From positions 128,001-192,000 of the forward strand of contig OZ242195.1 of assembly GCA_965205975.1 (NCBI GenBank): a DNA stretch of 64,000 nt. The letters run 5' to 3'. The DNA is from Candidatus Latescibacterota bacterium (GTDB lineage Bacteria; Latescibacterota; UBA2968). The notes beneath the pieces are model-generated. The model saw only the letters and a list, made by a program, of their open reading frames with translations. It had not been told where the DNA came from and ran no database searches. Below, piece after piece: positions 1 to 64,000 of this stretch. Made by a program: the position numbers and the translations under genes. Within the stretch, counting starts at the first letter, position 1. Each line of letters starts with the position of its first letter.

Positions 1-629
1 TCGCCGATCCCGCCGTAGTGATCCATAATGACGAGATAGGCAATGATGCCGACGAGAATAAATACCGTTGTTTGAAAGGTATTTGCCCAGGCTGTACTTC
101 GCATCCCGCCATAGGTTACGTACAAAAATGTTACGCCACATACGAGCAGACTGCCAGCCCAACTCGGCCACTCACCGCGCGTGATTGCCGCGAGTGCATC
201 ACCGCCACCTTTGACTCCTATCAGGATGTAGGGTAGCATCAACAATACTACGACGGCAAATAAGAGCGTTCCCAGTGCTGGGGATGCATAGCGGTCCCGG
301 ATCATCTGGATTTGGGTGACATAGGAAAATCGTTTGCCCAACCACCAGCTTTTTGTGCCGAGATAATAAAAGAGAAATGGTATCAGAATAGACGAACTCG
401 CGCCCATCAGGCCGAAAACGACAATCCCCAGACGATAGGCTTCTCCAGATGCGCCCAGCATTGTAAATGCAGTGAGATTGGTGCCCAGCAGTGTCATCAG
501 CAGGACCACAGGACCAATGGTTCGGCTTGCGACAAAGTAATCTTCTGCGGTATTGCGAAACAGCCGGTGCCCCAGGGTGCCGACCACTATAACCAGCCCC
601 AGATAAATTGCGACAACCGCAATAATCAT
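1..629 (-). CDS. Sodium:solute symporter family protein (3' end runs off the window)
   Basis: Manual translation from ATG at 629 (overlaps upstream stop as ATGA): MIIAVVAIYLGLVIVVGTLGHRLFRNTAEDYFVASRTIGPVVLLMTLLGTNLTAFTMLGASGEAY; 'EDYFVASR' and 'G..GEAY' are typical SSS N-terminal motifs. Not in the ORF track because it has no stop in the window. Confidence 0.85.
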   Translation of the reverse strand, partial: MIIAVVAIYLGLVIVVGTLGHRLFRNTAEDYFVASRTIGPVVLLMTLLGTNLTAFTMLGASGEAYRLGIVVFGLMGASSSILIPFLFYYLGTKSWWLGKRFSYVTQIQMIRDRYASPALGTLLFAVVVLLMLPYILIGVKGGGDALAAITRGEWPSWAGSLLVCGVTFLYVTYGGMRSTAWANTFQTTVFILVGIIAYLVIMDHYGGIG

Positions 630-841
630 TCCGCATCCTCCGCATCTAAATGATGAGGCCAGGCCAGGCGCACTATTACGAGCATAGAGAGTGTGGTCAG
701 GACGCACAGGCCGATGTGGTAAAGCAAATTGATCGGCAATCCCAGGATTAGTGTGTCGTTATCCCACATCCAGACATTAAAAAATAATATCAGCAGAACG
801 AGCAAAACACTCAGGGGCCAGATTTTTGTCTGTTGTGACAT
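626..841 (-). CDS. Small 2-TM membrane protein (DUF3311/DUF485-like SSS accessory subunit)
   Basis: 71 aa, two hydrophobic segments, 'ILGLP..LLYH' motif, translationally coupled to the SSS gene. Confidence 0.75.
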   Translation of the reverse strand: MSQQTKIWPLSVLLVLLILFFNVWMWDNDTLILGLPINLLYHIGLCVLTTLSMLVIVRLAWPHHLDAEDAE

Positions 842-869
842 GGATTTTTCCTTTTTGTTTTGCTCGGGA

Positions 870-1841
870 TTACGGCCTTTGCGTGCCTTTGGCTTCGAGG
901 TACACTGAGTACAAACACATGCCGCCTGTCATGAAGAGGCGGTTTTTCTTTTGTCCGCCAAAGCAGAGGTTGGAACACACTTCGGGCAGGTGAATTTTGC
1001 CAATGAGGTCGCCATCGGGTGCGAAAATTTTGACGCCGTTATCTTCGGGGTTACCCCAGCCCGAACTGCTCCACAGGTTGCCGTCAATGTCGCAGCGAAT
1101 CCCATCGGCAAATCCGGGTGCCATATCGGCAAAGATGCGACTGTTTTTGAGGTGGCCATTTTCCACGTCAAATGCGCGAATATGTGCGGGGCCTCCCAGT
1201 CCATGAGAGGACCCGGTATCGGTGATGTAGAGAATTTTTTCGTCGGGTGAGAAACACAGCCCGTTGGGGCGCACAAAATCGTCGGCAACGACTGTGGCAT
1301 TTCCAGTGTTGGGATCGAGACGATAGACGTTGGTGGGCAACTCGCTTTCGGCAATGTTGCCTTCGTAGTCGAGCATGATGCCGTATCCCGGATCGGTGAA
1401 CCATATACTGCCATCGGAATGCGAGGTGACGTCATTGGGGGCGTTGAGAGGTTTGCCCTCAAAGCTGTCGATGAGTACGGTGATGGTTCCGTCGTATTCG
1501 GTGCGCGTGACGCGCCGCGTGCCGTGTTCACAGGTAATCAGGCGGCCTGCTTGGTCACGGGTGTGACCATTGCAATAATTGGAAGGTTGACGATAGACGC
1601 TGAGGCTGCCATCGCTTTCGTTCCAGCGCATGATGCGATTGTTGGGTATGTCGCTGAAGAGCACACAACGCGCGTCTCCAAACCACACCGGGCCTTCACC
1701 CCAGCGCAGGCCAGTACAGAGACGCTCGACCGCGGCGTTGCCAATGGCGTATTTTTCAAAGCGTGTGTCCAGAATTTCAATGGCGGGATCGGGATAGGGA
1801 ACAGGGCTGCCGTCCCAGGGACGGGTTTTCCAATCGGACAT
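870..1841 (-). CDS. SMP-30/gluconolactonase/LRE family protein
   Basis: WGEGPVW, FSDIPNNRI, NAPNDV, PNGLCFSPDE, DGIRCD motifs. Confidence 0.93.
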   Translation of the reverse strand: MSDWKTRPWDGSPVPYPDPAIEILDTRFEKYAIGNAAVERLCTGLRWGEGPVWFGDARCVLFSDIPNNRIMRWNESDGSLSVYRQPSNYCNGHTRDQAGRLITCEHGTRRVTRTEYDGTITVLIDSFEGKPLNAPNDVTSHSDGSIWFTDPGYGIMLDYEGNIAESELPTNVYRLDPNTGNATVVADDFVRPNGLCFSPDEKILYITDTGSSHGLGGPAHIRAFDVENGHLKNSRIFADMAPGFADGIRCDIDGNLWSSSGWGNPEDNGVKIFAPDGDLIGKIHLPEVCSNLCFGGQKKNRLFMTGGMCLYSVYLEAKGTQRP

Positions 1842-1856
1842 TTTTTTATCGTGCCT

Positions 1857-2609
1857 CTATTGTCGCTTCAGCGAAAATTCTATCGGCATAAACATCCAGA
1901 CTTTGCGGCGTTCTCCCTGGTGTTTGCCGGGGCGGAATCGATATTGTCGCGCTGCCTCTAATGCCGCTTCTTTGAAAATTTCCGGGCCGTGTACAAACTG
2001 GACATCTTCTACGTTGCCTACCTTGTCAACCAGCACTTTGACCATGGCTTTGCCTTCGAGGCCCTTTTTTCGCGCTTCAGCGGGATATTCCGGCACGACA
2101 ATTCGACTTGGATGTGGTTTGTAGTCAATCTCAGTATAGTCGAGCGGTTCGTCTAAGTCTATCCCCTTTGTCATCGCCAAATTGGGAATAAATATTTTGT
2201 CGAGGTCCAGTTCAGTTGATTCAATTGTCACATCTTCCGGCACCTCGTCGCCTTCAACTGCCAGGGGCACTTGGGGGCGTGGGGGAGGTGGCGGGCGTTT
2301 TTGTTGACTTGTTTCTGGAATATCAACTCTGAGAACCTGGGGAACGGATTGCGTCAGATGTACGGTGGGATGGTATTCTGGATAGAGAAAAACAATGGCG
2401 ATGAAGAGTATGAGATTCAACAGACTCGCGCGCATCATGTTCGGCCAGTAGGGCAGCTTCAAGTCAGCAGAAGGGGTTTTTGTGCGCGTTTCTATCTGAA
2501 CATCGCAGGGCTGGGCAGATAGTCTTTTTTGAAATTCGCGCTGCGCCTGGCGCGCCTGATAAATTTGACCACTTAACGTATTTCCAAATCTAATCTGGAC
2601 GAGGTTCAT
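1857..2609 (-). CDS. TonB-family energy transducer
   Basis: Single TM, Pro-rich linker (RPPPPPRP), TonB C-terminal domain PEYPAEARKKGLEGKAMVKVLVDKVG...YRFRPG. Confidence 0.88.
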   Translation of the reverse strand: MNLVQIRFGNTLSGQIYQARQAQREFQKRLSAQPCDVQIETRTKTPSADLKLPYWPNMMRASLLNLILFIAIVFLYPEYHPTVHLTQSVPQVLRVDIPETSQQKRPPPPPRPQVPLAVEGDEVPEDVTIESTELDLDKIFIPNLAMTKGIDLDEPLDYTEIDYKPHPSRIVVPEYPAEARKKGLEGKAMVKVLVDKVGNVEDVQFVHGPEIFKEAALEAARQYRFRPGKHQGERRKVWMFMPIEFSLKRQ

Positions 2610-2836
2610 GCGTCTCCCGTTTAATAAACAATTTTGATCAGTCAGATATTCTTTAAATTTTCAACGAAGAATAAAGTTCCATTTCCAAGGATCAGAAGGG
2701 CAATAGAGGACAACAATTTATATGAGTCTGTGGCGTTTGTCCAGACGAATCCGTATCAAACCAGTTGTGTTTTGGAGCGATGGATTGTAATATAAAGAGG
2801 ATATTTGGGTTATGACAAAACTTATTGGAGGAAGCA

Positions 2837-3838
2837 ATGAATCGTCAGATTACGCTGGCCGCACGTCCTGAAGGATTTCCCGTACCGGAGGATTTTAAGC
2901 TTGTTGAAACGCCTATTCCAGAACCGGACGAAGGCGAAGTGTTGTCGAGAACGCTGTTTATGTCGGTTGATCCCTATATGCGCGGGCGGATGAATGATCG
3001 GGCATCGTATGCGGCAAATGTGCAAATTGGCGATGTGATGGTGGGAGGTACGGTGGGTGAGGTGGTTGCGTCGAATGATCCCGGTTTTGAAGTTGGCGAT
3101 ATTGTTCAGGCGCAAATTGGATGGCAGGCTTATGGCGTGTCTAAGGGATCGAATTTGCGCAAGGTCAATCCAGATCTCGCACCTGTATCAACGGCTTTGG
3201 GGGTGTTGGGCATGCCGGGACTTACGGCGTACTTTGGATTGTTGGATGTTGGGCAGCCCAAAGAAGGCGAGACTGTGCTGGTGACGGGAGCTGCTGGTGC
3301 TGTGGGATCAATAGTAGGACAAATTGCCAAGATCGTGGGCTGTCGCGTTGTGGGTGTGGCGGGGTCGGATCAAAAGATCGCCCATGTGGTTGACGAGTTG
3401 GGTTTTGACGCCGCTTTCAATTACAAGGAGGTCGATGATTACAGTGCCGAATTGCAACGCCTTTGTCCCGATGGTATTGATGTATTTTTTGATAATGTGG
3501 GTGGCGCAGTTTCCGATGCGGCATTTCCCCTGATGAATGTGCGCGGTCGCATTTCAGTTTGCGGGCAAATATCTCAATACAATTTGACTGCTCCAGAACA
3601 AGGTCCGCGGATGATGTGGTATTTTATTTCGCAAAGATTGACGATGCGCGGTTTTCTGGTTTTTGACTTTGAAGACCAGCACGCCGAAGCTCTTAAGCAG
3701 ATGGCTATTTGGGTCAATGAAGGGCGGATTAAATACCGGGAAGATATCTGGGAGGGGTTGGAGAATGCGCCCGAGGCATTTATCGATATGATGCGGGGTG
3801 GTAATGTTGGGAAGCGCGTCGTAAAGGTGGCAGATTAA
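2837..3838 (+). CDS. NADP-dependent oxidoreductase (MDR superfamily, CurA/prostaglandin reductase-like)
   Basis: LAARPEG, SVDPYMRGRM, GMPGLTAYFGLL, AAGAVGS, FDNVGG, CGQISQYN; ATG at 2837 follows GGAGG. Confidence 0.93.
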   Translation: MNRQITLAARPEGFPVPEDFKLVETPIPEPDEGEVLSRTLFMSVDPYMRGRMNDRASYAANVQIGDVMVGGTVGEVVASNDPGFEVGDIVQAQIGWQAYGVSKGSNLRKVNPDLAPVSTALGVLGMPGLTAYFGLLDVGQPKEGETVLVTGAAGAVGSIVGQIAKIVGCRVVGVAGSDQKIAHVVDELGFDAAFNYKEVDDYSAELQRLCPDGIDVFFDNVGGAVSDAAFPLMNVRGRISVCGQISQYNLTAPEQGPRMMWYFISQRLTMRGFLVFDFEDQHAEALKQMAIWVNEGRIKYREDIWEGLENAPEAFIDMMRGGNVGKRVVKVAD

Positions 3839-3872
3839 CTGCTGGCGCAGTTGTACACCGCTTGAGATAGAT

Positions 3873-4631
3873 ATGACAGATTATCAGGCCGAACATTTTC
3901 ATCGCAATGGATTCTTTTTTGTTCCAAATCCGTTGGGCGATGATGCTATATTTGAGATTGACCAACGCCAGCGCGCGGTTGAACCGGAGTGGTTAAAGGC
4001 CGAGTGGGCAGAGGGGTTTAACCGGGGGGCCTGTCAGTTTTTTATGGTGGGCGAGCCGTTGTTGCAGGCAGTGGAGCGCCCGGAATTTGTGGGTATGGCG
4101 CGGCGAATTTTGGGGTGTGAAGATGTGCATGTGGGCGCGTGCGGGTTGGGCGATGCGTCGAAGGTTGTGTCGGCAGATGGGCGTTTGCTTCAACAAGTCC
4201 ACTGGCACGCGGATGGGGGACCAGATGTACGGCAGGTGTCGATGCGTACGGCATTGGATAGACACGACCCATCCAATGCGCCGTTGCGCGTATTGCCCGG
4301 CACCCATGTCAGGTCCCGCGAGGAGGTCGAAGAAGAATTGCGACAGATCGAAATAGCGACCGGGCAGCACGATGAGATGCCCGAGTTGTTATTTGCCTCA
4401 CATCCCCGCGAAGTAGAAGTGATTCTGGATCCGCGATGGACGCTGGTGTGGACGCCGAGTTGCTGGCATGCGACGGGTGTGAAGACGGCAGCTGGTCCAA
4501 GGCGTGCGATGGCGTGGAATTATTTTCCGAGCGGTGGTCGCAAGCGGGATGTTGAGGCACTGAAGTACGTGATTGAAGGTTGGGAGGATTGGGCCGATGA
4601 TCGGAAGCGGTTATGGGGACTTGTGGCGTGA
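3873..4631 (+). CDS. Phytanoyl-CoA dioxygenase (PhyH) family Fe/2OG oxygenase
   Basis: WHAD (HxD), LRVLPGTH, distal WH, R in 'GPRRA'. Confidence 0.82.
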   Translation: MTDYQAEHFHRNGFFFVPNPLGDDAIFEIDQRQRAVEPEWLKAEWAEGFNRGACQFFMVGEPLLQAVERPEFVGMARRILGCEDVHVGACGLGDASKVVSADGRLLQQVHWHADGGPDVRQVSMRTALDRHDPSNAPLRVLPGTHVRSREEVEEELRQIEIATGQHDEMPELLFASHPREVEVILDPRWTLVWTPSCWHATGVKTAAGPRRAMAWNYFPSGGRKRDVEALKYVIEGWEDWADDRKRLWGLVA

Positions 4632-4642
4632 GTGATCCGCTC

Positions 4643-5788
4643 TTATTTTTGGGATACAGTTATCAGCGCGCCGATGGCATATATTCCACCGCCAATGAGA
4701 AAAATCCAGTCCGATGGCAAATGTACTTGCTGTGTCATCCATCCGAGCACAGGGCCTGTTGCGGAGCCGAGGTCAGATGCTGTTACGTATCCGGCAACTG
4801 AACGCGAACCGCGCATTCCCGCCTCGGCGTGCATTACTACTGTTGCGCCAACACCGCATAAAAAAAATATCATCACGCACAAGATCAACAATCCCGTATT
4901 GGATGTGATTGATGCCGAGAACAGAGCTAATGTCCCGGTGCCAAAATAAATGGCTGCACTCCACCGCCGTCCCAACCGATCGCTGATATGGCCCAGAAAA
5001 GGACCACCGAGCGCGTCAGCAATCCACCGTGAAGATAGCAGCAGGCCGTTTAATGTGGCTACGCCGATGACCATACCCAACAGGTTCAGCGATGTGCCCA
5101 CGGTTTCGACGAGGACCACCCCCAGGGTGGACATTAAAATGCCCGGCCCAACGCACCCGATCACAAATCCGCAAATCATTAATTTGGGTACCCAGCCCGA
5201 GTCCTCGACGCCTTCTTTATTTATATTTTTTTCGAAAACAGCGCGTCGCGCGATCCATCCCAGGGGTGTTCCTATCAACGAGATGATGGCGAATAAAAAG
5301 AGTGTGAGTGTAAATCCAATGATGTCGTGAGCCAGCCCGCCTAAAAAATTGCCTCCCACCGACCCGAGGCGCGATACGCCGTTGTAAAATCCCATCCTTT
5401 GACCGATCATAGATGGCGGCGTGGTATCTACTACGGTCATCAAACCAATCTGACGTATAAATGACCAGGATAATCCCCATAGCATGCGCGCGATAAGCAA
5501 GATGGAAAAAGAGGTGACAATGCCGTAAACGGCAGTCAATACGGCTCCGAGAATCAGGGAACCTGTCATCAAAGCCGTCAGATTATAGCGCTGGCACAAT
5601 TTTTCGGCCAGGGTGTTCGTTATCAGTCGCACCCAGCGATTTACAGAGAGAATGATGCCGACCTGATAAGGCATCAACCCAATTTCGGCATAATGCGTTG
5701 GCAACACGGAGTACAGCATCTGGTCGCCCAGCAGTGAAAATGCCGTAGCCAATGCAATGAATACAACAGCGTGTGACGATTGCATCAT
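4643..5788 (-). CDS. MFS transporter
   Basis: About 12 hydrophobic helices; GHISDRLGRR motif A. Confidence 0.9.
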   Translation of the reverse strand: MMQSSHAVVFIALATAFSLLGDQMLYSVLPTHYAEIGLMPYQVGIILSVNRWVRLITNTLAEKLCQRYNLTALMTGSLILGAVLTAVYGIVTSFSILLIARMLWGLSWSFIRQIGLMTVVDTTPPSMIGQRMGFYNGVSRLGSVGGNFLGGLAHDIIGFTLTLFLFAIISLIGTPLGWIARRAVFEKNINKEGVEDSGWVPKLMICGFVIGCVGPGILMSTLGVVLVETVGTSLNLLGMVIGVATLNGLLLSSRWIADALGGPFLGHISDRLGRRWSAAIYFGTGTLALFSASITSNTGLLILCVMIFFLCGVGATVVMHAEAGMRGSRSVAGYVTASDLGSATGPVLGWMTQQVHLPSDWIFLIGGGIYAIGALITVSQK

Positions 5789-6510
5789 GGATGATGTTCG
5801 ACATTTTCTCCGCGATGCTCGCCGTCGATAAATGCCTGCGTAAATGCCGTTACCTGTGTTATTGCATCTTCCACGAGTGCTGCACCGGCTTCTGCGGTGG
5901 CTTCCAGAGGTTCCTTATCTACTTGATCCTGCATTGCATCGTGGCGCACGTTTTCTGGCCACAGTGCCAGCGCGAATGCCGTTTCAAATTCCTGTGCGTG
6001 TCCCGGATAGCGTTTTGTTTTTAAATTTTGTTCGGCCACATCTTTTGACATGAGATCCCAGTAAGAAGTCCATTGCAGATTTACGTCGGGGCGGTCGATC
6101 TTGAAAAACAACCGCCATTGACCAAATATGCCCCGCAAGGGTGCTACATTGCCGCCGTGACCATTTAGCACAATGACATTTTTTACGCCATGGCGCACCA
6201 GGCTTTCGACTGCGTCGAATAACACGGCCAACCACGACCCGGGTTTGGCTGTCACGGTTCCTTTGTGTACCATGTGGTGTTCGGAGATGCCTACGGCCAT
6301 CGGTACATTGACAATTACCTGGGGATACAATCGTTTGGCGGCCTCCACCGCGACATGGGTTGACGAAGCGGTATCGTGCTCCATTGCCAGGTGCTCTAAA
6401 TGCTGCTCGTTGCTTCCCACCGGAATAATCGCCGTTTGAAATTCTCCGCGTTCCAGTGCTTCCCGAAATTCGCGTCGCGTCAATTTCGCCAGCAGAACTT
6501 GCTCGCTCAT
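5785..6510 (-). CDS. Creatininase / creatinine amidohydrolase family protein
   Basis: PVGSNEQH..HL..EHD, GISEHH, NGHGGN, GHAQEFET. Confidence 0.92.
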   Translation of the reverse strand: MSEQVLLAKLTRREFREALERGEFQTAIIPVGSNEQHLEHLAMEHDTASSTHVAVEAAKRLYPQVIVNVPMAVGISEHHMVHKGTVTAKPGSWLAVLFDAVESLVRHGVKNVIVLNGHGGNVAPLRGIFGQWRLFFKIDRPDVNLQWTSYWDLMSKDVAEQNLKTKRYPGHAQEFETAFALALWPENVRHDAMQDQVDKEPLEATAEAGAALVEDAITQVTAFTQAFIDGEHRGENVEHHP

Positions 6511-6530
6511 CGCGTTTCTCCTTGTGTTAA

Positions 6531-7238
6531 TTAATTTTGTGAATAATACTCCTCGGTCTGGTTAGATGATGCCTCTGTGCCATTTTGTGTCTGGATTAAG
6601 CCCCGCATCGCCCTGTACATGACATAAATCGAAATAGCTGCCCAAACAAATGCAATTGGATATGCCAATATCTCTATGCCGAAATACCGCGCCAATATTC
6701 CCGCATCGGTGCGTTCTGTCTGCATCCACAAATCCGTGCGAAAATCGTATAAACTGTACAAACACAGGACAATGCCTATCCACGTTGCCAACACATGGGA
6801 TAAACGATCAAATCGAATCGTTACGACAATCAGTACGAGACCGCAGGTCACGCCAAACCAAAAATCGAGTGTCCCAAATGGTGTGTACAGTACAGCCATT
6901 CCAATTTGCAGAACACCGATCAATCCGAGCAATATTCTTTGCGTGCCCAGCCATCGGCCCGTGTAAATCAACAATGCACCAAGAAAAGCCGATCCCACAT
7001 AACCCGCTGAACTGATGAGTGGAAATATTCCCCCTCGGCTGATCACATGCCCCGATTCATTCCACCGCACGCGCAGTTCCTCTACTTCTCCACCTGTTGC
7101 AATCGCCATGCTCGCATGGCCCATTTCGTGTATCCATACCACAAATACGCGAAAGGGTTTTATCACGGGTGTGTCCCACAATGCCAGCGCGACAACCGCC
7201 AATAGCAGATGCAGCCAGAATGTTCTTATTATGATCAT
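6531..7238 (-). CDS. Peptidase M50B-like membrane metalloprotease
   Basis: HEMGH zinc motif, SAGYVG, 'TDAGILA' in a multi-TM protein. Confidence 0.85.
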   Translation of the reverse strand: MIIIRTFWLHLLLAVVALALWDTPVIKPFRVFVVWIHEMGHASMAIATGGEVEELRVRWNESGHVISRGGIFPLISSAGYVGSAFLGALLIYTGRWLGTQRILLGLIGVLQIGMAVLYTPFGTLDFWFGVTCGLVLIVVTIRFDRLSHVLATWIGIVLCLYSLYDFRTDLWMQTERTDAGILARYFGIEILAYPIAFVWAAISIYVMYRAMRGLIQTQNGTEASSNQTEEYYSQN

Positions 7239-7251
7239 TCCCAATGCAAAC

Positions 7252-8226
7252 CTATCGTCCGGATTCCAGATTCACGGAAACAGCGTCCAATTTATCTCGC
7301 AGTTCGGGATCCAGACCCCATCCCACGCCTCCGATATTGTCTTCTAAATGCGCGACGGTGTCGCCACCTGTAATTGCCACGGTTACTTCGGGATGCGACA
7401 GGACCCAGGATAGGGCGACTTGTCCCGGTGTTTTGTCCAGTTCATCTGCGATATCAAATAGGGTTGTTAGCACTTTTCCCTCTGCGCCCGCCATCATGGT
7501 TTCGTATTGGTTCATTCGGCGTTTTGCCCATAGTGAACCTTCTGGAGGTGGTGCGTCGGGTTTGTAAAACCCGCTCAATAGTCCCACGGCTAATGGACTG
7601 TAAACCATTATTCCCAGACCCTCGCTTCGCACAAAGGGAAAAATTTCTCGCTCCAATGCGCGGTGTAGCAGATTGTATGGATTTTGCATGCACATATAAG
7701 GTGCCAGATTCAATGTGTGTTGAATCCAGAGGGCTTTGCACGCTTGCCATGCCGAATGGTTACAACACCCGATATAGCGCACTTTGCCCTGATGTACCAG
7801 GTCGTCCAATGCGCGTGCGGTTTCTTCAATCGGTGTCGATTCATCGAAGTTATGCACGAGATACACGTCGATGTGATCAGTGTCCAACCGGTTCAGCGAT
7901 CGCTCTACTTCCCGCATGATGTGATAGCGGGATAGACCCTGATCATTTGGTCCTGTATCGATGCGGCTAAATACTTTTGAGGTGATTACCACATCGTCTC
8001 GTTTGCCCTTCAAAGCTTTGCCCAACACCACTTCCGAACGCCCGATATGCGTGCGATCATCACCTGGACCATAGGTATTGGCGCAGTCGATCAGGTTGAT
8101 ACCCAGGTCTATCGCCCGCTCAATAACCCTTTGTCCTTCCGCCTCGTCTGCCTGTCCGCGAAATCCCAGGCCCAGTGCCAGCCGACTTACTTTTACACCC
8201 GCTGAACCAAAGTTGACATATTCCAT
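7252..8226 (-). CDS. Aldo/keto reductase
   Basis: IDCANTYG, TSKV, SLNRLDTDHIDVYLVH, GKVRYIGC, YSPLAVGLL. Confidence 0.95.
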   Translation of the reverse strand: MEYVNFGSAGVKVSRLALGLGFRGQADEAEGQRVIERAIDLGINLIDCANTYGPGDDRTHIGRSEVVLGKALKGKRDDVVITSKVFSRIDTGPNDQGLSRYHIMREVERSLNRLDTDHIDVYLVHNFDESTPIEETARALDDLVHQGKVRYIGCCNHSAWQACKALWIQHTLNLAPYMCMQNPYNLLHRALEREIFPFVRSEGLGIMVYSPLAVGLLSGFYKPDAPPPEGSLWAKRRMNQYETMMAGAEGKVLTTLFDIADELDKTPGQVALSWVLSHPEVTVAITGGDTVAHLEDNIGGVGWGLDPELRDKLDAVSVNLESGR

Positions 8227-8248
8227 AAAATCTACTCCCGTTAATTAT

Positions 8249-9529
8249 TCATATTTTCGCCAATAAGCCTGGTGCGAGTTTATCCCTTGTTTTATGTGCC
8301 CAGGCTTGCAGGTGGGTTTTCAAATTTGCAACGGTTTCAGAGCTTGCCATCTCTTGCCAGCGGTTTTGCCGTTCACCCGGGTCGCTGGGCAAGTGATAAA
8401 GTTCGGGTTTTCTAACGGTTGACAAAATCAGTTTCCAATCGTCTGATACCACACACCGCTCTTCTCCTTTATCGAGTTCGGGCTGATTGGGGCCTTCGCT
8501 TTTTTTATCGATAAATGGCGTATTTACTATGACGAGTGCCTCGCGTCCTGTTTTGCCATCCTGTCGGATTGAATCGCTGAGGTCTATGCCATCAAGGCCC
8601 TCGGAGACTGCATACCCCAGGAGGCCGAGGATTGTCGGTATCAAATCGACCGAACTGATGAGAGTTTCACCGATTCCACCGCTGGCAATTGCCGCGGGGA
8701 ATCGCATCAGCAGGGGAATGCGCGCGACAATGTCATAACAGAGGCGTTTGCTGTGGTCATTCCACCGGTGGTCAAAGAGGTGACCGTGTTCGGAGGTAAA
8801 GACGACGAGGGTATTGTCTGCTATTCCTTTGTCATCGAGTGTTTTCAACAGGTCGCCAACTGCATCGTCAATCGCTGTACACATCGCGTAGTATTTGCGC
8901 CGTTTTTCGTCATTGGGGTAGAGCTTCTGATAAAGTAATTCGTATTTTTCGGGGGCAGAATAAGGTGGATGAGGAGGATAATAGGACACATAAGCACAGA
9001 ATGGACGTGTGTCCTCTTTGCGAATAAAATCAATGGCGTCTTGTGCCAACACATCCGTTTGATACACTTTTTTCTTGCCGATGGTGTAATAATGCCCTTG
9101 TCCCCGACCATCGCGGGGATATGTGGGCATTGTCTCCCATGCGTCTCTCGATGGATCTCCCAGATGCCATTTGCCAAAGTAGGCACACCGATATCCCACA
9201 GCTTTGAGGAAATCGGGAAAAAGCGGTATTTCTGGATCTATATCCCAGGTGTTTTCGAGCACACCGTGATTGTGCGGATAAAGGCCCGAGAAAATTGTGC
9301 CGCGATTTGGCGCGCAGACGGGTTGTGCGGCATAAGCTCTGTCAAATCGCATTCCGTCCGATGCCAACCGATCCAGATTGGGTGTTATAATGCCCTTTTT
9401 TCCATAACATCCCACGCCATCCTGGCGCTGTTGGTCCGTTAAGATGAATAGCAGATTGGGTTTTGGCTCTGCGGTAGCCGTGCTGCCAACTGATCCTGAG
9501 AAGTCTCTGCGCGATACATTTTGTGCCAT
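8249..9529 (-). CDS. Cys-type (formylglycine-dependent) sulfatase
   Basis: PNLLFILTDQQR, CAPNR (CxPxR), GKWHLG, PPHPPY, SEHG; start at ATG 9529 after GGAG. Confidence 0.93.
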   Translation of the reverse strand: MAQNVSRRDFSGSVGSTATAEPKPNLLFILTDQQRQDGVGCYGKKGIITPNLDRLASDGMRFDRAYAAQPVCAPNRGTIFSGLYPHNHGVLENTWDIDPEIPLFPDFLKAVGYRCAYFGKWHLGDPSRDAWETMPTYPRDGRGQGHYYTIGKKKVYQTDVLAQDAIDFIRKEDTRPFCAYVSYYPPHPPYSAPEKYELLYQKLYPNDEKRRKYYAMCTAIDDAVGDLLKTLDDKGIADNTLVVFTSEHGHLFDHRWNDHSKRLCYDIVARIPLLMRFPAAIASGGIGETLISSVDLIPTILGLLGYAVSEGLDGIDLSDSIRQDGKTGREALVIVNTPFIDKKSEGPNQPELDKGEERCVVSDDWKLILSTVRKPELYHLPSDPGERQNRWQEMASSETVANLKTHLQAWAHKTRDKLAPGLLAKI

Positions 9530-9650
9530 ATCAACTCCCATCACACTTCACCAATCTCTTGCCAATATTATCACCTCGCAGCATATTGAATTTGAATATT
9601 TTTTTTTGCCATAAAAATAATGCCCCTGATTTTGCGGTGGTTTGGATATC

Positions 9651-10682
9651 TCACTCTGCATAAACAGCTTCCCGCAAGCCCTTCAAATATCCGACGGCAA
9701 ATAGCCGCGCGATGCCGTGCGCGTCCCCAAATTGATCATCTCCCATTTTGGGATAGTGATCTGGCCGGCACACGCCGTCAAATCCGACGTCTCGATATGC
9801 GCGCAAACATTCGACGAGGTCCGTTTTGCCATCGTCGTGAAATGCTTCTTCAAATTTATCGGGCTGACCGACAACATCTCGGATGTGTAAAAAGTGGATT
9901 TTTTTCTGTTCGCCAAAGTGCCGGATGACCGAGGGCAAATCGTCTGTCATCAGTGTAAAATTGCCCTGACAAAGCCCAATGCCATTCATCGGACTCGGTA
10001 CGATGTCAACGAGTTTTTGGTAGTTTTCTACGCTGCTCATAATGCGCGCAATGCCGCGGATGGGCGATAGCGGTGGGTCGTCGGGGTGCAGGGCCAGTTT
10101 GACGTTGGCTTCTTCGGCTACGGGTACAACGCGCTCGAGAAAATACTTCAGATTGGTCCACTGTTGTTCCTCTGTCACGGTTTCCGCCGAGGGATTCTCT
10201 TGCTCGGTTATCGGCACGCCGTCAATATTGTGTATGGGGCGCTCGGCAGGGTTGCCCTGTGATTCCAGTGCTTCGAGATCAAAGCCGCTTACATGCGCGC
10301 CGCCCCGAGATGAAATGGATCGGGATGTACGCATGACCCCCAGAATGGGCATCCACGCATAACACCACACGGGGATTTCGAGTTTGCCCATGTTCCGGAG
10401 CAGTTCACAGACCACTTCAATTTCCTCGTCTCGTCCGGGCAATCCCAGTTTTATATTTTCCATGGGCGGTCGCGATTCAATGACCTCAAGAGGTATTCCG
10501 GCCGCTTCGTAAGCGGCTTTTGCTTTTGCCAGCGATGTGTAACTCCAGGGCTGTTCTTCTGGCTCTGCGTCCGGTTTTGGGCGCAATGTTATGCCTCCAA
10601 CCGCGCCTTCGACCCCGCATTGTTTCATGAGTGTCCATCGCTGACTGGCTTGTGGCGGTGCCAGGATAGCAATTCTCAACAT
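9651..10682 (-). CDS. uxuA: Mannonate dehydratase
   Basis: YFLERVVPVAEEANVKLALHPDDPP, GIGLCQG, IHFLHIRD, RPDH, FAVGYLKGL. Confidence 0.9.
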   Translation of the reverse strand: MLRIAILAPPQASQRWTLMKQCGVEGAVGGITLRPKPDAEPEEQPWSYTSLAKAKAAYEAAGIPLEVIESRPPMENIKLGLPGRDEEIEVVCELLRNMGKLEIPVWCYAWMPILGVMRTSRSISSRGGAHVSGFDLEALESQGNPAERPIHNIDGVPITEQENPSAETVTEEQQWTNLKYFLERVVPVAEEANVKLALHPDDPPLSPIRGIARIMSSVENYQKLVDIVPSPMNGIGLCQGNFTLMTDDLPSVIRHFGEQKKIHFLHIRDVVGQPDKFEEAFHDDGKTDLVECLRAYRDVGFDGVCRPDHYPKMGDDQFGDAHGIARLFAVGYLKGLREAVYAE

Positions 10683-10873
10683 GGCTGTTTCCTTTCACTG
10701 TTGGTGTTTTTGCCATTTTAATCGCTGCCCAATATATGCAGACCGGGTGCGACATGCCATAAAAAATCTATCGCCAATAGCGCGGTCTAAATAGCTTTTG
10801 AGAAGCTATACTCTTGCATATATTTAAGAATGACAAAAGGCAATCACTACCTGGCGTACCGGGAGGCTCTGCT

Positions 10874-11974
10874 ATGACTTGTTGGAAAATTCTCGTTGTT
10901 ATCCTGTTGATCGCACCATCTCTGTTTGCTCAGGAGCAAGCTGAAAATCGCTTCCAGAGCGCGGCGGAGCGTTTTTTTGCGCGCAATGACAAAAATAAAG
11001 ACGGCAAATTGTCGCGGGAGGAATTTCCCGAACGACAGCGTCGCCTGTTTGAGCGAATTGACACAGATAAAGATGGTTTTGTCACACTTGAAGAAGATAT
11101 TTTTTATCGTACTAATAGACGGAGGAATACCGTGAATATTCCAGAAGGTGTAAATGTCCACCGAGACCTGATCTACGGACGGGTTGGGGAGAGAGAACTT
11201 CCCCTTGATCTCTATCTTCCGCCCGATACATCATCTCCTGTGCCCGTGGTGATATGGGTTCACGGGGGTGGGTGGCGTGGGGGATCCAAAGGCAATGGCG
11301 GGCGGGCGCTCAATATGACCAGGCGCGGATTTGCCGTTGTTGATGTGGAATATCGACTCAGCGGCGAAGCCCTTTTTCCAGCGCAAATCGAAGACTGCAA
11401 AACAGCTGTGCGCTGGGTGAGAGCCAATGCAAAAAAATACAATCTCGACCCTGACCGCATCGGCGCGTGGGGATCGTCTGCTGGGGGGCATCTCGTGGCG
11501 ATGATGGGTTTAACGCATGATGAAGGCGTATTTGAGACGGAGGATCACAGTCAGCATTCAAGCGCGGTGCAGGTGGTGTGCAACTGGTTTGGTCCTACGG
11601 ATTTTTTGCGTATGAATGATTTTGAAGGCCGAATTGATCACGACGCAGCCGATTCCCCCGAGTCCAGATTAATTGGTGGTCCCATCCAGGAAAATGTGGA
11701 GAAAGTCGTTGCGGCCAATCCCATTACTTATGTCAGCAAAAATGACCCGCCTATGCTCATCCTGCACGGAGAAAAAGATCTGTCGGTTCCGTATAACCAG
11801 AGTGAGTTGCTCTATGCTGCGATGCAAAAAGCGGGTTTGGATGTCACGCTTTACAAGGTCGTCAATGCCGGTCACGGCTTTGGCAATGCAGATAGCACAG
11901 CATCGCTGGTTGAAATGTCCGTTCAGTTTTTAGAAAAACATCTCAATTCTCAAACTGATGCCGCGTCGCCATAA
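10874..11974 (+). CDS. Secreted alpha/beta hydrolase (HSL-like esterase) with N-terminal EF-hand pair
   Basis: Signal peptide (…SLFA), EF-hands DKNKDGKLSREE and DTDKDGFVTLEE, HGGGW, GSSAGG, HGEKD, GHG; ATG 10874 after GGAGG. Confidence 0.9.
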   Translation: MTCWKILVVILLIAPSLFAQEQAENRFQSAAERFFARNDKNKDGKLSREEFPERQRRLFERIDTDKDGFVTLEEDIFYRTNRRRNTVNIPEGVNVHRDLIYGRVGERELPLDLYLPPDTSSPVPVVIWVHGGGWRGGSKGNGGRALNMTRRGFAVVDVEYRLSGEALFPAQIEDCKTAVRWVRANAKKYNLDPDRIGAWGSSAGGHLVAMMGLTHDEGVFETEDHSQHSSAVQVVCNWFGPTDFLRMNDFEGRIDHDAADSPESRLIGGPIQENVEKVVAANPITYVSKNDPPMLILHGEKDLSVPYNQSELLYAAMQKAGLDVTLYKVVNAGHGFGNADSTASLVEMSVQFLEKHLNSQTDAASP

Positions 11975-11990
11975 GAGTATCATGTGAATG

Positions 11991-12031
11991 AAAAAGCCCT
12001 GGAGATCGAGTTCTCCAGGGCTTTTGTTTTT
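11991..12031. terminator. Bidirectional intrinsic terminator
   Basis: AAAAGCCCTGGAGA-loop-TCTCCAGGGCTTTT hairpin with A/T tracts between convergent genes. Confidence 0.85.
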
Positions 12032-12058
12032 AGAAGTGATAATTCATACCGGAGCAAA

Positions 12059-12664
12059 TCAACGAAACTCCAAACTCGCCACAATTTGTTCATATTCGGT
12101 TAGTGGATAGCCTGCATCCCGGCTGCCATTGCCGATCATGTAATACCCCACCTGATTGTGGATGGCTATAGCTACCAGAAATCGGGTGCCGGGATAATCT
12201 CGATTGGATCTTTCCAGTTGAGAATAGCGAAATTCCCACTGAATCGCCTCGCCTACATTGAGCTGGATGCGCTGTTTTTCGTCGATAACGCGATATTGAT
12301 CAAATGCCCGCATTAGATATTGTTCTTCAAATTCCTGAACGATCTGATCCACTGTCATTGTGGCGAAGCGATCTGGTAGTGCTTGTGGGTACAAGTGCAT
12401 TTGCGGACGAAAGTCACTTGTAATCCCAGGGCTGAGAATGCGTACAGTTACAGGTGATAAACCATTGATATCTCTTTGTGATGTAAGGGTTGATACATCG
12501 ATACCCCACTGGTCGCTGGGACGACTGACTCGAAATCCCCATGAGTTGTTGGTATAAACAAGCCCGTCTAAACTGGGTTCAGGCTCTGTAGGGATTGGTT
12601 TACACCCAGAAGTTGCCAACAGGCTACACAGCGCGAAAGCGCAAAATATTCGGGCGCATATCAT
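12059..12664 (-). CDS. Putative lipoprotein (PsbP/Mog1-like fold possible)
   Basis: Lipobox-like LATSGC; 'YTNNSWGFRVSRP..W' and C-terminal 'YEQIVASLEF' resemble PsbP-like proteins. Confidence 0.6.
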   Translation of the reverse strand: MICARIFCAFALCSLLATSGCKPIPTEPEPSLDGLVYTNNSWGFRVSRPSDQWGIDVSTLTSQRDINGLSPVTVRILSPGITSDFRPQMHLYPQALPDRFATMTVDQIVQEFEEQYLMRAFDQYRVIDEKQRIQLNVGEAIQWEFRYSQLERSNRDYPGTRFLVAIAIHNQVGYYMIGNGSRDAGYPLTEYEQIVASLEFR

Positions 12665-12706
12665 GTCGATCTCCTCACTGATTAATCGCGAAAATGGACA
12701 AGTACT

Positions 12707-15610
12707 TTATTTGACGCCAGATGGCCTGGCAGTGTTCCTATCGCGTTGGAACAATTCCGGATGCAGGCGATAAAATGTCGATTCCACTTGATTCAGACCA
12801 TTGGCCTGTACCACAAAATGGCCATCGATTACTATAACTGGCAATATTGCTGGTATTATGCCGAGTGCTTGAGCAGTGGCAAATACTTCTGCCTTATTGT
12901 CTCTACCGATAGCTGCAATGCCCATCTGTTTTAAGCAATTTTCCACAGAAGATGTGTCGGAAGATGCCTTCTGCTTGTGGCAGAAAAGGAGATCAACTAT
13001 TCGCTCGGGTGCGACCTGTTGTGCCTGCCGAAATAGTGCGTTTTGTTTGTTATTGCCTACAAAATGCAGGCGCAAGCGTTCGGGGTCCTCGACTTTTTTT
13101 ATCCATTGCAAAAGGCGTTCCACTCTTTTTAGTGATTCGGATATGCTCACATCTAAGAACAGGTCCATACCCTCTATATCCCGCCCCTGAAAAATCCGAG
13201 TAATTGGCGTCATCTGCACAGTTGGCACAAAATGATCGCCAATGCGCTGTACGATATGCGAAAGGCGATTAAAACGGGCTGTTTGTTCAAATTTGCTATC
13301 CAGCACATAAGCTGGCACCCGATCCAGTTTATAATGTGCAATCAGGTTCTGTCCCATCTCGCTGTTCACATCCACGGTTTGAAACTCAGTACCGGGAAAG
13401 AGCGATAGTGTAGATCGAATAAACGAATAGGTATCACATACTGTACAGGTCGCGTCGTTGAGAATGGTCGTTTGAAAAGAGATGGGGTCGCGCACTTCGC
13501 ATTGCGCGTGGGGCGTTCCGCCATTTAAGCACAGGCCAACTTTGCCCGGATGTACACAATCCCGGTCGCTCAGACACTCGGGAACATCGGCGCAAAAAGG
13601 TAAATTTTTGCTATTGCGACATATCAGTTGCGCCACCTCCTGAGGAGAGGTTCTGACATCGCGCCCATTTACGCGCAATGTGGGCGATGCGTTAATTCCC
13701 AGCAGATTGGCTCGGCGAATATTTTCGGCAAATAGCGTTTCGCCCGCATCGCTTTCGGACAATTCGGCAATTTTGTCTGCGTCCATGTTTACCTCTTTTG
13801 CACAAGCGCGCCAATCGGTTGCAATGCCCGATTTATTGCGACACAAAATATAATCCCAGAACCGGTCGGGATAAAGCGACATTACCACGGTCTGCCGAAT
13901 GCCTTCGGCTATTTCTCTATCGCCGTGCAAACTGCGAAAGCGGCCCGATCCCGTCGAGGTCGTTGCTTTACATCCTGGCTCTGTTGTCTGTGTCGTGCGT
14001 GCGGCAGGGGTAGGCGATGCGACATCCTTTGCGCTCGCTTCATCTGCGATAAAATACAGATGAAAGTCGATTTGATCCTTCACTTTGCGAAACAGAGGGG
14101 CAAGGGTTTGTTCTGCATGTATGCCATAGGGACAATCTGCCATCACAAATAGCTCGACGAGAGGGCGACCATTTTGGCTATGTTCTGTTTCACCAGGCCC
14201 TGTGTCCGATTTAGTTATTGCGTGAGAAGAACCGTGTCCCTTGTGATTCACTTCTGCCAGCATATCGGCAAATCGGGTGTCAAAGTCGGGCGTCTGGTTT
14301 GCATCGTGACAGCGCTGGCACAAATCGGGAGATGGCGTGCGGCGAATATTGCGGACTTCGGGACGCCGTGCGTGTTGTTCTCCCGGCCCGTGGCACACTT
14401 CGCACTGTACATTTGTAAGTCGTTTGACATCTTTGCCAATTCGGAATCCCGTGGGATATCCAAATCCCGTGGTATGACAGGTTACACAGTCGGGCTGATA
14501 GTGTTTTTGTTTTTGCAACAAGCGATTAAATGCATTCGCATGATGTGACTGTTCCCAGTCCGCAACCTCGGCAGCATGGCATCCTTTACACGTCTCCCCC
14601 CCCACATATCTATTGGTGCCCTGACGCACCTGATCTTCCAGGGCAAAACCCGCAAATCTCGGTCGCGCCGTCTGCTGCAATGCCGAATTTTTTTGAACCA
14701 GATTGTAGAATTCATCCACGAGCCGTTTCACTGTGCGGTCTTCGCCAATGGATTCCGAGAGCAATATAGAGGTGATTTGTTCTGTTGTCACCCGTCCATT
14801 TTCTACGGTCAAGATAGCCTGCCCAATTGCCTTGCCCTGAGGCTGGATGCCCAACAGTAGAGTATTGCCAACCCGATGGGTTGTTTCAGTTGACCGCGCG
14901 CTGATCACAATATCTATATCGGCGATATGTTGTACGAGGTCGCGTTCTGCCTCTCGATCCAAATCGCTCAATACGACTATGAGATCGGTCTTTTGACGCA
15001 CAGATGCGACCGCTTCCCGGATGCCATCGAGGTTAACATCTATGCCATCGGGCATATTTATGTGTGAGCCCCCCATTGCCATACCGTGTACTTCAATCTC
15101 CCGTTCACCTGCCACACCTATAATACCTACGCGCACATCACCTGTATCCAAAATTTTCACGGGCGCACCCATTTGCACGCCATTTATCTTCAAGTTTGCA
15201 CTTACAAAAGGGACGCCACCCGAATCGCGCATGGTCTCAAAGAACGCTTGTCCAAACCGCAATTCTCCCACACCGACATTGGCAGCGTCGTAATGTATGG
15301 CTTTCATGGCTTTCAAATGTATTTTACAACGCAATTGGTCCAATACGGTATCGCCCGCAAATAAACCGCCAGCATCTAATAACAGGGCATTGGGATGCGA
15401 TTGCTTTAAGTCATTTACCATTGTTGCGCGCCGCGCAATGCCGCCGAGCTGATTGTCCGCGCAGCCACACACTTCCAGGAAGCTCTGAGTGTCTCCCGTG
15501 TAAAGCAATACCACCTCTGCCGCTCTACTTTGCCCGATGAGACTAAAGACAGCTAATAGGAGACACAAAACGAAGGTTGATTTTTCACATCTGTGTCTAT
15601 CTGCGTTCAT
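12707..15610 (-). CDS. Secreted multidomain redox protein: UshA-like (CGC) domain + tetraheme cytochrome c (c554-like) + DsbA/thioredoxin-like domains
   Basis: Signal peptide ending QSRA; EVCGC..QLGGIARRAT; four CxxCH (CKGCH, CVTCH, CEVCH, CQRCH); VELFVMADCPYG...SLHG; CTVC. The track start at 15667 lies inside a terminator hairpin, so ATG 15610 is preferred. Confidence 0.85.
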   Translation of the reverse strand: MNADRHRCEKSTFVLCLLLAVFSLIGQSRAAEVVLLYTGDTQSFLEVCGCADNQLGGIARRATMVNDLKQSHPNALLLDAGGLFAGDTVLDQLRCKIHLKAMKAIHYDAANVGVGELRFGQAFFETMRDSGGVPFVSANLKINGVQMGAPVKILDTGDVRVGIIGVAGEREIEVHGMAMGGSHINMPDGIDVNLDGIREAVASVRQKTDLIVVLSDLDREAERDLVQHIADIDIVISARSTETTHRVGNTLLLGIQPQGKAIGQAILTVENGRVTTEQITSILLSESIGEDRTVKRLVDEFYNLVQKNSALQQTARPRFAGFALEDQVRQGTNRYVGGETCKGCHAAEVADWEQSHHANAFNRLLQKQKHYQPDCVTCHTTGFGYPTGFRIGKDVKRLTNVQCEVCHGPGEQHARRPEVRNIRRTPSPDLCQRCHDANQTPDFDTRFADMLAEVNHKGHGSSHAITKSDTGPGETEHSQNGRPLVELFVMADCPYGIHAEQTLAPLFRKVKDQIDFHLYFIADEASAKDVASPTPAARTTQTTEPGCKATTSTGSGRFRSLHGDREIAEGIRQTVVMSLYPDRFWDYILCRNKSGIATDWRACAKEVNMDADKIAELSESDAGETLFAENIRRANLLGINASPTLRVNGRDVRTSPQEVAQLICRNSKNLPFCADVPECLSDRDCVHPGKVGLCLNGGTPHAQCEVRDPISFQTTILNDATCTVCDTYSFIRSTLSLFPGTEFQTVDVNSEMGQNLIAHYKLDRVPAYVLDSKFEQTARFNRLSHIVQRIGDHFVPTVQMTPITRIFQGRDIEGMDLFLDVSISESLKRVERLLQWIKKVEDPERLRLHFVGNNKQNALFRQAQQVAPERIVDLLFCHKQKASSDTSSVENCLKQMGIAAIGRDNKAEVFATAQALGIIPAILPVIVIDGHFVVQANGLNQVESTFYRLHPELFQRDRNTARPSGVK

Positions 15611-15644
15611 CTGCGGATGCTTTCTGTTTTCTGAATTTTGTCTG

Positions 15645-15675
15645 TAAAAAAAGGCCCGATATTTCATCGGGCCTT
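15645..15675 (-). terminator. Intrinsic terminator downstream of lepB
   Basis: Minus strand AAGGCCCGAT-GAAAT-ATCGGGCCTT followed by a T run. Confidence 0.75.
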
Positions 15676-15694
15676 ATAAATACCATTTTTTGGG

Positions 15695-16360
15695 TTATTC
15701 TAATAAGCCCAACCTGCTCCAACGAATTTTTTCAAAAATATTCCACAGAGGCTTTTGACTATCCCAGGAATAATAAATAAATAATGGGTGTGCTTTTACT
15801 TTCTCCATGGAGACCATCCCCCAAAATCGGCTGTCATAACTGCTGTCGCGATTGTCTCCCATTACAAAAATGTGTCCCGGTGGCACCGTGCGAGGTCCGT
15901 AGTTGTCGCGCGGGCTATGCTGTTTGTGTTCTACTCTGGGGTCTTCGTGCTTAACGCCTTCTGGATTTTCAAATCGCTTTCCATCTACATATACAATTTT
16001 GTTTTTGATTTCCACTGTTTGCCCTTCAACCGCAATACACCGCTTGATAAAATCTCGCGACTCATCCCGGGGGAATTCAAAAATCACCAGATCTCCCGGT
16101 TGAGGGGTTGAAAATCCCGGTACGCGAAATGAGGGCAATTTGGTATTCAGTATGGGCACGCGGTCGGGTATTTGCGTGCCAAAGGTCAGTTTATCGCCCA
16201 GTACGTAATCGCCTTCTAATAGCGTATCTTCCATCGAGCCCGAGGGAATGTGATACGCTTGCACCAGCGTTCCCCGGATCAAAATGGCTAAAAATATAGC
16301 GATTCCAAATTCTCGCAGCATGCTCCGTTTGCGCTTTTTTTTGATATTTCTTTTTAGCAT
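15695..16360 (-). CDS. lepB: Signal peptidase I
   Basis: IPSGSMEDTL (Ser), FIKRC (Lys), FVMGDNRDSSYDSRFWG. Confidence 0.96.
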   Translation of the reverse strand: MLKRNIKKKRKRSMLREFGIAIFLAILIRGTLVQAYHIPSGSMEDTLLEGDYVLGDKLTFGTQIPDRVPILNTKLPSFRVPGFSTPQPGDLVIFEFPRDESRDFIKRCIAVEGQTVEIKNKIVYVDGKRFENPEGVKHEDPRVEHKQHSPRDNYGPRTVPPGHIFVMGDNRDSSYDSRFWGMVSMEKVKAHPLFIYYSWDSQKPLWNIFEKIRWSRLGLLE

Positions 16361-16380
16361 AGGCCTTCCATTGTGAATTG

Positions 16381-16489
16381 AGTTGTTAGTAGTCAGTAGT
16401 CAGTTACCCCCTCTTCCTCTGCACGCGCAGCACAACGAGGTAACGCGGGGTCGGGTGGTTGGGACTGGCAACTGGCAACCGACAACTGA
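16381..16489. repeat. Inverted arrays of degenerate heptamer repeats (STRR-like intergenic element)
   Basis: AGTTGTT-AGTAGTC-AGTAGTC-AGTT at 16381 faces ACTGGCA-ACTGGCA-ACCGACA-ACTGA at ~16464. Confidence 0.6.
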
Positions 16490-16498
16490 TCGCTTTCT

Positions 16499-17476
16499 TT
16501 AACGATTTTGTGAAAAATAAGTTCGCTCGGGTTGGCCCGTTTCAGCAGATTTGTTTGCCGCGAGTGAAATATCGAGGCTACGCAAACCGTCTTCAAAGTC
16601 AGACAAGATTCCCGATCCATCTCCCGAACGAATTGCAGCCATAAATACTTCATCAATATCTTCCGATTCAAACATTTCGCCGACCTCAGCCGCACCGCCT
16701 GGAAATACAGTTACACCATTTCCATCGACGGTCGCTCGCATATCGCGCATGATGATATCAATGCCATTTGAGCCGCCGCCATTGCGGAGAACGCAGGTAG
16801 AACTCAGCGTGCCCACAGCACCATTTTCAAATTGGAGCGATAGAGCATATACATCGGGGATATCGAGATTTTCGACATCGTTCAATGCGCGGGTGGCATA
16901 ATACGCGTGTACTTCTGCAACATCGCCCACGAGGTAACGCAATAAGTCGATCTGGTGCGTGGTCTGTTCGACAATTTGCCCGCCCGACTGCGCCATGACG
17001 CGCCACCACGGCGTGCCAGGCAACCCGCCCCAGCGATAGGCCAGGGCCATGGCGACGGGCTTGTCTTTCAAAAATTCACGCCCTTGTTTTGCCCATCCCG
17101 TATATCGCTGTTGATAGCCGACAGAGGTCAGTACACCTGATTTTTGAACGGCTTGCAGAATTTCCAATCCCTTTTCCATTGACGGCACTACGGGTTTTTC
17201 CAATAACATGTGTACGCCCTGTTGCGCCGCCAAGATCTCTGCATCATAATGTGCAAATGTCGGCACGACCACATACATCGCGGTCAAATTTTCACTGTCC
17301 AGCATCACGCGATAGTCGGTGTAAGCCGTACCACCAAATTCTGAAGTTGCGCTTTGCGCCGTTTCTTCTTTTATGTCGCAAATTGCAACGATATCGACAT
17401 CTTCTATATTGGCTAACGCGCGCATATGAGACCGCGCACGTCCACCAGCACCCACAAAACCCACATTAATGCCCAT
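16499..17476 (-). CDS. Gfo/Idh/MocA family oxidoreductase
   Basis: GFVGAGG, LLEKP, VGYQQRY, GGQIVEQTTHQIDL. Confidence 0.94.
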   Translation of the reverse strand: MGINVGFVGAGGRARSHMRALANIEDVDIVAICDIKEETAQSATSEFGGTAYTDYRVMLDSENLTAMYVVVPTFAHYDAEILAAQQGVHMLLEKPVVPSMEKGLEILQAVQKSGVLTSVGYQQRYTGWAKQGREFLKDKPVAMALAYRWGGLPGTPWWRVMAQSGGQIVEQTTHQIDLLRYLVGDVAEVHAYYATRALNDVENLDIPDVYALSLQFENGAVGTLSSTCVLRNGGGSNGIDIIMRDMRATVDGNGVTVFPGGAAEVGEMFESEDIDEVFMAAIRSGDGSGILSDFEDGLRSLDISLAANKSAETGQPERTYFSQNR

Positions 17477-17495
17477 TTATATCCTCCATTCAAAA

Positions 17496-17563
17496 GGTGA
17501 GAGGTAAAAGGTAAGACGTAAGAGGTCCTCCCAACCATACACCAATAGGAACACCTCACACCT
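17496..17563. repeat. Degenerate heptamer tandem repeat with partial inverted copy
   Basis: AGGTGAG-AGGTAAA-AGGTAAG-ACGTAAG-AGGT, then ACCTCACACCTT. Confidence 0.55.
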
Positions 17564-17648
17564 TGTATTCTCTCGTTCAAAAATAGACTGCATGACGGAA
17601 CGTGTCAAGAGGTACGCCCATTATTAAGCTGTGTTGTGACAAATTGTA

Positions 17649-19394
17649 TTATTTTTTTACCACTGGACCTGTAGGCGCTTCCTTGCTGTACAATGTACTG
17701 CCTCGCTCGTAAGACGAGACGACTGAACCGTCGGCAATTTCCAATCTGGGTACGTTTTTTTCGAATACATCGCGGTCGGGTCCGCGCATGACTGCCATCT
17801 GTTCGTCGGTCATGCCCGAGACGAGATCGCCCCACCGTTTTTCTGGATGGGTCAATTCTCCTCCGCTGCGATTGAAATTGCGCGATGAGTATTTGTGCAA
17901 AATTCCCCGCCGCGAGATGTCGCTTTTCCACGCCAATGTGCCATGTGTGGTGCCTCCGTCCATGAAGAAGAGCACATCGCCCGCTTTCATTTCGACGTGT
18001 TTGACCAATCCCATGTGGTCATCGCAGGTGCGCACGCCCGGGGGGAGTGAATAATACGCTTTGTGCGATCCCGGCACACACGCAAACCCACCGTCGGCTT
18101 CGGTCACGTCGCGCAATTGCCATGTCACAGTTACGGCTTCGCAATAGCTTCGCCCATTTTGATAGATATATCCGCGCCCTGGATTGAGTGGCTCATTGGA
18201 GTCGTGCAGGGAATGGCCCGATGTGCCTTTGACCGCACAAAATGCCGTTCCTCCGCCCGTGCGACCACCACTGGCACCCATCCAGTTTAGCCGATGTTCA
18301 ACGGCCGGATGGGCGAGCATTCTTCGAAATGGGTCACAATGGGGACCGGGCAACTGAGTCAGTCCACTTAACAGGGGTCTGCCCGTGCCCGCGAGGCTTT
18401 TTGACCCGCGTGCGAGTTCGTCGCCAACGACGATTCGATCTTCAAATTTGTCAATGGCGGCATTGGCCTGTGTCAGCCATTCACCATCCATGATCCCGCG
18501 CAGTACCAGGTACCCGTTTAAGTCCCAAAAGTAAAATTCTTTTTCGTCAATGCCCGAATTTGGATTTTTAATCAGGTAAGATGGGTGAAAAATTTCGCGG
18601 GATTCGTCCAATGTGATTGTCTCGCCATCTGTTTTCAAAGTCGGTGGCGGCGTTGTATTGCGATATCCGGGGCGATATAGTGATGCGCGCTGTTCAGGTG
18701 TTAGTTCTGCCATTGAGTCGGATACTGGCATTTTATCTGATTCAGGGCTAGGTCCCGCAGAACGGATCACACCGCGGCCTACATATTCGTAGGATAGTAA
18801 GCGTTGCAGTCCCTCGCCTTGCCACGGACGCATGCCCTGTACTACGCTCAGGCCAACGATGAGCATATCGCCCGCTTTTAATTCGGGTTGAAAAAGATAA
18901 TCCGAGTCATCTACACCGGTCAATATATCTTCTGGTGTTTCCACATTTGACTTGTGTGTACACGGTACGAATACAAATCCGCCGTCGCCAGCTTTTACGT
19001 CCGAGAGTGCCCAGATTACGCGCACGCCTTCGCAAAATCTTCGACCGTTCTGGTAATAATATGCGAGTGCGGGATCTCGCGGCTCATTGCCACCTGCCAG
19101 GGGGGCAGAGGTGTCACAGGTTTCGTTACACAGAATTTCGGGGGCGCGGTCGAGCCTGAAACCGTGTCCCACAATTTGATTCAGATACCACACGAGTTGG
19201 GGATGGATCAACAAATCGCGGAATGGCTCGCGCAAATCATCTTCCCATCCGAGCATGCCCTCGAGCGATCCCGCCCGATCAATCGCATCGTTCAACCGCG
19301 CGACTTCGGGACGGGTCAGGACCCCCGATATATGCAAATAGCCCGTTAAATCAAAGGCGTAATTCTCTTCGTTTGTCATCGTTTCCCGGTCCAT
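17649..19394 (-). CDS. Tandem two-domain PhyH-family protein
   Basis: Two homologous halves (Y.FDL.GYL; DGGF..VP..HK; KAGD). Confidence 0.85.
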   Translation of the reverse strand: MDRETMTNEENYAFDLTGYLHISGVLTRPEVARLNDAIDRAGSLEGMLGWEDDLREPFRDLLIHPQLVWYLNQIVGHGFRLDRAPEILCNETCDTSAPLAGGNEPRDPALAYYYQNGRRFCEGVRVIWALSDVKAGDGGFVFVPCTHKSNVETPEDILTGVDDSDYLFQPELKAGDMLIVGLSVVQGMRPWQGEGLQRLLSYEYVGRGVIRSAGPSPESDKMPVSDSMAELTPEQRASLYRPGYRNTTPPPTLKTDGETITLDESREIFHPSYLIKNPNSGIDEKEFYFWDLNGYLVLRGIMDGEWLTQANAAIDKFEDRIVVGDELARGSKSLAGTGRPLLSGLTQLPGPHCDPFRRMLAHPAVEHRLNWMGASGGRTGGGTAFCAVKGTSGHSLHDSNEPLNPGRGYIYQNGRSYCEAVTVTWQLRDVTEADGGFACVPGSHKAYYSLPPGVRTCDDHMGLVKHVEMKAGDVLFFMDGGTTHGTLAWKSDISRRGILHKYSSRNFNRSGGELTHPEKRWGDLVSGMTDEQMAVMRGPDRDVFEKNVPRLEIADGSVVSSYERGSTLYSKEAPTGPVVKK

Positions 19395-19610
19395 GTCAGC
19401 CTCCTTGACCTCGATTTACCTGTTTGCCTGCCGGTATGCAGGCATGAATGTGGCGGTTTATTCATGAAATGTTCAAATTGATGCAAAAAACAAGTATAAA
19501 ATGAAACCCCTCTTGACCGATTGCTTGACGCATCCTCAAAACTATCTATACAAAAAAACTGCCCATATAAATAGAAATGGGCAGTTTGATGATTCATTCT
19601 GAAGTACAGT

Positions 19611-20426
19611 TTAGTTTCTTTTTTCGGGAATGCTCCCTTCCTTAATCATGCGATTTTCTGGAGGGGCAGGTCGCTCCGGTGGGGTCGATGGTGGGGGATT
19701 TGCTGGCGAATTAGATGGTGGGGGATTTGCTGGCGAATTAGATGGTGGGGTACTCTCGCGGTTCATCGTTTTTTCCTCCAATGAAGAAATTTCATGAAAA
19801 TTATCTATTCGAATCCGGTGGATTTTTTCTGGTTTATTAAGATCCGCATACAGGAAAGGCACGCTACACACCAAGGCACTACATAGCGTAAAAATAAGAA
19901 ATAAATTGGCCGAATGCAACCTTTCAGATTTTGAGTCATTATTCCAGGTATTTTCATTTGTCGCTGAAATATACTTTTGGGACAAAAATTCTTGGAAATC
20001 TTGTTCCGCTAACTCCTCAGGTTCTGGATAGTCCTTTTCCCTGGGTTCTACACCATAATATTCCTCTAAAGACTTATAGTAATCAGATAAATTTCTATGA
20101 TGCTGAAGCAATTCGTCGTAGTAGGTTTTGAGCTCTCCAGGTGTCTCAATAAAAGCGTACGTGCGTCCATAAAAAGATCGTATAAGATGGTAAACGGCTT
20201 TTAAAAAGAATATCGTTGATATCCCTAAAAAAAGTAAAAAAATGAACGTGGTAGGAGTTGAGAAATCATAGGGAAATTCTTTTACAAAAAATCCTAATAG
20301 ACCCCCCAAAACAATTAAAACTCCTGTGGGTAAATTGAGGGATGTTCTGAGTTGATTTTTGCGTTCTATTTCCAACAAATACTGATCTTTGATAAAATCA
20401 AAATCCATTCCTATAGATTTCCTCAC
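19611..20426 (-). CDS. AT-rich 3-TM hypothetical membrane protein with Pro-rich C-terminal repeat
   Basis: 271-aa ORF with two N-terminal TMs plus one later TM; tail PPSNSPANP x2. Confidence 0.7.
   Translation of the reverse strand: MRKSIGMDFDFIKDQYLLEIERKNQLRTSLNLPTGVLIVLGGLLGFFVKEFPYDFSTPTTFIFLLFLGISTIFFLKAVYHLIRSFYGRTYAFIETPGELKTYYDELLQHHRNLSDYYKSLEEYYGVEPREKDYPEPEELAEQDFQEFLSQKYISATNENTWNNDSKSERLHSANLFLIFTLCSALVCSVPFLYADLNKPEKIHRIRIDNFHEISSLEEKTMNRESTPPSNSPANPPPSNSPANPPPSTPPERPAPPENRMIKEGSIPEKRN
19687..19750. repeat. 27-bp tandem repeat (2 exact copies + partial)
   Basis: GATGGTGGGGGATTTGCTGGCGAATTA at 19687 and 19714, partial at 19741. Confidence 0.95.
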
Positions 20427-20596
20427 CTAAGAACATTAGTATGGTTTAGAAGCTATTTTAAAATTTCTAACAGCGCAGACACTACCTGATGCCCAGTGTG
20501 GTGACTTTTCAGTAAATAATACGAGAGAAGGCAGTTCAATGCAACCTTGGATTCTTCATGGAAAGCCCAAACTGAGCCCCTTCTTGAACCGATTGC

Positions 20597-20625
20597 TTGA
20601 CGTATCTGATGGGTCTTTGTACATT
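20597..20625 (+). promoter_or_regulatory. Putative sigma70 promoter of PLD-helicase gene
   Basis: TTGACG-N17-TACATT, 65 bp upstream of ATG 20691. Confidence 0.5.
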
Positions 20626-20690
20626 GCCCTAATTCTTTTTGTGAATACCATGACTGAGTAACTTCATTTGATGATTTAAGGACACTATTT

Positions 20691-21570
20691 ATGACTACCC
20701 ATTCCGACCTCACATTCATCACAAATGAAAAAGGCCAAAATCTTCTTGAGCGGTTTAAGGTGCTGATCAAAGACACAGAATTTTTTGATGTCCTCGTCGG
20801 CTATTTTTATACCAGTGGTTTCCACGCGCTTTATCGATCACTGGAGAGAACGAAAAAGATCAGAATTCTCATCGGTATCAGCACGAATAGGCAAACACTC
20901 AATCTGATTGAGCAGGCACGCCAGCAAGAGCTTCAATTTTCCCACGCGGAGACGAAGGAGCATTTTTCCGATCTACTTATTGGAGAGATGGCAAATGTTG
21001 AAGATAACAAGAAGGTTGAACAAGGAGTGACAAAGTTTTTGGAGTGGCTGAAAATCGGAAAGTTGGAGATTAAGGCGTATCCCACGGAGAATATCCATGC
21101 CAAGCTCTACATCATGTCTTTCGGTGAGGACGACCGTGACGTTGGGCGTGTGATCACCGGGTCGAGCAACTTCACGCAGTCCGGCCTGGTAGATAATCTT
21201 GAGTTCAATGTAGAACTCAAGATGCGCTCCGATTATGACTTTGCCAGGCAGAAGTTTGAATATCTCTGGGGAAATGCTGTTGATGTGAAAGATAAATATA
21301 TTGAGACCATTCAGAAAAACACATGGCTTAATAATGCTATTACTCCCTACGAGCTTTATCTCAAGTTTCTCTATGAATATTTCAAGGATGAGCTTCGCCA
21401 AACCGATGAAGTGATCTTCAAGTACATTCCAACGGGGTTTAAGCGACTGGAATATCAGGAACAGGCCGTCCTGAACGCAAAAAAGATTCTTGAAGAGTAC
21501 GGTGGGGTTTTTATTTCAGATGTCGTGGGACTTGGAAAAACTTATGTATCCGCCATGCTGGCAGGCCAAT
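20691..21570 (+). pseudogene. PLD-nuclease + SF2/SNF2-type helicase (restriction/defence-associated), truncated by IS3
   Basis: LVGYF, IHAKLY and GSSNFT..GL..NLEFN (PLD motifs), YQEQAV...DVVGLGKT (Walker A); the frame runs into the IS end at 21571 before any DEAH motif. Confidence 0.85.
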
Positions 21571-21645
21571 TGTGGAGTTACCCCGCTTCGGTGGAGAGTT
21601 TAGGGCTTGTGTATCAAGCCTGTGATAGATGCAACTTTTCATAAG

Positions 21646-22107
21646 CTATCGGCGCATAGTAGGCGATGGAAGAATGCCTGCGATGCGGATTATACCATCC
21701 TTCCAAGTGGGTACATAAGTGATGTCAGCCACAGTGAGTTTATTGACCGTTGGCACAGTAAAGTCGCGCTTTACCAGATCAGGAGCCTTATCAGACCGTT
21801 GCGCCTTACGCGTCGTTTGCGTGCTCTTGCGGCGAGAAACGCCACAAATGCCCATCTCACGCATCAGACGCGCTACGCGCTTCTTACCTACAAGGATACC
21901 CATATCCATCAGGTCTTTAAAGATGCGAGGGGCACCATAGGTGCTATCTGATCGGGTATGAAAGGTCTTGATATGCTTCTTCAAGTCTGCATCAACCTTT
22001 GCTCGTTTAGAGGGTGGACCTGCTCGCCAGGCATAATACCCACTGAGGGAAACACCCAGGACTCGGCATTGCGTGGCGATAGGCCAAAGGGCCTGGTGCG
22101 CTTTCAC
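21646..22107 (-). pseudogene. IS3 transposase OrfB, catalytic core deleted
   Basis: CRVLGVS.SGYYAW, TYGAPRI, KRVARLM, ADITYVPT, then jumps out of frame into C-terminal WYNPHRRHSSIAY. Confidence 0.88.
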
Positions 22108-22418
22108 GAACGCGAAGATTTTCCAGGGATCGCGTCGGTCTCCGCTGCGAACCAGGCCGCTGCTTTTGACAATATCTCGCGCTCGATGCGCAACTGCTTA
22201 TTCTCACGTCGAAGACGACGTAACTCTTCGCGCTCATCGCTCTTCAGACCATCTTCTCGAAGGCCCTCATCTCGATCAGCCTGGCGTATCCAGTTTTGGA
22301 TCGTCTGAGCGGTTGGCTCAAACTCTTTGGCCAACTCGGATGGAGAGCGACCAGCGCGCACAAGCTCAACGATCTGGCGCTTCAACTCGGATGGATAAGG
22401 CGGACGTGTTGGTGGCAT
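22104..22418 (-). CDS. IS3 transposase OrfA
   Basis: YPSELKRQIVELV...LAKEF...TIQNW HTH and ELRRLRREN..L..EREILSKAAAWFA leucine zipper. Confidence 0.93.
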   Translation of the reverse strand: MPPTRPPYPSELKRQIVELVRAGRSPSELAKEFEPTAQTIQNWIRQADRDEGLREDGLKSDEREELRRLRRENKQLRIEREILSKAAAWFAAETDAIPGKSSRS

Positions 22419-22476
22419 AGTGGGTCTCCTTTCTTACTACTCATAAGGTACCCACCGAAACGGGTCAAGTCCATCA

Positions 22477-22631
22477 GAAAGTTACTACTTAAAGATGAGA
22501 AGTTTGCTCACATCCGCTACCTTGATCCTGAGAATCAAAAAAGCCAAAAGAAGCAACTCTATAATCCCAACATTCTGCAAGAGTTGGATAAGTATTACCG
22601 GAAGCATGAGAAGTCTGATAAGCGCTCGTGA
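22477..22631 (+). pseudogene. C-terminal remnant of an AT-rich gene cut by the IS
   Basis: Open frame RKLLLKDEKFAHIRYLDPENQKSQKKQLYNPNILQELDKYYRKHEKSDKRS* begins exactly at the IS end. Confidence 0.55.
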
Positions 22632-22821
22632 TTTCTTGCTATATTCGCTATGCGTAGTGTTATTATCTCCTGATCCGGAACTATGGGTATCTTGATAGTG
22701 CCGAAACCAAACCCATTATGAAAAACCAAAATGTAATCGGAAGATCAGCAAATCGTGGATCTGTGGACTTGATAGATATTGCTGAACAAGGTGTGGATGA
22801 ATAGTTTTGATAGGTATCACA

Positions 22822-24255
22822 ATGGCAAGGTCTCGTCCCAATATCGTACTTGTAATGTGCGACCAGATGCGCTGGGATGCGGCTGGTTTTGCGGGTAGTT
22901 CTGTTGTTCACACGCCCCATCTGGATCGTCTATCCGAGGGTGGTGTGTGCTTTGAAAATGCCTATTGCGCTTCTCCTGTTTGTTCGCCCGCTCGGGCGAG
23001 TTGGTTAACCGGGTGCTATCCCCATGCTCACTTGCAATTGCGAAATTACGGGCCACAACGAGGAAAAGACTGGGGGAGTTATCTGCCGCAGGACCGCGTT
23101 ACAATGGGGGATGTTTTGAAACGCGCGGGATATCGCTGTGGCATGGTTGGTCCGTGGCATCTGGGCGATGATCATGCCCCGCAACACGGGTTTGAGGATT
23201 TCTGGCAGACCTATCGATATCTCGGCGACGAATATACAGATCCTCTTTTCGATTATTTCGAACGCGAGGGGGTACCCAATCTCTACAGCGATAAGGAAGC
23301 CGTCACGCAATACGGAAATATTCTGGCGTTTACGACACTTACAGATCCGCGACAGCAGCGTACGACCTGGACGGTTGACCGCGCGATTGATTTTTTGCGC
23401 CAGCGAGAAGATGACCCGTTTTTTCTTTTTGTGAGTGTTAAGGATCCGCATCCCCTCATCGTTATCCCACCCGAATTGCTTGAACTCTATCCGGTAGATC
23501 AAATGCCCTTGCCTGATTCTCTGCGAGACCCACTTGAGGGTAAACCGGATTTTCAAACCCGCACAAAATTTCGCATGCCCAATACAGTGACAGATCGGCA
23601 GTTCCGCGAGATGATGGCGTACTATTACGCCCTGATCACCCATATTGATGCGGAGGTCGGGCGTCTGATTGGCGTTCTTGAAGAACAGAATATGCGCGAC
23701 AATACGCTCGTGGTTTTTATGAGCGATCACGGCGAACTGCTCGGCGATCACGGTTGCACAGAAAAGTGTCTGATGTACGAAGCCTCGGTCAGAGTTCCTT
23801 GTCTGCTTTCGTGGCCGCGTGCGCTCCCAATGGGTTTGCGCGTGACGACCCCGCTTGCCGGTGTTGATTTGATGCCGACTTTGCTCGATCTGGCAAACGA
23901 GGCGTTGCCCGAGAAAATCGATGGTCGTTCCGTTGCGGACGCGATCCTGAATGGTCGGCAGCCGAAACCTCAGCCCATTTTTGCCGAAATAGCCAGCCAG
24001 GAAGCCATTTATTGGGGGTCAACAGAAAGGGAGCAGTTTGCCGCGCATGTGATGAATTTCGATGGTCGCTGGAAGTATATTCGCAATCGTTTTGATATCG
24101 ATGAATTGTACGATTTAGAGACAGATCCGGGCGAAATGCAAAATCTCGCGCAGCTTTCCGAATATCAACCGCGCATTATAGCTATGCGCCAGCAAATCGC
24201 CGAGATGATTTGCCATACAGGCCCTGGTCCCTACGACTGGTGTTTGCAAGTGTAG
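22822..24255 (+). CDS. Cys-type sulfatase (choline-sulfatase-like)
   Basis: PNIVLVMCDQMR, CSPAR, DPHP, SDHGE, YEASVRVP, ELYDLETDPGE. Confidence 0.93.
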   Translation: MARSRPNIVLVMCDQMRWDAAGFAGSSVVHTPHLDRLSEGGVCFENAYCASPVCSPARASWLTGCYPHAHLQLRNYGPQRGKDWGSYLPQDRVTMGDVLKRAGYRCGMVGPWHLGDDHAPQHGFEDFWQTYRYLGDEYTDPLFDYFEREGVPNLYSDKEAVTQYGNILAFTTLTDPRQQRTTWTVDRAIDFLRQREDDPFFLFVSVKDPHPLIVIPPELLELYPVDQMPLPDSLRDPLEGKPDFQTRTKFRMPNTVTDRQFREMMAYYYALITHIDAEVGRLIGVLEEQNMRDNTLVVFMSDHGELLGDHGCTEKCLMYEASVRVPCLLSWPRALPMGLRVTTPLAGVDLMPTLLDLANEALPEKIDGRSVADAILNGRQPKPQPIFAEIASQEAIYWGSTEREQFAAHVMNFDGRWKYIRNRFDIDELYDLETDPGEMQNLAQLSEYQPRIIAMRQQIAEMICHTGPGPYDWCLQV

Positions 24256-24278
24256 ATAGCGCGCGAAAAGGAGGACTG

Positions 24279-25226
24279 ATGAGGGAATCAACAGATCTTG
24301 CGGAGGATGGTGCTATTCCATTTGAGGTGTTTGCGGGTTTTGAGCGGCTTGAGGATGTTAACCCTATCATTGCCTGCGAGCCGCCAGAGTGGGCAGCCGC
24401 AGCCCATGCATTTGTGATGGATGATACGGTGCACTATTTGTGGGGAAGAAGAAAAGAAGGCAATTATTGGGTTTTAATGCATAGCACAGCTCCGGTGAAA
24501 GATCCCGCAAAGATCGCGCACGATTCGCGCAATCCCGTGCTTTTGCCTTCGGGCGAGGGGTTTGACGATTATACAATCGAATATCCTTTTCCGTTTTGGA
24601 ATCCCGCCGATGGCAGGTTTTATGTTTATTATTTGGGGCGACGACAAAAGCCGCCAAAGCAGACTGGTCTATTGGTGGGCGATGGCGATTTTGGCAAGTG
24701 GACGCGCGTTTGTCAGACGCCTGTGATTGCCTCAGATACCGCGCATGAGCGGCAGGGTTCGTCGCATCCCTCGGTTGTGGTGGTAGATGATACCATACAT
24801 ATCATTTATACGGGGGAGTCGGCAGAGCCGCCGACCTTATGCCACGCGACCGCGCCGACAAGCGATCCCGCGGCTGTTACCAAAGATTCCGCAAATCCCA
24901 TTTTTACGGGTAGCGGAGAAATGTGGGATAGTTGTGGTGTCCGAGAGGCTGAGATTTTTAAGGGTCCACAGTATTTCCATCTCTTTTACGGGGGGTCCGA
25001 TGGCGAGGCCTGGCGGATTGGGCATGTGCGAACGCGCGATTTTCGCACCTTTGAACCCAATCCACACAATCCAATTTTTTCGCCCTCGCCAGATCCCGAT
25101 GCATGGGACTGCGACGGGATACTAACGCCTCAGGTGATTGAAATTGACAACCGCTACTACATGGTCTATGCGGGTATGCGGGGGCGTGAGTGGCAGACGG
25201 GACTCGCGGTAACGCGATCTGTATGA
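24279..25226 (+). CDS. Five-bladed beta-propeller glycosidase-like protein (GH32/43/130 clan)
   Basis: Repeated NP(V/I)..P....WD blades and YYMVYAG. Confidence 0.7.
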   Translation: MRESTDLAEDGAIPFEVFAGFERLEDVNPIIACEPPEWAAAAHAFVMDDTVHYLWGRRKEGNYWVLMHSTAPVKDPAKIAHDSRNPVLLPSGEGFDDYTIEYPFPFWNPADGRFYVYYLGRRQKPPKQTGLLVGDGDFGKWTRVCQTPVIASDTAHERQGSSHPSVVVVDDTIHIIYTGESAEPPTLCHATAPTSDPAAVTKDSANPIFTGSGEMWDSCGVREAEIFKGPQYFHLFYGGSDGEAWRIGHVRTRDFRTFEPNPHNPIFSPSPDPDAWDCDGILTPQVIEIDNRYYMVYAGMRGREWQTGLAVTRSV

Positions 25227-25227
25227 C

Positions 25228-26328
25228 TCAGTCTTTCAGAACGCGGTTGGGCGTGTACTGGTTTGTGTAGTGACGCATGTTTCCCACGGCGTTGTTCTGT
25301 TTGATGGCGTCAGCGGGGAAGGTATGGAGAAACCAGTTGTTGTAGATTTCAGCACTTTCCTGGGGGATACCCCGAATGACTACGGCGGGTACACTAACGG
25401 CGCGAAAGGTGTTGTGGTGGATTAACATAAGATCGCCAGCGATGTGCGTATCGTCACCGCGATCCCGGCCGCCGTGCATGTCAAAGCTGTGGCTGTTGGC
25501 ATTTTCCAAAATCAGGTTGTAACGGGCTTCGTAGCTGGTGCCAGGTCTTCCAGTGCCTGCAATGTGGTGGCGGCACCAGTCGAACAAATTGGCTTCGATA
25601 AGGGCGTTGGATTGGTCCAGCACCACGCCGTAGCCCAGGCCGTAGCGCTGATTGTGGTGAAAGTAGTTGTGATGGATGTGGTTGTCCGTTGAGCCTGCCC
25701 GCAGGAAGATCGCGGCGTGGCTCCAGCCCCAGAGTTCGCAGTTATCGACTTCGAGGTTGGGATATTCGGTCTGGATGGCGCGGGAGTTGGGTATGCTGTA
25801 GTAGCGCCCTTCGGCATGGAGTTGTCTCATTTGCTCGGTGCGTCTGAGGGTGTCCGGTCCCCGGAAGCGAAGGCCGGTGATGCGGATGTTGGGTCCGGCG
25901 GCGATAAAGAGGGGTATGGTTTCGAGTTGTTTGGAGTAGAGCAGGGCGCCCTGGGAGCCGGGTTTGCCCCGGCCGCTGGCGAGCGTGACGCCTCCGCGTA
26001 TGGTGATGTTCTGATGTCCAGTCAGGTCGATTCTGATGGTATCTACTATATAGACTATCTGGTTGGGACCGGCGAACTGGAGAGCGTCGAACAGTTCCAT
26101 GCGGTTTGTGACCAGGAATACAGATGGGTCAACCAGGCGGTTATAGCCCTCGCCACCGCCGATGGGATTGCCAGTGGGGTTGATGTCGGCACCGAATTTG
26201 TCATCTGAAAGCAGGGGTTTTTCCTGCTGTCCGTTGCCATCTGATGTATCGGGATTGAGAGGTTTTTCTTTTTCAGAACAGGCAAACAGAAGGAGCAAGG
26301 CGGTGAGATATCTAAGCGTTCTTGACAT
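25228..26328 (-). CDS. Lipoprotein with right-handed parallel beta-helix
   Basis: Lipobox LFAC; repeated IHHN(Y/T)F, IEANLF, EVDNCE beta-helix rungs. Confidence 0.75.
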   Translation of the reverse strand: MSRTLRYLTALLLLFACSEKEKPLNPDTSDGNGQQEKPLLSDDKFGADINPTGNPIGGGEGYNRLVDPSVFLVTNRMELFDALQFAGPNQIVYIVDTIRIDLTGHQNITIRGGVTLASGRGKPGSQGALLYSKQLETIPLFIAAGPNIRITGLRFRGPDTLRRTEQMRQLHAEGRYYSIPNSRAIQTEYPNLEVDNCELWGWSHAAIFLRAGSTDNHIHHNYFHHNQRYGLGYGVVLDQSNALIEANLFDWCRHHIAGTGRPGTSYEARYNLILENANSHSFDMHGGRDRGDDTHIAGDLMLIHHNTFRAVSVPAVVIRGIPQESAEIYNNWFLHTFPADAIKQNNAVGNMRHYTNQYTPNRVLKD

Positions 26329-26449
26329 GTCAATCTCCTTCTTTATTTCAAAATGATTGATCAATCAAAAACTACGGCAATTCAGCCGATTGATCAAGTC
26401 GAATAGAAGTCCTATCAACACGGGACCACTCAAGAGAAAGGAGTTCGCA

Positions 26450-27418
26450 ATGCGCGATATTGTGGTCTTTAGCGGGAACGCACATCGTCAATTGGCAGAG
26501 CATATATGCCAGTATCTGAGCGTGCCTCTTAGTCAGAGCACGATTAACCGCTTCAGTAACGATTGCATTCAGGTGCAGTTAAACGCCAATTGTCGGGAGG
26601 CCGATGTCTTTCTGATTCAGCCTCTTGTGCCACTTGTCCAGGACCATCTCATGGAACTCCTGCAGATGCTGGACGCGGCACGCGGGGCATCGGCTGCCCG
26701 TACGACGGCCGTTATTCCATACTACAGTTACGCGCGGTCAGATAAAAAGGATGCGCCTCGCATTTCTATTGCAGGGAGACTGGTGGCAGATTTGATTGAT
26801 ACGGCAGGTGCAAATCGGGTGCTCACGATGACTCTCCACGCGCCGCAGGTACATGGATTTTTTCGCATTCCCGTCGATCATCTCAATGCTCTCCATGTGT
26901 TGGCGAGATATTTTCGGGGCAAAGACCTGGCGGATACGGTCGTTGTTTCACCCGATCTTGGAGGCGCAAAGGAGGCAACGCATTTTGCCCGCCTGCTCAA
27001 GTTGCCCGTAGCTGCCGGAATCAAACGCCGCATCAGTGATGAAAAAGTCGTGATTGATTCAATTGTCGGCGATGTAGATGGGAAGAAGGTGATTGTTCTG
27101 GACGAGGAGATAGCTACGGGGGGAACACTTGTGGAGCTTGTTGATCGCCTTCGGGAGCGCGGCGTTAATCACATCACGGTATCCTGCACACATGGTCTTT
27201 TTACGGGACAGGCACTGCCGCGTTTGAGTGCAATTGCAGAAGTGAAGGAATTGGTGACGACAGATACGGTTCCGCTTCCTTCGCAGAGCCAATGTCCTCC
27301 CAATCTGACTACTCTATCCGTGGCACCTCTCCTGGGTGAGGCGATCCGCAGGATACACCACGGGGAATCGGTCAGCAGCCTGTTCACGGCTCCTGATTGG
27401 ATCGTGGATACGGGATAG
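26450..27418 (+). CDS. prs: Ribose-phosphate pyrophosphokinase
   Basis: [40 protein letters not shown]. Confidence 0.93.
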
Positions 27419-27428
27419 GAAAAAGATC

Positions 27429-28112
27429 ATGAAAAAGAAAGCAGTTGTCTTGCTCAGTGGTGGTTTGGATTCTACTACAACGCTGGCCATTGCGACAGAC
27501 AAAGGGTACGCGTGTTATGCGATTACTTTTTGTTACGGGCAACGACACGAAACCGAACTCGATTGTGCGAAAAAAATTGCCGCTCATTTTGGCGTACGAG
27601 ATCACGTTATTGCCAATATTGATTCGCGCGCTTTTGGTGGTTCGGCATTAACCGATGATATCGATGTGCCCAAAAATCGAGACGAGAGCGAAATGTCCGA
27701 TGGTATCCCGGTCACTTATGTACCCGCTCGCAATACGATTTTTCTTTCTTACGCGCTTGCAATGGCCGAATCTCTCGATATCCGCGATATCTTTATCGGT
27801 GTCAATGCGATTGATTACAGTGGTTATCCCGATTGCCGCCCCGAATATATCGCCGCGTTTCAAAACATGGCGAATCTCGCCACCAAAGCCGGTGTTGAAG
27901 GGGATGCGTTCACCATTCACACGCCGCTTATTGATCTGACCAAGGTCGAGATTATCAAATGCGGGTTAGAACTCGGCGTTGATTACGCTATGACCTGCAC
28001 CTGTTACGATCCCGATACAGAAGGTCGCGCGTGCGGGCAGTGCGACGCCTGCTTATTGCGCTTGCAGGGGTTTGCTCAGAATGATATGAAAGATCCGGTG
28101 GCTTATCGGTAA
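27429..28112 (+). CDS. queC: 7-cyano-7-deazaguanine synthase
   Basis: [39 protein letters not shown]. Confidence 0.97.
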
Positions 28113-28211
28113 GAGGTGGTTCTTCATTGCCGCAATGTACGCTTGCTAAATACATGCGGATTTACGATCTTACAAAGTCGTTATCTCATTCACATTCAAA
28201 GAATTGTGTTT

Positions 28212-29549
28212 ATGCCACCTCTCTCACTCGATCAACTTATCGCCGATTATTGCGATCAAAACGCACACTCGCAACGTCTTTTCAAGCGTGCACAAGAAGT
28301 TTTGCCCGGCGGCAATACGCGCACCGGTGTTTTTGTCAATCCCTTCCCGATTTACGCGGACCGGGGTGAGGGTGTTTATATCGATGATGTCGATGGCAAC
28401 CGCCGTCTCGACTTTGTCAATAACGCCACCGCCCTCATCCTGGGTCACGCGCATCCCGCTGTGAGCGATGCCCTGCGCGAGCGTATCAATAGTGGTACGG
28501 CCTTTTTTGGTCCTACCCAACTCGAAATCGAATGGGCAGAACTCCTGCGCGAGCGCGTTCCTTCTCTCGAACATCTGCGCTTTTGCAGTTCGGGTACCGA
28601 GTCTGTGGGCAATGCTCTGCGCGTTGCCCGCGCTTTTACGGGGCGTCAAAAAATTGCCAAATTCGAAGGTGCATATCACGGTATTGACGATCCGGCTCTC
28701 ATAAGCTATGTGCCACCTGTTACTCCCGATCTCGGTCCCGAAGAAGCGCCCAATTCGGTGCTTTCTTCTGCCGGTCTTGCACCCGCGACGGCTGAAAATG
28801 TCCTCGTTTTGCCCTTTAATAACGCGCGCGCTTGTGAACATCTCATTCGCCAACATGCGGAAGAACTCGCGTGCGTCATTATTGACCCGCTTTCTACGGC
28901 TGCTGGTATGGCTTTGCCGGATTCCGAGTTTCTCACGCTCTTGCGCAATGTGACGCGGGAACTTGAGATTCTTCTCATTTTTGACGAAATTGTCAGTTTT
29001 CGAATGACGTCGGGCGGCACACAGGCGGCGTATAATATCACGCCCGATATGACCTGTCTGGCGAAGGTCATTGCTGGCGGCACTCCGGCTGGTGCTTTTG
29101 GTGGTCGCAAAGATGTGATGGCGCTGTACGATCCCACTTCTGGATCACCTGCGATTCCTCAATCTGGCACGTATAATGGCAATCCTCTCGTGGCCATCGC
29201 TGGTCTTATGACTCTTAAAACCATGACTTCCGATGCATATCGCCACATCGACTCGCTCACCGAATACATTGCCGCTGGTCTCAAGGACGCTTTTAAAAGT
29301 GCCAGTATTCCGGCCACTATTGTCACTGCTGGCTCACTGTTTCGCATCTACTTTCTCGACCATACACCTGCCAATTATCGCCAGGCCGCACAAGACAGTA
29401 GCGAAAAACACCGCTGGCTCTATTTCTATCTTTTAAACCACGGTATTGTCATCCGCCAGGGTGGCTGTGTTTCTCTTCCCATGACGAGCAAACACGCCGA
29501 TGATTTGATCAACTGCGTGCGTGAGGGATTGCGCGTTTGGCCCTATTAA
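28212..29549 (+). CDS. Class III PLP aminotransferase (glutamate-1-semialdehyde aminomutase-like)
   Basis: LPGGNTR, DVDGN, LGHAHP, SGTE, KFEGAYHG, FDEIV.FR, LAKVIAGG, GTYNGNP. Confidence 0.88.
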   Translation: MPPLSLDQLIADYCDQNAHSQRLFKRAQEVLPGGNTRTGVFVNPFPIYADRGEGVYIDDVDGNRRLDFVNNATALILGHAHPAVSDALRERINSGTAFFGPTQLEIEWAELLRERVPSLEHLRFCSSGTESVGNALRVARAFTGRQKIAKFEGAYHGIDDPALISYVPPVTPDLGPEEAPNSVLSSAGLAPATAENVLVLPFNNARACEHLIRQHAEELACVIIDPLSTAAGMALPDSEFLTLLRNVTRELEILLIFDEIVSFRMTSGGTQAAYNITPDMTCLAKVIAGGTPAGAFGGRKDVMALYDPTSGSPAIPQSGTYNGNPLVAIAGLMTLKTMTSDAYRHIDSLTEYIAAGLKDAFKSASIPATIVTAGSLFRIYFLDHTPANYRQAAQDSSEKHRWLYFYLLNHGIVIRQGGCVSLPMTSKHADDLINCVREGLRVWPY

Positions 29550-29560
29550 TCCAAAAATAA

Positions 29561-30283
29561 ATGTCCGTATCTATACCAGATGGCCTCGTTGTCCTCACCT
29601 TTGATGACGGCGTCAAATCACAATATACCTTTGCCGCACCCATCTTGCGCGAATGCGGATTCAACGCCACTTTTTATATTACTGAGGGATTGAACTTTCT
29701 CACGGATAAGACGCGCTATCTCACCTGGGTAGAAGTGCGCGAATTACACGATCTGGGCTTTGAAATTGGGAATCACACGCGGCGACATAAAAGCGTTGCC
29801 AACCAATCACGAGAGGAACTTTTATCCGATATCCGCTATATTGATCGGCAATGCAGCCACTACGGTATCCCAATTCCCACTACATTTTGTTACCCCGGCT
29901 ACACCAATACATCTGAAGCTGTTGATGTACTCAAAGAGCGCGGTTTTACTTATGCCCGACGTGGCACTGTACCCGAATATCCTTATGACCGGGAAGGTGG
30001 CCGTGGCTCGGCCTATAGTCCCGAGCAACACGATCCGCTTCTCATTCCAACTACGGGCGCGTCGGGACCGCACTGGAATTTCGACGATTTCTTGTGGTCG
30101 CTTGAGCAGGCGCAAAACGGTTGTGCCACAGTCCTCACCTTTCACGGGGTACCCGATCTCGATCATCCATGGGTGCATACCGAACCCGCATTTTTTGAAC
30201 GCTGTATGCAGCATCTCACAGATAATGGACACAGAGTAATCGCCCTGCGCGATCTTACAAACTACATCGCTATGGAGTCCTGA
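29561..30283 (+). CDS. Polysaccharide deacetylase (CE4/NodB)
   Basis: LTFDDG, EIGNHT..H, FCYPG, LTFHG. Confidence 0.9.
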   Translation: MSVSIPDGLVVLTFDDGVKSQYTFAAPILRECGFNATFYITEGLNFLTDKTRYLTWVEVRELHDLGFEIGNHTRRHKSVANQSREELLSDIRYIDRQCSHYGIPIPTTFCYPGYTNTSEAVDVLKERGFTYARRGTVPEYPYDREGGRGSAYSPEQHDPLLIPTTGASGPHWNFDDFLWSLEQAQNGCATVLTFHGVPDLDHPWVHTEPAFFERCMQHLTDNGHRVIALRDLTNYIAMES

Positions 30284-30284
30284 T

Positions 30285-31085
30285 ATGGTTGATCCTCTTC
30301 CCCTTGTTGCCTACGATACGCTTGCAGAGCAAACCGAAGCTCTATACCGCGATGGCTATGCGTATCTGCCAGGTGTATTGACGCCCGATCAAGTGGCAAA
30401 ACTCCGCGATTACATGGATGCGCTTACACCGATTTCGGAAAGTTTTGACAAAAATGGTCGCCCTGAAGATGTCGGTTTTATCAATAGACACATCAACAAT
30501 GCGTTCAACCGGCACGCTCATTTTCTGCAATTTCTCGACCGTCCCGGTGTGATCGAGATTGCTGAAGCCATACACGGCGACGATTGCCACTGCATTGGTA
30601 TGACCGCATGGATGACCGGTCCCGGTCGTCCCGACCAGAATCTCCATACCGACTGGCTTCCCCTGAGTCTGCCCGCCGATATACTTGAGGATTCTCGGGT
30701 GCGCATCCCCATTTTTATTACTACGGCGCATTTCTATCTTGACGATATCAGCGAAGCGCTTGGTCCTACTAATTTTATCCCCGGCAGCCATCTTTCGGGC
30801 AGAAGCCCCAATGGCGATACAACGTGGAAAGGGCAGACTGAAAAATCCATTATGTGCAATGCAGGCGATGTGGTCATTTTTCGCAGTGAGGTCTGGCATC
30901 GCGGTACGGCCAATACGAGCGATAAAACGCGCTATTTGCTTCAAGTCCACTATGCGAAACGCATGATTACGCAAAAATATCCACCCTATCTCAACCGGTT
31001 TCAGTTCAATTCCAAAATTCTCGAGCAGGCGACGCCGCGCCAGCGCCGCCTGATGGGCGATCACAAAAGCAGCAATTACGATTGA
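30285..31085 (+). CDS. PhyH-family Fe/2OG dioxygenase
   Basis: LHTD (HxD), GPTNFIPGSH, AGDV, VWHRG, R in 'TRYLL'. Confidence 0.9.
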   Translation: MVDPLPLVAYDTLAEQTEALYRDGYAYLPGVLTPDQVAKLRDYMDALTPISESFDKNGRPEDVGFINRHINNAFNRHAHFLQFLDRPGVIEIAEAIHGDDCHCIGMTAWMTGPGRPDQNLHTDWLPLSLPADILEDSRVRIPIFITTAHFYLDDISEALGPTNFIPGSHLSGRSPNGDTTWKGQTEKSIMCNAGDVVIFRSEVWHRGTANTSDKTRYLLQVHYAKRMITQKYPPYLNRFQFNSKILEQATPRQRRLMGDHKSSNYD

Positions 31086-31095
31086 GGAGTACACT

Positions 31096-31530
31096 GTGAC
31101 TTTCTTGATAGGATATTATCTTTGGCTAAAAGTTGTACATCTCATCGCCATGATTGGTTGGATGGTCGGTATTTTGTATTTGCCGCGGCTGTTTGCCTAT
31201 CACGCCGATGCCTCTGCTGATACGGATGAGACATTTCAACAGATGGAATACAATCTTATGCGGCTTCTGCTTATGCCCTGTATGATTGTCGTTTTTATTA
31301 CGGGCATTCTCTTGATTTTTGCAACAGGGAGCCTGACGAGCGGGTGGCTTCACACCAAATTTTTACTTGTTCTCATGCTCGCGGGATTGCACGGTATGAT
31401 GTCGCGCCAGCGCAAGAATTTTCAACGCGGCGAAAATACCAGAAGCGCGGCGTACTTTCGCACATTTAGCCACGTTACAACGCTTATTGTGATTCTCGTT
31501 GTCGCGCTGGCTGTTCTGAAACCTTTTTAG
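31096..31530 (+). CDS. hemJ: Protoporphyrinogen oxidase HemJ / CopD family
   Basis: WLKVVHL..MIGWM.G.LYLPRLFAYH, GWLHTK, C-terminal VLKPF. Confidence 0.85.
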   Translation: MTFLIGYYLWLKVVHLIAMIGWMVGILYLPRLFAYHADASADTDETFQQMEYNLMRLLLMPCMIVVFITGILLIFATGSLTSGWLHTKFLLVLMLAGLHGMMSRQRKNFQRGENTRSAAYFRTFSHVTTLIVILVVALAVLKPF

Positions 31531-31542
31531 TGGGAGTGAAAC

Positions 31543-32292
31543 ATGGCAAACGACGAATTTGTAATTCCGCGACGATTGATCAATTCGGACCGGGAGGAAA
31601 CACCGAGGTCCTTGCTGGACCTGATTGAACAGGGGCCATTCGATTTGGACACGGCGGCGTGGTGGATGTCGCATGTGACGAATGGGGCTTCGTGGATCGT
31701 GGGGTCGGGTCCGGGTGGGATCGGGAAATCGACGACGATGCGTTCCTTTCTGAGCGTTGTACCCGGGGACCGGGTATTTGCGATCGCGATGCCAGGGGAG
31801 ATCCCACCGCTCGCGGATCAGAAACGCTGCACTATTGCGCTCGAGTTGAGCGATCATCGGCCGCCCGGCTACCTTTGGGACCAGGACCTGCGTGACTTCT
31901 TCGACCTATCGAAGGTGGGACACCAGCTTGTGGGGAATGTCCACGCGGATACTTTGGAAGAGACGCGTGAACAGATCGTCGGGGCGTGTAGCGTTCCCGA
32001 GGAACAGTTCCATCACATCAATATCATTGCATTCGTCTGGCTGGAAGGTTATGAACGCGGAAACAGCAGGCGGATCAGGGATCAGACGTCGCGGCGGTTT
32101 CTGACAAGCGTGCACTACACCGATGGTTCAGGTGCCCACGAGCAAGTCTATTCGGAAGGGTCAGGGCTCTCGCCCGACGCACCGAGGGATGTGGCGCACG
32201 AAGCAAAGTGCCGAACTTTTTTGGAGGAGGCATTGGGAGAAGCGTCGCGGGATATGGATGAATTGAGGGAGCGATATCTGGCCTGGCATTAG
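31543..32292 (+). CDS. Stand-alone short P-loop NTPase, type II/IV secretion ATPase-like core
   Basis: GSGPGGIGKSTT Walker A, ALELSDH, NVHADT His-box-like. Confidence 0.7.
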   Translation: MANDEFVIPRRLINSDREETPRSLLDLIEQGPFDLDTAAWWMSHVTNGASWIVGSGPGGIGKSTTMRSFLSVVPGDRVFAIAMPGEIPPLADQKRCTIALELSDHRPPGYLWDQDLRDFFDLSKVGHQLVGNVHADTLEETREQIVGACSVPEEQFHHINIIAFVWLEGYERGNSRRIRDQTSRRFLTSVHYTDGSGAHEQVYSEGSGLSPDAPRDVAHEAKCRTFLEEALGEASRDMDELRERYLAWH

Positions 32293-32343
32293 GAGCGGGT
32301 GGCTCATACCAAAATTCTACTCATGCTCGCGGGATTGCACGGT
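32293..32343 (+). repeat. Imperfect direct repeat of internal hemJ segment 31338-31395
   Basis: GAGCGGGTGGCT...ACCAAA.TT.TAC...TCATGCTCGCGGGATTGCACGGT occurs at both places. Confidence 0.9.
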
Positions 32344-32354
32344 CAAGCGTACAC

Positions 32355-32389
32355 AAAAAATCGCGACTTCTAAGAATGGAAGTCGCGAT
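32355..32389 (-). terminator. Intrinsic terminator of ssrA
   Basis: Minus strand ATCGCGACTTC-loop-GAAGTCGCGAT followed by a T run. Confidence 0.85.
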
Positions 32390-32398
32390 GCAAGTTAT

Positions 32399-32783
32399 TG
32401 GTGGAGGCGGCGGGAATCGAACCCGCGTCCGAAAGCAGTTTGATAACGGCATCTACGTGTGTAGTCTATTCACTTAGGATCTCGCATCTCGCGCCCCAAC
32501 AGACAGGGTCGCTGAGATGCCAGCCCGATGGTTGGGGCTGTGGCCCGCTCTCATCCGGAGGCCCTCGAGCGGAAACCCCCGCACCAGCCTGCTCTCGTCG
32601 GCGCTCTGCCCAGACCACGCAGGCAAGGTCTGAGAGAACGGACTGCGTAACGGTTAGTTAGGCAGCCATTGCGTACGTGTTATCGTCCGCAGTTGCGTTT
32701 TTTCCCAATTGTTTTACGAGGTGATTGGGCACCTCGACACGCAGCTATTATCTCCCCACCCCCGTCGAAGCCGTGTCGCCCCC
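32399..32783 (-). ncRNA. ssrA: tmRNA; tag peptide (A)ADDNTYAMAA
   Basis: 5' GGGGGCGACACGGCTTCGAC, 3' GACGCGGGTTCGATTCCCGCCGCCTCCACCA; tag ORF GCG GAC GAT AAC ACG TAC GCA ATG GCT GCC TAA at 32690-32658. Confidence 0.97.
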
Positions 32784-32795
32784 ATTACATTTAAA

Positions 32796-32824
32796 AATAT
32801 ATCTAAGTTAATCCTTCCAGTCAA
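32796..32824 (-). promoter_or_regulatory. sigma70-type promoter of ssrA
   Basis: TTGACT-N17-TATATT ending 12 bp upstream of the tmRNA 5' end. Confidence 0.75.
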
Positions 32825-32836
32825 GCTGTCCTCAGC

Positions 32837-33772
32837 CTAATTTTCTCTAAACCACTCTATTGTCTGTCGCAATCCCTGCTCTGGCGTCACTTTGGGTTCC
32901 CATCCCAGGAGTTTTTTGGCCAGGGTGATATCGGGTTGTCGCATTTGGGGATCGTCGCCGATTTGCGCGTTGGGCATCAGCGCGATTTCGCTTTTGCTTT
33001 CGGTTAGTTCAACGATCTTTTTTGCCAGATCCAACATCGATGTTTCACTCGATGGATTGCCGATATTTACGGGCGCGTGATAATCCGTGTGCATCAATCG
33101 ATAGATCCCTTCAATCAGGTCTGAGACATAACAAATACTGCGCGTTTGACTGCCATCGCCATATACTTTTAGTGGTTCACCTGCCAGTGCCCGATTGACA
33201 AAATTGGGAATGGCCCGTCCATCGTTTTTGCGCATGCGGGGACCATAGGTATTAAAAATCCGGACAATCCGCGTATCGACCCCGCTTTCGCGGTGATAGG
33301 CCATTGTCATGGCTTCGGCAAAGCGCTTGGCTTCGTCATAGACGCCACGCACGCCCAGTGTATTGACATTGCCCAAATACGATTCTGGCTGAGGATGTAC
33401 TAATGGATCGCCGTAAATTTCGGATGTTGAGGCCAAAAAAAACTTCGCCTTTTTTGCACGCGCCACACCGAGCGCGTTGTGCGTGCCATGTGCGCCTACT
33501 TTCAAGATGCGGATGGGATAGCGCGAAAAATCATCGGGGCTGGCCGGGCTGGCAAAATGCAATACATAATCCAATGGCCCCTTCACATAGATGTATTGCG
33601 TCACATCGTGTTTGATAAATGTAAAACCATCTCGTCCAAACAGGTGTGCGATATTTTTTGCACGTCCAGTCAATAGATTATCCATGACAATTAGTTCGTG
33701 CCCTTCACCCAGCAAACGGTCACACAAATGCGACCCCAAAAACCCCGCGCCACCTGTTAGTAAAATACGCAT
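32837..33772 (-). CDS. UDP-glucuronate decarboxylase (UDP-xylose synthase-like SDR)
   Basis: [50 protein letters not shown]. Confidence 0.93.
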
Positions 33773-33782
33773 ATAGTTCCTG

Positions 33783-35129
33783 TTATAATTTAAAGACGTG
33801 ATCTTTCTTTCCAGATACAGCCTGCGTGGCATTGCGCGTATCGACAATACAGCGCGCGTGCCTTACAATCCATTCATAATCCCAATCGCTGTGATGTGTC
33901 ACGATCACCACACAATGGGCATCAGTTATATTTTTTTTGTTTAAAGAGATACTTTTCAAGTCCAAACTTTCTGTCTGCAAGTGATCTACAAACGGATCGC
34001 AATACGAGACCTTCGCGCCTTTCTCCTGAAGCATTTCTATAATATCCAATGCCGGTGACTCGCGAATATCGCGTACATCGGGTTTGTATGTCACGCCCAA
34101 TATCAGGATGTTCGAGCCTTTCAAACACCGCTCGTGTTCGTTGAGGGCGTCGGTGATTTTTTCGACCACATAGCCCGGCATGCTGCGCGTCACTTCGCTG
34201 GCCAATTCGATAAAGCGCGCATTGTAATTCAAGGTCTTGAGCTTCCAGGCCAGAAAGTGAGGATCAACCGGGATGCAATGCCCGCCCAATCCAGGACCGG
34301 GATAAAACGGCATAAATCCAAACGGCTTGGTCGCTGCGGCATCGATTACTTCCCAAACATCCACACCGAGGCGATCACACATCAGTGCCACTTCATTGAC
34401 AAGGCCGATATTTACACTGCGAAATGTATTTTCCAGCAACTTGGTCATTTCTGCGGCCTGGGTCGATGAGACCGGTACGACTTCGCCGATTGATTGTCGG
34501 TAAAAATGTGTGCCTATTTCTGTGCAAGAAGGGGTAATACCACCCACGACTTTGGGCGTGTTGGTGATGGTATAAACCCTGTTGCCTGGATCGACGCGCT
34601 CTGGAGAAAATACCAGAAAAAAATCTCGACCGACCTTCAAGCCACTTTCTTCGAGCAGGGGCAATACCAGTTCATGGGTCGTGCCTGGATACGTCGTGCT
34701 TTCCAGAATTACCAGTTGTCCACAGCGCAGATGGTCTTTGATTGCACCACATGCCTGCAAAATAAACGAGACATCCGGGTCGCGTGTTTTATTTAAGGGT
34801 GTGGGCACGCATACCACAACCACATCGGCCTCATCGAGCACATCGCATTCTCGAGTTGCCGTCAATTTCCCCACAGCTTTGAGACCCGCTACTTCAAATT
34901 CCGATACACCCTGCACGTCGGACTTTCCCGATTCTACTATCTTTACTTTGCGTGCCGATATATCGATTCCCGTGACACAAAATCCCACCTTGCCCAATTC
35001 CACGGATAGGGTCAATCCCACATACCCCAATCCCATCACCGCTATCCGCGCTTCGTGCGATGCGATCTTTTCTTCCAGTATCTGTCTGGGGTTGGCGATT
35101 TCTCGAGATAATCTTTCTGGTATAGCCAT
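33783..35129 (-). CDS. Nucleotide-sugar 6-dehydrogenase (UDP-GlcNAc dehydrogenase WbpA-like)
   Basis: [51 protein letters not shown]. Confidence 0.93.
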
Positions 35130-36058
35130 TATGTTATCCGCTCTGGTCCAATCATTTGAAGCAATACGGCCTTTTGAACGTGCATGCGATTCTCTGCTTG
35201 ATCCACAGCAATGCATCGCTCGCTTGCCATGACTTCATCTGTCACTTCGTATCCCTTATGTGCTGGCAAGCAGTGCATCACATAAGCGTCGGTCTTTTTG
35301 AGCAAATCGCCATTGATCTGATATGGCATGAATACTTTGGTGCGTCGCTTTTTTTCTTCTGCAAATTCTGGATTGTTAAAAAATTCCATATCAATCCACG
35401 TATCGGTATAAAGAAAATCTGCATCGGCAATAGCGGCTTCCAGATCCAGCGTTTCTTCAAATAACCCGGTTGCACGCGCTGCTTTGACCAGTTCGGGGTC
35501 TGCCGATGGTTTGTTGATCTCTGGCGTCACAGCCGTTATGCGTACGCCGGCTTTTGTACACGCTGTTACCAGCGAATTACACACATTGTTCCAGATGCCC
35601 ACATAAACCACATGCGTTCCCGCCAACTTGCCTCGCACTTCCAGGATTGATAGCAGATCGCCCAGGGCTTGACAGGGGTGATAACGGTCACAACATCCGT
35701 TGATTACAGGGACTTCGGAGCCAAGGGTCAGCCGCAGCAGATCTTCGTGTTTGAGCATGCGCGCCATAATCACATCTGCATATCGCGATAGGACCTGTGC
35801 TTCATCGCGCACATCGGCCAATCCAAAATTGGTGGTCATCCAGTCCAAAAACACGGCCTGCCCCCCCAATTGGTGCATGCCTACTTCAAAAGCTACGCGG
35901 GTGCGCGTTGATGTTTTCTGAAATAACATCGCCATAGTTTGTCCCGTTAGCAAACCTTCATAGCGCTCGGGATTCTTTTTGATCACCAGACCCATTTCTA
36001 CCGCACGCAAAATATCATCTGGCGACCACGTCTTCAGTGTCAAAAGATCCATATCCAT
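35129..36058 (-). CDS. argF: Ornithine carbamoyltransferase-like transcarbamylase
   Basis: KTSTRTR, HPCQ, MHCLP, QAENR. Confidence 0.85.
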   Translation of the reverse strand: MDMDLLTLKTWSPDDILRAVEMGLVIKKNPERYEGLLTGQTMAMLFQKTSTRTRVAFEVGMHQLGGQAVFLDWMTTNFGLADVRDEAQVLSRYADVIMARMLKHEDLLRLTLGSEVPVINGCCDRYHPCQALGDLLSILEVRGKLAGTHVVYVGIWNNVCNSLVTACTKAGVRITAVTPEINKPSADPELVKAARATGLFEETLDLEAAIADADFLYTDTWIDMEFFNNPEFAEEKKRRTKVFMPYQINGDLLKKTDAYVMHCLPAHKGYEVTDEVMASERCIAVDQAENRMHVQKAVLLQMIGPERIT

Positions 36059-36140
36059 TTCCTTTCTATTGAACCGCTGCTACAGCCTGCTCCTGCCGGA
36101 ATCGTGCAGGGGTTTGCCAGGCCTGGGGAGTTTCACCGAT

Positions 36141-37100
36141 TCACAATTGTTCGCGCACAAGAGATAGCAAACGCGCTTGCACTTGACCGACAGAGCCTTT
36201 AATTTCGCATCCCGATGCGCGGATATGGCCGCCACCATCAAATTGACGGGCAATGCGATTGACATCCACTTTTCCCCGCGACCGCAAGCTCACGCGCTGT
36301 TGTCCCGGCTCTTGTTCTTTAAAAAATAGTGCGACTTCAACTCCGTCAATCGACATCGCGTGATCGACCACCCCGTCCAAATCGCCGTTCATCGCATGTG
36401 TTTTGTGATCAACGTACAATGTGCTGATCTGTCCGTTTTCGTGTAACATTAGATTCGACAGCGCGAACCCCAGGGTTTTCACTGTTTGATATGTCTGGTG
36501 CGAAAACATGTTCTCCGCAATTTGCTGCGGGTCAGCACCGTGCCCAACGAGTTCTGCGGCGGCGCGGAGTGCGCGTTCTGGATGCGAATGCTTAAATAGC
36601 TTTGTGTCAAATACAATTCCAGCATATAAACACGTCGCGATTTCGGGTGTAAATCTCGAATTACTACCATACCAGTTTATGAGCGAATAGATCAACTCAC
36701 TGGCAGAGCTGGCATCTGTATCGATCACCCGTACATCGCTCACTTCATCTGCATCCACATGGTGATCGATAACCAGCGTTTTGGTTGCAGGCCCAATCAG
36801 CCTCGCGACATCGCCAATACGTTTTTCCGATGTTGTCGTATCCACCACCACGAGGCGCAGCACAGGGGTTGCCAGTCCAGAGTTGTACACCGACTCAATG
36901 CGATCATAGCCCGGTAAAAACCGATATTTGCGATCCGGTACCTCGTCCGCCACTACAATGCGGTGCTTTTGGTCCTGCCTCGTTAACCAATGGCTCAATC
37001 CCAACAGAGCACCGAGGCCATCGCCATCGGCATTCACATGCGTTGTTAGCACGAGTTCATCGCCGGATAATAAAAAATTCAGAGCCGCCTGAAAGTTCAT
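36141..37100 (-). CDS. nrnA: DHH/DHHA1 phosphoesterase (nanoRNase/pAp phosphatase)
   Basis: HVNADGDG, IDHH, GIVFDT, SLRS, GGGHIRASG. Confidence 0.88.
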   Translation of the reverse strand: MNFQAALNFLLSGDELVLTTHVNADGDGLGALLGLSHWLTRQDQKHRIVVADEVPDRKYRFLPGYDRIESVYNSGLATPVLRLVVVDTTTSEKRIGDVARLIGPATKTLVIDHHVDADEVSDVRVIDTDASSASELIYSLINWYGSNSRFTPEIATCLYAGIVFDTKLFKHSHPERALRAAAELVGHGADPQQIAENMFSHQTYQTVKTLGFALSNLMLHENGQISTLYVDHKTHAMNGDLDGVVDHAMSIDGVEVALFFKEQEPGQQRVSLRSRGKVDVNRIARQFDGGGHIRASGCEIKGSVGQVQARLLSLVREQL

Positions 37101-37145
37101 TGTTATATCCAAATGTACATATCAATGCAAGAGGATAGCTATTCT

Positions 37146-37736
37146 TCAATGTTTGAAAATCTGCTCGTACTGGCGTTTGCGTTGCAGCAAAATTTGCTGT
37201 CGCCGCTTCTGCGAACGGAGTATGGTGAACAGAATATTTACCCGTTTGCGCGCCGCTCGCAATACCTGAACATCCCGCTGGTCCTGATCCTTTAATCGGG
37301 ACAAATACAGCAGGCACTGGGCCGCATCTCGTAGCGACTTCGCCGAAAACAGTACTGATAGTATTCCCTGTCGTCCTATTTTGTATATTTCACGCACACG
37401 TTGTGCTATATTCTGTTCGCGATTTTTAAGTTGTGACTGAGCCTGTCGAAGCTGTTGCTCAGTACGGTCGATTTCATTATTCAGACTATTGACTTCTTCA
37501 GCCAGATTCAAAGATGTGTCCCGCGCCTTCTCACCCTCGCTTTCTGGTTGATTCTGTACCGATGCTTCAGATGAGGACCGGGAGTTTAAGTCACGCGCTT
37601 TTAAGCTGTCCATCGCAGCTTGCTCAGCTTTCAGACGCGCTTCCAGCGCTGTTATAGTCTGCGCGCTTCCATTGGGAGATAATGCGAGTAGAAAAGTTAT
37701 TATACACAATATATATTTTTGCACGCCATACCTCAA
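37146..37736 (-). CDS. EnvC/PcsB-like exported coiled-coil protein lacking the C-terminal M23 domain
   Basis: Signal peptide, heptad coiled coil, 'RVREIYKIGR...VLFSAKS' motif; directly downstream of ftsX. Confidence 0.7.
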   Translation of the reverse strand: MRYGVQKYILCIITFLLALSPNGSAQTITALEARLKAEQAAMDSLKARDLNSRSSSEASVQNQPESEGEKARDTSLNLAEEVNSLNNEIDRTEQQLRQAQSQLKNREQNIAQRVREIYKIGRQGILSVLFSAKSLRDAAQCLLYLSRLKDQDQRDVQVLRAARKRVNILFTILRSQKRRQQILLQRKRQYEQIFKH

Positions 37737-37751
37737 TGGACAGGCACTGCC

Positions 37752-38630
37752 CTACGCGATTTCTCTTAACAGGCGGTTCAGAGATGCCCAACTACCTATC
37801 GCGCCGAGCACGGTGCCCAATACCACCAGACCGAATGCCAGTTCAATCGTTGGTGTGACCGTCAAGTCCGGTACGCGAACAGCCCACGAGGGTGATATAT
37901 AAGCCATCATCAGAGGTGCCAAAAATCCACCGACAAAGCCCAATAGTGCCCCCCCAACTCCAAAGATCATCCACACAGTCGTATTTGTCGCGCCGACCAA
38001 CCGCATAATCTCAAGGGCATCGCGCTGCGCCAGCACCATCAACTTGGTTGCATGGCTCACTGCAAATACACACGCAAAACACAGCATACACCCAAGTGCG
38101 AGCCCAATTCCGGTGGTTACTTCAATAAAATGCTCTAAAGAATCCACCCAAACTTCACCTACGTTTACACCTTCTACAGCACTATGGCTGGCTACATATC
38201 TTGCAACGGCTCGAGCGCGGCGCGGCATATTCTCGCCGGGAGAAATGCGTACTCTAAGCGAAGCGGGCAATGGGTTGCTCGAAAGCGCATCGACCGTACC
38301 CAAACCAAATAGTGACCGAAATTCTTTGGCAGCCGCTTCCTGATCCATATACACAATCCCGCCTACCTCGGGTCTCGCTTCTAACCTGCGCCGCAACGCG
38401 AGTATTCGCTGAGATGAAACGCCATCTTTCAGGTAAATGTCTATCTCCACCCGCGTGCGCAATCGGTTAGCCAGAGCGTTTCCACTCTCGATCACCTGCC
38501 AAAAGAATCCCAATACCAGCAGTGAGGCTCCAATGGTCACCACTGAAATCACACCTGCGATTCCCGTGCGCCTGATCCCTTGCAATGCCTCGCGCAATAC
38601 TAGATTCATTTCACTTTTCCATTTGTTCAA
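37752..38630 (-). CDS. ftsX: Cell division permease FtsX
   Basis: 4-TM layout, IDIYLKD, NPLPAS, EIMRLVGAT. Confidence 0.9.
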   Translation of the reverse strand: MNKWKSEMNLVLREALQGIRRTGIAGVISVVTIGASLLVLGFFWQVIESGNALANRLRTRVEIDIYLKDGVSSQRILALRRRLEARPEVGGIVYMDQEAAAKEFRSLFGLGTVDALSSNPLPASLRVRISPGENMPRRARAVARYVASHSAVEGVNVGEVWVDSLEHFIEVTTGIGLALGCMLCFACVFAVSHATKLMVLAQRDALEIMRLVGATNTTVWMIFGVGGALLGFVGGFLAPLMMAYISPSWAVRVPDLTVTPTIELAFGLVVLGTVLGAIGSWASLNRLLREIA

Positions 38631-39292
38631 TTTGCAATCTGTTCAATGACCTCATTTTCCAATTGCAATATTCGCCGCGAATATCGGTCTTCTATCGCTG
38701 TATTATGTGTCGCTATGATCACAGCTATTCCGCGTACATTCATTTTTTGAAAAATAGCCATCACCTGTTCTGTCGCTTCGGAATCCAAATTGGCGGTTGG
38801 TTCATCTGCCAACAAGATAAGGGGATCATTCACCAGTGCCCGCGCTATTGCTACCCGCAGCCGTTCATAAGCCGACAACTCATCTGGATACGCATTGCGT
38901 TTGTAAAGCAAATCCACATCTGATAATATCGCCTGAGTTTTGCGCTTGATCCTGCGCCGCGAAACGCCTTTTACTTCAAGCGCTAAGGCCACATTTTCAG
39001 ATACGGTGCGATGGTGCAATAATTTGAAGTCTTGAAATACTACGCCTACTTGCCTTCGCAACTGCGGGATATCTATTTTTCGAATTTGCTGCGAGTCGTA
39101 TTTTCCCACAGATACCACGCCCGAACTGGGTAATTCCTCAAATATAATCAGCCCGAATAGCGCGCGTTTTTCCGCCTCTGTGTGTCCAGTCAGATAGACG
39201 AATTCGCCCTGATTGATCTCTAAGTTGGCATTGATCAATATCGGCTGACCTCGCTGCTCGACCCGCACGTTTTGTAATTTAATCACTGGCAT
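38627..39292 (-). CDS. ftsE: FtsE-like ABC ATPase with degenerate Walker A/signature
   Basis: IPQLRRQVGVVFQDFKLL, TVSENVA, RVAIARALVNDP, LADEPT, ATHN; coupled to ftsX. Confidence 0.85.
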   Translation of the reverse strand: MPVIKLQNVRVEQRGQPILINANLEINQGEFVYLTGHTEAEKRALFGLIIFEELPSSGVVSVGKYDSQQIRKIDIPQLRRQVGVVFQDFKLLHHRTVSENVALALEVKGVSRRRIKRKTQAILSDVDLLYKRNAYPDELSAYERLRVAIARALVNDPLILLADEPTANLDSEATEQVMAIFQKMNVRGIAVIIATHNTAIEDRYSRRILQLENEVIEQIAN

Positions 39293-39334
39293 GATGTACA
39301 ACTGCATCAGCAGTTCCAATATCCATTTCTTAAA

Positions 39335-40084
39335 CTATTTTTTTAGAACAAAATGCACCCGATCCGAAAATCTTGTCGGCGGTGCATATCCAAATCCCCC
39401 GTAAGCTCCTACCCTTTCAAAAGGCGATTTATCGACAATCTCTTCAATCGCTGCCAAAGAATAGATCCGCTGTTGATGTACTTCTTTGACCACTTCATCC
39501 GTGTCTTCAAAATGAATATCAAATTTGTTGTATTGTACACCCTCTTCGTAATAACTGTGCCGCCGATATGAAAATCCATCTCCCGAATCTTCTGACTCCA
39601 TATTGCAGAAGTATTGCCTCGAATTGCTCTCTGTACAGATATCGACCACAAAAACCCCGTTGGGATTTACAATGCGATGCACTTCATTCAGAGCACGCGC
39701 GATCATTTCAGGTGACATCAAATAGTTGATGCTATCGTACAAACACAACACCGCATCACACGGGGGCAAATCGTCTAAATCGAGCAAATTGCGATGGTAA
39801 AATGGAATGGGATAGTGCAACTTACGCGCCTTTTCTATAGCCACATCCAGCATTTCTCGGCAACCATCTGCACCCATTACATCGAATTTCTGACGGTATA
39901 ACTCAATTGCCAGACTGCCCGTGCCGCAGGCCAGGTCCAATACGCGGTTGGGTTTCACTTTGTGTCGCACGAGCAGTGATGAGACATAATGCGCCCAATG
40001 CACGTAATCCACATGTCGCATTACATAATCGTAAATGGTCGCCAAGCGGCTATACGGGGTTGCCTCAGTTTCGAAGTTTTGCAT
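39335..40084 (-). CDS. Class I SAM-dependent methyltransferase
   Basis: VLDLACGTG, CLYDSINY, GVFVVD. Confidence 0.92.
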   Translation of the reverse strand: MQNFETEATPYSRLATIYDYVMRHVDYVHWAHYVSSLLVRHKVKPNRVLDLACGTGSLAIELYRQKFDVMGADGCREMLDVAIEKARKLHYPIPFYHRNLLDLDDLPPCDAVLCLYDSINYLMSPEMIARALNEVHRIVNPNGVFVVDICTESNSRQYFCNMESEDSGDGFSYRRHSYYEEGVQYNKFDIHFEDTDEVVKEVHQQRIYSLAAIEEIVDKSPFERVGAYGGFGYAPPTRFSDRVHFVLKK

Positions 40085-40153
40085 AAAATGAAAAACGGCC
40101 AGCCCGTGCCGGCCTTTGCCTTTCTATTTTTTTTGTTCTGGCGGGATCGCGTT

Positions 40154-40426
40154 TTAAAAAAACTCTGGTGCCTGTGCTTCATCTCGAATAATGCGATAAT
40201 ATTCAGGTGCTCGTTTCCGCGATACATTACCTCGTGGAATCGCCAATACTTCAAATTCCAACAGACGATCGGAAAACGCAATGCTCACCCTTTGCCCTGC
40301 GCGCAAAACGCGACTCGCTTTGGCTTCTTGCCCATCTACTGTCACAATCCCATTGTCACACGCTCGTTTGGCTTCTGAACGCCGTCGCACCAGACAACAT
40401 GTATTTAGATAGATATCTAATCTCAT
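40154..40426 (-). CDS. S4 RNA-binding protein (Hsp15/RqcP-like)
   Basis: MRLD.YL....LVRRRSEAK.AC..G.V.VDG..AKAS. Confidence 0.9.
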   Translation of the reverse strand: MRLDIYLNTCCLVRRRSEAKRACDNGIVTVDGQEAKASRVLRAGQRVSIAFSDRLLEFEVLAIPRGNVSRKRAPEYYRIIRDEAQAPEFF

Positions 40427-40432
40427 ACTATC

Positions 40433-41674
40433 CTATTCCAACCGTACATCCACATATAATTTCGCCCGCGTTTCTGCCAGTTTCTCACGGAATAATTCCT
40501 GCAAGCGTTCCAGTCTGGCAATTTCCTCTAATGCAGTGGCCTCGTCATTGATCCGGAACAGATTCCAGCCGCCTTCCATTTTTACGGGTAAACTCACATC
40601 GCCCGGCTTGAGTGCCCGCACCACATCTGCAAATTGGGATGGGAGATCAGACCTGGGAATATTCTGCCAAAATCCGCCGCGCGATGCTGTTTCTTCAAAG
40701 TCGGAATGCTCGCGCGCAAGTTCGGCAAAGTCCGCCCCGTCTTGAATCTGTTGATACAATGCCATTGCCTTTTGCTGAGCGACTTTTTCGTCTTTTTGTA
40801 ATAAAAACAAAATATGACGCGCCCGCACCTGATCGCCCGAAATTTCCTCGACGAGAATAATGTGAAAGCCAAACTGCGATTGTACGAGGTCGCTCACTTC
40901 GCCGACTTTGAGACTAAAGGCAACGTCTTCAAATGCAGGCACCATGGTACCGCGTCCAAAAAAGCCCAAATCCCCGCCTTGAGACGCGCTGCCAGGATCT
41001 TGTGAGTATTCTTTTGCCAGCGCTGCAAAATCTTCACCTGCCCGAATGCGTTCCAAAACCGCTTCTGCCTGGGGGCGAATTTTGTCCTGCTGTTCTGTCG
41101 ATGCAGCAGGTTCAATAAAAATATGACTTAACGAAATAAAAACTGATTCACCGCGGCGGTATTTTTCTTGAAATTCCTTCATGTCCCGGGGCGACACACT
41201 GACCTGTTGCACCAGCATTTGACGCATACTGTCTTCTAAATACTGATTGCGGATTTGCTCCCTGTATTGATCTCGCATCTGTCGCTCGGTCAATCCCTCC
41301 TTTTTTAGTTCTTCGGCAAATGTCGCCGCGCCAAACTGTTCCTTAACGTAGCGAATCTGCGCGCGCACCGTCTCTTCCACGCGCTCGTCATCTACCTCAA
41401 TGCTGTCTTCTCGCGCTCGGACCAGTAATAAGTTGCGTTGAATTTCATTTTCCAGAATCTTATTAAACATATTCTCAAGCTCTGCCTGTGGCACGGTTCT
41501 CACATCAATTCTTCGAGTGACCAATTCCAGGCGTAGCTTGTTTTCCACATCGGATCGCAACACAATTTTGTCATCTACCACTGCTATAATTTTATCCAAT
41601 AAGACAGGCTCTGCACGCGCTGTGCCCGCGAGCAGGAATAACCCAATTAGCACGTTGATCAATAGCGTTTTCAT
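40433..41674 (-). CDS. surA: SurA-like chaperone/parvulin PPIase
   Basis: DKIIAVVD N-domain plus two parvulin domains ([29 protein letters not shown]). Confidence 0.88.
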
Positions 41675-41719
41675 ATCGATAAATTCCTCGAAATTGGTGA
41701 GACGTGAGAAGCCCAGTTC

Positions 41720-42577
41720 TCACTGTGCTCTATTCAATTGCTTCCAATCCACTGACCATTCAATCCGCTCTTTGAGTTCGGTCAGCAATTTGGCGCGTTG
41801 CTCGCGTCGTCGTTCGGTCAGGATGCGTTGCTGAATCTCGTTGCGCACATCGACCAAATCGCGTATTGAACCCTCGTTGTCCCGATCCATTACCTCAATG
41901 ATATGGTAGCCCAATTCAGTGCGTATGCGTATCCGGTGCCCCAGTTTGGCTTCCCGACAGGCCTCCCAGAAAGAGGTGGTGACCATATCTTCGGTAAAAT
42001 ATCCCAGATCGCCGCCATTTACGGCCGACTGATCAATAGAAACTTCGCGTGCCACCTGTTCAAAAAACTCACCCTTTTGCAGCCGGTCCCACGCCCGATT
42101 CATTGCATTCCTATCTGCCACAACGAGATGCCGCGCTCTGAGTTCGAGTTGATTGCGTTCAAAATCTGCTCGATGTTCTTCGTAATAGGCGAGAATTTTA
42201 TCCTCTGAGATTTCGGCGTCGCGTGCGTATGTGCGGGTCATTAATTCGTTTGCCAACAGTTGTCTAACAGCGCGATCAATGCGATCCGATAGTTCGGAAT
42301 CCCGGTCGAGTTTTTGTCGCAGGGCTTCTTGGTGGAGGAGTTCTTCCTCAATCCAATTTTCGACCAATCTTTGTTTTTCTTTAGGCGAAAGTGTGCCTGC
42401 AAACGGGGCGGGAATACGCTTCTCCAATGCTTCTATGGTCAGATAGCGATTTCCCACTTGTGCCACGACGGAAGTTTTTTGTGGCCTCTCACAACCCCAT
42501 ATGCCAATCAGGCAGATTATTAAGCTGATTTTCAAACACCGCGCTCGTTTCAAAACGCGATCCCCCATCGCGGTCAT
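41720..42577 (-). CDS. Parvulin-type PPIase lipoprotein
   Basis: Lipobox IWGC, RARHLVV, GGDLGYF, LGYHII. Confidence 0.88.
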   Translation of the reverse strand: MTAMGDRVLKRARCLKISLIICLIGIWGCERPQKTSVVAQVGNRYLTIEALEKRIPAPFAGTLSPKEKQRLVENWIEEELLHQEALRQKLDRDSELSDRIDRAVRQLLANELMTRTYARDAEISEDKILAYYEEHRADFERNQLELRARHLVVADRNAMNRAWDRLQKGEFFEQVAREVSIDQSAVNGGDLGYFTEDMVTTSFWEACREAKLGHRIRIRTELGYHIIEVMDRDNEGSIRDLVDVRNEIQQRILTERRREQRAKLLTELKERIEWSVDWKQLNRAQ

Positions 42578-42641
42578 ATCCCCGCATGTGGCTCTAAACT
42601 ATTGACAATAAAAAAGGTTCCGACTAATCGAATATACGCCT

Positions 42642-45600
42642 TCAAATTAGGCTCTGCAACACATTTTTAGCCGATTCTAACCGCGATTGTGGTCCCTTGC
42701 CCATTAGCGCGACTTCGATTTTTGGCGGATCTCCCAGGGCAAATTCCAGGGGAAGTGGTGATTGTGTCACCATCCGTTCAATATCCGTTCGCATCAGCGG
42801 TTTGTCTGGCGACAGGGTCATTGTCATGATCTGTCCAATTTGCAACTGCGACAACCTGAGTTGGCGTGCCAAGATTTTGACCTGTAAGATGTCTAATAAT
42901 GCAGCTGTGGGATCGGGCAAAGGTCCAAAGCGGTCCGCGAGTTCTTCCTCTATTGCCAGGACTTCCACAGTTTGCCGTATCTGGCCCAATCGCTGATAAA
43001 ACTGCATTTTTTGATCTGTATCCGGAATATAGTCGTCCGGAATATACGCCGAAACGGATATCTGTACATCTGGCTCAATCGCGGGTTCGGTCTCATCGCC
43101 CTTAATTTGCCGCACGGCTTCGTCCAGCAATCGCGTGTATAAATCAAATCCCACGGCTGCGATATGTCCGTGTTGCTGTGATCCAAGCAAGTTGCCCGTG
43201 CCCCGAATTTCCATATCCCGCATTGAAATGTGGAAACCCGATCCCAAATCCGAAAATTCTTCGATGGCCCGCAATCGCCTTACCGCTGGTTTTCTGAGTG
43301 CTTGCCACGACGGTACAAATAAATACGCATACGCCCGCTTATTCGATCGTCCCACCCGGCCGCGCAATTGATACAACTGCGCCAATCCGAGGCGATCTGC
43401 CCGATTTACGATTAGCGTGTTCGCGTTGGGAATGTCCAGTCCGGATTCCACGATCATGGTGGAGACCAGAACATCGTATTTGTGCTCGAAAAAGTCCATC
43501 ATCACTTTTTCGAGTTGCCGTTCGGGCATCTGGCCGTGTCCCATACCAAAACGCACCTGTGGCAATAGGCGAGTAAGAAAACCCATCATCGCGTGCATGG
43601 ACTGGACCCGATTGTGTACAAAATAAACCTGTCCATTGCGATCTACTTCCCGTAAGATCGCTTCGGCTATGCGGTCTTCTTCAAAGGCCAGCACTTCAGT
43701 CTGAATTGGCAATCGGTCTTTGGGCGGGGTTTGTATGACCGACATATCGCGTGCGCCCATCAGCGACATGTGCAGGGTGCGCGGAATTGGCGTGGCGGTG
43801 AGCGTCAATACATCCACCAGACGCCGCATTTCTTTTAATCGCTCTTTGTGCCGCACCCCAAAGCGGTGTTCTTCGTCTATGACCAGAAGGCCGAGGGATT
43901 TGAAGTTGACATCTTTTGACAATAACCGATGCGTACCTACTACAATATCTACGGTACCTTTCTTCATCGCCTCAAGAGTTCGCACTTGTTCGGCCCGCGT
44001 ACGGAAGCGGCTCAATACCGCTACATGGATGGGAAATTCGGAAAACCGTTCGCAGAATGTGCGATAATGTTGCTGCGCCAAAATGGTTGTGGGGGCGAGT
44101 ACTGCTACTTGTTTGCCATCTAAGATCGCCTTAAACGCCCCGCGAATCGCCACTTCTGTTTTGCCATATCCCACATCGCCACAGATCAACCGGTCCATGG
44201 CGGACTGTGTTTCCATATCTTTTCGCACGGCGTCAATCGCTTCTTGTTGATCTCGGGTTTCGCGATAGGGGAACGAGGCTTCCAATGCGTTCATTTCTGA
44301 TCCATCAGGTGAAAATGCCGTGCCCGGTTGCGCTTTGCGTTCGGCGTATAATGACACGAGTTCTGCTGCCATTTTGAATATCGCTTTGCGCGTCTTTTCC
44401 TTTAGTCTCTCCCATGCTACTGTACCCAATTTGCTCAATACGGGTACTGCGCCATCTTGTCCGGAATATTTTTGCACCTGATTCATCTGATCTACCGGCA
44501 CAAAAACCCGATCTCCATCCCGATATCCAACGGTCAGACAATCGTTGGCTATGCGGCCTATTTCAATTCGCTCCACGCCTTCAAATCGACCGATTCCATG
44601 ATCTACATGCACGACAAAATCGCCGCGCTGAAGAGCGGACACTGTCTTGATGGGCTGTGCATCTTGAAAGCGGCGATACCGTCGTCTGCGATGTACGCGG
44701 CTGTAAATTTCGTGGTCATTGATCAAAAAGACTTTGCCGAGACGGTATGTAAATCCGGATTGTAGTGTGCCCACATACAGGGAGACGATATCGGCACTTT
44801 CTTCCAGAATTTCTTCCAATCGCGCTTTTTGCCCATCACTTTCACAAAGAATGACCACTTCATAAGCGTCCAACCAGTACTTTCGCAAATCTTCTTTTAA
44901 TAGCTGTACATAGCCTTCGTAGTGTCGCCCACTCTGCCCACCTAATTCTACCACTTCTTCAGATATTCCTCCCAGTGCGCGGTTCAAGACCCGGGGCATG
45001 TGTTCCAGTTGCCGAAGCATGATTTCCGGTTGTCGGAGTACGCACCGCGCTGGCAGGGGTTCTGTTTCCGCCCGCCGTTTTTTTTGTCGCTGCGCGATTT
45101 GCTCACATGCGCGCCATGCGTTATCTGCGGCAGTAGCGATGCCATCCGGGTCATCGAGGACGAGCCAGGATCCTTCGGGCACGTAATCCAACAGGCCCGT
45201 TCTCTCGCCGTATAACACACTCAGGTAATGTTCCTGTCCTTCAAAAATGCCTTCGCGCTCCAATAAGTTTCGCACCTCGGGCAACTCAATGCATAGCTCC
45301 CGTTCTGCTATTTCCAGATTTTCCAAATAAATATCTGCCATTGTCAGCGGGAGTACGCTTTCCCGACATGGCAAAATTCGCGTTTCTTCCAATTGCGCGA
45401 TAGACCGCTGGGTGCTCAAATCAAATGCCCGGATAGACGAGATTTCATCGCCCCAAAATTCCAGCCTGACCGGGTGTGCATTGCCAAATGAACAAATATC
45501 CAGGATGCCGCCGCGCATCCCGAATTGCCCCACACCTTCTACAGTTGTTACCCGTTCGTATCCGATTTCCACCAGATGGTCCGCGAGATCTAAAGGGGAA

Positions 45601-46049
45601 ACTTCCTGCTCCAGACGAAGCGTTTTTACACTCAAGTCAAAGAGGTCTGGAGGTAAGGTGTGTCCCATCAGGGCTTCGATGGATGTGACCACAATGCCAC
45701 CGGCTTTTCGGTGCAACTGATCCAGCGCCTCCATTCGCAATCCCACCACATCGAGATGCGGAGAACGCCCGTCAAAATGAGCTACATCCCAACTCGGAAA
45801 GTAGCCCACATGTTCTTCGTCTAATAGCCGTTCCAAATCATTGCGCAATGCCTCGGCGCGGTCCTCATCTGCACTTATGACGACTACCGGGCCAGGTACG
45901 GTTTCTTCAATCCACGCGATGGCAAATGCCGATAGCGATCCGGATCCTCCGCGCATGGTTACGACCCGCTCTCCCGATTCCAGTTTTTGCGATAGGTCCT
46001 TAAATGGCGTCGAGTTTTTGATTCTGTTGTACAATCTATCAACGGACAT
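42642..46049 (-). CDS. mfd: Transcription-repair coupling factor
   Basis: RGGILD, VVHVDHGIG, CGDVGYGKTEVA, DEEHRFG, TATPIPRT, QLRGRVGR, TRCF C-domain. Confidence 0.98.
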   Translation of the reverse strand: MSVDRLYNRIKNSTPFKDLSQKLESGERVVTMRGGSGSLSAFAIAWIEETVPGPVVVISADEDRAEALRNDLERLLDEEHVGYFPSWDVAHFDGRSPHLDVVGLRMEALDQLHRKAGGIVVTSIEALMGHTLPPDLFDLSVKTLRLEQEVSPLDLADHLVEIGYERVTTVEGVGQFGMRGGILDICSFGNAHPVRLEFWGDEISSIRAFDLSTQRSIAQLEETRILPCRESVLPLTMADIYLENLEIAERELCIELPEVRNLLEREGIFEGQEHYLSVLYGERTGLLDYVPEGSWLVLDDPDGIATAADNAWRACEQIAQRQKKRRAETEPLPARCVLRQPEIMLRQLEHMPRVLNRALGGISEEVVELGGQSGRHYEGYVQLLKEDLRKYWLDAYEVVILCESDGQKARLEEILEESADIVSLYVGTLQSGFTYRLGKVFLINDHEIYSRVHRRRRYRRFQDAQPIKTVSALQRGDFVVHVDHGIGRFEGVERIEIGRIANDCLTVGYRDGDRVFVPVDQMNQVQKYSGQDGAVPVLSKLGTVAWERLKEKTRKAIFKMAAELVSLYAERKAQPGTAFSPDGSEMNALEASFPYRETRDQQEAIDAVRKDMETQSAMDRLICGDVGYGKTEVAIRGAFKAILDGKQVAVLAPTTILAQQHYRTFCERFSEFPIHVAVLSRFRTRAEQVRTLEAMKKGTVDIVVGTHRLLSKDVNFKSLGLLVIDEEHRFGVRHKERLKEMRRLVDVLTLTATPIPRTLHMSLMGARDMSVIQTPPKDRLPIQTEVLAFEEDRIAEAILREVDRNGQVYFVHNRVQSMHAMMGFLTRLLPQVRFGMGHGQMPERQLEKVMMDFFEHKYDVLVSTMIVESGLDIPNANTLIVNRADRLGLAQLYQLRGRVGRSNKRAYAYLFVPSWQALRKPAVRRLRAIEEFSDLGSGFHISMRDMEIRGTGNLLGSQQHGHIAAVGFDLYTRLLDEAVRQIKGDETEPAIEPDVQISVSAYIPDDYIPDTDQKMQFYQRLGQIRQTVEVLAIEEELADRFGPLPDPTAALLDILQVKILARQLRLSQLQIGQIMTMTLSPDKPLMRTDIERMVTQSPLPLEFALGDPPKIEVALMGKGPQSRLESAKNVLQSLI

Positions 46050-46080
46050 AATTTTTAACTTTTCCTCCCAAACAGTACAC

Positions 46081-46121
46081 GCCAAAAAGCTCGACACATT
46101 GTATGCGTCGAGCTTTTTGGC
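46081..46121. terminator. 15-bp-stem hairpin/terminator downstream of tRNA-Asp
   Basis: GCCAAAAAGCTCGAC-loop-GTCGAGCTTTTTGGC. Confidence 0.8.
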
Positions 46122-46125
46122 AAAA

Positions 46126-46203
46126 TGGCGGGGTAGACGGGGCTCGAACCCGCGACCACCGGCGTGACAGGCCGGTACTCTAACCAGACTGAGCTACTAC
46201 CCC
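46126..46203 (-). tRNA. tRNA-Asp(GTC)
   Basis: GGGGTAG acceptor/CTACCCC-G-CCA, D arm GCTC/GAGT, anticodon loop CTGTCAC, T loop GGTTCGAG. Confidence 0.97.
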
Positions 46204-46243
46204 AATGTGTAAAACAATCTTCAAAATTCCATGAAGGACCGAA

Positions 46244-46272
46244 AATTTAACAAGGTGTCTTTGCAGTGTCAA
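46244..46272 (-). promoter_or_regulatory. sigma70-type promoter of tRNA-Asp
   Basis: TTGACA-N17-TAAATT. Confidence 0.7.
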
Positions 46273-46435
46273 GCAAATTTAACAAATCACAGAGTAATCA
46301 ACGGACAAGCCTCAAACTAACTATCTTTCAGCATAACAATTCACTATTTGTGTGCACCTTACTTGAGAATTGCGTAATATCAGTATCTTATTATGTTAAG
46401 ACGATTTTGCGCCAAAACTCTCAAAGGAGAATTTT

Positions 46436-49400
46436 ATGACTCGACGCGATGCTGTATGGGTTGTTTGCTTCCTGATCGCAGGTGCGCTCGGTCTCACCTG
46501 TTATATCCAGTTTTTTGACCGCGCGCAGCCCGTTGCCTCGCTCAATTTTCGCGTGGATCGCGAACAAGCACATCAGGCTGCCGAGGCGTATCTTCACCGC
46601 CTGGGTTACGATCTCACAGATTATGAAAGTGCTCAGGTTTTCTCTTACTCCAGTCTGCCCCAGGTCTTTCTCGAACGCACCCTGGGCCTTGAGGAAGCCA
46701 ACCGCCTCGTGCGCGAATGGGTCTCGGTATGGTACTGGAACATCCGCTGGTTTAAGCCGCTTCAAAAAGAAGAACTCCGCGTGCGTATTGATCCCGGCGG
46801 AAGAATTGTAGGGTTTACGCACAGCATTCTCGAATCTGACGAAGGCGCGAGTCTTTCAGAAGAAGATGCCCGTGTTATTGCGGAGGTTTTTTTGACCGAT
46901 GTGCAGGGCTTTCAACTCGATGATTACGAATCCATCGAAGCGTCGAGTATTGAGCGTCCCAATCGGATGGATCACACCTTTACTTATCGAAAAAAAGATT
47001 TTGTCTTGGGCGATGATGGGCACTACCGTTTGAGCGTTACGGTTAAGGGTGATAAAGCAGGCTATTTTGCCGAATACCTCAAAGTGCCCGAAACATTTTC
47101 GCGCAATTATCGAGAAATTCGCTCGCGTGCGGGCTTACTTACAAATATTGCTTCGATTTTCTTTTTCGCACTGGGCATTGCAATGGTTGTCGTGCTCGTG
47201 CGAAAATATCGCCAGCACACATTGATATGGCGCGCTGCTCTCGCCGTAGGCATTCTCGTAGCCGCCACCAGTTTCCTCGGTGTCATCAATGGCTACCCGC
47301 TTACGCGCTTCGGTTACGATACCACGCAGTCATTTGTTTCCTTTATTCTTACCTTTATCTTCGGCGGTCTGTTGAGTGCCGTGCTCAGCGGGATTATTAT
47401 CGCGCTGTCCGGCGCAGCCGGGGGGGCTGCCGCTCAGGATGTAGAAGGCTGGAAAAATCCACTCGCGCGACTGTCTCTGCGCGGCTGGCGATCGGCGAAT
47501 TTTGCGCGCATTACCCTCATCGGTTACGGACTTGCATTTGCACACCTGGGATATGTCACCATCTTTTATATTTTGGGCAATGACTATCTGGGGGTCTGGT
47601 CTCCCGCGGCGATGACACAGTACAGCAATACGTATAGCACATACTTGCCGTGGATCTATCCTTTGCTTATCGGTCTCCTCGCCGCAACTATGGAAGAGTT
47701 TTTCTTTCGCCTGCTCGCCATTTCCCTGCTCATCCGGTATTTAAAAAGCACCTGGTTGGCCGTTCTCATCCCCGCGATTATATGGGCTTTTTTGCATGCG
47801 AATTATCCGCAGGAGCCTATTTATATTCGCGGTCTTGAACTCACCGTAGTAGGGGTCATATTTGGTATTGTGTTTTTGCGCTACGGTGTTTGGGCAACCA
47901 TTATTTCGCATTATGTGTACAATTGCTTTCTCGGCATTTACCCGATGGTGCAGTCCGATAGTCTCTACTTCAAGGTCTCGGGCATTCTGGCGGTCGCGAT
48001 TATTTTTATTCCGGCCATTCCCGCTATTTTTGGTGTGATCACAGGGCGGTATAAAGAGGTAGAGGGGCCTGAAGAGGTGGCTCCCCCTGAGCTGCCAGAG
48101 GATACAGCACCTGAAACAGCAATGCCCGAATCCGAACCACCCTCTGAACCCGAGGTCGAACGCAAAACCCCTTCGGATTATCTCATTCCCAAGAGTGGTC
48201 TCGTCGTTTTTGGCGTTCTGGGTCTGATCGGTTGGTCCGTGTATTTCATGTCCGACCTTCCGGGATTTGCCAAATACGCCCGCGAGTCCATTATCACGCG
48301 AGCCGAGGCGATTGAGAAGGCAGAGGATATCCGGCGTCAACTCGGACTCGATCTCGAAGGCTATCAACGCACCACATCGTTTTCCAGCAGTTTTAGATCC
48401 GGCCATTTTACACATCTCATCCGAAATGTCGATCTGGCGCGTGCAGATACGCTCGCTGCCGAGCACACAGCCTCCTGGCGCTGGAGGGTGCGATGGTTCA
48501 AACCTCTGGAAAAGGAAGAAATCACCATCAGTATTGATGGCAATGGCGATTTTTGCCGCATATCGCATTATGTTCCCGAAAGTCGGGAGGGCGCAGAACT
48601 CAGTACGGAAGAAGCGCAAAAGATCGCCGGGGCTTTTCTGTCCGAATACTTACAGCGCGATGTGACAGATCCCGCACTTTACAAACGCCTTGAAGCCCGC
48701 TCGCAAAAGCGCGAAAACCGAATGGACCATAGCTTTGTGTGGGAGCGTACAGATATCAAAGTTGAAGAAGGAGAATTTCGTATTATCGCCTCTGTGCAGG
48801 GCGATCAGATTGGGCATGCATATAAAGCCTACAAAGCACCCGAAGAGTTTTTGCGCAAATTGCGAGAACGCACGGCCAAAAGTACGATTGTTTCTACTGT
48901 CTCGACAATCGCAGTTCTTGCCACCGCTGTGCTCGCCATTATTTTCTTTTTGCGCGCTTATCGCGATGGACATGTCAACTGGCAATTGCCCATTCGTGTT
49001 GGCATTCTGGCTGGTCTGTGTTTTTTCTTCGAAAGACTCAATAATCTACCTGTGTTCTATAGAGGTTATAATACCAGTGAAGCGATGAGTACCTTTCTCG
49101 GCGGTGAACTCATTGGTCTCGTCATAGATCTTGTTATTGCTGCGATTATGGCTTTTTTATTATGTGCATTTGGCGATACGATGTATCGCCGCGAACGCCC
49201 CCAAGAGATGCAAATTTCCGATTGGATCGATGTGCTTCGTTTGAAGATAAATAGCACAGCACTCTGGTGGCAGATTGTCTTTCTCGCTATCTGCTATTTT
49301 GGGATTACCAGAGGTAACAGTATTTTTTCGTCTTATGTCACCCTCACCTATCTCGGCGACTACCTCGGTGCGGGTGGTGGTGCGCCTCCCGAAATCAACA

Positions 49401-49834
49401 GCTATTTCCCCGCATTTGGCGAACTCATTGATGAAGTTGGCAGTATGCTCATAGCTCCCTTTGCCATTCTGGGTATTCTGTTTGTCTGGTGGCGTGTGAT
49501 AGGCAAGATAAATCTGCTGATTCTCGGCGTAGTGCTCGTGCTTATCTTTCAATCTGTGGTCTCTCCAGCGAAAGACTTTTACCACGCAGGTATTCTTCTC
49601 GCTAAAAGCATTCCATATTGGATACTTATGGCTTTCCTCATTTTGAAATATATTCGCTTTAACTTTCTCTTTTACGCCGTAACCCTCTGGTGTTCAATTA
49701 TTTTTGTTGGCGTTCGCTATCTCAAATACGATCCCAGTATTTACCAGATCAATGGCATTCTCATGATTCTTTTTGGCTGCGTTCCCCTCATTCTCGCCGT
49801 TCTGGCCTGGTACAAAGCGCGATCTACGGCGTAA
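46436..49834 (+). CDS. Large CPBP (CAAX/Abi) intramembrane protease with internal duplication
   Basis: MEEFFFR, WAFLH, HYVYN CPBP motifs; duplicated extracytoplasmic domain (RWFKPL.KEE twice). Confidence 0.85.
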   Translation: MTRRDAVWVVCFLIAGALGLTCYIQFFDRAQPVASLNFRVDREQAHQAAEAYLHRLGYDLTDYESAQVFSYSSLPQVFLERTLGLEEANRLVREWVSVWYWNIRWFKPLQKEELRVRIDPGGRIVGFTHSILESDEGASLSEEDARVIAEVFLTDVQGFQLDDYESIEASSIERPNRMDHTFTYRKKDFVLGDDGHYRLSVTVKGDKAGYFAEYLKVPETFSRNYREIRSRAGLLTNIASIFFFALGIAMVVVLVRKYRQHTLIWRAALAVGILVAATSFLGVINGYPLTRFGYDTTQSFVSFILTFIFGGLLSAVLSGIIIALSGAAGGAAAQDVEGWKNPLARLSLRGWRSANFARITLIGYGLAFAHLGYVTIFYILGNDYLGVWSPAAMTQYSNTYSTYLPWIYPLLIGLLAATMEEFFFRLLAISLLIRYLKSTWLAVLIPAIIWAFLHANYPQEPIYIRGLELTVVGVIFGIVFLRYGVWATIISHYVYNCFLGIYPMVQSDSLYFKVSGILAVAIIFIPAIPAIFGVITGRYKEVEGPEEVAPPELPEDTAPETAMPESEPPSEPEVERKTPSDYLIPKSGLVVFGVLGLIGWSVYFMSDLPGFAKYARESIITRAEAIEKAEDIRRQLGLDLEGYQRTTSFSSSFRSGHFTHLIRNVDLARADTLAAEHTASWRWRVRWFKPLEKEEITISIDGNGDFCRISHYVPESREGAELSTEEAQKIAGAFLSEYLQRDVTDPALYKRLEARSQKRENRMDHSFVWERTDIKVEEGEFRIIASVQGDQIGHAYKAYKAPEEFLRKLRERTAKSTIVSTVSTIAVLATAVLAIIFFLRAYRDGHVNWQLPIRVGILAGLCFFFERLNNLPVFYRGYNTSEAMSTFLGGELIGLVIDLVIAAIMAFLLCAFGDTMYRRERPQEMQISDWIDVLRLKINSTALWWQIVFLAICYFGITRGNSIFSSYVTLTYLGDYLGAGGGAPPEINSYFPAFGELIDEVGSMLIAPFAILGILFVWWRVIGKINLLILGVVLVLIFQSVVSPAKDFYHAGILLAKSIPYWILMAFLILKYIRFNFLFYAVTLWCSIIFVGVRYLKYDPSIYQINGILMILFGCVPLILAVLAWYKARSTA

Positions 49835-49848
49835 ATTTGGAGGTATCT

Positions 49849-51063
49849 GTGACTCCTATCTGCACTGCCTGGCAGACTTCAGTAGAGGAGGAGGCTTACT
49901 GGCAGTCGATTCGCAAGCAGTACATGATTGCGCCAGATGAAGTTTATCTCAATACTGGCTCTTTTGGTTCGCAGCCCAGGCCCGTGTTTGAGAAGATGCT
50001 GGAAATATTGGAGGATGTTGAACGCAATCCTACGCGACATCGGGCGGAATACAACAGCGTTGTAGATAACTCTCGTGCCCACCTGGCAGCGTTTGTCAAT
50101 GCGCCGGCAGAGGATATTGCTTTTGCCACCAATGTCACTATGGCTATCAACATGGTTGTGCATGGTCTGGATTGGCGGCCAGGCGATGAAATTCTGGCTT
50201 CAAATCAGGAATACGGCGCGATTGACAACTGTCTGCATCTGGCTGAACGCCGCTATGGCGTGGTGGTCAAGCGTGCCGAAATTCCCATTCCTCCCGAACA
50301 TCCCGAAGATATTCTGAACGCTTTTGAGGCTGAATTTACAGATCGTACAAGGCTGGTTTTTTGCAGCCATATTACCACTCGTACTGGTTTGATCACTCCG
50401 ATTAAAGCGCTGACCCGACTGGTACACGACCGCGGTGCGCTAATTGCAGTAGATGGCGCGCATGCCCCGGGGATGATCCCGCTGGATCTGCAGGACCTCG
50501 GTTGCGATTTTTACGGCGGCAACTGTCACAAATGGCTCTGTGCACCCAAAGGCACTGGTTTGCTTTATGCATCATCTTCAATGCAAGAGCGACTCAATCA
50601 CGTCGTTGTGAGTTGGGGATATAGCCAAGAAGGCGCGAAGAGAGGGGCAGACGGCATTCTGCGTATCAATGACCGTCCGTTTATGTGGGGGATTGAGAAC
50701 TGGGGCACCCGAGATCAGGCGTGTTTTGCGGCTGTAGGGGCAGCGGTTGAATTTCAAGAGGCGGTTGGCAAAGATCGGATTCGAGAACGGGGGCAACAAC
50801 TGGCGGCGTACCTGCGAGGTCGTTTGGCTGCAACTGGCTGGGCAAAACAGCTCACGCCTTCCGTGCCAGCTCTATCCGGATCGATCTCGGCTTTCCATCT
50901 TTCTGGATTCGACGATCTGGATCTTTATGAGCGATACCGGATCACTGTGCCGACTGCAAAGAGCGATGATGTTTACTGGATCCGCGTTTCTACCCATATT
51001 TGCAATGGCTTTGACCATGTAGATCGTCTGATAGATGCTTTACGCGAAGAGAGAAATGCCTGA
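49849..51063 (+). CDS. Class V PLP enzyme (isopenicillin-N epimerase/cysteine lyase-like)
   Basis: YLNTGSFG, QEYGA, SHIT..TG, VDGAHAPG, NCHKWLCAPKG, GTRD; GTG 49849 after GGAGG. Confidence 0.88.
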   Translation: MTPICTAWQTSVEEEAYWQSIRKQYMIAPDEVYLNTGSFGSQPRPVFEKMLEILEDVERNPTRHRAEYNSVVDNSRAHLAAFVNAPAEDIAFATNVTMAINMVVHGLDWRPGDEILASNQEYGAIDNCLHLAERRYGVVVKRAEIPIPPEHPEDILNAFEAEFTDRTRLVFCSHITTRTGLITPIKALTRLVHDRGALIAVDGAHAPGMIPLDLQDLGCDFYGGNCHKWLCAPKGTGLLYASSSMQERLNHVVVSWGYSQEGAKRGADGILRINDRPFMWGIENWGTRDQACFAAVGAAVEFQEAVGKDRIRERGQQLAAYLRGRLAATGWAKQLTPSVPALSGSISAFHLSGFDDLDLYERYRITVPTAKSDDVYWIRVSTHICNGFDHVDRLIDALREERNA

Positions 51064-51075
51064 ATTGTTTTGTGT

Positions 51076-52869
51076 TTAAGAATTTACCTCGCGGAATCCT
51101 TTGGGCAAATCTTCTCCTTTCACAAGTGCGGCCTTCAATGCGCGTGAGTGCTGACAATTTCCTCTGTATTGAAATCCGCGGCAGGCACAGGACACGTCGT
51201 TTCCATCTACTTCTAATTCGTAAAAAGCCCCCGGTCGTGACGAACTTTCCGCGCGATACTTTGCAATTTTGGGTCCACTCAATACTCGTGCCAAAATCTC
51301 AATAGCTTCTTGAGATGGTTGTTGTCGTTCAACTGGTTTACCTGTGCCAAATGCCTCTGCGTGCGTTTCCCGAAAGGCCGCGCTTGCCTCGCGCAATACA
51401 TCGCCCATTTTCGTCCCGTCCATATTTGCAGATAAAGCATCTACTCCGGGTTGCAATACATCCATAATGCGTCGCATTTCACCCATCACGTCACGATGGA
51501 AATCTTCGGGTAGCGCGCTGCCTTCCACCATCTGATCGATCAAATTCGCTTTTGTTTCCAATACTGTGCGCACAAATGTATCAACTGTATCGCGTCCAAC
51601 CATGTACGTCACATTTACCGTACCGGTCTGACCAATGCGATAAGCCCGGTCTTCGGCTTGCCAGTGATTAACCGGTACCCAGTCCAGGTCGTTAAAAATG
51701 ACCTGGCGAGCTGCTGTCAGGTTTAGCCCCACGCCGCCTGCTGTGATATTTGCCAGTAATAATCGCACGTCATCGTCTTCCTGAAACCGATCCGCCCTTT
51801 CTTGCCGTTGTGCTACCGGCACTTCACCTGTAATGACCACGGCCTGGTCGCCAAATTTTGTTTTTAAAATTTCCAGTGGGCGCAAGAAGCACGAAAATAC
51901 TATCGCTTTTTCTCCTTGATCCACCACATTTTCTACAAAGGGCAATGTCGTTCGCACTTTGGATGTCGCCAGGCGAAGCCTTGCTCTTGTCAACTGTCCC
52001 AGCGCCTGCCCCCGTTCTTCAGATGAAGGGGATTCTTCTAAAGTCTCTCGCACTCCTCGTCGAGAATATTTCCGCAGGAGATCCAGAACGGCTGTGCTCA
52101 TTCGATGTGCGACCCGACTCGATACATCCACATCTAACCACGTCCGTATTTTGGGTGGCAAATCCAGGACCTGATTCTTTGTCCGCCGCAGCATTATTCC
52201 GTGCAAATGTACGGTTAATTCTTCGATATTACTCGCGCCATCTGTTATCCAGCCATATTCCCCCTTATGCGCATCGCAATACCGTTTTGCAAACCCCATA
52301 AAGCTGCGTCCCAGAGCGTGTCGAGCAAGTTGTAGCAATGGGAATAGATCTCTTGGCCGACTCGTCAGGGGGGTGCCTGTCAAGATATGCACCACTGTTT
52401 CTTCGGGTAATTGCTTTACCAGTTGCATGGAAAATTTGTGCCGCTGACTGCGGTGGTTTTTCAAATAATGCGCCTCGTCAAAGACAACGCCTTTCCAGTC
52501 CAGCGCGCATAATGTATTGATGTGCTTGCCCAGGATATCGTAATTGACAATCGCCCAGCCTTTAAACCCCGACCCGGGTGGATCGTCCGGTCCAATAATC
52601 CATGTCTGTACACGCGGTAGAACAACCGCAATTTCTCTCGCCCAATTGCGTTTTACTGTTGCCGGACAAATCACCAGATACGGTCCTTTGGGTTCGGTTT
52701 GTGACATGGCAATCACGGACTGCCGCGTTTTGCCCAGTCCCATGTCATCGGCTAAGATCGATCGCCGCCGCCCCATCAAAAACGCGATGCCCTCTACTTG
52801 ATGTGGATAAAGTCCTTTGGCGATATCTGTTGCACGGTTGAGTATTGCTGTATCGAATGTTTCTGCCAT
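51076..52869 (-). CDS. SNF2-family helicase (SMARCAL1/HARP-like core) with C-terminal SWIM zinc finger
   Basis: LADDMGLGKT, DEAH, LTGTP, GGVGLNLT, QAEDRAYRIGQ; C-terminal CAC......CQH. Confidence 0.92.
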   Translation of the reverse strand: MAETFDTAILNRATDIAKGLYPHQVEGIAFLMGRRRSILADDMGLGKTRQSVIAMSQTEPKGPYLVICPATVKRNWAREIAVVLPRVQTWIIGPDDPPGSGFKGWAIVNYDILGKHINTLCALDWKGVVFDEAHYLKNHRSQRHKFSMQLVKQLPEETVVHILTGTPLTSRPRDLFPLLQLARHALGRSFMGFAKRYCDAHKGEYGWITDGASNIEELTVHLHGIMLRRTKNQVLDLPPKIRTWLDVDVSSRVAHRMSTAVLDLLRKYSRRGVRETLEESPSSEERGQALGQLTRARLRLATSKVRTTLPFVENVVDQGEKAIVFSCFLRPLEILKTKFGDQAVVITGEVPVAQRQERADRFQEDDDVRLLLANITAGGVGLNLTAARQVIFNDLDWVPVNHWQAEDRAYRIGQTGTVNVTYMVGRDTVDTFVRTVLETKANLIDQMVEGSALPEDFHRDVMGEMRRIMDVLQPGVDALSANMDGTKMGDVLREASAAFRETHAEAFGTGKPVERQQPSQEAIEILARVLSGPKIAKYRAESSSRPGAFYELEVDGNDVSCACRGFQYRGNCQHSRALKAALVKGEDLPKGFREVNS

Positions 52870-52968
52870 AGAGATGACCGGTTTAGTGAATTTAGTTGCT
52901 TTTAATAGAAGTCTTTTCTTTTTTAAATATAGTTTATACTTTGCTTTTTGCAATCGGCAAACTATTAA

Positions 52969-54468
<1,500 letters not shown>

Positions 54469-54491
54469 GCTGTCTGTTTTACGTACATGAC

Positions 54492-54529
54492 AAAGCGCTG
54501 TGCAGAATGACCTGCACAGCGCTTTTTTT
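54492..54529 (+). terminator. Intrinsic terminator between ilvC and RND gene
   Basis: AAAGCGCTGTGCAG-loop-CTGCACAGCGCTTT followed by a T run. Confidence 0.85.
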
Positions 54530-54542
54530 AATGTTGAAGCGT

Positions 54543-57500
54543 TCAGGCTCTTTTTGCCACGGCCACAATCCGCTTTGTATATCCCGACAGGTCATCCATG
54601 AGCGAATATATGGTGGGCAGGATGACGAGGGTGAGGATAGTAGAGATCGAGAGGCCAGAGATAATGACCAGACCAATTGGGCCCCAACGCCTGGCATTGC
54701 CTTCGACGTTGCCGTAAATCATCGGAATAACCAGCGGCGTAAGCCCCAGAATGGTCGTGGTTGCGGTCATCAAAATGGGACGCAGGCGGTCCTGTCCGCC
54801 GCGCAAGATCGCATCTCTTCGATATAGCCCCTGCTTGCGATAGCGATTGATGTGGTCGATTAATACAATGCCGTTGTTGACCACAATGCCAAATAAAATG
54901 AGTAGCCCATAGGTCGCATTGCTGTCCAGCGCAATGCCGAATATGTAAAGTCCCAATGCGACGCCTATAAACGCGAAGCTGATAGAAAACATGATGGTAA
55001 ATGGATGGACATAAGATTCAAATAGGGAAGCCATGATCAGATAAATGAGCAAGGCAGCGAAGATCATGGTGAAATTTGTTTCGCCCTCTTCTGAAGCCAT
55101 ATAGCGGAATCGTCGATCCATCTGCCAACTATACCCCTGGGGCAATGGGATGGCATCCATGCGGTCGCGCATTTCATAACCGACCGCTTGGACTTCCGAT
55201 GCTTCCGTATTTGCGAACACGGTTACTGTTGACATCCGATCCTGACGTTCGATGGATTGGGGACCTTTGGTTAATTCAAAATCGGCCAGGCTGGCAAATG
55301 CAATCATAGTACCCCGGTTGTTTTCAAACGAGAGGGTTTTGAGCTGGTCCAGCGTGGCGCGGTCCTCTTCTCGCAGTTGCAGCGCGATATCGATTTCTCC
55401 ATCCGGCGTTTTGAATTTGCTATTTCCGCGTGCTCCCAATGCCGTGGCAACAGTTGAAGCTATTTGCTGAGGTGAAAGGCCGTATTGTTGCGCGCGTTCT
55501 CTCCTCACCGAGACCCTGATTTCTTCTGTGCCACTTTCCAGGCTGGTTTCCACGTCGTGAATGCCCTCAATATCGTCCATTCGCAGCCGGATATCTTCGG
55601 CTAAAATCGCCAGCACTTCGGGATTTCGCCCTTTGATTTCTACCCCGACGCCCGTGCCACTGCTGCCACCTCGCTGGAAGCCCGCCTTAAAACGCACGCC
55701 AGGGATGTCTTTGGGCAGCAAAGCACTTACCCGTTTTTTCACATCGTCTGTGCTAAGTGGGCTTTCTTCGACGGGTTTTAAGTACAGATAAATCCTATTG
55801 CCTCGCCGAGTGCTATATCGCGTTTTCATGGCTTCGATATCCAGTTCTTCCTTGTGTGGGAGAATAACGGTTTCAACCTGTTTGAATAGCGCGAGTGCGT
55901 CGTCAATATCGTATGTCCGCGGCATTTCCACTACATAGCCCACCATTCGGTCGGGTTGGTAACGATAGCGCTGTACTTCAATTTTGGTAAAGATGTATAT
56001 GCCGCCAAAGAGGATAAATGTCGCAACGACAACGGTGGTCCAGCGATAGTGCAGCGTGGTGCTGATTACGCGCGTGTAAACGCCTTTGAGGCCGAGATGC
56101 CGAAACCGGAAATAGAGATAGCCGATTGTGGCGACAAATACGCCCAGCGCGACCCAGGCCAATATTGGCACGGTTGAAAGCCCGCCCAAAATCCACAGCG
56201 TATTGTCTTTGAGCCAGGTGGCCGATTCGATAATGCCCTCCTGGTAAATGAGATACGCCGCGCCTGCGGCAAACAAAGTACCCAATCCAATTTTTAAAAA
56301 GAGATCAACTCGGGTACCCGCATTTGAAAATGCCCGGGAGCAGGCCAGCGGTATGAGTGTTAAAGCCACGCATAGTGCCGCTACGACTGCAATACATACG
56401 GTGATGGCAAAATCGCGCATCCACATTGTATTGTACGAGCCAGAAATAAAGATGAGGGGTACAAATACGCATATTGTCGTCAGTGCCGCCGCCAGTACGG
56501 GTATGCCGATTTCGCGGCTGCCTTCAATCGCTGCGGTTCTCGTGCCATCGCCTACATCAAAACGCCTGCGATAAATATTTTCCAGTGCCACGACCGCTGG
56601 ATCGACCAGCATTCCAATGGCGACCATCAGACCCATCATCGAGATCATGTTCAGCGTGATAGTCGAGCCAAATACTTGCCGCATTAGATACATGATCATA
56701 AAAACGCACAATACCGAAATGGGAATGGCGGATCCCACAATGAGCGTGCTGCGGAAGTTTCGCAAAAAAATAAAAATGATGCCAATAGCGAGCATGCCTC
56801 CCAGCATGGCGGATTGCCCCAGACTGGCGATGCCCCTTACCACGGCTTCTGATTGGTCTCGGCGCAAGTGCAATCGCAATTTGTCGCGCCCAATTTCATC
56901 TTGTAGAGCTTCTAACTCTGCCCGGACCAATCGGCAGGTTTCTACCAGATTGGCAGTCGAGGTTTTGCGAATTTCCATAGAGACCACATCGCGCCCGTCC
57001 ATGCGTTCAAAATATCGCTTTTCCGGATAGTCGTAACTCACTTTTGCCACATCTTTTATTTCCAGACCATTGGGAAGTGTGAGATCGCGTATTTGATCCA
57101 CTTCGTCAAATTCGCCTACTGCCCGAACGGCGAGGCGTTTGTCGCCTTCAGTGACATAACCGCCAGAAATGTTGATGTTGTTGGAGCGTATTGTTCTGTT
57201 GAGGGTGCGAATGTCCAGGCCATGGGCGTGCATGCGATTTTTATCGACATCGACTCTGAGTATTCTTTCATCGGCGCCTTCCATTTCGACATTGCCCACC
57301 CCGGGGATGCGTTGCAAGCGCGGCACGATCGTATTTTTATACACTGTGGCGAGTTCGGATTGATTATCGCCCAGCCAGACCATATTGTAGTCCAGAATTT
57401 CCCAATCAGACGAGTCCCATCTGCGCATCTCAATGCGTTCGAGGTCTTCAGGGAGTTGGTTCCGAACTTGATCGACGCGATCCCGAACCTGAATAGATTT

Positions 57501-57809
57501 GAGATCCATGTCGGTACCGTAGTCAAATTCGATGTACACATAACCCCGACTGCCATAGGATCGCGCGCGGAGTGATTCAACGCCGGGAATCGTGCCCAGT
57601 ATCTCTTCGATTGGCTTGGTAATTTTCTTTTCGATTTCTTCGGGAGATGACGAGGGATATGAAAAGCTCACATACATCCTGGGATACTGTAAGTCGGGTG
57701 CGTATTCGAGGGGCAATCTGAATAGGGAAATGAATCCCATGACTATGAGACTGAGCGCTACCATTACAGCAGTAATGGGTTTTTTAATCGCGTATTCCGA
57801 GAGTTTCAT
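54543..57809 (-). CDS. RND (AcrB/AcrD/AcrF family) transporter permease
   Basis: SSPEEIE..ITKPIE, GMLVD.AVV.LENI, GIVVNNGIVLID, RLRPILMT. Confidence 0.95.
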   Translation of the reverse strand: MKLSEYAIKKPITAVMVALSLIVMGFISLFRLPLEYAPDLQYPRMYVSFSYPSSSPEEIEKKITKPIEEILGTIPGVESLRARSYGSRGYVYIEFDYGTDMDLKSIQVRDRVDQVRNQLPEDLERIEMRRWDSSDWEILDYNMVWLGDNQSELATVYKNTIVPRLQRIPGVGNVEMEGADERILRVDVDKNRMHAHGLDIRTLNRTIRSNNINISGGYVTEGDKRLAVRAVGEFDEVDQIRDLTLPNGLEIKDVAKVSYDYPEKRYFERMDGRDVVSMEIRKTSTANLVETCRLVRAELEALQDEIGRDKLRLHLRRDQSEAVVRGIASLGQSAMLGGMLAIGIIFIFLRNFRSTLIVGSAIPISVLCVFMIMYLMRQVFGSTITLNMISMMGLMVAIGMLVDPAVVALENIYRRRFDVGDGTRTAAIEGSREIGIPVLAAALTTICVFVPLIFISGSYNTMWMRDFAITVCIAVVAALCVALTLIPLACSRAFSNAGTRVDLFLKIGLGTLFAAGAAYLIYQEGIIESATWLKDNTLWILGGLSTVPILAWVALGVFVATIGYLYFRFRHLGLKGVYTRVISTTLHYRWTTVVVATFILFGGIYIFTKIEVQRYRYQPDRMVGYVVEMPRTYDIDDALALFKQVETVILPHKEELDIEAMKTRYSTRRGNRIYLYLKPVEESPLSTDDVKKRVSALLPKDIPGVRFKAGFQRGGSSGTGVGVEIKGRNPEVLAILAEDIRLRMDDIEGIHDVETSLESGTEEIRVSVRRERAQQYGLSPQQIASTVATALGARGNSKFKTPDGEIDIALQLREEDRATLDQLKTLSFENNRGTMIAFASLADFELTKGPQSIERQDRMSTVTVFANTEASEVQAVGYEMRDRMDAIPLPQGYSWQMDRRFRYMASEEGETNFTMIFAALLIYLIMASLFESYVHPFTIMFSISFAFIGVALGLYIFGIALDSNATYGLLILFGIVVNNGIVLIDHINRYRKQGLYRRDAILRGGQDRLRPILMTATTTILGLTPLVIPMIYGNVEGNARRWGPIGLVIISGLSISTILTLVILPTIYSLMDDLSGYTKRIVAVAKRA

Positions 57810-58065
57810 AAACAGACCTCAAAAAGATAAAAGTTGAAGTAAGAAGTGAGACGCGAATCTCAGTGTCATCCATCAGCAGCTAAGACGAATTTTGCTAAGT
57901 AACCATTTACTTACTTATGGATAATATACAACATTTCATCACAAAAGCAACCGCAGTTTTTTAAAAATTTCACCATTACAGAAAAGACTTGCAAATTTGT
58001 TTCAATAGATATTTCATGCTGAAGTCTGGGCATAATCACACATTTACTTTCTAAAGGAGACTCCA

Positions 58066-58947
58066 ATGGGCAATCGGGTCAATCGCGCAGTTGAGTTGCT
58101 TTCAGAAGATCAACCGATCTATTATACAGGGGCACATACAGGGCATGTGCTTACGTTTGAACAGGGACAGAATGACGCCAGTACCTGGGCGGATTATATC
58201 AATGTGGGTATGGAACACGGGGCTTTTAATCTGGGAGGGCTTGACGACTATATGCGCGGTCTGGTCAGCGGGGGACCTACAAATAGCGGGCACAGGACGC
58301 CCGCTGTTATTGTTGAAGCTCCTGTGGAGGGCGCGTCGGAAAATATTGTGCGCTACAATGCCTGGCAATTTCGGCAGATTCTCGCGCGCGGTGTACACGG
58401 CATTTTGCTCTGTCAGGCGGAATCGCCCGATGCGATACGCGCTTTTGTCGAGTCGTGTCGCTATCCCATCAACAAAATCGGTGTTGGCCACGGCCTCAGT
58501 ACAGGTACGCGAGGCGTGGGGTCCGAATCGTCTGCAACAGCGATATGGGGGATTAGCCGCGATGAGTATATTCAGAAGGCAGATCCCTATCCGCTAAATC
58601 CCGATGGCGAACTGTTGCTGGGCATCAAGATTGAGAATGTGCGCGGTGCATCCAATATCGAACAGATTCTCAAGGTGCCCGGTATTGGGTTTGCCGAAAT
58701 GGGTCCGGGCGATTTGAGTATGTCGATGGGGTATTTGCACCGTCCAACGCCTTTTTCTCCCGAAATGCAAGAGGTGAGGGATCGCGTGAAGGCCGCGTGT
58801 GCAGAAAACGGCGTTGCTTTTCTCGAGGGAGGTAGTCCCGAGACGGTTGCCGCAAAAATAGACGAGGGTGTGCGCGTGGTTTCCGGTGGCAGGGAAGAAA
58901 TCGCACGTGTTGGGCGCGAATATTCAGGCCGTCGCATGCCGGTTTAA
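58066..58947 (+). CDS. HpcH/HpaI aldolase/citrate lyase family protein
   Basis: MEHG, RYP, GTRG, IKIEN, GPGDLSMSMG. Confidence 0.88.
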   Translation: MGNRVNRAVELLSEDQPIYYTGAHTGHVLTFEQGQNDASTWADYINVGMEHGAFNLGGLDDYMRGLVSGGPTNSGHRTPAVIVEAPVEGASENIVRYNAWQFRQILARGVHGILLCQAESPDAIRAFVESCRYPINKIGVGHGLSTGTRGVGSESSATAIWGISRDEYIQKADPYPLNPDGELLLGIKIENVRGASNIEQILKVPGIGFAEMGPGDLSMSMGYLHRPTPFSPEMQEVRDRVKAACAENGVAFLEGGSPETVAAKIDEGVRVVSGGREEIARVGREYSGRRMPV

Positions 58948-58950
58948 TAA

Positions 58951-58982
58951 AAAAATAGGGCTGTGCGATGTTTGCACAGCCC
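58951..58982 (-). terminator. Hairpin/terminator between convergent genes
   Basis: GGGCTGTGC-loop-GCACAGCCC next to an A tract. Confidence 0.65.
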
Positions 58983-59005
58983 CGAGTATTCGATTTAATA
59001 CGTGC

Positions 59006-59479
59006 TTAAAATGGATTGCCCTGGCGCGCCAGTTCAAATTTTCGCCAGCCGACTTGTTTGCCATTTTCGAACACTTTTTCCAGTGTGTAAAAGGAGGATG
59101 GGTCGTATTCTCGCCAGACGCCCGTTTTTTTATTTTTTAGGTATAGACCTTCTTCTTTTTTTACACCGTTTCTAAAATAAGATATCCAGTGTCCGTCTAT
59201 TACACCATTTGTCCAGTTGCCTTCTGTTTTTTTCTGTCCGTTGCTGTAAAATGTGATTTCAAGCCCGTCTTGCATGACGCCATTTTTGTATGTGCCCTGC
59301 CCGTGTACGTTGCCCGCGGCATCGTAATATGTCCAAACCCCAGTGCGGGCACCGCTGTCGTATTGCCCTTTTGCCACTACGCGGCCGTATTGTTTTATTT
59401 CCGTCTGTCCTTCAAATAGCGAGGGCATCTGACACCCGGCTGTTAGGATTCCCACGAGAAGAATTGTAATTTTGTTCAT
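59006..59479 (-). CDS. MORN-variant repeat (YwqK-like) lipoprotein
   Basis: Lipobox LTAGC; repeated G.W..Y..NG..K.EG.(W/Y) units. Confidence 0.82.
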   Translation of the reverse strand: MNKITILLVGILTAGCQMPSLFEGQTEIKQYGRVVAKGQYDSGARTGVWTYYDAAGNVHGQGTYKNGVMQDGLEITFYSNGQKKTEGNWTNGVIDGHWISYFRNGVKKEEGLYLKNKKTGVWREYDPSSFYTLEKVFENGKQVGWRKFELARQGNPF

Positions 59480-59712
59480 TTTTTACTCCTGTGTTGTTCT
59501 TTGGATATTTTATGTGATAAACTAATATACAAAACTGTTTTCATAAGGCAAAGACCGAAATGACAAATGATTCATTTAATACTTGTGAGTGTGCATAAAT
59601 TGGACCTGACCTCAACTACAAAGCGATTGCACTCAACGACACCTTTATTGTTACCACCGTCCTCTCATAGTATTTTGTAAACAGTTCGCTTATCGTGGAC
59701 AAAGAGTCCAAT

Positions 59713-60438
59713 ATGTTACTCATTGAACTGGGCCAACGCCTTCGCGCTCAGCGGGAACGCCTTGGCCTCAAGCAAAACGACGTTGCCAATGCCCTGCAGG
59801 TAAGTCCACAGGCCGTTTCCAAGTGGGAAAGGGGTGAAAACGGTCCCGACATTGCTACTCTGGGACCTCTTGCCAGATTGCTCGGCGTTTCGACGGACTG
59901 GCTTTTGGATGCACATGGCGAAAATCAAGATGTTTTTGATGCTACTATCTTTACCTCTACCGTCGTCGGTGCATATCAAAAATCATTACAAATGGAGGCG
60001 CGGGAGTTTGCAGCATGGGCAAATGGTATTTTGTTTCAACTGACCGAAGCTGTTTTGCGCCACGATGGCGTTCCGCTCAGATATATGGGTGACGCATTTT
60101 TGTGTTTTTTTTCCGGTGTTCACCATCAGCTTCGCGCTGCTCAAGCAGCGGCATTTTCCCAGCGGCTCATCAGCGAAGACCTGGTCATTGGTTTGAGCAG
60201 TGGTGAGATTTATTTGGGCGCAATGGGGCATCCCGATTACGCTCATCCCGATGTGACGGGAGAAGTGGTCAACATCGCGTTTATTGTTCGAGAATGGGCA
60301 GAAACAAATGTCCGCAAAGGAATTGCAGCAACGACATCTGTGTCGAACAATCTCGATGAAGTTTTTGATATTTCCCAACCCACAGAAATCAATTTTCGCG
60401 GCATTGAGACGCCCATCTCAATTTGTCAGATCAGATAG
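59713..60438 (+). CDS. XRE-family HTH regulator fused to degenerate class III nucleotide cyclase domain
   Basis: LKQNDVANALQVSPQAVSKWERG..PD HTH; RYMGDAFLCFF, IGLSSGEIYLG, GEVVNIA cyclase-like motifs (alternative GTG start 59695). Confidence 0.85.
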   Translation: MLLIELGQRLRAQRERLGLKQNDVANALQVSPQAVSKWERGENGPDIATLGPLARLLGVSTDWLLDAHGENQDVFDATIFTSTVVGAYQKSLQMEAREFAAWANGILFQLTEAVLRHDGVPLRYMGDAFLCFFSGVHHQLRAAQAAAFSQRLISEDLVIGLSSGEIYLGAMGHPDYAHPDVTGEVVNIAFIVREWAETNVRKGIAATTSVSNNLDEVFDISQPTEINFRGIETPISICQIR

Positions 60439-60483
60439 GGGTGTTCCTTGTCCGCGTGTGCCAACCGAGAGAAAGGATAAAAT

Positions 60484-61935
60484 ATGGCCGATGTAGTGTT
60501 GCCCGATAGCGCGATTGATATTCAAATTCCCGATTATTCGCATCTGCCCTATAAAGTCGCCGATATGTCTCAGGCAGATTTTGGACGAAAAGAGATCACA
60601 ATTGCCGAGCAAGAGATGCCCGGTTTGATGGCTGTGCGCGAAAAATACGCAGATCAGAAACCTCTGAAGGGTGCCCGCATAATGGGTTCGCTTCACATGA
60701 CGATTCAGACCGCTGTGTTGATCGAGTCGCTCAGGGTGTTGGGGGCCGATGTGCGCTGGGCGTCGTGCAATATTTTTTCTACCCAGGACCACGCAGCCGC
60801 CGCTATTGCAGAAACGGGTACGCCGGTTTATGCGTGGAAGGGCGAGTCGCTGGAAGAATATTGGGAATGCACTTTGCAAGCACTCAATTTTGTGGAGGGT
60901 GGACCGACACTTATTGTCGATGATGGAGGAGATGCGACGTTGCTGGTTCACCGGGGGTATCAGGCTGAAGACGATCCTTCGATTCTCGATGAGCCAACCG
61001 ATAATCGCGAATTGGAGATTGTCAATGCCGTGCTGAGGCGGCAACTCGAGCGCGATCCGCGTTTTTGGCACAGTATGGCTGCGGATATTCAGGGCGTGTC
61101 AGAGGAGACTACAACAGGTGTTCACCGCCTGTATCAGATGCGGGATGACGGCACGCTTCTTTTTCCCGCGATCAATGTCAATGATTCGGTGACCAAATCG
61201 AAATTTGATAATCTCTATGGCTGCCGCGAATCGCTTGCCGACGGTATTAAGCGCGCGACGGATGTTATGGTCGCTGGCAAGGTCGTTTGCGTGTGTGGTT
61301 ACGGCGATGTGGGCAAGGGATGTGCCCAATCTATGCGGGGATTTGGCGCGCGTGTGTTGGTGACGGAGATCGATCCGATATGTGCTTTGCAGGCGGCGAT
61401 GGAGGGTTTTGAAGTGACGACTGTGGAGGATGCCCTTTCCGAAGCCAATATTTTTGTTACGACGACGGGAAATACGGATATTATCCGCATTGAGCACATG
61501 GTAAATATGCTCGACCAATCCATTGTGTGCAATATCGGGCATTTTGACAATGAGATTCAGGTCGATAAGCTGGTCGATTATCCGGGTATTGTGCACGAAA
61601 ATATCAAGCCGCAGGTCGATAAATACACGTTTCCAGATGGGCAGGCGATTTTTTTGCTCGCGGAAGGCCGTCTGGTCAATCTCGGTTGTGCAACCGGGCA
61701 TCCTTCTTTTGTGATGTCCAATTCGTTTACCAATCAGGTGCTGGCGCAGATGGATCTGTGGGCACAACAACGCGAAGTCGGCGTTTATACGTTGTCCAAA
61801 CACCTCGACGAGGAGGTTGCGCGCCTTCATCTTGAAAAACTGGGTGTAAAGTTGACCCAACTCACGCAGAAGCAGGCCGATTATATTGGCGTGTCTGTCG
61901 AAGGTCCGTATAAACCCGGTCATTACCGGTATTAA
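60484..61935 (+). CDS. ahcY: Adenosylhomocysteinase
   Basis: [55 protein letters not shown]. Confidence 0.98.
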
Positions 61936-61978
61936 CGATTAGGGGACTGGGAGCTTATCCCCAGTCCCAACCTTTTTT

Positions 61979-62857
61979 ATGCGATTTTTAGACTATTTTA
62001 CCGGCAATCAATCGGTCATTTCGTTTGAGATTTATCCGCCGCAGACGTCGGGTGGTATGCGCGCGCTCAAAGCGCGGGTTGTTCCCAATTTGCTCAAGCT
62101 GAATCCCAGCTATATGACGGTTACGTATGGCGCAGGTGGCTCGACACGCGCCAAGACGCTGGAGATTGCCTCGCTTATTCAGAATGAATTTGGGCTGACT
62201 GCGGCGTGTCATCTCACCTGTGTGGGGTCGTCCCGGACAGATATCGATGATATTTTGCAGGCGATTCGCGCAGAGGGTATCCGCAATATTGTTGCGCTTC
62301 GCGGCGATCCCCCGCGTGGCGAAGATACTTTTGTGCCCGCGAAGGATGGATTTGCTTATGGCAATGAGCTTGTGGCGCATATTCGCAGTACAGAACCGAA
62401 AGACGATGGGTTTGGGTTGGCTGTTGCGGGGTATCCCGAGAAACACCTCGAAGCGCCCGATTTTGATACGGATATTGCAAATTTGAAGCGGAAAGTTGAG
62501 TCAGGTGGGGATATTGTTATTACGCAGCTTTTTTATAATAACGATCACTTTTTTCGTTTTGTCGATCGCGTGCGTGCAGCCCATATCACAGCACCTGTTG
62601 TTCCGGGTCTGATGCCGATTCTCGCGGCGGGACAGATCCAGCGCATCGCATCTTTGTGTGGGGCTGAGATTCCGGGGGATTTGCAGGATCAACTCAAGGG
62701 GGCTGTGGATGATGAAGACAAGGCGATGAAAATTGGGGTAGATCAGTGCATCGAGCAGGCAACCGAATTGCTCGAACAGGGCGTGCCGGGTATTCACTTT
62801 TACGTGCTGAACAAATCCACTCACATGCGCCGGATTATCAGCGCGCTTCCTCTCTAA
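61979..62857 (+). CDS. metF: Methylenetetrahydrofolate reductase
   Basis: SFEIYPP, VTYGAGG, HLTC, ALRGDPP, GYPEKH, ITQLF, IHFYVLN. Confidence 0.97.
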   Translation: MRFLDYFTGNQSVISFEIYPPQTSGGMRALKARVVPNLLKLNPSYMTVTYGAGGSTRAKTLEIASLIQNEFGLTAACHLTCVGSSRTDIDDILQAIRAEGIRNIVALRGDPPRGEDTFVPAKDGFAYGNELVAHIRSTEPKDDGFGLAVAGYPEKHLEAPDFDTDIANLKRKVESGGDIVITQLFYNNDHFFRFVDRVRAAHITAPVVPGLMPILAAGQIQRIASLCGAEIPGDLQDQLKGAVDDEDKAMKIGVDQCIEQATELLEQGVPGIHFYVLNKSTHMRRIISALPL

Positions 62858-63455
62858 GTGGAAATTTCTCAGTGATTAGCATAATTGGCTTTTTATTGGC
62901 GAGCACTCTGTAGGTGCGGCTGAGTAGTGGTTCCCCTTCAAGATGCGCAATGGCTTCCGGCAGATCCCGTGCGGTTTCACAGCAGCACCACAACAATTCA
63001 CGGCGGGTTTCCAGTCCGCTGTTTTGCAAAATCCCTCCCAATCCCGCAGGATCTGATTCCAATTCGTCCAAAATGCCTTTTGGCAAGTGTTGCGGTACAA
63101 TGAGGGATGTGGCATACGCCTGAATTTTTGGCGTATCTTTGCCGATTGAGGGCGTTTGTAGTACTGCTTGTCGTGCTATGACGTGTGCCCCTGCTGGCAG
63201 TTCAAGCCAGATATGTTCTGTGCAGAGCGTCTGTTCCGTCTGGTGGAGGATCGCGACTTCCACCGGCGCGAGTGTATAGGCTTCGATGAGTCTTGTGACG
63301 GTGCCGTCGGTGACGATTAATGCCCGCTGGAATGGCGTTAATTGCGCGATGTTGATTTCTCCAGACATCGCTGGCCTTTCGGCCTGTGCGACAAATATAT
63401 TTTTTACGTGTGTGTCAATAAAGGTTGTCGAATTGAAAATTGAATCTGTCTTCAT
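62838..63455 (-). CDS. Chorismate pyruvate-lyase-like (UbiC/DUF98) protein
   Basis: LIVTDGTVTRLIEA, YATS, GLG.IL....LETRRE, SRTY, MLITEKFP. Confidence 0.8.
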   Translation of the reverse strand: MKTDSIFNSTTFIDTHVKNIFVAQAERPAMSGEINIAQLTPFQRALIVTDGTVTRLIEAYTLAPVEVAILHQTEQTLCTEHIWLELPAGAHVIARQAVLQTPSIGKDTPKIQAYATSLIVPQHLPKGILDELESDPAGLGGILQNSGLETRRELLWCCCETARDLPEAIAHLEGEPLLSRTYRVLANKKPIMLITEKFPLREEAR

Positions 63456-63577
63456 CGAGCTATTGTCCTTTCATATATACAGTCGTTGCGCAACGCACTT
63501 TAGACACATAAGGACAAAAAAAGTTCTGAAACATTGCATGTGTGATTCTAATCCGTTATTTTGATGGGAAGAGCGCA

Positions 63578-64000
63578 ATGAGAATAGTTACATGGAATGT
63601 AAATGGATTGCGGGCTGCACTTCGCAAGGGGTTTATGGATCATATTAAAACGCTAAACCCCGATGTGATCCTTTTGCAAGAAATTCGCGTTTTGCCCGAG
63701 CAACTATCTGCGAGAGAACGCAACCCCGAGGGATGGCATGTTATCTGGCATCCAGCCGAGCGCAAGGGCTATGCGGGTACAGCGGTATGGTCTCGTACGC
63801 CTTTAGGAGAAGAAGAACGCGGTGTGGGCGGGACCGATTCTGAAGGTCGGATTTTGCGGGTGAACACTCGAGGTATTCAATTCGTCAGTGTGTACCTGCC
63901 CTCGGGGTCATCCGGCGAGGAGCGCCAGGCGATCAAGGAGTGCTGGATGGATCGCTTTCGCCCCTGGGCCGATGGCCTGGTGAAAAAACGGGTTCCTACA
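63578..64000 (+). CDS. xth: Exodeoxyribonuclease III (partial, runs off window)
   Basis: Manual translation MRIVTWNVNGLRAA...DVILLQEIR...KGYAGTA...EGR...SVYLPSG. Confidence 0.93.
   Translation, partial: MRIVTWNVNGLRAALRKGFMDHIKTLNPDVILLQEIRVLPEQLSARERNPEGWHVIWHPAERKGYAGTAVWSRTPLGEEERGVGGTDSEGRILRVNTRGIQFVSVYLPSGSSGEERQAIKECWMDRFRPWADGLVKKRVPT

Follow-up and report, generated by a model that had tools for sequence, protein, structure and literature searches.

The window analysed here (64,000 nucleotides; positions 128,001 to 192,000 of contig OZ242195.1 from the Candidatus Latescibacterota assembly GCA_965205975.1) contains on its reverse strand one open reading frame of 967 aa, which fuses a degenerate UshA-like domain carrying a CGC motif with a c554-like tetraheme domain and a series of thioredoxin-fold domains. 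We tentatively propose that this protein is a soluble, single-chain periplasmic thiol-disulfide:heme oxidoreductase which oxidises cysteines in a restricted group of envelope proteins, a reading that we regard as plausible, if short of probable.

Architecture of the fusion protein

The features of the fusion and its surroundings are as follows:

12707..15610, reverse strand: fusion ORF, based on the open frame, relatives and a spanning contig; start uncertain, open to 15667
15524..15610, reverse strand: probable Sec signal peptide, called by eye from a basic N-region, a hydrophobic core and SRA-A
14681..15523, reverse strand: UshA-like metallophosphoesterase fold with eroded metal site, without the 5'-nucleotidase C-terminal domain (profiles, model, alignment)
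15461..15469, reverse strand: CGC motif (C48, C50); CGU (TGA) in relatives
14243..14608, reverse strand: c554-like tetraheme domain with four CxxCH motifs and distal His candidates H357, H413 and H456
13646..14167, reverse strand: GILT/DsbA-like domain 1 with monothiol CPYG (C493), SLHG, cis-Pro-type SPT loop and conserved C590/C603
13970..13972, reverse strand: C547, an invariant Cys that may act as resolving or shuttle Cys, in a loop that varies and is modelled with low confidence
13499..13621, reverse strand: six-Cys knot, probably three structural disulfides
13187..13477, reverse strand: thioredoxin-fold domain with CxxC (CTVC, 13436-13447)
12761..13162, reverse strand: degenerate second GILT-like domain without active-site Cys
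15695..16360, reverse strand: signal peptidase I gene, upstream neighbour, beside the fusion in 7 loci including the window
15651..15675, reverse strand: terminator-like hairpin after the signal peptidase I gene, overlapping the ATG at 15667
12059..12664, reverse strand: probable lipoprotein gene downstream in the same orientation (PsbP-like as a lead only); it adjoins the fusion in 14 loci, the window among them

An earlier note on this DNA had described a fusion of about 970 aa, and checks for chimerism failed to split it: 34 of the 39 database matches (clusters, 44-99% identity) cover at least 96% of the query, and a 3,382-nt contig from another public run (X8) covers 12426-15788 and thus the whole fusion, which together rule out a chimeric assembly. 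The start codon is uncertain, as the alternative ATG at 15667 lies inside the loop of the terminator-like hairpin and the ATG at 15610 within a dispersed repeat with 52 copies in the genome at no more than 2 mismatches. The protein is predicted to be exported to the periplasm, with the signal peptide judged by eye from the sequence. Two contigs from RNA libraries (X15, X16) also cover the stretch, although contigs as such cannot show transcription, and a promoter scan gave chance-level results (5 vs 6.4).

The UshA-like domain matches NCBIfam model NF041198 (UshA_like_PCGU) at 260.9 bits over residues 15-271, below the cut-off of 275, and was treated as a close relative of this family and not filed as an equivalog. 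The two share the nucleotidase fold and a CxC/CxU motif before GGxxRR (VCGC...GGIARR in the fusion), but the fusion has the Cys form and is longer by about 510 residues, in which three thioredoxin-fold domains lie. Foldseek aligned the domain with CD73, UshA and SoxB (E ~1e-20) and the calcineurin-like N-terminal fold is present, while the C-terminal substrate-binding (nucleotide-binding) domain is absent, with no such Pfam match and the tetraheme domain in its place. Alignment to intact nucleotidase and SoxB-like references bore out the suggestion of eroded metal ligands: the dimetal set (DxH, DxGD, GNHE, H, GHxH) is broken, with seven of the eight metal/catalytic positions lost and D40 alone left (H42>Q, D82>G, N114>V, H115>G and H216>D, and with the register set by hand also H239>R and H241>T). 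An active nucleotidase was rejected on this basis. D79 of the remnant metal pocket is kept in 73/74 covered rows.

The CGC motif is near-invariant at the position that the earlier note had given, with C48 in 72/72 and C/U50 in 71/72 covered alignment rows, and is damaged or absent in two full-length relatives (CGF in L014, none in L015). The note had also proposed a search of homologues for in-frame TGA, and such codons indeed replace the second Cys (C50) by Sec in L073, L075, L111 and L112. Sec in place of Cys is a mark of a catalytic redox Cys, and its use in these relatives implies redox catalysis. That UshA-like CxU selenoproteins form an uncharacterised family had been stated correctly, judging from the NF041198 match and the literature: the family has been on record as a marine selenoprotein family since 2008 ('COG0737 UshA-like, CxU', PMC2398784) and is also listed in PMC13188914, and our literature searches found no tested function for it.

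The four CxxCH motifs lie exactly where they had been reported (14576-14590, 14474-14488, 14390-14404 and 14306-14320), and the Pfam c554 module PF13435 scores 53.8 bits against a cut-off of 20.8. Their spacing is the c554-like one of cytochrome c554 (1BVB) and of hemes 1-4 of OcwA (6I5B), and two of the distal His align with those of c554, but in the fusion this is a module of about 120 aa inside a multidomain protein. The three distal His candidates are conserved in 171, 170 and 171 of 171 domains (a redundant set). What had been called a His-containing linker holds one conserved His, H456, as a probable distal heme ligand, whereas H459 and H463 vary. The fourth candidate position is occupied by Gln439, from which we infer that heme 2 is open in the fusion; the same position is His in 97/171 domains, and heme 2 may therefore be bis-His in many relatives. 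In c554 and OcwA the open site is heme 2 (10.1101/641308). An AlphaFold model of the core was good for the UshA domain and of low confidence for the heme domain, and gave no usable CGC-heme distance. The host genome has Ccm genes, and we read some of its ORFs as encoding an alternative complex III together with cytochrome oxidase.

The C-terminal part is matched above cut-off by both Pfam DSBA and GILT (PF03227, 23.3 bits vs 22.4). Its best fold match is mouse GILT (TM 0.71-0.74 against 6NWX), and together with DsbA/BdbD and the VSR1 thioredoxin-like domain the best matches span TM 0.71-0.76 over the target. The canonical active site of GILT and DsbA is CxxC; the fusion has CPYG (14123-14134), and related sites are CxxG in 160/189 and CxxC in 1/189. 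The fusion further differs from GILT and DsbA in its tandem GILT-knot-Trx-GILT order and its attachment to a heme core. C547 is kept in 21/21 Latescibacterota-type loci, at a dip in pLDDT, and the CxxC of the thioredoxin domain in 35/35 full-length proteins. The third unit does lack a Cys motif, as first described, but is corrected here to a degenerate second GILT-like domain; stand-alone relatives bear two full FVMSxCPYG repeats. The models for parts of the fusion are soluble alpha/beta folds, Pfam gave no match to a membrane four-helix bundle, and neither Pfam nor fold searches matched an Erv/ALR FAD domain.

Distribution of the modules and of disulfide oxidases

Each pairwise fusion of the UshA, tetraheme and GILT modules was observed, and among 144 new top matches to the GILT module 7 carry both UshA and heme modules, 12 UshA only and 7 heme only. 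UshA-heme proteins without the GILT module are common and each module is also found alone. Heme-less UshA-CxC(U) and UshA-GILT proteins exist as well, so that the hemes must be dispensable for the job of some members, and other family members have an M61-peptidase-like domain without HExxH where the thioredoxins would be. In a quick tree of the UshA domain, built after 38 near-redundant loci had been set aside, the link to thioredoxins turns up at three separate places; the backbone of this tree is unresolved, and it does not prove independent origins.

The genomes compared are MAGs and related to one another. The UshA-tetraheme core is present in 46/51 of the Nitrospinota genomes sampled, and at the 30 best-scoring loci a dsbA gene with CGHC lies directly downstream of the stand-alone core in 30/30. 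DsbB and VKOR were each found in 1/51, both in G142, the single genome on which this contrast rests and in which the core was not found; with CxC-MauE in 14/51, it follows that 33/46 core carriers show no DsbB, VKOR or CxC-MauE. Six Poribacteria genomes have the UshA-heme-GILT form, without DsbB or VKOR and with one partial MauE match lacking CxC. Only 1/7 core loci in Nitrospirota has an adjacent dsbA, in a genome that also has DsbB. Within the host phylum DsbB or VKOR occurs in 12/37 core carriers (12/17 outside the host genus) vs 18/84 non-carriers, and strict replacement of DsbB/VKOR across this phylum was rejected. The idea of a host without any DsbA oxidase was likewise dropped after a MauE search found two host genes with CGCFG, and DsbD-type reductant supply is also present.

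Even-cysteine counts among predicted exported proteins showed no bias in the host (66/157 = 0.42) or in half of Nitrospinota genome G131 (26/51 = 0.51), while the same crude export predictor gave 31/37 = 0.84 for E. coli K-12 as a control. This makes a Dsb role across the whole proteome unlikely in this case.

The closest neighbours of the fusion and its relatives are envelope-protein peptidases: signal peptidase I in the window and, at 28 loci of Poribacteria, an A24-type peptidase, while in Nitrospinota our own reading places a CtpA-like protease behind dsbA. No sulfur-metabolism genes were recognised among the conserved neighbours, no hydroxylamine-oxidation genes near the fusion, and no conserved metal-resistance neighbourhood in 80 + 30 + 20 loci. 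Two loci (L042, L117) have arsC-like genes nearby (own reading).

The proposed relay and its alternatives

In the proposed relay the thioredoxin-fold cysteines would exchange with the substrate and be re-oxidised by the CGC pair, and the four hemes would pass the electrons on to periplasmic cytochromes and oxygen. Electrons would go from the substrate to CxxC/CPYG, where C547 may serve as the resolving or shuttle Cys, and from there by way of CGC and heme 2 to the remaining hemes and the cytochrome pool; a contact of Cys with heme 2 and an oxidising direction, from thiols to hemes, are both presumed. The logic would be that of QSOX or of Mia40-Erv1-cytochrome c, in which electrons pass from thioredoxin or shuttle cysteines through a cofactor to O2 or cytochrome c, in QSOX within a single chain (PMC12561257, PMC7318334); hemes would here replace FAD, the folds are unrelated, the fusion has no Erv domain, and such an activity is putative. 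Several observations point this way: the pairwise fusions of the CGC-heme core with DsbA/GILT-type domains, the dsbA adjacency in Nitrospinota carriers mostly lacking a known oxidase, the Poribacteria genomes, Sec in place of C50, the three conserved distal His for four hemes with heme 2 open in c554 and OcwA, the Ccm and complex III genes of the host, and the envelope-protein peptidases next door. A CxC also forms the active site of MauE, a DsbA oxidase (10.64898/2026.03.05.709764). Against this reading stand the absent even-cysteine bias, the host MauE genes, the co-occurrence with DsbB/VKOR in the host phylum, the rare dsbA adjacency in Nitrospirota, the loss of CGC in L014 and L015, the heme-less members, the frequent His at the Gln439 position, a best fold match that is a reductase, and the kinship of the MAGs, with one DsbB/VKOR genome behind the Nitrospinota contrast. 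The single-chain wire between thiol/disulfide chemistry and hemes suggested in the earlier note thus gains from the fusions, the dsbA link and Sec at C50, whereas nothing specific was found for its metal(loid)-thiol variant.

The same relay could run in reverse, from the quinol/cytochrome pool through the hemes to CGC and the GILT-like domain, reducing or isomerising disulfides with either of two ends: unfolding scavenged proteins ahead of their proteolysis, or repairing envelope cysteines that have become oxidised. Mouse GILT being a reductase, the monothiol sites, the M61-peptidase-like domains of other members and the missing even-cysteine bias all favour this, and it is compatible with co-occurring DsbB, VKOR or MauE; yet DsbD-type reductant supply already exists in the genome, the Nitrospinota dsbA genes mostly lack a known oxidase, and in an aerobe c-type hemes would have to drive the reduction of disulfides uphill. 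We consider the reverse direction unlikely. We find it quite improbable that the protein is a small-molecule sulfur or selenium enzyme, with the CGC(U) Cys/Sec at heme 2 acting on polysulfide, persulfide or selenite and the thioredoxins carrying or recycling sulfane sulfur. Sec forms do exist, SoxB, which acts on Cys-bound sulfur, shares the fold, and MccSep/ExtKL is a multiheme c protein with a heme-ligating Cys plus Sec at heme 2 (PMC13510729), as proposed for the fusion. That polysulfide reductase of anaerobes, however, has five hemes and an Ig-like domain against four hemes here, and homology is limited to the heme motifs (NF040886, 12.4 bits vs a cut-off of 250). Neither the lack of sulfur genes among the neighbours nor the near-universal presence of the core in the Nitrospinota sample, which are mainly nitrite oxidisers, fits such an enzyme.

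It is marginally less probable still that the modules work independently, as a residual phosphoesterase or non-catalytic scaffold, a cytochrome that carries electrons and either a chaperone or a disulfide isomerase, joined for no other purpose than joint export. Their separate occurrence, the relatives without CGC and a model giving no inter-domain geometry agree with this, but the wrecked metal site without a nucleotide-binding domain, the recurrent thioredoxin link across the UshA tree and the use of Sec do not. Handling of metals or metalloids, with CGC and the thioredoxin cysteines binding Cu, Hg or As and the hemes shifting its oxidation state, is very unlikely: the vicinal cysteines beside the remnant metal pocket and the arsC-like genes would suit it, but there is no conserved resistance neighbourhood and the dsbA link is far stronger.

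A possible wider role for the UshA-tetraheme core

Taking the oxidising relay beyond this one protein, it is conceivable, though doubtful, that bacteria have in the UshA-CxC(U)-tetraheme core a soluble disulfide route, the fourth after DsbB, VKOR and MauE. Electrons would then leave by a contact between Cys/Sec and heme and by the cytochrome c pool rather than by quinone; DsbA would be the partner of the core across Nitrospinota, and the window protein an all-in-one QSOX-like form. The proposed job, re-oxidation of DsbA-type proteins, is the same and is based here on genomic context, but the three known oxidases are quinone-using four-helix membrane proteins, whereas the fusion is predicted to be soluble and heme-based and coexists with them in many genomes. 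A 2026 preprint reports that DsbB, VKOR and MauE are all absent in 20.1% of 20,704 species and that more routes of oxidative folding must exist (10.64898/2026.03.05.709764). If the proposal is true, a thiol oxidase that is soluble and built on hemes would add a new type of enzyme and fill part of this gap, and bacterial disulfide-bond formation would have a new, membrane-free form; even if the relay runs in reverse, so direct a coupling of c-type hemes to the disulfide chemistry of proteins would be uncommon.

The NF041198 core family is already catalogued, and in the literature searched we found no description of the full fusion architecture or of a function for it. Together with the dsbA operon of Nitrospinota, the fusion offers a testable job for the UshA-like CxU family. 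It also points to a prokaryotic GILT-like family (FVMSxCPYG...SLHG) that is large and has been little studied, which comprises 3,566 clusters at E<=1e-3 and has neighbours in the Atlas from Woesearchaeota, Myxococcota and Elusimicrobiota.

The fusion gene and its UshA-like domain

The fusion lies in a single open frame on the minus strand, with a probable lipoprotein gene next to it:

12707-15610, minus strand: fusion ORF, single open frame, 967 aa
12059-12664, minus strand: probable lipoprotein, no Pfam match, just downstream of the fusion and kept in 14 loci

The motifs assigned to this frame in the earlier note, i.e. CGC (15461-15469), four CxxCH (14576-14590, 14474-14488, 14390-14404 and 14306-14320), CPYG (14123-14134) and CTVC (13436-13447), were all recovered at the claimed positions. 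The chimeric assembly it had considered can be dismissed, since 34/39 database matches (44-99% identity) cover at least 96% of the fusion and one contig of another public sequencing run (X8) spans 12426-15788. The closest named relatives are from Candidatus Latescibacterota; the gene is single-copy in its own genome (5.56 Mb, 98% complete), and all 20 genomes of the genus contain a full-length match to the core, the UshA-CxC(U)-tetraheme part. The start codon is uncertain, because the upstream ATG lies within a terminator-like hairpin and the ATG at 15610 within a dispersed repeat. This short palindromic repeat (15585-15623) runs in frame across the signal-peptide start, a 22-mer from it has 52 genome copies at ≤2 mismatches, and loose contig ends accumulate there. 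The Atlas neighbours of the lipoprotein are unnamed clusters (0.96), with PsbP the nearest named one (0.94). Further along, IS3-like transposase ORFs (21646-22418, minus strand) appear by eye to break a helicase/phospholipase-D-like gene starting at 20691.

A Pfam scan placed c554, DSBA and GILT each above cut-off, while the best NCBIfam match, the UshA-like (seleno)protein NF041198, scored 260.9 bits, below its cut-off of 275. The predicted fold of the N-terminal domain resembles that of the metal domains in CD73, UshA and SoxB, but the nucleotide-binding domain of these proteins is absent from the fusion and a cytochrome takes its place; of eight metal or catalytic positions only D40 is kept (motif V being placed in register by hand). 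Among 80 aligned family rows, C48 is present in 72/72 covered rows and C50 or Sec in 71/72, and the CGC is damaged or lost in two full-length relatives. The in-frame TGA that the earlier note suggested looking for at this site was found in four relatives (L073, L075, L111 and L112). The genome itself encodes a tRNA-Sec (contig C1:3425281-3425378); the fusion gene nevertheless has Cys (TGC) at the Sec position. The core is closely related to the functionally dark NF041198, a catalogued but untested selenoprotein family (PMC2398784, PMC13188914). The literature searched gave no account of the architecture or function of the fusion, although other work on selenoprotein families and their gene neighbourhoods may partly describe it. 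The fusion is real and gives a known family a new architecture, through which a thiol oxidase of a categorically new type could be tested for.

Heme and thioredoxin modules and their combinations

The heme module can be aligned with c554, and three His for the four hemes are conserved in 171, 170 and 171 of 171 domains, a redundant set. Heme 2, the one left open in both c554 and OcwA (10.1101/641308), is therefore a candidate open site in the fusion as well, but only tentatively, since the fourth candidate ligand position is Gln in the fusion and His in 97/171 domains. The C-terminal half, with the order GILT-like (CPYG), Cys knot, thioredoxin (CxxC) and degenerate GILT-like, was modelled well (pLDDT 86.6), and the model ranks closest to mouse GILT, followed by DsbA and VSR1. 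The module belongs to a large family of 3,566 clusters (E≤1e-3), in which active sites are, with few exceptions, monothiol (CxxG in 160/189). C547, within a variable loop, is invariant in 21/21 Latescibacterota-type loci, whereas the Poribacteria forms lack this loop but have a C-terminal Cys tail (GTPC in 27/29, with a comparable Cys in the remaining two). A role as resolving or shuttle cysteine is conceivable for C547 and for the tail Cys alike.

Among the best 80 of 528 confirmed loci, the core is combined with the full thioredoxin module in 19 loci and with only the GILT domain in 29 Poribacteria ORFs, and also occurs alone or behind an M61-peptidase-like domain lacking HExxH, while the thioredoxin module stands alone in L016 and L017. 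Among 144 new top matches of that module, seven carry UshA and heme, 12 UshA only and seven heme only, some of the latter possibly truncated. Arrangements in individual relatives are:

L054:990-3770, L058:4540-7326, L070:4465-7320: UshA-CGC-tetraheme core behind ~480-aa M61-peptidase-like domain without HExxH
L117:5611-7690, L120:4804-6857, L119, L127: tandem heme-less UshA-like paralogues, CGU or CGC
L111:931-7923, L112:4580-11455: CGU core gene flanked by a peroxiredoxin (BCP-like) gene and a cytochrome c maturation cluster
L043:4615-5754, plus strand: A24 prepilin-peptidase-like gene directly upstream of UshA-heme-GILT gene (28 Poribacteria loci including L043)

The M61-like fusions form a single clade spanning several phyla, and the tandem heme-less paralogues follow mreBCD-pbp-rodA-like genes or an Mrp-like ATPase. 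A quick tree (94 rows, 38 near-redundant loci left out) separated the clade of the fusion, a heme-less UshA-GILT clade and a dsbA-linked clade from one another by supported branches, with an open backbone.

DsbA oxidases in core-carrying genomes

In the Nitrospinota, the phylum of the Nitrospina genome G121, the core was found in 46/51 genomes. The 30 best-scoring loci were fetched, and in every one of them dsbA (CGHC) directly follows the core on the same strand. A single genome of the 51, G142, yielded VKOR and likewise DsbB, and no core was found in it. MauE, shown in a preprint to be a third DsbA oxidase with a CxC active site (10.64898/2026.03.05.709764), has matches in 22/51 genomes, 14 with the CxCFG motif. 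Neither DsbB, VKOR nor CxCFG-MauE was found in 33/46 Nitrospinota core carriers, nor DsbB or VKOR in six Poribacteria genomes (one partial MauE match, motif missing), although not found does not equal absent here because these genomes are mostly MAGs and their kin. According to the same preprint, all three oxidases are missing in 20.1% of species (10.64898/2026.03.05.709764).

Several observations count against a housekeeping role. DsbB and VKOR were not found in the genome of the window, which has two MauE genes with CGCFG and a DsbD-type protein, and in its phylum DsbB or VKOR occurs in 12/37 core carriers (E≤1e-70 matches extending into the heme part) vs 18/84 non-carriers. Of 81 Nitrospirota genomes seven contain the core, which adjoins dsbA only in G123, a genome that also has DsbB. 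The even-cysteine test, in which a crude signal-peptide predictor picks exported proteins, works in E. coli K-12 (even counts in 31/37 proteins, 1.2 Mb), shows no broad disulfide formation in the genome of the window (66/157) and leaves at most a weak trace in Nitrospinota genome G131 (26/51, 1.6 of 3.3 Mb). The damaged or lost CGC of two relatives and the existence of heme-less family members are counted on the same side. Elsewhere on contig C1, a MauE is fused to a thioredoxin-like domain with CxxC (L172:988-1911, at ~1524 kb), and two DsbA-like domains (CAYC, CPYS) together with a CG tail at the C-terminus make up part of a 746-aa protein (2491717-2493957, minus strand), which is the only Thioredoxin_4 match of the genome.

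A possible thiol-heme relay

A relay between thiols and hemes, whatever its direction, is a probable function of the fusion. In its oxidising form CTVC or CPYG would take over electrons from substrate thiols by exchange and then be re-oxidised by the CGC pair, one cysteine of which would pass the electrons to heme 2 and along the heme chain to periplasmic cytochromes. Ccm genes are present in the genome, as are, by ORF reading, apparently an alternative complex III and an oxidase. Precedents by analogy are QSOX, a single chain that combines thioredoxin with cofactor domains (PMC12561257), Erv1, which relays the electrons of shuttle disulfides to cytochrome c (PMC7318334), and MccSep, with a heme-ligating Cys and Sec at heme 2 (PMC13510729).

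Thermodynamic grounds favour the oxidising direction, as does the Nitrospinota oxidase gap, and oxidation of a limited substrate set is the leading reading, held tentatively at somewhat under even chances. GILT-like reduction or isomerisation of disulfides, to which the top-ranked fold would correspond, is unlikely, at roughly half the weight of the oxidising relay. A small sulfur or selenium substrate is less probable again, in a family that includes Sec forms, and only marginally ahead of the view that the modules are functionally unrelated, which the separate occurrence of core and thioredoxin module would fit; metal handling is the most improbable of all. Contig C1 also contains three octaheme cytochrome genes (3035274-3039439 and 1924661-1926880), two of them adjacent.

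Follow-up and report, generated by a model that had tools for sequence, protein, structure and literature searches.

The protein encoded directly upstream of ahcY and metF in a 64,000-nucleotide stretch of DNA from a Candidatus Latescibacterota bacterium (hereafter the window) joins an XRE-family helix-turn-helix domain to a degenerate class III nucleotide cyclase domain. We propose, with a probability of about 0.6, that it is a one-component activator of methyl-cycle genes that senses an adenosyl metabolite in its degenerate cyclase pocket and acts from a tandem operator. The regulator appears to govern a methyl-cycle regulon that includes genes far from its own, because a conserved operator lies in front of such genes in trans and because the operator before metH co-occurs with the regulator. 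No description of a family of XRE–degenerate-cyclase methyl-cycle regulators was found in the open-licence PMC and bioRxiv literature.

Results

Organization of the locus

The features of the locus are as follows.

59,612 to 59,626, + strand: predicted distal operator site (de novo motif, site table)
59,633 to 59,647, + strand: predicted proximal operator site, 21 bp downstream of the distal one, centred near -43 (site table)
59,648 to 59,653, + strand: predicted -35 box, TTGTTA, matching consensus at 4 of 6 positions (inferred from the de novo motif, in which TTG comes after the proximal site)
59,671 to 59,676, + strand: predicted -10 box, TATTTT, separated from the -35 box by 17 bp (TAnnnT spacing)
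59,713 to 59,904, + strand: XRE-family helix-turn-helix, residues 1–64 (Pfam HTH_3, homologue alignment)
59,929 to 60,438, + strand: degenerate class III nucleotide cyclase domain, residues 73–241 (alignments, Foldseek, PDB profile search, residue counts)
60,484 to 61,935, + strand: ahcY, S-adenosylhomocysteine hydrolase (TIGR00936, 622.9 bits; cut-off 497.6)
61,943 to 61,968, + strand: GC-rich, U-tailed hairpin in the ahcY–metF gap (sequence scan)
61,979 to 62,857, + strand: metF, methylenetetrahydrofolate reductase (TIGR00676, 316.4 bits; cut-off 293.7)

The regulator reading frame runs from an ATG at 59,713 to a stop codon ending at 60,438 on the + strand and encodes 241 amino acids, and the starts of 119 of 121 homologues coincide with this methionine. 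Gaps of 45 bp and 43 bp separate the regulator from ahcY and ahcY from metF, all three on the + strand, exactly as the original prediction had it; its description of an XRE protein with a degenerate cyclase domain leading an ahcY-metF operon is likewise upheld by the reading frames, the profile searches, and the predicted fold. The hairpin between ahcY and metF, present in a single copy in this genome and missing from some relatives, may reduce read-through into metF. Rfam searches revealed no riboswitch in positions 58,900 to 63,600 (to E 5) and no SAM-I riboswitch across the genome, and a genome-wide search that had no positive control did not find an SAH riboswitch. Four sets of RNA contigs map to the locus, from which neither start, strand, nor level can be read. 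Because two of them cover the whole region, the divergent intergenic stretch included, they likely reflect DNA carry-over.

A DNA-binding domain fused to a cyclase fold

Pfam HTH_3 matches residues 10–64 well above its threshold (E 3.5e-16; 59.4 bits, cut-off 23), whereas Guanylate_cyc matches residues 79–230 below its cut-off (E 0.0089); these are the two models that the original prediction had suggested for a scan. A profile search against the PDB nevertheless matched the cyclase Cya2 (E 2.3e-13) as well as CyaC and CyaB, and the top Foldseek matches of an AlphaFold2 model (pLDDT 89.9) are all class III cyclases (E 1e-12). These two approaches confirm that the C-terminal half adopts a class III cyclase fold. 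No ArsR family occurred among Pfam and NCBIfam matches down to E 1, and NF006015, examined for a relationship to BzdR, covers just residues 2–80 and falls far short of its threshold (27.6 bits, cut-off 204). The ESM Atlas holds three XRE clusters at 0.98–0.99 to which no function is attached; some databases label such proteins 'class 3 adenylate cyclase'. The recognition helix (Q33, A34, V35, S36, K37, W38, E39) is almost invariant among homologues.

Modelling of a homodimer gave a score of 0.89, compared with 0.00 for the best control, with a pLDDT of 86 and at least 95% of contacts shared between runs. Of 30 solved homodimers, 20 attain the mark used, as does 1 of 23 single chains, and the favourable outcome is probably owed to likeness with solved cyclase dimers. 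In this model Y88 packs on N187 and I191 of the partner chain, and Lys123 and Asp180 fall in the interface.

The cyclase pocket has lost catalytic contacts and kept adenine contacts

Residue roles were assigned from PMC2576301, with the register taken from HMMER alignments, and residues were counted in 163 non-redundant homologues (<80% identity) and in 68 long cyclases that lack the helix-turn-helix. The counts given here omit the near-identical own-genus loci L031–L042 (represented by L043) and the weak generic cyclase matches L090–L109, and those of residues also omit the frameshifted L089. The position of the first metal-binding Asp is T83 in the window protein, and Asp stands there in 17 of the 163 homologues versus 62 of the 68 cyclases without a helix-turn-helix. 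The catalytic, transition-state Arg, replaced by I191, is present in 18/163 versus 60/68. By contrast with these losses, the second metal Asp (D127, in the sequence RYMGD) is retained in 156 homologues and the Asn (N187) in 149. The threonine at the first metal position, the intact 'GD', and the kept Asn beside a lost Arg had all been read correctly from the sequence in the original prediction.

A point absent from that account is the conservation of the adenine-specifying pair, in which position 123 is Lys in 154/163 homologues (Arg in the window protein) and D180 is Asp in 156/163. Aromatic residues new to the helix-turn-helix family are also conserved (W102, Y176, F190), of which Y176 (154/163) and F190 (145/163) are near-invariant. 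The triphosphate Arg position (158) varies among homologues, and the Arg is absent from the window protein. The full set of both Asp residues, Lys, Asp, Asn, and Arg survives in a few members (L137, P0133, and P0140). These comparisons support the view that the domain is catalytically degenerate.

Linkage to methyl-cycle genes recurs across phyla

Homologues are spread over about ten phyla, mostly uncultured, and were surveyed as 77 sequence clusters. The neighbourhood survey that the original prediction had called for showed that methyl-cycle linkage recurs in many phyla: the next gene is ahcY in 31 clusters, metE in 5, an adenosine deaminase gene in 2, and a gene for a pterin-binding methyltransferase, thrC, or purA in 1 each. 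In 12 further clusters a small membrane protein gene follows, often succeeded by thyX or metE. The remainder comprises 2 clusters with ahcY within 5.5 kb, 20 with no marker gene, and 2 that are too short. The targets thrC, purA, thyX, and a QueF-like gene fall outside the strict SAH cycle.

A tandem operator abuts a predicted promoter

De novo motif discovery, from which 7 of the 77 clusters were left out because their upstream DNA was too short, yielded two 15-bp sites of the type TCAAC-N5-GTTGA, 21 bp apart and abutting a -35 box (59,612 to 59,647 in the window), with an EM log-likelihood of 923 versus 117 for shuffled input. The operator was found in 52 of 70 upstream regions and is concentrated among linked clusters (47/49, versus 5/20 unlinked). 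In the window the distal site keeps its TCAAC half and has a degenerate right half; many homologues carry the perfect palindrome. The proximal site runs right up to the -35 box and never covers it, in one exact register across many phyla. A TAnnnT element lies at a spacing of 17 bp in 32 of the 52 operator-bearing regions and at any other spacing from 13 to 21 bp in 5 or fewer, and 5 or 6 consensus matches occur in the -35 box of 14/52 promoters. From this arrangement, transcription is expected to start near 59,683. A generic promoter scan, which returned 3 sites where 4.0 were expected, missed the predicted promoter, whose -35 box lies below its threshold.

The window operator is the best tandem match across the 5.56-Mb genome, its held-out score of 26.4 being exceeded in one of three genome shuffles (27.3). 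A genome scan with one 15-bp site alone gave no useful information, as the top matches lay mostly in coding sequence, and a model combining the proximal site with the promoter did not separate from shuffles. On the strength of the sequence comparisons, direct binding of the regulator to DNA is very probable.

The operator occurs in trans and is lost together with the regulator

Among ten genomes whose regulator genes have neither an operator nor a target gene beside them, there are eight in which the operator instead precedes ahcY, metF, metK, a homocysteine methyltransferase gene, or a thyX operon; 20 of the 28 pattern matches in this set do not precede a marker gene, and a reversed control pattern gave 14 matches. 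The search upstream of ahcY gave no operator in G173, G189, G133, G160, G178, or G190 and one lone palindrome in G174. Ten more genomes with linked regulators gave 9 matches, all before the regulator gene except one (L268); one match in G185 precedes a second regulator-ahcY copy. When 168 genomes of the phylum were scanned, all 11 exact matches fell in regulator-bearing genomes. In sister genera (G043, G044, and G063–G066), 5 exact and 3 one-mismatch sites lie in trans, before an adenosine-deaminase-like gene (5) or metH (3).

Within the window's genus, 14 of the 15 regulator-bearing genomes have the metH operator and none of the 6 regulator-less ones does, the exception among the former being G089, which kept the regulator and lost the site. 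The metH site of the window genome scores 7.5 bits and ranks 355th when taken alone; we accept it because of this co-occurrence and because the sister-genus sites are stronger (22.9–29.1 bits). In the window genome, the 500 bp preceding metK, thrC, and the deaminase-like gene hold no strong operator. A recurring one-mismatch match in the genus (G000, 1,492,716 to 1,492,780) was rejected for its low score and its presence in a regulator-less genome.

In all six regulator-less genomes ahcY-metF is directly preceded by a different promoter, with a TTGAC-type -35 box, and the whole operator-promoter block is missing at metH. These six are kin, a clade of four and two nested genomes, and do not represent six independent events.

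Discussion

The protein would thus control transcription of methyl (SAM/SAH) cycle genes as a one-component factor. Its cyclase domains would dimerize head-to-tail and rebuild, where they meet, a symmetric pair of purine pockets in which adenine and ribose contacts are kept and metal and phosphate contacts are lost, with loss of cAMP synthesis. Because of this selective retention, we propose that the pocket binds a non-phosphorylated adenosyl metabolite. An adenosyl ligand is probable on these grounds, and SAH, the foremost candidate, can be named only tentatively. Two dimers would occupy the tandem 15-bp sites 21 bp apart, and the proximal dimer, at about -43 beside RNA polymerase, would activate a weak sigma70-type promoter. 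The predicted regulon here comprises the regulator's own operon with ahcY and metF plus metH elsewhere in the genome. In other lineages its members would be an adenosine-deaminase-like gene, metE, metK, and folate and methyl-transfer genes.

We favour activation as the probable mode of action because the operator abuts an uncovered -35 box in fixed register and because regulator-less relatives have replaced or deleted the promoter. The same observations suggest that the XRE repressor named in the original prediction is probably wrong. XRE proteins are mostly repressors, and a dimer at -50 to -36 could hinder RNA polymerase until released by a ligand such as SAH; the regulator might also be a two-way switch like the C proteins of restriction-modification systems, activating from the distal site and repressing from the proximal one. 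Such models draw some strength from the near-consensus -35 boxes noted above, which would need no activator, and from the distal site, often the perfect palindrome in this family also. Their precedents are SahR, described as a repressor of the same core regulon (PMC8877191), and C.AhdI, whose distal site is strong, whose proximal site is weak, and whose two sites act in opposite ways (PMC2275141). However, the proximal site never overlies the -35 box and its register is preserved across many phyla, and loss of a repressor should leave a working promoter, whereas the relatives show a new ahcY promoter and no metH block. We therefore consider repression or a two-way switch unlikely, and activation remains our preferred reading.

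SAM, adenosine, AMP/ATP, or cAMP might occupy the pocket instead, or nothing at all if the cyclase domain is a dimerization module in a regulator of fixed or autoregulated level. The interface position of Lys123 and Asp180 means that their conservation could be structural, and the adenosine deaminase and purA targets would be in keeping with adenosine or AMP as the signal. Nevertheless, keeping base and ribose contacts while losing those to metal and phosphate goes beyond what dimerization requires, a search covering class III cyclases found none in the genome as a source of cAMP, and the core regulon matches that of the SAH sensor SahR (PMC4239095); another ligand or none is thus possible and rather improbable. 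That the domain is still a non-canonical cyclase, alone or in a heterodimer, coupling cAMP synthesis to transcription, seems very unlikely. The retained second Asp, Lys, adenine Asp, and Asn and the minority of full-set members would permit it, and some bacterial cyclases function without the canonical Asn or Arg, but 146 of 163 homologues lack the first metal Asp and 145 the Arg, the triphosphate position is free to vary, and no intact class III partner was found in the genome. Least probable of all is an incidental linkage, in which an autoregulated XRE gene was inherited along with ahcY and the motif is merely its own operator. The sole strong tandem site of the window genome does precede the regulator's own gene, and 5 of 20 clusters without a marker neighbour carry the operator; yet the operator tracks ahcY, metF, metK, metH, and the deaminase-like gene when these are separated from the regulator, by which this explanation is, on comparative grounds, largely refuted.

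If an adenosyl-sensing activator is correct, the family would add an unrelated form of methyl-cycle control to MetJ, MetR, SahR/SamR, and riboswitches, its defined operator would permit regulon mapping in uncultured phyla, and a cyclase homology domain would serve as ligand sensor rather than enzyme. The factor, small and soluble at 241 amino acids and paired with a 36-bp operator, could become a genetically encoded SAH or SAM reporter. The fullest version of the proposal is speculative and perhaps somewhat doubtful: across about ten mostly uncultured phyla, the cyclase domain would have come to sense SAH and to turn on methyl-cycle genes through direct RNA polymerase contact at a -43 site, and full-set members behind the same operator (L136/L137) would be living intermediates between a signalling enzyme and a metabolite-sensing transcription factor.

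Comparison with known systems

SahR and SamR, which belong to the ArsR family and regulate the SAM cycle in Proteobacteria (PMC4239095, PMC8877191), share with the present family the core regulon (the regulator itself, ahcY, metH, metF, metK, and sometimes metE), autoregulation, and a likely adenosyl effector. The present family differs in its XRE head, its cyclase-fold sensor, its probable role as an activator, and its occurrence mostly in uncultured phyla. The operators differ as well, the tandem 15-bp TCAAC-N5-GTTGA sites contrasting with a 20- or 24-bp SahR palindrome that is described in the text of PMC4239095 as having an ATC-10nt-GAT core. Like BzdR, in which an XRE domain is joined to a degenerate shikimate kinase (PMC3602430), the protein fuses an XRE domain to an enzyme-derived, non-catalytic effector domain, although the class III cyclase fold, the ligand, and the pathway are different.

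With the class III cyclases CyaC, Cya2, and CyaB (PMC2576301) it shares the fold, the modelled symmetric head-to-tail dimer, the adenine Lys/Asp pair, the second Asp, and the ribose Asn. Unlike them, about nine-tenths of the members of its family have lost the first metal Asp, the transition-state Arg, and the triphosphate Arg, and they have gained new aromatic residues and a fused helix-turn-helix. Two adjacent operator sites upstream of an autoregulated promoter are also found for lambda CI at PRM. The restriction-modification controller C.AhdI (PMC2275141) likewise combines an XRE-type helix-turn-helix with two adjacent sites just upstream of the promoter that it autoregulates. Both C.AhdI and lambda CI are without a metabolite-sensing domain, whereas in the present family the proximal site extends just up to the -35 box and copies of the operator also lie at metabolic genes unlinked to the regulator.

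Domain organization and predicted fold of the regulator

The operon and its surroundings include the following features, in window coordinates.

59006–59479, − strand: divergent MORN-repeat lipoprotein-like gene, sharing its intergenic region with the operon
59612–59626: predicted distal operator site
59633–59647: predicted proximal operator site
from 59648: predicted −35 element
from 59671: predicted −10 element
59713–60438, + strand: regulator gene (241 amino acids), on the same strand as ahcY and metF
62838–63455, − strand: chorismate-lyase-like (Rv2949c) gene, convergent with metF, whose end it overlaps by 20 bp

The original prediction placed the regulator gene 45 bp upstream of ahcY and ahcY 43 bp upstream of metF, all on the same strand, and this arrangement was confirmed on the + strand. 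Residues 10 to 64 match HTH_3 (Pfam, E 3.5e-16), and residues 79 to 230 give a sub-threshold match to Guanylate_cyc (Pfam, E 0.0089). A profile built from ten domain sequences matched solved class III cyclases (Cya2, E 2.3e-13), which are also the top Foldseek matches of an AlphaFold2 model (pLDDT 89.9). The proposed residue register likewise proved right, wherein T83 occupies the first metal Asp position, D127 is the second Asp, N187 is retained, and I191 replaces the catalytic Arg. In addition, position 123 of this protein is Arg instead of Lys. Judged by its first metal Asp and catalytic Arg positions, the regulator fails to qualify as an active class III cyclase, and a search of the window's genome revealed no class III cyclase. 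Relatives at 96 to 99% identity carry the label Candidatus Latescibacterota.

A two-copy model scored 0.89 (best control 0.00; pLDDT 86), passing a threshold that 20 of 30 solved homodimers attain, as does 1 of 23 single chains. Contact agreement was at least 95%, the modelled interface is limited to residues 73 to 233, and Y88 packs against N187/I191 of the partner chain. Note that likeness to solved cyclase dimers may be the source of this pass.

The MORN-repeat gene is kept next to the operon in the genus and in one sister genus, with no sign that the two are co-regulated. No Shine-Dalgarno sequence is evident before metF (61935–61979), and a U-run lies immediately 5′ of its ATG in all relatives examined. 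A U-tail hairpin between ahcY and metF, absent in some relatives, may lower metF expression.

The family retains base- and ribose-contact positions

Searches matched 867 proteins, the best 120 of which are full-length at 56 to 98% identity. Genome loci derive from Latescibacterota/Gemmatimonadota, Entotheonella, Hydrogenedentota, Sumerlaeota, Nitrospirota, Nitrospinota, UASB14, Planctomycetota, Acidobacteriota, Spirochaetota, and deltaproteobacteria. A true member (E ≤1e-34; next match 1e-10) occurs in 28 of the 168 genomes of the window's phylum, whereas ahcY exceeds the cut-off in 150 of 168.

We compared 163 homologues (<80% identity) with 68 long cyclases lacking the HTH from the same searches. 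The first metal Asp (17/163 versus 62/68) and the catalytic Arg (18/163 versus 60/68) are mostly absent from the homologues, whereas the Lys (154/163 versus 59/68), second Asp (156/163 versus 64/68), and Asn (149/163 versus 62/68) persist. The adenine position is Asp in 156 of 163 homologues and Thr in 54 of 68 HTH-less cyclases, position 158, that of the triphosphate Arg, varies, and the aromatics F190, Y176, and W102 are conserved and new to the family. With the roles assigned to these positions in PMC2576301, the alignment indicates a pocket that retains base and ribose contacts and has lost metal and phosphate contacts, a pattern that would fit an unphosphorylated adenosyl ligand.

A few members retain the whole catalytic set (locus L137, proteins P0133 and P0140). 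Both metal Asp residues, Lys, adenine Asp, and Arg are kept in L136/L137, L187, P0133, and P0140, with Asn as well in L137, P0133, and P0140; these are possible still-active intermediates. The predicted operator described below also occurs at L136 (33.3 bits) and L187 (31.0 bits). P0192, P0206, and P0259 are more remote proteins that join XRE to a cyclase-like domain; their pocket differs and is further degraded, and they may constitute a sister family.

Methyl-cycle genes and a predicted tandem operator often accompany the regulator gene

We grouped 128 loci (48 genome, 80 metagenome) into 77 clusters at 85%, leaving out near-identical loci of the window's genus (L031–L042) and weak matches (L090–L109). 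The next gene is ahcY in 31 clusters, a small membrane protein in 12 (with thyX next in 4 of the members listed, and metE in 1), metE in 5, adenosine deaminase in 2, and a pterin-binding methyltransferase, thrC, or purA in 1 each. In 2 others ahcY lies within 5.5 kb, 20 have no marker gene, and 2 are too short. Linkage to ahcY appears in several separate clades of the tree; the order ahcY–metF is confined to the window's own family, and elsewhere metF comes after metE (L080, L165).

In one clade, the first gene under the operator encodes a conserved membrane-like protein of 122 to 134 amino acids (L150:5531–5932, L209:1084–1449, and 10 further clusters) with no match in Pfam or NCBIfam. The gene downstream of it is thyX, a QueF-like gene, or metE, and the protein is possibly a folate/methionine-related transporter or sensor. 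In one genus, a gene for a long threonine synthase lies downstream of the regulator and operator (L066–L069, L088); threonine synthases of plant type are SAM-activated. A Nitrospiraceae genome (G185) has two regulator–ahcY units (L269, L272), each with its own operator.

Run on 70 upstream regions with random starting points, expectation maximization yielded TCAAC-N5-(c/g)(g/t)T(g/c)A, followed by another site of this kind after a 6-bp gap and then by TTG, with a log-likelihood of 923 versus 117 for shuffled input. The predicted operator occurs in 52 of 70 regions. The most frequent spacing of half-site pairs is 21 bp, seen in 39 regions against 8 for the next, and a perfect TCAAC-N5-GTTGA palindrome is common at the distal site. 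Of the 52 regions, 32 have a TAnnnT box 17 bp past the TTG hexamer (5 or fewer at any other spacer). The window's operator is its genome's best tandem match (30.5 bits; next 19.2). It still leads when 13 close loci are excluded from training, at 26.4 against 19.1 for the next, although one of three shuffles scored 27.3. Operator and gene linkage occur together: the operator is present in 47 of 49 linked clusters versus 5 of 20 unlinked ones. At L027, whose member retains the first Asp and sits before a Trm112-like gene, a second strong operator (988–1026, − strand, 35.4 bits) is oriented away from that of the regulator.

The predicted operator precedes methyl-cycle genes in trans

A motif serving solely as an auto-operator would be expected to stay beside the regulator gene. 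At L061, L062, and L131 the operator instead precedes ahcY 3 to 5 kb away, with none before the regulator. Scanning ten genomes whose regulator gene has no operator gave 28 matches (reversed control pattern, 14). Eight lie before ahcY (G168, G171, G172, G177), metF (G169), metK (G175), a homocysteine methyltransferase (G172), or a small-protein–thyX–queF-like operon (G176). TAnnnT at spacer 17 accompanies five of the 27 matches listed, all among these eight. Direct inspection before ahcY added G170 (25.4 bits) and a second site in G169; G174 shows a lone palindrome, and no operator directly precedes ahcY in G173, G189, G160, G178, G190, or G133, which is of the genus with the threonine-synthase-linked regulator. 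By scan and inspection combined, 8 of the 10 genomes carry a trans operator.

Across the phylum, one-mismatch matches occur in 27 of 28 regulator-bearing genomes versus 20 of 140 others, and all 11 exact matches fall in regulator-bearing genomes. Sister-genus trans sites precede an adenosine-deaminase-like gene (G043, G044, G063, G064, G065) and metH (G063, G065, G066), the metH sites scoring 22.9 to 29.1 bits. At metH of the window's genome, the proximal palindrome is perfect and −35 and −10 elements keep the register, but the distal half is degenerate; on its own this site ranks 355th in the genome scan. It is nevertheless found in 14 of the 15 regulator-bearing genomes of the same genus (two with TAG for TTG) versus 0 of 6 without the regulator.

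The deaminase-like gene encodes a divergent 450-residue adenosine-deaminase-family protein below the TIGR01430 cut-off (L248:332–1690; window's genome, contig C1, 386559–387911). Five genomes place it under the operator, and in Entotheonella (L045) it comes directly after ahcY; adenosine, SAH, and MTA are candidate substrates.

Predicted mode of action

Two dimers would occupy the tandem sites, the proximal one covering about −50 to −36. Activators that contact sigma region 4, such as lambda CI at PRM and CRP at class II promoters, bind at this position. Three points favour activation by the regulator. The proximal site has a fixed register, flush with the −35 element and not over it; the −35 boxes are mostly imperfect (38 of 52 with 3 to 4 of 6 matches); and regulator loss coincides with a different TTGAC-type promoter before ahcY–metF (6/6 genomes) and a missing operator–promoter block before metH. 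These six genomes form a clade of four plus two that are nested, so they represent few independent events. Less probable readings are that the protein represses, as originally predicted, or works as a two-way switch like the C proteins (PMC2275141).

One alternative ahcY promoter block is common to all six regulator-less genomes (L253–L258; G078, G081, G082, G085, G087, G091), two of which nest among regulator-bearing genomes on the metH tree. A common block despite this nesting suggests allele exchange by recombination.

Comparison with known regulators

The family is real and conserved, and very probably constitutes a new family of predicted methyl-cycle transcription factors with a repurposed cyclase domain. 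Our search of the open-licence literature (PMC and bioRxiv) found no description of it. The predicted regulon (ahcY, deaminase, metF, metH, metE, metK) would serve SAH clearance, adenosine removal, and homocysteine re-methylation, and agrees with the SahR core regulon as given in PMC4239095. By these functions and this agreement, SAH would be the likeliest signal, with SAM and adenosine as rivals. The regulator is nevertheless not SahR, since it lacks the ArsR head and has a different DNA motif, but it would work like SahR. Its build resembles that of BzdR, described in PMC3602430 as an XRE domain joined to a dead enzyme domain, but the enzyme fold differs.
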